Virus record (IMG/VR): IMGVR_UViG_3300037467_000139
Coordinates: 1 to 25,627 of that record
Length of the DNA stretch: 25,627 nt
Direction: 5' to 3' (one strand)
From: a virus
Lineage: Duplodnaviria > Caudoviricetes
Shown here: in pieces, positions 1-25,627 of the stretch
Position numbering within the stretch: position 1 is the stretch's first letter
How the letters are laid out: each line of letters starts with the position of its first letter
Program-made: the position numbers and the translations under genes
The notes under the pieces: generated by a model
The model's input: the letters and a program-made list of their open reading frames with translations, nothing else
Databases searched by the model: none
What the model was told of the DNA's origin: nothing

Positions 1-957
1 ACCCCGCCTCATAAGTTCGGAATGGATGCCGATGGTTATATCACTCAAATGGCACCGCAAGGTCCAACGGCTCCTCCGCACGGCGATGCAGACCCTAACC
101 CCGTTCAAGTCATGGGTGATAGGTTCAAGCCGCATCGAGGAACTATTTTGGGTGCCCTTGCTGATGGTTATCTGATTGCTCACGGCGGGAAGCCGATGTT
201 CACACAACAGCGTGAACAAGAGAACATGCAGAATGCGATGAAGGGGTTCGCAGACAATCCGATGCAGGCTATCCGCCGCGTCGGGACGTTCGACCCCGAC
301 ACCGCCTGGAAGATGTTCAATCAGCAGATTGACAACCAACGACAGCAGGGACAGCTTGACCGTCAGAACCGAGTGTTTGACGGAGTTAACGAGAACATCG
401 TTTACAACCGCGCTGCCGGTATGTTGAATGCTGCGACGCCTGAGAATTGGGCCGCGATGCGCGACCAGGCGATTAAAATGGGTCAAGTCCGTGGTGTAGA
501 TGTCTCAGGGCTAATTCCTGAGACCTATGACGCCGACGCCGCGAAGTTCCTCATCAACGGTGCTATTCCGCCTGCCAAGCAGCAGACTATTGCCGAGACT
601 GGTCGTCACCATAAGGTGACTGAAGGTATCAGTCAGCAGAATGCTAACACTGCCGTTGAGCGTAATGAAATCATGCGGACGCAGGGTGGCACTCGTCTTG
701 GTATCTCTCAACAGAATGCCGATACGGCCAGTCGCAATTCCGATATCTCGGCGGCTCGCCTCGACCTTCAGAAAGGTCAGAAGCAGGGTCGAGGGGTTCA
801 GACGAAATATGGTCCTGCAATGATTTCACAGGACGGTAACAGTCTGACGTTGTATCCAAGCCGTGACGTCGCTCCGGATGGTTACGACGGCAAGGGCATT
901 CATTACATTCGAGTTAATGGACAGTGGGTTCCGGCTAACACCGGACAAGCACAGTAA
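1..957 (+). CDS. Putative internal virion / DNA-ejection protein (probably 5'-truncated; first in-window ATG at 22)
   Basis: Frame is open from base 1 and there is no RBS before the ATG at 22. Gln/Asn/Ala-rich helical protein with an internal GISQQNAxTA duplication, directly upstream of a 1065-aa virion-type gene and the lysis genes. Function inferred from position and composition. Confidence 0.55.
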   Translation, partial: TPPHKFGMDADGYITQMAPQGPTAPPHGDADPNPVQVMGDRFKPHRGTILGALADGYLIAHGGKPMFTQQREQENMQNAMKGFADNPMQAIRRVGTFDPDTAWKMFNQQIDNQRQQGQLDRQNRVFDGVNENIVYNRAAGMLNAATPENWAAMRDQAIKMGQVRGVDVSGLIPETYDADAAKFLINGAIPPAKQQTIAETGRHHKVTEGISQQNANTAVERNEIMRTQGGTRLGISQQNADTASRNSDISAARLDLQKGQKQGRGVQTKYGPAMISQDGNSLTLYPSRDVAPDGYDGKGIHYIRVNGQWVPANTGQAQ

Positions 958-969
958 CGGAGATTTTAA

Positions 970-3900
970 TTGGCTTCTTTGCTAGACCTCATCACCGGTA
1001 AGGCCGACCAGCCAGGTGCGGGACAGCGGTTCTGGGACACTTTCGTCCATGCCGCTATCCATAGCCCTCTCGGTGGTGGAGGTCTAGCTCGGGCCTACTT
1101 CAAGACTAAGGGCTATACTGACGCCCAAATCAATCAGGCGATTAAGAACTCTGACGCCGACTTCGATAAGAAGTATTCAAAAGCTCCGGTATTCCAAGGC
1201 GTCCGCAATGGACACCCACTTGATTATGTCTCTCCGGCTAATATTGGTCGTGCCGCAACTACCCTTCTAGGGCACGTCCTCGGGGGTGTTGACCCGACTT
1301 ATGCAATTGCTCCTGGTGCCAATGCCGCCGAGCGTATTCCCGCGCAGATGGCTGTTCAGGGGGCCTCTTCGGCTGCCCGCCAGAAGGTTGAGGTTAATAC
1401 CGGTCAACGTGACCGCATCGACCCGAAGCAGGTTCTGATTGACGAGGCTCTGGGCGGATTGTTCCAGGGTGGACTAGAGGGTGGAAAGGCCGCTATTGGC
1501 AAATTTGCCAAAGATGCCGTCCTTCCGGATGAAGCTATCTCTGATATCCCTCTGGCTCCTGATGGACTGCCTGGTAACGGTTCTGTCCGTCCGATGGACC
1601 CGAAGGTCATTGCCAAAATCATGAATGACCCTGAGGCGGTTGGGCTTCCGGCTCCTGAGGCCGTTGATGCTCCGGCGATGCCTGAGGTCGCTCCTGAGGC
1701 TCCGGTAAGGAAGCCTGCGACTTCTCCTAGTGGGCTATTCATTGAGAACAAGCGTGACCCCGATGGGACGATTTATCTAAGCTACCAGCCTTCACTGAGT
1801 AAGGCTCCGGTGCCTATCAAGATGGGCATTGGCGAGGACGGGACTGCCGAAATGGCAATCGACCAGTTCTCGACGCAGGCTAATCGTCTTGGTCCGTCTA
1901 AAATCCGCGAGGCTATGTATGACCTCATGGACATGTATCCTGAAATCAAGCGCTTCGGCGGCTATCGCCGTTCGGGAGCCGGTGCAGGACGTGTTCAGGA
2001 AATCGAACCGACCCGTCCGGTAGAAGACCCGATTGGAACGCCGCCTGAAGCCGAGGCGCCGGTAACACCCGAAAGCCAGGTGACCCCTGTTGAGGAAATT
2101 CCTCAGGGACAAGGGATGCCTGCGAATGACGTCGCTCCGGATACCTTCATGGATTATCTCGGGCGGAAGTTTGCTTCTGACCCGAATTACGTTCCGACGG
2201 AAGACGAGTTCGCTCGTATCCGCCAGGTCGCTACTGACAGTCATGAACCGTTCGACCCGAGCAAGCCGCTTAGTGATGACGTCCTAACTCCGGCTGAACG
2301 GCAGGATATGGATGCTTCGGCAGATAAGCCGATTGTCGATAACACCGGTTACGAGGCCCATACGCCTTTTGTCGGTGAACCAAATGAACCTGCTAACGAC
2401 ACGTCGCTTCTCGACGCAGCTAGGAAGTTCCTTCCGAACCTTCTGTCTGATGAGCGGGGCTCGATTAATCTCGGTGACGACGCCGATGGTATCTCTCCGG
2501 TTGAGAAACTGACGCAAGCGATTGCCGATGCCCTTCCAATCAGGAATAAGCAGGGCAAGCTTTACTCTGAGGAACTCTCGAAGCGTGTCGGAAACATCGC
2601 ACAGGTTCGCAATCATACCAGCGGACTTGAAGGGTTCTATGCCGAACTAGGTCAGTTGAAAGGCGAAATGCCTAAGATTGACTTCCAGTCTATCGGCGAT
2701 AACTTCAGTCCAGAAGAAGTCAACGGCTTCATGGATATGATTAAGAACCATCCGCGACTGACGTTCTTCGAAAGCATCAACGCCCGTAAGGGCCTCCTTA
2801 AGCTCCTTCAGGGCGAACTTCCGACGAAGAGCGAACTCGCTCCGTTGTCGGCTGTCTTCCCTAAGGAAGCAATCGATGCAATTAACGCCAAGGCTCCGTT
2901 GAGCGCGATGGATATCGCAGCCAATCTCCTTGGTATTCCTCGTGCCTTGAAGGCGACGCTCGACCTTTCGGCTCCGTTCCGTCAAGGTGCGCCGTTAATC
3001 CATACGAAGGCATATTGGAAGTCGTTCGGTGCGATGTTTGGCCAGGCTTTTAGCGAGGCCAAGTATCAGGCAATCCAGAACGAGATTTACTCACGTCCAA
3101 CCTATCAGTTGATGAAGGACGCGGGACTGGCTATCACTCGGCAGGGCAAAGCTCTCACCGAACGTGAAGAGCAGTTCATGTCGAATTGGGCTGAGAAAAT
3201 CCCCGTTGCCGGACGTGTAGTCCGTGCATCTGACCGTGGCTATACAGGCTTCTTGAACAAGCTCCGTGCCGACACCTTCGATAGTCTCGTCCGAGAGGCT
3301 AGAGAAGCCGGTATCGACTTCGCTCATGACCCCAAGGCCCTACATGATATCGCGACGTTCATCAATAACGCAACCGGTCGTGGACACCTACCCGGCAAGA
3401 TATTGAACCAAGCTCAGCCTTTGCTGAGTGCTTCGTTCTTCTCGCCGCGTCTAATGGCTTCGAGGTTCAATATCCTGAACCCGAACTATTACGTCCAGTT
3501 GTCTCCGTTCGCACGGAAGCAGGCGATTAAGTCTCTTCTGGCTTACTCGTCAGCCGTGATGATGACCCTTGGTCTAGCCAAGCTAGCCGGTGCCGACGTC
3601 GAAACCGACCCGCGTTCAACGGACTTCGCGAAGATTAAGGACGGGAACACCCGTTACGACGTCACCGCTGGTTTCCAACCTTACCTTAGGGCGGGGGCTC
3701 AGTTGCTTACGGGTCAGAAGGTTACGGCGAGTGGGAAGGTGACTAATATCGGAACCGGTCCTGACGGCAAGGCTCTGATGCAGGGCAAGCTCAAGATGCA
3801 TGGTGCCGATAAGGGATACAAGCAAGACACCCGTCTTGACGTCGTGGGTCGCTTCTTTGCCAACAAGGAGGCTCCTATTCCGGCGTTCGTAAGTGAACTC

Positions 3901-4167
3901 CTTCGGGAACATGATATGGGAGGTAAGCCGTTGACTATAAGTGGTGAGACTGCGAACCTCTTCGCCCCTATGATTGCACAAGACGTCTATGACGCAGTGC
4001 AGGACAGGGGTGCCGAAGGCTTGATGATTATCCCGCCGGACCTCTTTGGTATCGGTATCAATACTTATCCGCCGAACACTCCTAAGGGTCGCCAGACCAA
4101 GGATAAGAACTTCTCTTCCGGCTTCGGTAAGAGCGGGTTTAAATCCGACTTCAAGAGTGCTTTCTAA
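970..4167 (+). CDS. Large internal virion (ejectosome-type) protein, 1065 aa
   Basis: TTG start with GGAG RBS. Modular protein with Pro/Glu-rich linkers and a long Ala/Leu-rich helical C-terminal half. Last large gene before the lysis cassette, as in podoviruses. Confidence 0.6.
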   Translation: MASLLDLITGKADQPGAGQRFWDTFVHAAIHSPLGGGGLARAYFKTKGYTDAQINQAIKNSDADFDKKYSKAPVFQGVRNGHPLDYVSPANIGRAATTLLGHVLGGVDPTYAIAPGANAAERIPAQMAVQGASSAARQKVEVNTGQRDRIDPKQVLIDEALGGLFQGGLEGGKAAIGKFAKDAVLPDEAISDIPLAPDGLPGNGSVRPMDPKVIAKIMNDPEAVGLPAPEAVDAPAMPEVAPEAPVRKPATSPSGLFIENKRDPDGTIYLSYQPSLSKAPVPIKMGIGEDGTAEMAIDQFSTQANRLGPSKIREAMYDLMDMYPEIKRFGGYRRSGAGAGRVQEIEPTRPVEDPIGTPPEAEAPVTPESQVTPVEEIPQGQGMPANDVAPDTFMDYLGRKFASDPNYVPTEDEFARIRQVATDSHEPFDPSKPLSDDVLTPAERQDMDASADKPIVDNTGYEAHTPFVGEPNEPANDTSLLDAARKFLPNLLSDERGSINLGDDADGISPVEKLTQAIADALPIRNKQGKLYSEELSKRVGNIAQVRNHTSGLEGFYAELGQLKGEMPKIDFQSIGDNFSPEEVNGFMDMIKNHPRLTFFESINARKGLLKLLQGELPTKSELAPLSAVFPKEAIDAINAKAPLSAMDIAANLLGIPRALKATLDLSAPFRQGAPLIHTKAYWKSFGAMFGQAFSEAKYQAIQNEIYSRPTYQLMKDAGLAITRQGKALTEREEQFMSNWAEKIPVAGRVVRASDRGYTGFLNKLRADTFDSLVREAREAGIDFAHDPKALHDIATFINNATGRGHLPGKILNQAQPLLSASFFSPRLMASRFNILNPNYYVQLSPFARKQAIKSLLAYSSAVMMTLGLAKLAGADVETDPRSTDFAKIKDGNTRYDVTAGFQPYLRAGAQLLTGQKVTASGKVTNIGTGPDGKALMQGKLKMHGADKGYKQDTRLDVVGRFFANKEAPIPAFVSELLREHDMGGKPLTISGETANLFAPMIAQDVYDAVQDRGAEGLMIIPPDLFGIGINTYPPNTPKGRQTKDKNFSSGFGKSGFKSDFKSAF
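1496..1511. repeat. Dispersed palindrome copy 1, TTGGCAAATTTGCCAA (coding)
   Basis: Exact 16-bp palindrome; 12-bp core at 1498-1509. Confidence 0.95.
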
Positions 4168-4433
4168 TGTCTGTCTCGGTGTATGGAGAACGGATTGCCC
4201 GCATGGAAGTTGAAGTCCAGGAATTGAAACGAGAGTTTCAAGAACATAAGGAGCAAACGGCTCGAAATTTTATTGAAGTAAAAGCTCAATTTACTGAGCA
4301 AAATAAGAAGCTAGACGAACTCCTCGCTCTCCGTAACAAGGGGGCGGGGGTTCTCTGGCTGATTGGAGGTATCGTTTCTACAGGTCTTTTCGGTATTTTC
4401 AGTCAAGTGTTTCATTGGTTTGGAGCTAGATAA
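4167..4433 (+). CDS. Coiled-coil plus single C-terminal TM protein (holin/antiholin-like lysis accessory), 88 aa
   Basis: TAATG overlap with the previous stop. ERIARMEVEV coiled coil, then hydrophobic GAGVLWLIGGIVSTGLFGIF. Adjacent to holin and endolysin. Confidence 0.6.
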   Translation: MSVSVYGERIARMEVEVQELKREFQEHKEQTARNFIEVKAQFTEQNKKLDELLALRNKGAGVLWLIGGIVSTGLFGIFSQVFHWFGAR

Positions 4434-4924
4434 TGGCTGGTATTCTCGATATCCTTAATGTCGTCGGAACGGTTGTTGACCGTGTTATTCCCGACCCGAA
4501 GGACAAACTAGAACTACAAGAGAAGCTGGCACAGATTGCCGACCAAGAGGCCGAACGTGAGCACCAAGAGGTCATGGGTCAAATCCAGACCAATACCGTA
4601 GAGGCTGGTAATACTAATCTCTTCGTGTCTGGTTGGCGACCATTCGTCGGTTGGGTTTGCGGTGTCGGTGTCGCCTACTCGTTTATCCTTGAACCGTTCC
4701 TAGAGTTCTTGGCTAAGCTAGGTGGCTACACGGGAGCATTTCCGGCTCTCGATATGGGCAACCTCATGACGCTTATCATGGGTATGCTCGGAATGGGTTA
4801 TCTACGGACGAAGGAGAAGCTTAACGGCGTTCCCGATAGCACACCCAACGCCAGTATAGCACAAATGCCAGGAATGCCAGTAAGGCCCAAGAAGAAAATC
4901 CTTGGTGTAGCATGGCCATTCTAA
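4433..4924 (+). CDS. Holin, 3TM GTA-release holin family-like
   Basis: Family-typical sequence: VDRVIPDP, EAGNTNLFVSGWRPFVGWVCG, LMTLIMGMLGMGYLRTKEK. TAATG coupling; upstream of endolysin. Confidence 0.85.
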   Translation: MAGILDILNVVGTVVDRVIPDPKDKLELQEKLAQIADQEAEREHQEVMGQIQTNTVEAGNTNLFVSGWRPFVGWVCGVGVAYSFILEPFLEFLAKLGGYTGAFPALDMGNLMTLIMGMLGMGYLRTKEKLNGVPDSTPNASIAQMPGMPVRPKKKILGVAWPF

Positions 4925-5547
4925 CCTCCATTAATGCGGCTATTGCCTGGTTAGAGCAAGCAAAGCGAGAACTAGAGCAACAGGCGCAACTAGATACGTC
5001 GGATAATACGTCTGACAGAACAGATAGCGAACCTGTCCAAATAGCGTGGGGTGCAAAGGTATCTCCTACGTTTAAGGCCCGTGTCCTTTGGATGGCAGAT
5101 GCCTTGGATTGTGACGCCTCCGACCTCATGGCTTGCATGGCGTGGGAAGCGGCTGAGACGTTTTCATCGGGCATAAAAAATGCCGCTGGAAGCGGCGCTG
5201 TCGGACTAATTCAGTTCATGCCAAGCACGGCAAAGGCGCTCGGAACATCTATCACCAATCTTTCCAAGCTCTCTCCTGAGGACCAATTAAGGTGGGTGTA
5301 TGAATACTTTAAGCCTTATGCCGGTCGTCTGCATAATCTCGGCGACGTTTATATGGCTATTCTTTGGCCGAAGGCCGTCGGACAGCCGGATAGTTACGTC
5401 CTATTCGATAGGACTAAGACGCCAATTGCGTTCCGTCAGAACGCTGGCCTCGACGTCGATAACAACGGCGCGGTCACGAGAGCCGAGTGCCTCGTCAAAG
5501 TCAATCAAAAACTAGCCAAGGGTATGCAACCTGGCTACATCGGATAA
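4912..5547 (+). CDS. Endolysin, lytic transglycosylase (SLT-like)
   Basis: Catalytic Glu in CMAWE, AVGLIQFMPSTA motif, DVYMAILWP, and a C-terminal EF-hand-like DVDNNGAVT. Follows the holin. Confidence 0.85.
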   Translation: MAILTSINAAIAWLEQAKRELEQQAQLDTSDNTSDRTDSEPVQIAWGAKVSPTFKARVLWMADALDCDASDLMACMAWEAAETFSSGIKNAAGSGAVGLIQFMPSTAKALGTSITNLSKLSPEDQLRWVYEYFKPYAGRLHNLGDVYMAILWPKAVGQPDSYVLFDRTKTPIAFRQNAGLDVDNNGAVTRAECLVKVNQKLAKGMQPGYIG

Positions 5548-5551
5548 ACAG

Positions 5552-5589
5552 AAGGCCCCTCTAGCTTAATTGCCGGAGGGGCCTTTTTT
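5552..5589. terminator. Rho-independent terminator between convergent transcription units, probably bidirectional
   Basis: AAGGCCCCTC (5552-5561) / GAGGGGCCTT (5576-5585) stem followed by a T-run to 5589, with an A-rich left flank. Lies between the stops at 5547 (+) and 5594 (-). Confidence 0.9.
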
Positions 5590-5593
5590 GTGT

Positions 5594-5932
5594 TCAATTG
5601 TCGTGTGTCGCGTTCCAACCATTGACATGACCAAACTCATGACAGAACAGATGGGCGTATGAGTTTTCATTCTGGGCTTCAGGGAAGCGACAGGGGTTCG
5701 GCATCACGATAATAGGTGTCTTCTTCTTTTCGAACTCACAAGCAAGAATGACATAACCCTTCTCTGCCGGACCACAGACTTGATTTGGGTCGGGCACCGT
5801 GATGACGACGGCAGAAGCATCCCCTTGATACTTGATAGGAGGAAGACTGTCGTTCATCAGCCCGTAGCTAACGACGTTACCAAGCAGAAATAGTGAAGCA
5901 AAAATCAAGAGATACTTCTTCGCCTTAGACAT
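5594..5932 (-). CDS. Small exported/membrane-anchored protein with HExxH zincin-like motif
   Basis: Basic N-terminus plus hydrophobic segment (KKYLLIFASLFLLG), four Cys, HEFGH near the C-terminus. AAGGAAG RBS. Confidence 0.6.
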   Translation of the reverse strand: MSKAKKYLLIFASLFLLGNVVSYGLMNDSLPPIKYQGDASAVVITVPDPNQVCGPAEKGYVILACEFEKKKTPIIVMPNPCRFPEAQNENSYAHLFCHEFGHVNGWNATHDN

Positions 5933-5943
5933 GGCGTCTTCCT

Positions 5944-6303
5944 TTACAGGTCGTTAAAGTCTGTAACTTCGTCTTCATTGCCTTCTTTCGCCGTCTCTAC
6001 TGCACGTCGGTAGGCTTCGTCACCATCGAAGCGAAGCAGATGGGCGATACGACTGACCGACCCCTGCATCGCAGTCCATGAGTAGATGACGTCGTTACGA
6101 GCACCCTTCATGATATCTGCCGAGTTCTCATCGACAGGGAGGTTCATGGCATCGACGTAGGCACCAAGAGCCTCAATCATTAGAACGGAGGCGTTAGCAA
6201 ACGCTCCGGCGACGTTGGTAATCTTGGCTTCGTCATTGCCGTCATACTGAACCTTGCCGTCTTCACCAACTAGGTCGTCAATCATCTTCTCGCGGAGGTT
6301 CAT
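5944..6303 (-). CDS. Hypothetical helical protein, possibly a degenerate MazG/PRA-PH-like fold
   Basis: AAGGA/GAGG upstream. MQGSVSRIAHLLRFDGDEAYRRA resembles the C-terminal helix of phage MazG-like proteins, but the acidic catalytic motif is not evident. Confidence 0.5.
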   Translation of the reverse strand: MNLREKMIDDLVGEDGKVQYDGNDEAKITNVAGAFANASVLMIEALGAYVDAMNLPVDENSADIMKGARNDVIYSWTAMQGSVSRIAHLLRFDGDEAYRRAVETAKEGNEDEVTDFNDL

Positions 6304-6409
6304 ATCCTTCTTCCTCTCTTAGTTCTTTATACCAATCCTGAGTTCCAGGGGTCGGCGGTTTCTCTCTCCGTTCTTTGCCTTTTCGTTTAGGCTCGATGGA
6401 GCGTTCCAT
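6278..6409 (-). CDS. Small charged hypothetical protein, 43 aa (not in ORF track)
   Basis: MERSIEPKRKGKERREKPPTPGTQDWYKELREEEGYEPPREDD. TAATG overlap with the upstream stop, GAGG RBS, and it fills the gap between two genes. Confidence 0.55.
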   Translation of the reverse strand: MERSIEPKRKGKERREKPPTPGTQDWYKELREEEGYEPPREDD

Positions 6410-6708
6410 TAAATCCTCTCGACAATAAACCCTGGCATTTCACCGCGAATAGCGGCTCGGGCTTCATCTAAATCTCCTGAGAATTCCTCAAACTCTCTTG
6501 AGAAATCGACATGAGACATCTTCTTGATTGCGAGGTAGAACGTCGGAGAAGCCGGTCGAACTAATACGAAGCCGTCAAAGAATTTGCACTCGTAAAGTAG
6601 TCCTGTCGCTGTCTCGACGTAGATATCAGGGAGGAGTTCGTCTAAGTCTTCACCCTCCTCGATTTCGTCTTCGTCAGTCAACTGCGTTTCGGGGAGTTGG
6701 ATATCCAA
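6409..6708 (-). CDS. Acidic hypothetical protein, ~99 aa (start moved from 6804 to TTG 6708)
   Basis: GGAGG 6 nt upstream of TTG at 6708. The extension to 6804 overlaps the upstream gene. Very acidic N-terminus. Confidence 0.6.
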   Translation of the reverse strand: MDIQLPETQLTDEDEIEEGEDLDELLPDIYVETATGLLYECKFFDGFVLVRPASPTFYLAIKKMSHVDFSREFEEFSGDLDEARAAIRGEMPGFIVERI

Positions 6709-7012
6709 GCTCCGCCTCCAATTCTTCTTGGAGCAAAGCCAACGCCCTCCACGCCAGCGCTCCGCTGTGGCGGTTACCGTCCTTATCCTTCTTGCCACTA
6801 TCAATCAGGTGCCGCACAATCTTGTTGCGGTGGTCAGTAGATTTACTTCGCTCCCAATGGATGCGCTCACCTGGATGATGCTTGTCACCAGCGAGCTTCG
6901 AAATCTTGGCTACTTCAGCGAGGGCATTCGGAAAGTAGTCAAGGAGACCGTCGGCAAGGGGATAGTTGGACCGCTCGCTGTCGTCTTCTGGGAGGGAGAC
7001 TTGTTCAGCCAT
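6674..7012 (-). CDS. dATP/dGTP diphosphohydrolase N-terminal domain (DUF5664-like) protein
   Basis: GLLDYFPNALAEVAKIS...KHHPG..IHW...IVRHL...H...LAWRALALL pattern typical of this phage family. GAGG RBS. Confidence 0.75.
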   Translation of the reverse strand: MAEQVSLPEDDSERSNYPLADGLLDYFPNALAEVAKISKLAGDKHHPGERIHWERSKSTDHRNKIVRHLIDSGKKDKDGNRHSGALAWRALALLQEELEAELGYPTPRNAVD

Positions 7013-7425
7013 TCAGATATTTCCTCATCGTTATTAAGAACCGTCGGGACGAACTGATACATCACGTCCCAACGCACATCATCCGGGTCAAGTAGAATTG
7101 CTGTTCGGGCACCAACCCCGTATGTTGCATACATAATTTCCATGTGTCCGGACTTACCCGCCGGAAGAACAAGGAGTGCGTGGGTCGCCCTGTCCAAATG
7201 CCTCTTATCGAAATTAAAGACGTTTTGAGCGGCTGCGCCTTTAAGAGCCCCCTGATAAGTTCGACCTCGGCTCTGTTCATACTCTTTCCAAAAGTCATCT
7301 GCCTCTGGCCCTGCTGCATACCAGTCATCAAAGACTTCGAAATCTGGATGCTCCTTACGAATACGCTTGGCGAGTTCGGGGACGCGTGGGTTCCTCAGGG
7401 AACCGATTAGGTAGAGGACACTCAT
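6910..7425 (-). CDS. Nucleoside 2-deoxyribosyltransferase-fold protein (copy 2)
   Basis: LYLIGS start, FNFDKRHLDRA, LLVLPAGKSGHMEIMYA (SG..E..YA NDT motif). ATGA-type overlap with the upstream gene. Confidence 0.7.
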   Translation of the reverse strand: MSVLYLIGSLRNPRVPELAKRIRKEHPDFEVFDDWYAAGPEADDFWKEYEQSRGRTYQGALKGAAAQNVFNFDKRHLDRATHALLVLPAGKSGHMEIMYATYGVGARTAILLDPDDVRWDVMYQFVPTVLNNDEEISEWLNKSPSQKTTASGPTIPLPTVSLTTFRMPSLK

Positions 7426-7877
7426 CCGATAATCGCCACTGCGAGGTCAAGCGCCTCCTGAAGCGTCGCGACCCTGAACCCAACGGCCTCATTGACCATC
7501 GCGTGTTCATGGATATTACCTTCCTCCATAGCGACAACAATCGGAGTGCGACAAAGGTCGGCCCATGCGAGTTCCATGATGGTGCCAATCGATACCTTCG
7601 TAGCGCCGACGAAGTTGACAACGAGAACGTCGCAGCGAGTGGCGTCAAAACGGTCGCGTGTCAGAATACCCTTGGGGCTAGACAGGACGTTAATCGCGCC
7701 ATACTCGACACAATTCTTGTCGAGGTCTTCCATTCCGGAAAGATATTCCTTTGCCCGCATCGGCGACAAACCCTTGATGCCGTGGTCGGCTAGATACTTG
7801 ACAGCATCATTCCGCCAATCGACAGCACCGTCGTAGTTAAGGCCGCTAATCGGCCCTGCAAGATATACTCTGCTCAT
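7422..7877 (-). CDS. Nucleoside 2-deoxyribosyltransferase / nucleotide N-glycosidase family protein (copy 1)
   Basis: VYLAGPI, RD...TRCDVLVVN, SIGTIMELAWA (catalytic Glu), PIVV. AGGAG RBS. Confidence 0.85.
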   Translation of the reverse strand: MSRVYLAGPISGLNYDGAVDWRNDAVKYLADHGIKGLSPMRAKEYLSGMEDLDKNCVEYGAINVLSSPKGILTRDRFDATRCDVLVVNFVGATKVSIGTIMELAWADLCRTPIVVAMEEGNIHEHAMVNEAVGFRVATLQEALDLAVAIIG

Positions 7878-8047
7878 GCATTCTCTCTCCTAATGCCCAT
7901 TTCTTCTTCGATTTCTTCTAGGACATCCTCAATCTCGTCTTCGAACGCATCAATTATGTCGCGTGTCGAAAGCTTCTCACCGAGAAAAGAGACTAACTCC
8001 CACGGGTCAAAGTAGTCAGCAATCCTTTCTTTAGTTTCCTGGTCCAT
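7874..8047 (-). CDS. Small highly acidic protein, 57 aa (not in ORF track)
   Basis: MDQETKERIADYFDPWELVSFLGEKLSTRDIIDAFEDEIEDVLEEIEEEMGIRRENA. ATGA overlap with the next gene; exactly fills the gap. Confidence 0.75.
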   Translation of the reverse strand: MDQETKERIADYFDPWELVSFLGEKLSTRDIIDAFEDEIEDVLEEIEEEMGIRRENA

Positions 8048-8474
8048 CAATCAACTCAAATTCTACTTCAACTTCGTTAAAAAATCCCTTGGCAGCACCG
8101 ATACTGGCCTCCCATCGGGATAAAAGGTCTGCGGAGGGAGCTTCTGCCACCACTCTTGAAACTCCGGATTGGATAAGGACCAGAGCACAGTTCGTGCAGG
8201 GCGGATGCGTGACATAAGCCGTGCAATTATCTGTCTTTTGTGAATTAAGAACGGCGTTAGTCTCGGCGTGAATAGTCCGAGAATACTTCGTGTCTCGGTC
8301 TTCATAGAGTTCCTCATGGTCACACATACCACGGGGGAAGCCGTTAAAGCCCACCCCCATGATACGATTTGTGTCAGGTTCTACGATTACACAGCCGACC
8401 TTAGTCGAGGGGTCCTTGCTCCAACTTGCTACTTCTTTTGCGAGGCTTAGGAACCGCAAATCCCATTTGTTCAT
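8031..8474 (-). CDS. dCMP deaminase
   Basis: WSKDPSTKVGCVIV, GFNGFPRG, HAE and PCTNC zinc-binding motifs. Confidence 0.93.
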   Translation of the reverse strand: MNKWDLRFLSLAKEVASWSKDPSTKVGCVIVEPDTNRIMGVGFNGFPRGMCDHEELYEDRDTKYSRTIHAETNAVLNSQKTDNCTAYVTHPPCTNCALVLIQSGVSRVVAEAPSADLLSRWEASIGAAKGFFNEVEVEFELIDGPGN

Positions 8475-9196
8475 CAGATTTTACTTCTTGTTCCGTCGAA
8501 CCAATGCCCACAATCCTGACACTGTAACCGCTGGACTTTGTAGGCCCGTGTTCGACGAGTTCCTCGACTGTGAGCGTGTTTACCTCCGCACGACGGGCAT
8601 TCGTTGGCTCCGGTCTTACCCAGGTGAGGGTGATTTCGGATATGTGCTCGAATTTTGAGATATAGCTTTTCAGTGAGGCGGACATCTTGGCAACAATATC
8701 GTTCCATTCGCTGTTGAGCGTTTTTGTCACCGGCTTCGACTTTCTTCCACAGGGAAATTCCCTCGTGTTCAATCTTCGCACCAATACCGAGGAATACACC
8801 GATGAACGCCAAGCGGTTCATGAAGTATCCGAACTTCTTAATTGCTTTGTAACAATCGACAGTGGTGCAGGGGGGCACAGGGGGCATGTCGTAAAGAACG
8901 AATTCCCCGATTAGTTTTGCGATATCAAACTTGTCTGAGTTAAAACCGATGATACAGTCGGCTACAGACATCATGGCATGGATTTTCTCCAACATCCCAA
9001 GATGCCCGTCTTCCCACTCACTGAAGAAGTGGATTTCCTTCTCGCCTAGCCACTTGGCTCCGACACAGAGAAGACCGCCGTGCTCAATGATTTGTTCAGG
9101 TCCGATATTCTCTTTGAATGCTCGCCAGACTAATGCCTTAGTCGGCTTCCACTCGATATCAAGAATTAGGACCTTTTGGTCTGGTAATTTTACCAT
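8474..9196 (-). CDS. RNase H-like / DnaQ-type 3'-5' exonuclease with C-terminal zinc ribbon
   Basis: ExoI ILDIE, ExoII FNSDKFD, ExoIII YCCQDV; CPSC...CQDC ribbon. Confidence 0.85.
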   Translation of the reverse strand: MVKLPDQKVLILDIEWKPTKALVWRAFKENIGPEQIIEHGGLLCVGAKWLGEKEIHFFSEWEDGHLGMLEKIHAMMSVADCIIGFNSDKFDIAKLIGEFVLYDMPPVPPCTTVDCYKAIKKFGYFMNRLAFIGVFLGIGAKIEHEGISLWKKVEAGDKNAQQRMERYCCQDVRLTEKLYLKIRAHIRNHPHLGKTGANECPSCGGKHAHSRGTRRTRAYKVQRLQCQDCGHWFDGTRSKI

Positions 9197-9527
9197 TCTT
9201 CACTTTCCGAGGCGTTTTCCGCCTTCTCTTTTTCTTCTCTGGCACAAACCATCCGGTGCCTACATCAAGATAATCAGCAATCCTCCGAAGAAGACGGCTA
9301 TCCCTATGCCGCCCCACCAAACGGTGGTTGCAGTATCGACAAAGCAATCCACGAATTTCTCCGCTAATATGGTCGTGGTCAACTGCAAGTCGTGTGGGAA
9401 ACTCATCTTGGTGTCTTTCACAGACGGCACATTTACCATCCTGTCGAGCGAAGAGTTCATCGTATTGCGCCACGGTAATCCCGTAATTACGCATCAGATG
9501 ATACTCACGCGCCTTATCTACCCCCAT
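9159..9527 (-). CDS. Recombination endonuclease VII family (His-Me finger) nuclease; likely start 9527
   Basis: YGITVAQYDELFARQDGKCAVC...LAVDHDH..GEIRGLLCRYCN. ATG at 9527 overlaps the upstream stop region. Confidence 0.9.
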   Translation of the reverse strand: MGVDKAREYHLMRNYGITVAQYDELFARQDGKCAVCERHQDEFPTRLAVDHDHISGEIRGLLCRYCNHRLVGRHRDSRLLRRIADYLDVGTGWFVPEKKKRRRKTPRKVKNGKITRPKGPNS

Positions 9528-10105
9528 TGGGAACTCATCGCGTCGGCGATGCCCTTGAAGGTTATGGACCGGACGTGCCCGCGTTCTTTTGCGGGAAGAA
9601 GTGACGTTTCGTAATACCATTTACTCATTCGTTTACCGGATGAGAACATGACAAACTCGTCCTTTTCGACGACGTTTGTGGGCTGTAGTTTTGGCAAATT
9701 TGCCAACCAGAGGCCCGTCTTCTTGTTAACCGAATGCCCGAACATCCAGGGATGAATGTATTGGTCAGGCGGTCGGATAGTCGAAGAGATAACCCCTACA
9801 GGGTTCTCGATAGCAATCTTCTCGATGGGCGCATCCATCAAGTCTTTGACGAAGATAAGAGCCTGCGTCCTATCCGTCGAATTCGCATAGGTTCTGTTAC
9901 CAGTGACGCACAAGGCAGTGCATGGGGGATGGGCAATCATTAGGTCCCAATCCTCTCCGTATGCAATGTCTAGTGCGTCAGCCTGGTAATGGTGAGGCGA
10001 CCCGTCCGAAGCAGGCAGGAGGTCACAGCTAAATGCTTCGTGACCCCTCGAACGAAATGCCTCACGCACTACACCTGAATGCTCACACGCAATCAGAACT
10101 CTCAA
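9518..10105 (-). CDS. Short phage DNA cytosine methyltransferase-like protein
   Basis: RVLIACEHSG (SAM-binding motif I variant), AHPPCT (catalytic PC), IENP, KKTGLWL, and a C-terminal RS.TF.GIA.AM..QWG. Confidence 0.75.
   Translation of the reverse strand: MRVLIACEHSGVVREAFRSRGHEAFSCDLLPASDGSPHHYQADALDIAYGEDWDLMIAHPPCTALCVTGNRTYANSTDRTQALIFVKDLMDAPIEKIAIENPVGVISSTIRPPDQYIHPWMFGHSVNKKTGLWLANLPKLQPTNVVEKDEFVMFSSGKRMSKWYYETSLLPAKERGHVRSITFKGIADAMSSQWG
9691..9706. repeat. Dispersed palindrome copy 2, TTGGCAAATTTGCCAA (coding)
   Basis: Exact 16-bp palindrome; core at 9693-9704. Confidence 0.95.
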
Positions 10106-10581
10106 GGTTGATTAACTGCCAGCGGATACTGGCCTTGCAGCCAACGACGGATGATTGTCGCCCATGCATTACAGATACAGGCGCATGTTGCTAGCCCGAG
10201 CGTTCCTCCAAAGGAGTTCACTCCACCGGTCGCCGGAAACTCTTGTGAATGATATTCCATCGCAACTGAACACGGCCAACCGTAACCGCTGCCGTCGAGT
10301 TCCATGACTTGCATATACCAATGCTTCGGTCGAAGCTGTAGGGCATTGGTGATATTCAACGTGTATTTGAAACCAGTGGCGACAGTCCGTCCGTCAATCG
10401 TCTTCGCGACTTCGGCAATCAAGCCAAGGAGCTTGGCGTCGGTGGCGTCGTCTTGTGCATGGAGGCCAGTGCCTTGTCCCCAGGTATCACCGAGTGCCGG
10501 ATTAGGGTTCGGTGTGACTTGAGGGTTGAAGATAGTTAGCGCTAAAGCTTCGAGTTGGTCTGCGGTATCTGATGTAATCAT
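10102..10581 (-). CDS. Hypothetical protein, 159 aa
   Basis: 4-nt overlaps with both neighbours; no recognised motif. Confidence 0.65.
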   Translation of the reverse strand: MITSDTADQLEALALTIFNPQVTPNPNPALGDTWGQGTGLHAQDDATDAKLLGLIAEVAKTIDGRTVATGFKYTLNITNALQLRPKHWYMQVMELDGSGYGWPCSVAMEYHSQEFPATGGVNSFGGTLGLATCACICNAWATIIRRWLQGQYPLAVNQP

Positions 10582-11462
10582 TCTTCACCTACTCTCGGTT
10601 CTTTCTTGACCGTCGTAAGGAAAATCGGTCCACGGGAGTAATAGAACTTCCGAAGTCCTTTTCCTCCGTTACTGTCAGCCCAACACGTATCTTTGAATAC
10701 ACAATATGAACACCCAACAGCAAGTTTTCGATTGCCAGATTTTCCCTCCGGAACGTCATCGTAACACCGAGGAGGCGGATTTGTTTGTGAAACGACCTCA
10801 CGAAGATGCTCAATTCTAGGGCTAGGGGGGTTGGCGAGGATATCTAGTTCGTCAATCTCGGCGAAACAAATGTCACCATGCTGCTTGTCACAGACTAGAA
10901 AGCCAGCGCGGTCGGTTTTGCCGAGGACATGGGCGTAACCAGAAAGTTGCGGGATGTATCCAAACGGGTCGTCGAACACGAAACTTCCGTCTGCAAACTT
11001 CTTGTATGAATAACTCGATGCAGACTTGCAGTCCACGGGAACTCCGTCGATAACGGCATCGGTATGCCCTTTGATGCCATCGACTTCAGTCTCGTATTGT
11101 TCGTGGGTTACTTCGTGTCCTGTCTCTTTCGCAAGGAACAGAAGAAGGACTTCGATGACGTCCCCGTAAAGGAACTTGAAATTCTGTTTGCCGCCCATCT
11201 TTTCGGCGACTTCCGGCATATTAGCGGCATACCACAGTTGCCGGTCTTTCTTACCGAGTGAGGAACCTCGGATGACTGCTTCACCCTTTCTAACCTCACG
11301 CTTCTTTAGGCGGGTCCGGAGGAGGTTTTTGAAGACCTCCCCCGCCCATTCGACGTTCTCTTCGGAGACTTCATGGTCGTTGTCGTCATCCAGAAGGGCA
11401 TAAATGTCTTCCGGAAGTGTCTTCGGGTCCAGCGTCTCTCTCTTAGTTTGAACGTCAGTCAT
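10578..11462 (-). CDS. PD-(D/E)XK (Cas4/RecB-like) exonuclease
   Basis: GHTDAVIDGVPVDCKS, YIPQLSGYA, C-terminal CSYCVFKDTCW. Confidence 0.88.
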   Translation of the reverse strand: MTDVQTKRETLDPKTLPEDIYALLDDDNDHEVSEENVEWAGEVFKNLLRTRLKKREVRKGEAVIRGSSLGKKDRQLWYAANMPEVAEKMGGKQNFKFLYGDVIEVLLLFLAKETGHEVTHEQYETEVDGIKGHTDAVIDGVPVDCKSASSYSYKKFADGSFVFDDPFGYIPQLSGYAHVLGKTDRAGFLVCDKQHGDICFAEIDELDILANPPSPRIEHLREVVSQTNPPPRCYDDVPEGKSGNRKLAVGCSYCVFKDTCWADSNGGKGLRKFYYSRGPIFLTTVKKEPRVGEE

Positions 11463-11466
11463 TCAG

Positions 11467-11715
11467 TTACGGAGTGACGTCCGTGCTGCCCGAACCATCG
11501 GCGGGAGCCGTAGTCGTCGTGCCGTCCTCGGCATTCTCGGCAGCCGTAGCAGCCTTGAGTGCGTCGGCAGCAGCCGTCAGCTTCGCAGTAAAGCCGTCAA
11601 TCACAGCCTGGTCGTTGTTATCGACAGCAGGATTTGCAATCGCCGCAGCGACCTCCTGAATGCCAGCAACAACGGCGTCAAGGGCTGCCGAAAGACCGGT
11701 GAAATCGTTAGCCAT
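11467..11715 (-). CDS. Ala-rich helical hypothetical protein, ~82 aa (start moved to 11715)
   Basis: AAAGGAA RBS before ATG 11715 (MANDFTGL...). The longer ORF overlaps the upstream gene. Confidence 0.65.
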   Translation of the reverse strand: MANDFTGLSAALDAVVAGIQEVAAAIANPAVDNNDQAVIDGFTAKLTAAADALKAATAAENAEDGTTTTAPADGSGSTDVTP

Positions 11716-11797
11716 TTGCTTAATTCCTTTCAGTTGAACGATTGTATTTAGTGTGAGCGCTTCAACGATGCCCAAGAGAAGGGGGCGATAGTCGATA

Positions 11798-11926
11798 TTA
11801 CGCGACGGCAAGCCCTCTCCGCTTCGCGCCGCGACGTGCGTCACGCGCTCGCGAATAAGTCTGGACAAGTCGTCCAGTTCGGTCAAAAAGTCCAAAACCG
11901 CTATCAACCTCCTTGATACTTGCCAT
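11798..11926 (-). CDS. Small basic hypothetical protein, ~42 aa
   Basis: AGGAG RBS before ATG 11926 (MASIKEVDSG...RRGAKRRGLAVA). An alternative in-frame ATG lies near 11989. Confidence 0.6.
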   Translation of the reverse strand: MASIKEVDSGFGLFDRTGRLVQTYSRARDARRGAKRRGLAVA

Positions 11927-11978
11927 AGTATTAACTCCTACATTCTCTGAAAAATAGTCTCGAACAAAAGCGAAGAGG

Positions 11979-12299
11979 TTACGCATCATTGGCCACCTTC
12001 GAAAACGCAGGACGATGACCAGCCTCATAGAAGGCATGACCAGCTTCTTCGCGCTGCCGGTCAATACTCTCCACCGCTGCAACAGCCAGCGCCGCCGTCT
12101 TAATCATTGACGTCCGGAACTCATCGACGGTTTCAGGGGTGTAGGGGGTAAATCCACCAGGGAACCAGTGGGTCGAATACTTGCTGATGTAAGACACGAA
12201 ATCATTCGGGGTATTCATCGTGTCGTCGGCCTCGTTGCCCCAGCGGTCAGTCTGATACTTCCGCTCAGCAGCAATCTCGGCATAGATATCGTATTTCAT
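11979..12299 (-). CDS. MazG-like all-helical nucleotide pyrophosphatase-type protein
   Basis: IAAERKYQ..RWG and MIKTAALAVAAVESIDR pattern common to this phage family. AAGGAG RBS. Confidence 0.6.
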   Translation of the reverse strand: MKYDIYAEIAAERKYQTDRWGNEADDTMNTPNDFVSYISKYSTHWFPGGFTPYTPETVDEFRTSMIKTAALAVAAVESIDRQREEAGHAFYEAGHRPAFSKVANDA

Positions 12300-12306
12300 T
12301 CTCTCT

Positions 12307-12460
12307 CCTTTTGAAAAGGTGCCGCCGTTGGAACCGTCGCTCCACGGTAAAAGTCACCAGCACGGCGGCCACACTGGTCCACTCTGCTACTAAGTCAAGG
12401 TAGCAGCCCCTAGCCGATACTTAACCTGTCGGAGTAAACTCCTTCGGTTTCACGGCAGAC
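12307..12460 (-). other. Structured intergenic region (multiple hairpins) downstream of ssb
   Basis: Inverted repeats 12321-12328/12362-12369, 12333-12337/12344-12348, 12384-12390/12400-12406, 12431-12434/12439-12442. Confidence 0.55.
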
Positions 12461-12462
12461 AA

Positions 12463-13032
12463 TTAGAACGGAATGTCGTCGTCCAAGTCTTCATCGGTAT
12501 CCGGAGCCGGAGAACCGGCCTGCGGACCACTAGCGAAGAACTCGTCGTCTTCCGACAGCGGTTCGAAGTCAGCGCCGCCGTCGTATTCGACAAGGCGGAG
12601 GACACGCATCTTCTTGAAGTAGAGCCCCTTCGTCGTGCCGTAATCGACATACCGAACAAGGATATCGACGTCCGTGCCGTTGCCCATTTCCGTTTCCTGG
12701 TTCCACAGGGCTCCGGAGGCATCCTTGACTTCGGGACGAGGGTTCTTCGTGCCGTCTGCACGGTTCTCAAGGATTGTCAGACGGATGAAATCGTAATCTC
12801 GTGGGTTCTTGGTGGGGGTTCCGTCCTTACGCTTGGTCTTATCCCGCTTTAGCTTCTCGTCGAGACCATACTTCTTGAGCGTCGCACGAGACTTCTCATC
12901 AGGATTGATTTCAACCGACCAGCTAGGACCCTTGTCGAACCTCGGGTCACCGGTATAGGGACGCGCCGGTCCCAGAAGCTTACACCAATCAATCTTACCA
13001 CGAATAGTAAATTCAACGGCTTTATTAGCCAA
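12463..13032 (-). CDS. ssb: Single-stranded DNA-binding protein (T7 gp2.5-type)
   Basis: TTG start with AGGAG RBS. OB-fold-type pattern (MGNGTDVDI...VLRLVEY), acidic tail ending DDDIPF, position next to the polymerase. Confidence 0.85.
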   Translation of the reverse strand: MANKAVEFTIRGKIDWCKLLGPARPYTGDPRFDKGPSWSVEINPDEKSRATLKKYGLDEKLKRDKTKRKDGTPTKNPRDYDFIRLTILENRADGTKNPRPEVKDASGALWNQETEMGNGTDVDILVRYVDYGTTKGLYFKKMRVLRLVEYDGGADFEPLSEDDEFFASGPQAGSPAPDTDEDLDDDIPF

Positions 13033-13073
13033 TTACATTCTCCTAACAATTAACTACTAACAACTTATAGGGT

Positions 13074-13102
13074 ATTATATCAACTTTCGGCGCGCTTGTC
13101 AA
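13074..13102 (-). promoter_or_regulatory. Consensus sigma70 promoter upstream of ssb
   Basis: - strand TTGACA (13102-13097), 17-nt spacer ending TGn, TATAAT (13079-13074). Confidence 0.93.
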
Positions 13103-13488
13103 GCACTAATTTCACGAACTTCAATACCCGCTTTTCGGGCAATTTGCTTCATGTGTTCAGTGCCGCGACCACCTGGAAAAGCAATGACGACATCAATTCC
13201 TGTGTCGAGCATTTGCTTGTTTCGAATAGCACCGGCGGCTCTGCCATACTTAGCCCAATTGGCCTTGTGTTCTTCGATGGGCACCCAATTAATTGCCGCC
13301 CAATCAAATGCTAAACTGTCGGCACCACGCGCCCCACCTTGGATAATTACTAATCCATTCGGCATCTTGTATTCATTGTCGGCTAGGTTGTGTTCATCGC
13401 AGAATTCATCAAGGACTTTGCGAATGCGGTCATAATCATCGTAGTCACGACCGCCACAAACTAGCACCCTTAGTGCGTCTCTGCCCAT
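13099..13488 (-). CDS. YspA/DUF2493-like SLOG family protein
   Basis: RVLVCGGRDY, IIQGGARGAD, AAGAIRNKQM, AFPGGRGTEHM. Confidence 0.88.
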   Translation of the reverse strand: MGRDALRVLVCGGRDYDDYDRIRKVLDEFCDEHNLADNEYKMPNGLVIIQGGARGADSLAFDWAAINWVPIEEHKANWAKYGRAAGAIRNKQMLDTGIDVVIAFPGGRGTEHMKQIARKAGIEVREISA

Positions 13489-15362
13489 GTCTTTCCTACC
13501 TTACAGTCCCCTTCAATAGGGATACGGTAATTAAAAGTAAGACCAGCCCGTGGAAAACAAGGTAAGGCCAGTGAAATAAATTCTTCGACGTATTCATTTC
13601 GAACTCTCCATTGCCACTCGTCATGGATATCAGCGACCTTGAAACAGTGCTTCGTCAGTCGAGCCTTTTTGATTTCGGCATCGAGATATACGAGCGCCTG
13701 TTTCATCAGTCGGCTCTCATCCCCTTGCAGGAGATAAGGAATAACCATGTGGTCAGACGGGACGATAATCGGAGTTCCGTCACATAGGACAATCCTTCCC
13801 GTCTTCGCGAGTTCGTCTTGCAGCTTGTCAATTAGGTCCTGAAAACCAGGAACACTATCGATTAGCTTCTGCTTAAGTTCATTACCTTCCTTCGCAGATA
13901 GCTTAGTCCCGAACTGAGCCTGGTCCGCAGCCAGCTTGGCCCCGCCGCCACCCATGAGCGTAGTGTAGAGAAACTTCTTCGCTGCCGGTTTGTTGGCAAG
14001 ACCCAGCACCTTGATATTGTTAGTGTGGGGGTCCCCGTCGAGAACTCGACTAACAAACTCTTCCGAGTAGGCATAATTAGCGAGAACGCGAAGTTGTATC
14101 CCCTTGCCATCAATCCCAACGAGAGACCACTCACTCGGGTCTCCGCATGTGTAGAGGTCTCGACATTCATAAGCCCAAGTTCCTTCTTCTCCATATAGGA
14201 TTACGTCTTTGCCGTCGATTTTCTTTGTCTTAACGGCGGGAATATTAGCCGAGTTCGGGGACGAGTGCTTATATCTGAGAGTGCTATTGATGAAGAGCTT
14301 ACCATGTAACGCTCTCGTCTTAGGATTATATGCATCGAGCCAGGTTCGCACCATGTTACCTCGTGAATTAACAACGAGCCACTTGGCGAGTGCTGTAACC
14401 TCAGGTGTTCCCGAACTTTCGGCGAAGGCAAGGAGACTTTCTTCATCGACCTTCGGTGACGTCTTTTCCCGCGTCTTCTTGTTTATATTCCATTGGGTCG
14501 GCTCCCAACCGAGTTCAAGAAGCTTCGCAACCCTCTGCTGTGGGCTTCCAAGGTCAAAAGCAATCCAGTCATACGCGTCAAATCCTCCGTCGTCAGTCTC
14601 GACGAGTTTTGGATATTGTTCCTTAGCTCTCGTAAAGTCGTTGCTATCAGAGCCATCTTTGATACGTCGGCGCTTATAGTGTTTAACGACTGCGAATTGA
14701 GGAGGCCAGAGCTTGTAGATTTCATTCTTGAGTTCCTCCTCACGGTGTCGCAACGACCCATAAAGCTCCATCGCTCGCTTGTAATCGAACGGGAAGCCGT
14801 TTCGGCGTTGCTTATTCTGAATGATATTCCAGGCTAGGTGTTCGAGTTCGACACCTTGTTCGGAAAAGCCGGTTTGCCGCATCCTTTCCGTCAGTCGCAG
14901 GAATAGGAATGCAGTCAGAACAGTGTCCTTCATGCAATACGTTAGCATTTCAGGGCTGAAGTGAGAGAAGTCATGGAAATCGAGTTTGCCATATCGAAGT
15001 CTAATCCCCCACGCCTCCAAGCTATGAGCGCCTTTCTTCGTAGGCATCCCTTTAGGCTTAGGAAACGACGGGTTATAGACTTGCGACAGGACGAAAGTAT
15101 CGACAATCCTTGAGACAGGAATTCCGGCGTCCCAGAACCTATTGAGCATCGGTGCGTCATAGGCAAGGAAGTTATGCCCGACATAAATCGCGTCGGGGTG
15201 CTTCTTCTGGAACGCCTTAAACTCGTCAGCCGTTAGACATTCGACTTTCTCTCTAGTCTTGACGTTGATTAGGGTCGCACACCAAATCCTCGTCGCGCTT
15301 TCCAACAGGTCATCGGCCTCGATATCACAAGCCCAATGGCAGTTGGTCGGCGTTAGATACAC
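13470..15362 (-). CDS. DNA polymerase, family A (T7-like) with 3'-5' exonuclease
   Basis: Exo motifs DIE, GHNFLAYD, YCMKD. Polymerase motif A DGKGIQLR, motif B K..AKKFLY, motif C IHDE. Confidence 0.95.
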   Translation of the reverse strand: MYLTPTNCHWACDIEADDLLESATRIWCATLINVKTREKVECLTADEFKAFQKKHPDAIYVGHNFLAYDAPMLNRFWDAGIPVSRIVDTFVLSQVYNPSFPKPKGMPTKKGAHSLEAWGIRLRYGKLDFHDFSHFSPEMLTYCMKDTVLTAFLFLRLTERMRQTGFSEQGVELEHLAWNIIQNKQRRNGFPFDYKRAMELYGSLRHREEELKNEIYKLWPPQFAVVKHYKRRRIKDGSDSNDFTRAKEQYPKLVETDDGGFDAYDWIAFDLGSPQQRVAKLLELGWEPTQWNINKKTREKTSPKVDEESLLAFAESSGTPEVTALAKWLVVNSRGNMVRTWLDAYNPKTRALHGKLFINSTLRYKHSSPNSANIPAVKTKKIDGKDVILYGEEGTWAYECRDLYTCGDPSEWSLVGIDGKGIQLRVLANYAYSEEFVSRVLDGDPHTNNIKVLGLANKPAAKKFLYTTLMGGGGAKLAADQAQFGTKLSAKEGNELKQKLIDSVPGFQDLIDKLQDELAKTGRIVLCDGTPIIVPSDHMVIPYLLQGDESRLMKQALVYLDAEIKKARLTKHCFKVADIHDEWQWRVRNEYVEEFISLALPCFPRAGLTFNYRIPIEGDCKVGKTWAETH

Positions 15363-15519
15363 TAGCGAATTCTTTCTTTAATCTATTGAGCATACGAAGA
15401 CGCTCGGAGCATTGGGCGTATTCAGGGCTTCCTTTGGCAAATTTGCCACGAACCCTCAGACACGCACCCCTCTCTGCGTCAATGATTGCGTATGCCTCAG
15501 AAAGGGATATCAGCGTCAC
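15325..15519 (-). CDS. Hypothetical protein, 64 aa
   Basis: Fills the gap between primase-helicase and polymerase with short overlaps; AAGGA upstream. Confidence 0.55.
   Translation of the reverse strand: MTLISLSEAYAIIDAERGACLRVRGKFAKGSPEYAQCSERLRMLNRLKKEFASVSNADQLPLGL
15435..15448. repeat. Dispersed palindrome copy 3, TGGCAAATTTGCCA (coding)
   Basis: 14-bp palindrome; core at 15436-15447. Confidence 0.95.
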
Positions 15520-17170
15520 TGATTGTCAATCCTTCTTCGTATTTAGTCACCGCGACGTCATCGAGTTCAATCATTCGTCCGGTAATATCGTCAAAGAACA
15601 ACCAACTGGCAGGACCAGTTCGTCCACAAAAACGATTTTTCTCGACCCAGACTTTCGTGACATTGCGACGCCAGGGGTCAGGCGATACAAGGTCCCGTTC
15701 GAGACGTAGAATGATGTTGGCGAGTTGTTCGACGCCAGCAGTTCCTCGTATTTGGCCTTGACGGTTTTGGTGGATGACAGCAATGAGGGCGATATTCGCC
15801 TCCATACACAAAGTCTTGAGCTTTGTAGATATCTCATCTAGCTGCTTCCTTTCATCACCGGATTGGTCCGATACGACGATGCTGAGATGGTCAAGCACGA
15901 TGTATCGACAGCCCAGCGCAGCCATGTGCCGCACCTTAGCGATAATACTTTCGATTTCGTTACTCCCGAAGTGGTCATAGACAATGACACGAGGAGTATT
16001 GACGACCGCATCGTAGGCGTCTCGGAGTTCTTCCTGTGTTTTCTCAACATCAGGCAAACCGAACCGCTTGTTCGCATGTATCGACATGAGACCGAGCCCC
16101 AGGTCACTATCCAACTCTTCAAGGTGGAGAAATCCAACGCCGTATCCATGTTCCTTGACCTCAGGATTAGTTAGAACTGCGTATTCGACTTCCTTTAGAA
16201 AACTCGTCTTGCCGACGCCCGTAGGCGCGTTGATAACGACGAACTCGCTAAGACGGATGCCATAGGTAAGCTTGTTGACGCCAGCAAACGGATACGGTGT
16301 CTGGAAATGCTGCGGGCGATTGATGATTTTGTCCCACATGTCTGTTCCGCTGATGAGCCCATCTGGCGAGAACTTTGGGGCTTTCCACCACTCGCTGACG
16401 AAGACCTTGGGGTCGATGCCTTGCTGTCGGTAGTCATTCGGGTCTTTCCCATGTTCGAGAGTTAACAGACGACACTTACCAGGTGCAAAGAGTTCGGCGA
16501 CTTTCTTCGCGCTTTCCTGCCCTGGAAAGAAGACCGTTCCATCAGGTCTCGTCTTGGCGTCGTCTTTATCGAAGCAGACTACAATCTCTTCGAAAGAGTT
16601 AAGATATTCGTAGGAGTTCTTGCAGTCCTGGATTGCTGAGCCTGCTGACTTAACAGACACAACAGGATAACGAGAACCAAGAAGAAGCCAAGCGGAGGCG
16701 GCGTCAAGTTCGCCTTCGACAATAGTGATTGCCTTGGCAGAGCCAGCGGGGAATAAATGCTGGCCAAAGAGTTCGCAGCCATTGATATCTCCCTTGTCGG
16801 CGGCTTCCCAATAGAACGCCTTCTCACTTCGCTTTCGGATTTTATTGGCGACGTGAACCCCGTCTTTGAAATACGGATAGCGGTGGCCGACATCGACCTC
16901 CTTGTTGACGTTCACATCTATCATGAATTTCTTGATGGCTTCTTCAGTCAACCCTCGTTTTGGGATTGCTCGGAAGACATCGGTCAACGGGGTGATATCC
17001 CGTGACTTCAATCCTTTTTCGGACAATTTGTCTTGCCTCTTGTTTTCTTGATTATTCTTTCGACAGACAAAACAGAAGGTATGTCCGTCGTCGTAAACCG
17101 CCAGCCCATCAGATGACCCGCAGGCTTCGCAGGCGTCATGATGTAGGAAGTTACTTGTCGATTGGTTCAT
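15497..17170 (-). CDS. Primase-helicase (T7 gp4-like)
   Basis: N-terminal CEAC...CFVC zinc finger, TOPRIM EGELDA and FDKD, Walker A APTGVGKT, LDHL, HQNR, KNRF.GRTG. Confidence 0.96.
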   Translation of the reverse strand: MNQSTSNFLHHDACEACGSSDGLAVYDDGHTFCFVCRKNNQENKRQDKLSEKGLKSRDITPLTDVFRAIPKRGLTEEAIKKFMIDVNVNKEVDVGHRYPYFKDGVHVANKIRKRSEKAFYWEAADKGDINGCELFGQHLFPAGSAKAITIVEGELDAASAWLLLGSRYPVVSVKSAGSAIQDCKNSYEYLNSFEEIVVCFDKDDAKTRPDGTVFFPGQESAKKVAELFAPGKCRLLTLEHGKDPNDYRQQGIDPKVFVSEWWKAPKFSPDGLISGTDMWDKIINRPQHFQTPYPFAGVNKLTYGIRLSEFVVINAPTGVGKTSFLKEVEYAVLTNPEVKEHGYGVGFLHLEELDSDLGLGLMSIHANKRFGLPDVEKTQEELRDAYDAVVNTPRVIVYDHFGSNEIESIIAKVRHMAALGCRYIVLDHLSIVVSDQSGDERKQLDEISTKLKTLCMEANIALIAVIHQNRQGQIRGTAGVEQLANIILRLERDLVSPDPWRRNVTKVWVEKNRFCGRTGPASWLFFDDITGRMIELDDVAVTKYEEGLTISDADIPF

Positions 17171-17336
17171 TCAGCCACGCCGCAAATTCAGATGAGTTAT
17201 AACCAGGCACGATGATGCCGCGCCGGTTGGCGGCTGCGATGAGTTCACGGAGGATATAAGCCTTGGTATCTTTTCCGTGGATGCCACCGCGAAGCTGGCT
17301 GCGCCAGTATTCGAGTTCATCGAAGTCTTTTGTCAT
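17151..17336 (-). CDS. Hypothetical protein, 61 aa
   Basis: GGGAG RBS; first ORF after the 17417-17445 promoter; short overlap with the primase start. Confidence 0.65.
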   Translation of the reverse strand: MTKDFDELEYWRSQLRGGIHGKDTKAYILRELIAAANRRGIIVPGYNSSEFAAWLNEPIDK

Positions 17337-17368
17337 TTTTATCTCCCGCTTCTCTGTCGGGTTAAGTT

Positions 17369-17380
17369 GGCAAATTTGCC
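17369..17380. repeat. Dispersed palindrome copy 4, GGCAAATTTGCC (intergenic, downstream of promoter)
   Basis: Exact 12-bp core. Confidence 0.95.
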
Positions 17381-17416
17381 TATAAGGGGGGATTTAACCG
17401 CTGCCAACTATAGGTT

Positions 17417-17445
17417 ATTTTAACAAGGTTTTGCACACTTGTCAA
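17417..17445 (-). promoter_or_regulatory. sigma70 promoter for the replication genes
   Basis: - strand TTGACA (17445-17440), 17-nt spacer ending TGn, TAAAAT (17422-17417). Confidence 0.88.
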
Positions 17446-17447
17446 GT

Positions 17448-17532
17448 AAAAAATGAGGGCGGCACACAGGGAGCGTTTGCTCTTGTGGCTCTTTAAGCCT
17501 GATAGCACTAACCAGTAGGCACCCTTATTTTT
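17448..17532. other. Branched stem-loop element; possible atypical terminator or small RNA
   Basis: Closing stem 17449-17459/17522-17532 enclosing two hairpins; ends in a U-tract on either strand. Confidence 0.45.
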
Positions 17533-17749
17533 AATCTACCCCGAATGGGTCGTAGGACGTGGGATACATATCCTCGAATACGGGGTCTGGACCGCCCAAC
17601 TCATCCTCGCTGGCAGCGGGTTTGTCGGTGTAAGAGGCTAGGGTGTCCTCGATTACCTCCATGCAGAAGTCGCATGGGTCGAAGCTACCCTTTACTCCGG
17701 GGTTATGCTTCGGCTCCGGCAGAGGGGCGTCACAGATATTGCACTTCAT
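17531..17749 (-). CDS. Small zinc-finger protein (CxxC...CxxC) with acidic tail
   Basis: MKCNICD...PCDFCM. GGAG RBS fits ATG 17749 better than GTG 17761. Confidence 0.7.
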   Translation of the reverse strand: MKCNICDAPLPEPKHNPGVKGSFDPCDFCMEVIEDTLASYTDKPAASEDELGGPDPVFEDMYPTSYDPFGVD

Positions 17750-17829
17750 AATATACTCCACAGGAGGACGCTAGCCCTCCCCGCTTTCGAACACATGGCG
17801 GGTCTTCATATGCACCCCGCCCGGATTAA

Positions 17830-18144
17830 CTACTTGTATTTTTTAGAAAGTCTTTCGAACTCAGCCCGTTCCCGTGCCTCCCGAGTTTCTTTCCATTCTC
17901 TTTCTTTATTTTCGCGGAAGGTTTCTTCTTCGTCGGTTTCAATAGAAAAAACCACGATATTAAGTTCGTAGCCGTCCGACCACTCTTTTGTATCATGGCA
18001 AAGCTCTATCTTGGACGCTTTAGGGTAGGCTTCCCGCAATTCTTTTTCCTTTTTCGTCAACCACCGAACTGCCTCTTTAATTGTCATGCCATCCAGGTCG
18101 TAGTCGATAGTATCGGAATAGCGGCGTTTTAGCTTTTTAGCCAT
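17830..18144 (-). CDS. Hypothetical protein, 104 aa
   Basis: GAGGT RBS; charged C-terminal helix (ETDEE...ERAEFERLSKKY). Confidence 0.75.
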   Translation of the reverse strand: MAKKLKRRYSDTIDYDLDGMTIKEAVRWLTKKEKELREAYPKASKIELCHDTKEWSDGYELNIVVFSIETDEEETFRENKEREWKETREARERAEFERLSKKYK

Positions 18145-18293
18145 TGCTGATTACCTCGTTTTTCAAGACCTTTCGAGGGGTCTATTAGTGTGAATTCGAT
18201 TGTATCTTCGAGTTCACACGGGACGAGATACGCGAGGTCTGACCGGCACACGGGGCACGGACAGGTTTCCTTCTTCGGGTCGAGGCGGGTCAT
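18129..18293 (-). CDS. Small Cys-containing hypothetical protein, 54 aa (not in ORF track)
   Basis: MTRLDPKKETCPCPVCRSDLAYLVPCELEDTIEFTLIDPSKGLEKRGNQQWLKS; GGGAG RBS. Confidence 0.5.
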   Translation of the reverse strand: MTRLDPKKETCPCPVCRSDLAYLVPCELEDTIEFTLIDPSKGLEKRGNQQWLKS

Positions 18294-18337
18294 TGGGAAG
18301 TCTCCCGAATGCTAGGCGAAGGGCTGAACCGAGGTCA

Positions 18338-18481
18338 TCACGCGACATTGCCTGGTCCCCAGAGTTTGCGATGGGGTGAGCGATACCAAGGCGCTGACAC
18401 CTTGACGTCCTTCCCGTCGATGGTTGCAGTCTGAAAGGTCTTGGCCTTCTTCTTGCCCGAAAGCTTACGAGACTTGGACAT
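18338..18481 (-). CDS. Small basic hypothetical protein, 47 aa (not in ORF track)
   Basis: MSKSRKLSGKKKAKTFQTATIDGKDVKVSAPWYRSPHRKLWGPGNVA; overlaps the end of the ATP-grasp gene. Confidence 0.5.
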   Translation of the reverse strand: MSKSRKLSGKKKAKTFQTATIDGKDVKVSAPWYRSPHRKLWGPGNVA

Positions 18482-19406
18482 GCTGAATATACCCTTCGAT
18501 AACGGTTTTGAAAGAGAGCTTCTCGTTATTCAAATCATTGACGACGCTCTCGAACGTCAACGAGGACACGGGAGCCGCTGGCTCCATCGGGGTAGCCACA
18601 GGCTGAGGAACGGGCGTCTCGGCTGGAGGAAGAGACACCTGTTCGGCATATCGGCGGAAGAAGTCGGCGTATGCCTTCGTCGTCTGCGGCGTCGCCATCG
18701 GCGCACTGTTCGCCTCGATGACATATGCCTTGCCAGCACTGTTGTCGTAGATGACGTCGAAGGCCGCGAAGGCGAGTTCGGCAAATTTGCCAAATGCCTC
18801 CTTGACGACGAGGACGACCGGCATCGGAAGAAGATGCAGGGAGTTCTGTCCGATGAAGTCCCCGAAATAAGTCGTATCCCCGCACCAGATACGGCTATCC
18901 GAAGGGACGTTCGTCATTTCCGGCGTCACGGCTTTCTTCATCTTCTTCGACGCCCCGAGAAGATAGACCTCGCCGCTCGGCAGCCGTCCGACATGGACGC
19001 GATATTCGGAGGTCTTGTCGATACCCTTGACGTAAAGCGGGGCGTTGACAAGCTGACCGTCACAATCGGCGACGACGATGCCCTTGCCGTCATGCCCCTG
19101 GACAGACGTCCGGCAGAACACCGGATATCCGAGAGCCTTCGCTCCTTCCTTCGACGTCGCATATTCCGGCGTCAGACCGGTGCCCTTCAGTCGATTGAAG
19201 AACCTCGTCTTGTCGATGAGGTCCATAATCTTGTAGTTCAACGCCTGCGGATGCGGACACTCGCCACAACCCCAATTGATGAGAAGGTGGTTGGGGTTAT
19301 ATTTGTAGCTGCTTCCTGTGCGGAGAACGAGCTTTCCTTCGAGTGCGTCGCGGAGCGCCTTCGCCGAACGGGAGGCTTGCGTATATGGATAGACAAAGAA
19401 CTGCAT
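18465..19406 (-). CDS. ATP-grasp ligase (RimK/glutathione-synthetase-like, phage type)
   Basis: INWG pre-grasp motif, DK, GHDGKGIVV, EYRVHV, FAAFDVIY, IEANSAP (ExN). AAGGAG RBS. Confidence 0.88.
   Translation of the reverse strand: MQFFVYPYTQASRSAKALRDALEGKLVLRTGSSYKYNPNHLLINWGCGECPHPQALNYKIMDLIDKTRFFNRLKGTGLTPEYATSKEGAKALGYPVFCRTSVQGHDGKGIVVADCDGQLVNAPLYVKGIDKTSEYRVHVGRLPSGEVYLLGASKKMKKAVTPEMTNVPSDSRIWCGDTTYFGDFIGQNSLHLLPMPVVLVVKEAFGKFAELAFAAFDVIYDNSAGKAYVIEANSAPMATPQTTKAYADFFRRYAEQVSLPPAETPVPQPVATPMEPAAPVSSLTFESVVNDLNNEKLSFKTVIEGYIQHVQVS
18780..18791. repeat. Dispersed palindrome copy 5, GGCAAATTTGCC (coding)
   Basis: Exact 12-bp core. Confidence 0.95.
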
Positions 19407-19418
19407 TTCTTCTCTCCT

Positions 19419-20486
19419 TTAGAATTCGTAATCGGGTTCGGCCCATACAAGCTGGGCATTGAACTCGTTAAGGCTTTGCACCATTGATACCGGTATTGAC
19501 GACATTACCGGAATGTCCTGATGCGTAAAGCCGACTTGTGGACTGCTGTCCTCGCTTGCAAGCTTGGCTGCAATCTTCTTGGTATCCCTGCCGAACGGGT
19601 CGGCGACGAGCTTCAGTGGCTTATACTTCCCCCAATCCCGACAATAAGCCAGGTCTTGGGCAAAGCGGATACCGCGAAACATCGCCTGTTGGACTTGTTC
19701 ATTGTCCCACGAAATCCCTCCCCGAACAACAGGAGCCAGGTCGCCGAGGAGGGTTTCGAAGAACGACAGAGGTCCGCCGCTCGAATAAAGCGCCACGAGT
19801 TCGCGAGGGTCTTCGTATTTACCCGAGAGGTCATAAAGCCTCTTACAGATATCGACCCACGTCTGAATTGTGTCGGGGTCTTTGCAGCCGCGAAGAGTGC
19901 GGATTTCAATCGACCCATACTTGAACAAGGCGTTCGGGTTCAGTCCGGCGTAACGAAGCATGTCGTGAAGCTGATACTCCCCATCCGTCTTGATGAACTT
20001 CCGAAGATGGTTGATGATAGCAGGAGCATCGACGGCCCGCAAGCAGAAAAGATTGCCGACGCGGTGTTCACCACAGAATTCGACAAGAATTTCCTCCAAT
20101 GCGAACCACGACGCCATGAACGTCGTCAGCCGATTTAGGTGGAAATCCTGGACATTCAAGTGGATATGCACCGACGTCCGGTTACTGTCGTCGAACGACG
20201 ACTTGAATTCGCCGAACTTATTCCAGAGTGCTTCGAGAGCCTTCGGCACCTTGTCGAAGTCAATCGGCCTTGCGAGGACGTATTCGCCGTTATCCTCGCC
20301 GCGAAGCGAATGGTCGATGGTATAGTTCCACGGAGCAGGAGTGTCATCTTCGTGAGGAAGGTTCTTGCCTTCGAGTTCAATCTCGATGCCGATTTGTCCC
20401 TTCGTCACCTTCCGATTTAGGATGACGCCGACACTAAATCCAGGCTTGGTCTTCTCTTCCTTCCGAATTACTTTGACTTCAGGCAT
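19419..20486 (-). CDS. Putative amidoligase (Amidoligase_2 / GCS-like COOH-NH2 ligase)
   Basis: IGIEIELE, DHSLRG..GEYV, RTSVHIHLN, RYAGLN, GSIEIR. Confidence 0.88.
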   Translation of the reverse strand: MPEVKVIRKEEKTKPGFSVGVILNRKVTKGQIGIEIELEGKNLPHEDDTPAPWNYTIDHSLRGEDNGEYVLARPIDFDKVPKALEALWNKFGEFKSSFDDSNRTSVHIHLNVQDFHLNRLTTFMASWFALEEILVEFCGEHRVGNLFCLRAVDAPAIINHLRKFIKTDGEYQLHDMLRYAGLNPNALFKYGSIEIRTLRGCKDPDTIQTWVDICKRLYDLSGKYEDPRELVALYSSGGPLSFFETLLGDLAPVVRGGISWDNEQVQQAMFRGIRFAQDLAYCRDWGKYKPLKLVADPFGRDTKKIAAKLASEDSSPQVGFTHQDIPVMSSIPVSMVQSLNEFNAQLVWAEPDYEF

Positions 20487-20499
20487 CGTTATTTCCCTA

Positions 20500-21276
20500 T
20501 CAAATCACCCTGTTAAACAGGTTGAGTTCTTCGACGACTTCCTTGCAATAGCTGAATTCCTGCCCGAGCCGAACGAACTCGAAGTTATTCTTGGGCAGGA
20601 TGCCGATGATATCCGACCGATATGCAAGGAACAAGAGGTCAATCGGCCCGTGAACCAACGCGAATTCACGATGGAAAGCGAGGGCGTCATGAGCCACGGT
20701 CGGGTCGAGAAGATATTTCAAGACTTCATACGGTGAGTAGTGGTCGCCAAGGATGCAGTCCTTGAACGCTGGCGACTGAATATCCAGCTTCTCCGCTATC
20801 CGCGTCGGGCTGTCTTGCCTACTGCCTGCCGTAATCAGGGTCTCGAAACATGCAGATTTCGTCAATCCCTGCTGCATCGCCGGACGAATAGGCTGCCGTT
20901 CGACGTAATAGACTTGTGTCCCGATGTTACACATCCCCAACGGAAACGGACGGAAACGGTTGAAGAACGGCGAGTTCATCTGTTTCCGCAAGACGCCACA
21001 GTCCGGAGTGGCATCCAGCCACTTATCAAGTTCCTGGCCCAATAGAGGATAGTCCGGAGCATATCCCGAACAGATATTCAGGAAAGGCTTCAGCACCGTG
21101 AATGCCTCGTTCAGATTGCGGCCAACGGGGTCAAGATACATCCTGAAAATCCCGTCCTTCTTGTGGTCGGTGATGGCGTGGACGAAATAAGGCAAGTTGT
21201 CATAGAGAACCACCGTCCTATTGAGACGGTCTTGAGCCTCCTTAAGGTTCTCGTAGAAGTTCGGATGTTCCTTCAT
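20500..21276 (-). CDS. Hypothetical protein within the amide-ligase module, 258 aa
   Basis: GAGG RBS; tightly packed between two ligases; no recognised catalytic motif. Confidence 0.8.
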   Translation of the reverse strand: MKEHPNFYENLKEAQDRLNRTVVLYDNLPYFVHAITDHKKDGIFRMYLDPVGRNLNEAFTVLKPFLNICSGYAPDYPLLGQELDKWLDATPDCGVLRKQMNSPFFNRFRPFPLGMCNIGTQVYYVERQPIRPAMQQGLTKSACFETLITAGSRQDSPTRIAEKLDIQSPAFKDCILGDHYSPYEVLKYLLDPTVAHDALAFHREFALVHGPIDLLFLAYRSDIIGILPKNNFEFVRLGQEFSYCKEVVEELNLFNRVI

Positions 21277-21287
21277 GACTTCCTCTT

Positions 21288-21301
21288 TGGCAAATTTGCC
21301 A
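21288..21301. repeat. Dispersed palindrome copy 6, TGGCAAATTTGCCA (intergenic)
   Basis: 14-bp palindrome; core at 21289-21300, 12 nt before ATG 21276. Confidence 0.95.
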
Positions 21302-21304
21302 GAC

Positions 21305-22318
21305 TTAGTAGCGCACTGACTTATAAGGGCTCGGTTCGGTCATGCTAACAAGCGGGAACTTGTAAGCCGATACAAGCGTCGGGTCGAGCTTGCTGTCGTT
21401 AATCCCCCGTTGCAGGAGTTCGTTATAGCCGCCCTTGGCCTTGTCGGGGATATACGACTTCGCCATCGCGCCAATAGCTTGCTGCAAACGGTTCCAGACC
21501 GCCAGCCGCCGGTCACGAGACGTAATCCAGAAGTTCGACAAGACACGATATTCGACACCATAGTCCTTCAGACGACAGGCACCCGCCCGCCCATAAAGCT
21601 GACGGCGGGTCGGGTCGCTGTCGATTTTGACAGACCAGCCCCCGAGATACCAGTCGAGTTGCTTCACGAGGTCGCGACAGTTCATGATATGTTGGGCGTC
21701 CGAGAGTTCAGCACCCTCTGTCCACCCGATGTGAAGATGCCCCGATGCCGTGCGAAGATATGGGTTATCATGGCTCTTTGGCGGAGGGTTAACCTCCCCC
21801 GCCCAGGCGTTATAGTCCGGCGAACACCCGAGTTCCTTGGCACATTCAGGGGCGGCGTCGAAAATATCCTTGTCGAAGACGACAGACGGGATTGCACGGA
21901 GTTCGTATCCCGCCGGAAGAAGCCCCGTCAATTGCTTCATGACGGCTTCAATGTTCCGATTGAAATCCTTGAACGTCGTCACGGGGTCGATATTGAATTC
22001 CGCCGCCATTCCATCGACCTGGACTGCTCCGTGTTCGACGGGGTGAGGATACGCCTTCGTGCCAGGCAACAGTCCTTCCGCCGACACGGCAACGCCGTCC
22101 TTGAAGACGAAGAGTTCAGGGTCACAGCCGAACTTAAATCCTTCGCGGGCGTCAAGCGGAGTGGTAGGCACTTCAAATTCCTCTTCAGATGCAGACTTGG
22201 TTTTCTTGGCGAGCTTGGCATCAGTGATTTTATTCTCGTAAATCTGATGATATGCTTCAAGCCCGATTTCCCCGATGACTTGGGACGGGGGCACCCACAT
22301 TCCGTTTATAATCGGCAT
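21305..22318 (-). CDS. phiEco32-like COOH.NH2 ligase type 2
   Basis: FGCDPELF, DGMAAEFN, GCSPDYNAW, RTASGHLHIG, RRQLYGRAGACR, YGVEYRVLSNFW. Confidence 0.92.
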   Translation of the reverse strand: MPIINGMWVPPSQVIGEIGLEAYHQIYENKITDAKLAKKTKSASEEEFEVPTTPLDAREGFKFGCDPELFVFKDGVAVSAEGLLPGTKAYPHPVEHGAVQVDGMAAEFNIDPVTTFKDFNRNIEAVMKQLTGLLPAGYELRAIPSVVFDKDIFDAAPECAKELGCSPDYNAWAGEVNPPPKSHDNPYLRTASGHLHIGWTEGAELSDAQHIMNCRDLVKQLDWYLGGWSVKIDSDPTRRQLYGRAGACRLKDYGVEYRVLSNFWITSRDRRLAVWNRLQQAIGAMAKSYIPDKAKGGYNELLQRGINDSKLDPTLVSAYKFPLVSMTEPSPYKSVRY

Positions 22319-22322
22319 TTCC

Positions 22323-23513
22323 TTAAGCCCTCAAGACGTTAAAACTTTCGCGGTCGATGTAAATCCGGTTATCTGTGTCGTCATCAATTTCCGAGTGCCC
22401 CGAACACTTGCCACACAGCAAGAGGTCGTCGCGTTCGAAGATAGTGATACCAGGCTCACCGAATTCGACCGACTGTGAGCACCACGAACACCCATACTTC
22501 GCAAGTTCGTCGAACTTTTCCTTGTCGATGTAACCGGCGTAAGGATGGTGGTCGGTGCCAAGCCACTTGATGACGTTATCAGGTGAACGCGGGGTCTTCC
22601 CACGGGAGGAGGTCGTCGAGGTCGTCGTCGCCGTTTCCGACAATTCCCGCGTATGGATGCCTGCCCGATGGTCGTTGACGTTTATCCCGCATACGTTCCC
22701 AGGCCTGCCAAAAGGGTCGTCGCCACGGACGGCTGTGACCACCGGCTCAGGCTCCCTTCCCTTGATAGGCTTGGTCTTCGGCTTCACCTTATTCGTCGCC
22801 GTGATGAACAGCCCGACGTCGAACTTATAGTGAAGGTCTTCGTCGGTCGGGAAGAACCGGAAGCCTTGCTCGCCTTCGGCGGCGAGTTCGACATTCTCGG
22901 CACGACAGGCGGCGTCAATCATCCACCATTCGGAAGCCCAGAAGACCCGCTTATAATCCTTCGCGAAGGCATACCACATCGGGCGATGCTTGTTGCGGAG
23001 GAAGTTCAGCGACCCTTCGTTAAGGTCATACCACGTCAGTGACCATGCTCCGGTGTCTTGCGTCCGCCCTTCGGTGCAGAGTTCGATTGCCGTCTTGACA
23101 CCAAGCTTGGCAATACCCGCAATCAAGGCTTGGCTATCGACGGCGAACTTCTCGCCGATGGCGGCTTCGAGCCGGTTCCACGACGCCTGGTCGAGCGTCC
23201 CGTTATGAGCGCCGACGATATGGTCAACCTCGAACGGATGGGCGTTATAGTTCGAAATCCCACCACGCGTCGCGGCTCGGTTGTGCCCCATATAGACCCG
23301 CGAAATCCCCTCGATTACATGGGCGAATTTCTTCGTATCTAGCAGGGTGATGGGGTCGCTCGCGAGCTTGGCGATACGGACTTCGCCGGAGCCACGAACC
23401 GATGCCAAGCCGGTGCTATCCGGCCCACGGAAATAGTCGTGGACGAGCATCCGTTTGATAATTCTGTCGTCGATGCCATTCATCGAGCCAGCGATGCCGA
23501 CTAGACCGCACAT
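22323..23513 (-). CDS. Class II (Ntn) glutamine amidotransferase with C-terminal CxxC...CxxC domain
   Basis: N-terminal MCGLVG nucleophile Cys, RGPDSTG, GHNRAAT, NAHPF, HNGTL, VDS; CSWC...CGKC. Confidence 0.92.
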   Translation of the reverse strand: MCGLVGIAGSMNGIDDRIIKRMLVHDYFRGPDSTGLASVRGSGEVRIAKLASDPITLLDTKKFAHVIEGISRVYMGHNRAATRGGISNYNAHPFEVDHIVGAHNGTLDQASWNRLEAAIGEKFAVDSQALIAGIAKLGVKTAIELCTEGRTQDTGAWSLTWYDLNEGSLNFLRNKHRPMWYAFAKDYKRVFWASEWWMIDAACRAENVELAAEGEQGFRFFPTDEDLHYKFDVGLFITATNKVKPKTKPIKGREPEPVVTAVRGDDPFGRPGNVCGINVNDHRAGIHTRELSETATTTSTTSSRGKTPRSPDNVIKWLGTDHHPYAGYIDKEKFDELAKYGCSWCSQSVEFGEPGITIFERDDLLLCGKCSGHSEIDDDTDNRIYIDRESFNVLRA

Positions 23514-24625
23514 TAGTTCTTCTCCTTCTCGCCCGCAGGCAGTTCGACTGGCTTCAAAATGTCCCGCTCAGCCAAGAGGTCGGGTTTCATCCGGAGGTTC
23601 CCGTCAGTCCATTCAAGGTCTGGATTAGCAAACACGAGTTCTTCCAGAATTTCGAGCGTCCACTTCGTGAAATAGTGGTAACCTTCGTATTCAGGATGCC
23701 CTTGGATACCGATGCAACACGTATCACGATACCAGAAGGCTTCGATATCGGCGTGACTACCGACACTGTAATTCTTGTTGTTCAGTGCCCGCTCGTGCGA
23801 CTTCGCCGACGTCCCGATGATTTCCATCCCGCCACGGACGTTCTCAATCACCATCTGGTGATGCACCGACGAGATTTTCTCCAGGTGCTTGTTGTTGAGA
23901 ATATCCCACATCGAGTGGTCGCCGTAGTGACCATCGACGTCCTGATACAGCTTTCCGCCGTTCATGACGTGAAGGAACTGCGCCCCACGGCAGATGCCAA
24001 GCATCGGAATGCCGTGCTCCTTGCACATGAGATACAAGTCCATATCGGTCTTGTCTCGCGACGGCGACGGCCATGTGCTGTCGTGACGGGTCTCACCATA
24101 GAGCACAGGGTCAACGTCAGACCCGCCGCCGAAGACAATGAGGTCGGCTTCGAGGACGCTTTCGGCACGACGACATTGAGCCCTTGCGAACATCTTGGCG
24201 AAGCGGGCTTCGTCATCGGCGACAGCGGGGTCAGGCTGGACGAAAACCTTGAAGCATAACGTCGGATACGTCAGGCTGCTGTCCTTGATGAGTGTCACCG
24301 GTCGCGTCTTGACCAGCAGCTTGTCTTCTTTCGGCTTCTTCTGCACCGCAGAACTCCTTAGAAAGTCGGGGATATTATCCTGGGCCGGATAAGTCTTGCC
24401 GTTAACTCGGCCCAGACTGTCGATGAACGGGACGTCATCAGGCACCCCTGGCTTGCCATACAAGGCAATGAGTTCTTCCGTGACGTTATCGTTCGACAGG
24501 TCGCCGACACGCATCGCCATTGGTTCCTCCGATGGAAAAGTTATGAGGTTAGCGGATGAGGAATTCATCGGCTTCCGCTTCCTTCGATTGTTTGTGGAAC
24601 GAAACTTTTTGCTTCCCTTGCCCAT
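23513..24625 (-). CDS. Class I glutamine amidotransferase / peptidase C26 (PuuD-like gamma-glutamyl hydrolase) with long N-terminal extension
   Basis: FGGGSDVDP, GICRGAQ (Cys), HHQ, QGHPE (His-Glu). Start at 24625 (GAGGAG) or 24520 (GGAGG). Confidence 0.88.
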   Translation of the reverse strand: MGKGSKKFRSTNNRRKRKPMNSSSANLITFPSEEPMAMRVGDLSNDNVTEELIALYGKPGVPDDVPFIDSLGRVNGKTYPAQDNIPDFLRSSAVQKKPKEDKLLVKTRPVTLIKDSSLTYPTLCFKVFVQPDPAVADDEARFAKMFARAQCRRAESVLEADLIVFGGGSDVDPVLYGETRHDSTWPSPSRDKTDMDLYLMCKEHGIPMLGICRGAQFLHVMNGGKLYQDVDGHYGDHSMWDILNNKHLEKISSVHHQMVIENVRGGMEIIGTSAKSHERALNNKNYSVGSHADIEAFWYRDTCCIGIQGHPEYEGYHYFTKWTLEILEELVFANPDLEWTDGNLRMKPDLLAERDILKPVELPAGEKEKN

Positions 24626-24761
24626 CGGGCGGCTCCTCTTTATTTACGACGAAACTTGCGATGCGGATGAGCATTCCACGGGCGTATTCCGTGTCGCCGC
24701 ACCAATGAAGCCAGTAGGCAATTTCAAGCGCCTCCTGGGGTGTTTCAGGTCTGCGTTGCAT
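24549..24761 (-). CDS. Hypothetical protein, 70 aa
   Basis: AAAGGA RBS directly after a palindrome copy. Overlaps the GATase only if the 24625 start is used. Confidence 0.5.
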   Translation of the reverse strand: MQRRPETPQEALEIAYWLHWCGDTEYARGMLIRIASFVVNKEEPPDGQGKQKVSFHKQSKEAEADEFLIR

Positions 24762-24771
24762 GGCTTTCCTT

Positions 24772-24787
24772 TTGGCAAATTTGCCAA
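24772..24787. repeat. Dispersed palindrome copy 7, TTGGCAAATTTGCCAA (upstream of the 70-aa ORF)
   Basis: Exact 16-bp palindrome; core at 24774-24785, 12 nt before ATG 24761. Confidence 0.95.
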
Positions 24788-25385
24788 CCCTTGAGTGGAC
24801 ACAGTGATACCCTTAGCGGGTGTAAATCCCACTATGGCTCCTGCGACTTAACCAGGTTCACATTTCAGGGAAAACGGCTTATCAAAGGCCAACGCCATAT
24901 AAGATAGCCGTTTAGGACGTCACTGTGCCCGCTAAAGGATTGGCGGCGGCACATCTATCACGACGAAGGAACAGGGGGATTGATTGTTTGGGGTTGGAGC
25001 CTGCACGACCAACCCCCCTATCCTTTAGCCTTATCCGCCTACGGTGCGGCCTCGGCTGGTTGGCGGTTCTTCACCGCCTGAGACTACTACCTCGACATGC
25101 ACTCCTGCAAGTATCCTTCCCTCTCCAAGACTTCCTTAGCGGGTGCGTCAGGAAGTCGCACTCTTGGAGTTCGTTGAAACTAGGGCGCGGACTTGTGTAG
25201 GCCGGACGAATTACACGAGGGGGCGGTTCGCAATGTGCAAATGAGCACCCGCCATTAAAGGTTCTTTGCTACCACCTGATACGTTGCCTGACGCTACAGT
25301 TGTTTCCCACTTGAGAGTGGCCCAGGAGCGGGAGGGACTTGCACCCTCCTCACTTAGAGGCGGCTTCTTGGCCGAGTGAAGTAGC
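24783..25385 (-). ncRNA. Candidate large structured RNA / 5' leader (~600 nt), family unassigned
   Basis: No convincing ORF. At least nine helices, including a 25-bp imperfect stem (24783-24807/24920-24944) and a T-loop-like GGAGGG-UGCAAGU-CCCUCC hairpin (25331-25349). Confidence 0.55.
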
Positions 25386-25592
25386 CTATTCGACGACGAT
25401 TTTTGCTTTGTCAGCCAGAGCTTTGCGGGTGTGTATCCGCCTGCCTTCTCTCCATGTTTCCTTGTCGTCACGGGACATATGGAGAGGAGCGAATTGCATA
25501 TGACTGTGGTTCATTCGCTTTTCCTGACACCAGGAACAGGGACACTCACGCCAATCCCATTTCTGATGCAGGGCGACCATCCGGTCAAACAA
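25386..25592 (-). CDS. Small hypothetical protein with CxCxxC (start uncertain)
   Basis: Same strand as the early arm; ECPCSWCQ motif. Confidence 0.45.
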   Translation of the reverse strand: MFDRMVALHQKWDWRECPCSWCQEKRMNHSHMQFAPLHMSRDDKETWREGRRIHTRKALADKAKIVVE

Positions 25593-25627
25593 GGCGGGAA
25601 CAAGGAGTTCCTGAACCCGCCTGTTGA

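What the first reader, a model, noticed from the sequence alone, without database searches (positions are those of the whole stretch)
24783..25385. ~600-nt ORF-poor, densely base-paired region directly upstream of the amide-ligase module: candidate new large phage ncRNA
Seen: this is the largest non-coding gap in an otherwise tightly packed window. Helices: 24783-24807/24920-24944 (21 of 25 Watson-Crick, plus 2 G-U on the - strand), 24872-24883/24903-24913, 24990-24997/25009-25016, 25062-25067/25073-25078, 25123-25136/25150-25169, 25192-25199/25212-25219, 25307-25311/25316-25320, 25331-25336/25344-25349, 25350-25354/25375-25379, 25293-25297/25381-25385. It begins right after the stop at 25386 and ends at a palindrome copy next to the first RBS of the module. 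Known: large structured RNAs such as ROOL and GOLLD occur in phages, but I cannot assign this one to any family. Inference: a standalone RNA, an elaborate regulatory leader, or an RNA partner of the ligase module.
Basis: partly seen in the sequence, partly recalled or inferred. Interest (0 to 1): 0.8.

Follow-up and report, generated by a model that had tools for sequence, protein, structure and literature searches.

The report
Phage tRNA-elbow mimic RNA family
The gap in front of this soil phage's amide-ligase genes holds a conserved folded non-coding element, found in about forty related phage sequences and in no RNA family that I searched, whose RNA likely copies the corner (elbow) of a tRNA and carries a second conserved domain where a tRNA would carry its amino acid; it likely works as a free tRNA look-alike, which is untested.

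Summary
The structured region is real, but the conserved unit is about 307 nt (25387-25081, minus strand), not 600 nt. Homologues (144-416 nt) sit at the same place in a Zobellviridae-like phage clade: 39 of 140 sources matched my model at E<1e-4, 15 of them outside the training set. In the core alignment 17 of 23 pairs show two-sided changes (0 of 500 shuffles). Order: terminal helix, GG strand, tRNA T-arm, 8-bp acceptor-like helix, conserved bulged domain. The GG strand covaries with the T-loop (G18/U55 in 38, A18/G55 in 3), as expected for a tRNA elbow, although one origin of the change is not excluded. No Rfam family matches. It fails tests for Y RNA (no Ro60, no D arm), tmRNA, tRNA and T4 RNAC. 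It is accessory: 19 of 58 clade members lack it and keep the adjacent amidotransferase gene, so it is no obligate ligase partner. The distal 160-nt stem domain has no homologue. Expression and function are untested.

The parts
25081..25387 (-). Conserved structured RNA core, closed by terminal helix P1 (25387-25380 with 25088-25081, extended by 25376-25371 with 25096-25091)
   Evidence: homologues 144-416 nt
25363..25366 (-). D-loop-like strand (NGGY in 35 of 41 rows, CGGA in 3, AAGY here and in 2 others); predicted to dock into the T-loop
   Evidence: G with U55 in 38 of 38, A with G55 in 3 of 3; positions placed by hand for 36 of 41 rows, by pattern for 5
25331..25349 (-). tRNA-type T-arm (6-bp stem, 7-nt loop; U54 and C56 invariant)
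25323..25330 (-). Acceptor-like helix P3, strand following the T-arm
25100..25107 (-). Acceptor-like helix P3, returning strand
   Evidence: 8 of 8 pairs here; pair types vary at positions 5-8 across homologues
25307..25320 (-). Hairpin P4 (absent in the shortest members)
   Evidence: 4 of 5 pairs with two-sided change
25196..25298 (-). Conserved bulged domain P5-P6 with variable extension P7; most invariant bases outside the T-arm lie here
   Evidence: Y-R pair 13 C-G and 12 U-A
25108..25195 (-). Optional domain P8 with a recurring GCG/AA internal loop
   Evidence: read by eye; no pair counts run
25027..25078 (-). Two short hairpins after the core; the first is shared with L004, the second recurs inside P7 of L010 and L038
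24962..25026 (-). Long G/C-rich hairpin, likely 3' boundary; a long hairpin follows P1 in at least 17 of 32 homologues
24783..24944 (-). Window-specific 162-nt long-stem domain; no homologue found; G-U pairs favour the minus strand
24773..24786 (.). Palindrome TGGCAAATTTGCCA, one of 5 copies in the window; likely a DNA operator, separate from the RNA
25386..25514 (-). Possible 42-aa ORF whose stop codon overlaps the first pair of P1
   Evidence: sequence; no Pfam match
24549..24761 (-). 70-aa ORF of unknown function, first gene after the RNA; a similar small ORF is also present in relatives that lack the RNA
23513..24625 (-). Class I glutamine amidotransferase, first enzyme gene of the amide-ligase module

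Best explanation
The 5' half of the gap is a conserved structured non-coding element that likely yields a stand-alone phage RNA mimicking the tRNA elbow, and it would act as a decoy or scaffold for a host factor that recognises tRNA shape. Shown by sequence comparison: the helices, the tRNA-type T-loop, the lack of a conserved reading frame, confinement to one phage clade among the collections scanned, and repeated loss. Inferred: the GG strand docks into the T-loop; the T-arm stacks on the 8-bp helix P3; the RNA is co-transcribed with upstream genes and cut out by host RNases, with P1 and the downstream hairpin protecting its ends; the conserved P5-P6 domain, placed where the CCA end would be, binds a second partner. 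Target unknown: likely candidates are a tRNA-directed defence nuclease or sensor, or a translation or tRNA-processing factor that matters only in some hosts, which would explain the patchy distribution.
For: Covariation: 17 of 23 pairs two-sided, 93% paired, 0 of 500 shuffles, slid controls 39-48%; 18 of 22 in the 41-row model-fitted alignment. T-loop U54 and C56 invariant in 41 of 41; the upstream purine switches G to A in the 3 rows with G55 and in no other. This fits published T-loop rules: G18 with U55 in tRNA (PMC7912444, passages) and an intercalating A with G at loop position 2 (bioRxiv 10.1101/2022.12.26.521914, passages). Long terminal helices of unrelated sequence close every member examined. 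RBS unpaired and outside the fold; in 10 of 32 it follows P1 within about 25 nt. The downstream gene differs in L035, L104 and L011. One strong match per genome in 10 of 10 RNA-bearing virus records. A predicted tRNA lies directly upstream in L158. Precedent: T4 RNAC and RNAD, phage RNAs of unknown role from the tRNA region (PMC3014915, PMC9697503, passages).
Against: No expression data and no binding partner shown. The A18/G55 change may be a single event: the RNA tree gives 3 changes but does not reject one clade (p-AU 0.56), so the Fisher p of 9e-5 overstates it. T-stem plus P3 is mostly 13-14 nt (29 of 32 rows), not the 12 bp of a standard tRNA, and there is no D stem or anticodon arm. P1 and P3 were picked by best-duplex scans without shuffle controls; some picks were corrected by hand and about four P3 picks were off-register. 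The position directly upstream of the same operon is strongly conserved, which a cis role also predicts. L002 has lost P5b-P6 and L146 lacks P8, so neither domain is indispensable. Full-length folding z-scores are modest (mean -1.9; 11 of 32 below -2).
Confidence: 0.5

Rival explanations
1. Cis-acting processing and stabilising element: the elbow recruits RNase P, which would cut just 5' of the returning P3 strand and leave the module mRNA with its new 5' end clamped in P3 and P1.
For: Always on the sense strand, upstream of the module; RBS within about 25 nt of P1 in 10 of 32; a G precedes the returning strand in most rows; M. smegmatis YrlA is cut by RNase P in its acceptor-like stem (PMC4201824, passages).
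Against: A long hairpin, and in W, L004, L013, L015 and L039 the operator-like palindrome, separate the RNA from the next gene. The conserved P5-P6 domain is not needed for such a role. The stack is 13-14 nt; that paper names a 7-bp acceptor stem as a major RNase P determinant.
Confidence: 0.22
2. RNA cofactor or substrate of the amide-ligase module (a tRNA-like carrier or scaffold for amidotransferase or ligase chemistry).
For: Fixed position at the head of the module in all members found, including by DNA-only scans. The module's product is unknown (PMC10580990, passages).
Against: Absent at this site in 19 of 58 clade members that keep the adjacent amidotransferase gene, from complete genomes G001-G003 and from TC6, CW02 and phiM6. 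No conserved CCA end to charge. No protein family tracks the RNA in 17 genomes.
Confidence: 0.1
3. Ligand-sensing riboswitch-like leader controlling the glutamine-using operon.
For: Invariant unpaired bases in P5-P6 and a T-loop tertiary contact, as in FMN and cobalamin riboswitches.
Against: No terminator with a U tract in the window gap, no RBS sequestration, a strong closing P1, different downstream genes; no Rfam riboswitch match.
Confidence: 0.07
4. One 600-nt ornate RNA of the ROOL/GOLLD type.
For: The whole gap folds well and no promoter-like site was found within it.
Against: Only the 307-nt core is conserved; the distal 162 nt has no homologue in 444 loci; no Rfam ROOL or GOLLD match.
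Confidence: 0.05
5. Relic of a mobile RNA, for example a domain of a group II intron, kept only as a folded spacer.
For: Patchy presence (11 changes on the amidotransferase tree); modular gain and loss of hairpins; a GGGAAGG strand in P8 that recalls group II intron domain I (recalled, no call).
Against: No match to any Rfam family at E up to 10 apart from sub-threshold noise; no intron ends or domain V seen; one copy at one site; invariant tertiary positions across deep divergence imply selection.
Confidence: 0.06

Closest known systems
YrlA bacterial and phage Y RNAs (Chen et al. 2014, PMC4201824; passages and section 6 read)
   Same: T arm followed by an acceptor-like stem that is closed rather than ending in CCA; both RNA ends lie in a terminal stem; also found in phages.
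   Different: No D arm after the acceptor stem: the GG partner lies 5' of the T-arm. A large conserved domain sits in the acceptor loop. No GNCGAA motif seen and no Ro60 gene in 5 complete genomes.
T4 RNAC and RNAD (species 1 and 2 RNAs; PMC3014915 and PMC9697503, passages; annotation)
   Same: Phage small stable RNAs of unknown function; RNAC has a tRNA T-arm. RNAD carries a 13-nt strand matching this family's P6 3' strand at 12 of 13 positions, with an AACG partner strand.
   Different: RNAC has its T-arm at the 3' end in normal tRNA order. Model R1 matches only the T hairpin of RNAC and nothing in RNAD. In RNAD the two strands come in reverse order and show no compensatory change among 6 phages, so the likeness is a lead only.
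Two-piece (circularly permuted) tmRNA precursor (recalled)
   Same: T-arm and acceptor 3' strand precede an intervening segment and the acceptor 5' strand.
   Different: No conserved CCA, no conserved tag frame, no tmRNA call by ARAGORN or Rfam; here the intervening segment is the most conserved part.
ROOL and GOLLD RNAs (bioRxiv 10.1101/2024.12.08.627333, passages)
   Same: Phage-encoded, highly structured, function unknown, often near tRNA genes.
   Different: Much smaller (144-416 nt); no Rfam match; built round a tRNA elbow.

Membership tests
YrlA Y RNA | Ro60 (TROVE) gene nearby | tested here: not met
   0 of 5 complete RNA-bearing genomes; control rang in 2 of 14. The half of the window's own genome outside the window could not be seen.
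YrlA Y RNA | T arm, then acceptor-like stem, inside a terminal stem | tested here: met
   order in PMC4201824 section 6
YrlA Y RNA | Conserved D stem-loop 3' of the acceptor stem and a 5' GNCGAA motif | tested here: not met
   junction after P3 is short and variable; upstream motif is NGGY; no Rfam match
tmRNA (one- or two-piece) | Chargeable acceptor end with CCA and a tag reading frame | tested here: not met
   CCA varies to CCG, CCU, CUA, CUG and is paired in P4; no conserved frame; no ARAGORN tmRNA in 168 loci
tRNA | T-loop consensus with D-loop GG contact | tested here: met
   by sequence and covariation only; the contact itself is inferred
tRNA | Cloverleaf with D stem, anticodon arm and 12-bp acceptor plus T stack | tested here: not met
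   no anticodon arm; stack 13-14 nt in 29 of 32 rows; ARAGORN negative
T4 RNAC/RNAD | Sequence and structure homology | tested here: not met
   model R1 finds only a 15-nt T hairpin in RNAC and no match in RNAD
ROOL / GOLLD | Match to the Rfam model and a length of roughly 600-800 nt | tested here: not met
   lengths
Riboswitch | Expression platform (terminator or RBS sequestration) | tested here: not met
Riboswitch | Ligand binding | not testable with these tools
   needs in-line probing
Any stable ncRNA | Discrete transcript during infection | not testable with these tools
   only DNA contigs could be laid

The most novel reading that the evidence does not exclude
A new class of phage tRNA mimic: an elbow built from a 5' GG strand and a T-arm, with a separate conserved RNA domain grafted onto the acceptor end. 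It would bridge or jam a host tRNA-recognising machine, such as a tRNA-cleaving defence system or the ribosome, making it an RNA-only counter-defence or host-takeover factor; or it would be the tRNA-like carrier for the unsolved phage amide-ligase pathway. Its P6 module may be shared, in permuted form, with T4 RNAD, whose function is also unknown.
Probability: 0.3. Interest if true: 0.88.

Novelty: new variant of a known kind. Interest (0 to 1): 0.68.

Why it matters
It adds an uncatalogued, well-covarying RNA family with a tRNA-mimic topology unlike Y RNA, tmRNA or T4 RNAC, and supplies a natural compensatory change (G18/U55 to A18/G55) that makes the elbow directly testable. Minimal members of about 145 nt suit structure work. 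Close relatives with and without the RNA offer a natural comparison for function. If it is a decoy for tRNA-directed defence or translation factors, it would be a rare RNA-only phage counter-measure and could give a handle on the long-unexplained T4 stable RNAs.

Tried and rejected
Rfam: window at E up to 1, none; gap at E up to 10, six sub-threshold matches, among them Tymovirus TLS 14.6 bits against a cut-off of 40 and twister-sister 13.9 against 34; 12 homologue loci, one weak tRNA match; L005 noise only; L002 a T hairpin only. BLASTN against cultured phages: nothing. Sequencing runs: no RNA holder listed; this says nothing on expression. GTDB scan: 1 of 7 matches real, a phage contig in a MAG; the other 6 scored 13.4 bits or less. 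Protein partner: no family present in all 12 RNA-bearing and absent from the 5 RNA-lacking genomes; BLASTP only, shadow ORFs included, and the middle of the output was cut. ESM Atlas gave no function for the two flanking proteins. A tRNA control for the A18/G55 rule was uninformative, since none of 29 tRNAs had G55. Pairing of the GG strand with P4 was rejected because it mismatches in the three A variants. The scan for the distal domain gave 6 matches; none scored in the profile search and the 4 viewed looked unrelated. Likenesses to REP repeats, group II intron domain I, the cobalamin riboswitch, raiA and rRNA segments were recalled from memory and are not backed by any Rfam match. Literature: 10 searches showed no description of this RNA. 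In Fremin et al. 2023 (PMC10690425) four supplement files were searched without a hit, but two archives and three large files could not be read, so a fragment may be listed there as an unnamed candidate.

Full report
Context. The window is about half of a T7-like podophage genome. The minus-strand block carries two glutamine amidotransferases, a COOH-NH2 ligase, an amidoligase and an ATP-grasp protein, followed by primase/helicase and DNA polymerase. The nearest cultured relatives include Zobellviridae such as PA11, TC6 and CW02, at under 40% identity for the amidotransferase. The finding is the gap upstream of that block.

Observation. The gap folds better than shuffles on both strands, more so on the minus strand. 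Rfam and ARAGORN find nothing. Two DNA contigs span the region without a difference (possibly the source data).

Homologues. BLASTN of cultured phages found nothing, so I fetched loci through the adjacent amidotransferase. nhmmer with the gap gave 26 hits at E up to 5 in 168 loci, all on the sense strand, the best at 2e-29; iteration gave 57 hits. A covariance model of the core (25 sequences) matched 39 of 140 sources at E below 1e-4, of which 15 were not training sequences, and gave weaker matches at the same site in L094, L034, L137 and L032. Several loci are near-identical copies. DNA-only scans pointed to the same clade: 8 of 8 and 2 of 2 viral matches, 9 of 10 (the tenth is a tRNA-like gene) and 1 of 7 in GTDB, itself a phage contig. 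These patterns came from the known members, so distant relatives could be missed.

Structure. The order is: P1 5' strand; NGGY strand; a linker that usually ends in UAAG; T-arm; P3 first strand; hairpin P4; bulged domain P5-P6 with variable P7; optional P8; P3 returning strand; P1 3' strand. On the MAFFT alignment, 17 of 23 named pairs change on both sides and 93% of cells pair; 0 of 500 shuffles reach this and slid controls give 39-48%. The structure was drawn from these same sequences, which favours it over the controls. The model-fitted 41-row alignment gives 18 of 22. RNAalifold recovered the T stem and P5b-P6 unaided. P3 forms 8 of 8 pairs in 18, 7 in 11 and 6 in 3 of 32 sequences, with varied pair types, but this was a best-duplex scan without control and about four picks were off-register. 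P1 is 6-16 bp of unrelated sequence; five boundaries were set by hand. Spacing between conserved blocks falls in all three frames (13, 11, 6) and no frame stays open across members. In the window the core spans 25387-25081.

The elbow. U54 and C56 are invariant in 41 of 41 sequences, as is the second G of the upstream strand. The first purine is G in all 38 rows with U55 and A in all 3 rows with G55 (window, L004, L092) (motif positions placed by hand for 36 rows, with matching flanks in G-bearing relatives). In tRNA, G18 contacts U55 and G19 pairs with C56 (PMC7912444 and PMC4810234, passages). In UGNRA T-loops the inserted base is almost always A and contacts the G at loop position 2 (bioRxiv 10.1101/2022.12.26.521914, passages). 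The switch is therefore what a D/T elbow predicts. Against over-reading: the three carriers sit apart on the amidotransferase tree and need 3 changes on the RNA tree, but a single origin is not rejected (p-AU 0.56).

What it is not. Not a tRNA: no anticodon arm, a stack of mostly 13-14 nt, CCA not conserved. Not tmRNA. Not a Y RNA: the T-then-acceptor order is shared with YrlA (PMC4201824), but there is no D arm at the YrlA position and no Ro60 in 5 of 5 complete genomes. Not T4 RNAC or RNAD by model search, although RNAD carries a strand matching the P6 3' strand at 12 of 13 bases, with an AACG partner in reverse order; both strands are nearly invariant in six T4-like phages. I saw this after the fact and it shows no compensatory change.

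Relation to the ligase module. The RNA always lies at the head of the module, but 19 of 58 clade members lack it there, in most cases with the flanking genes abutting. Three complete genomes have no match better than E 0.45, and TC6, CW02 and phiM6 have at most a T-hairpin match. On a quick amidotransferase tree (67 rows, not all loci) the deepest branches carry the RNA and the label changes 11 times, at least 4 forced by well-supported branches, which suggests repeated loss. No protein family tracked the RNA in 17 genomes. The RBS of the next gene is unpaired; at least 17 of 32 members have a long hairpin after P1 and 10 of 32 run straight into the RBS. In five members an operator-like palindrome sits between RNA and RBS. 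No sigma-70 promoter was found in 23500-25627, so the RNA is likely co-transcribed and processed.

The rest of the gap. Hairpins at 25078-24962 are shared with L004, and one recurs inside P7 of L010 and L038. The 162-nt domain at 24944-24783 folds very well but has no homologue in 444 loci; it remains unexplained.

Mechanism. Most likely a free tRNA-elbow mimic with a second binding domain, acting as decoy or scaffold for a host tRNA-recognising factor (0.5). Next is a cis RNase P processing clamp (0.22). That it is a selected, structured non-coding element I put at about 0.95, and the elbow at about 0.8. Expression, processing and partners are all untested.

Novelty. No Rfam family, no earlier scan note by sequence, and no description in 10 literature searches of a library that lacks most subscription journals. 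Parts of the Fremin 2023 supplement could not be read. Papers were seen as passages only, plus section 6 of PMC4201824; Iyer et al. 2009 was seen only as cited in PMC10580990. Verdict: a new RNA family within a known kind (phage tRNA mimics of unknown function), interest 0.68.

Noticed in passing
window 1497-1510, 9692-9705, 15435-15448, 21288-21301, 24773-24786: Five identical copies of the palindrome TGGCAAATTTGCCA (0 expected by chance). Variants with a 2-3 nt spacer occur up to 7 times per 11 kb in related phages, often just before an RBS. Likely a phage-wide operator.
   Followed up: partly
L002 6250-6380; L038 3720-3919; L006 2701-2864; L004 1112-1233; L105 4411-4506; L005 1051-1126; L421, L422; L444 501-525: A second conserved structured motif in the early region: a hairpin with a GGGUCGC start plus a UGCAA-type T-loop hairpin often followed by ACAGUUU. 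It lies directly upstream of the main RNA in L002 and L105 and in the same gap in L038. Its first hairpin resembles the 5' hairpin of T4 RNAD. Not found in the window.
   Followed up: partly
L447 1554-1672 (T4 RNAD): Carries a strand matching the P6 3' strand at 12 of 13 bases and a downstream AACG partner, in reverse order; nearly invariant in six T4-like phages.
   Followed up: partly
L158 436-510: A tRNA-like gene with a UCA anticodon (ARAGORN: SeC) ends 4 nt before the RNA; possibly a TGA suppressor.
   Followed up: no
window 25134-25149 and L035 3673-3688: An identical 16-nt hairpin segment in P8 of two distant members; a 12-nt part recurs at window 24811-24822, and a complement lies at 24928-24938, allowing alternative pairing.
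   Followed up: partly
window 24885-24910, plus strand: The distal domain carries, on the opposite strand, a near copy of the minimal P7 loop seen in L146, L005 and L164; noticed after the fact and untested.
   Followed up: no
L031, L033, L137, L004: A subfamily in which the G-C pair and CAA bulge of P5b-P6 become a U-A pair and CCC.
   Followed up: partly
L365 about 2990-3060, minus strand: A tRNA-like gene with a 9-bp acceptor stem and short D arm in a 171-kb viral contig.
   Followed up: no
L049, L050, L064, L065, L070, L072: More distant relatives without the RNA carry tRNA genes (mostly Arg) in the region upstream of the module.
   Followed up: no
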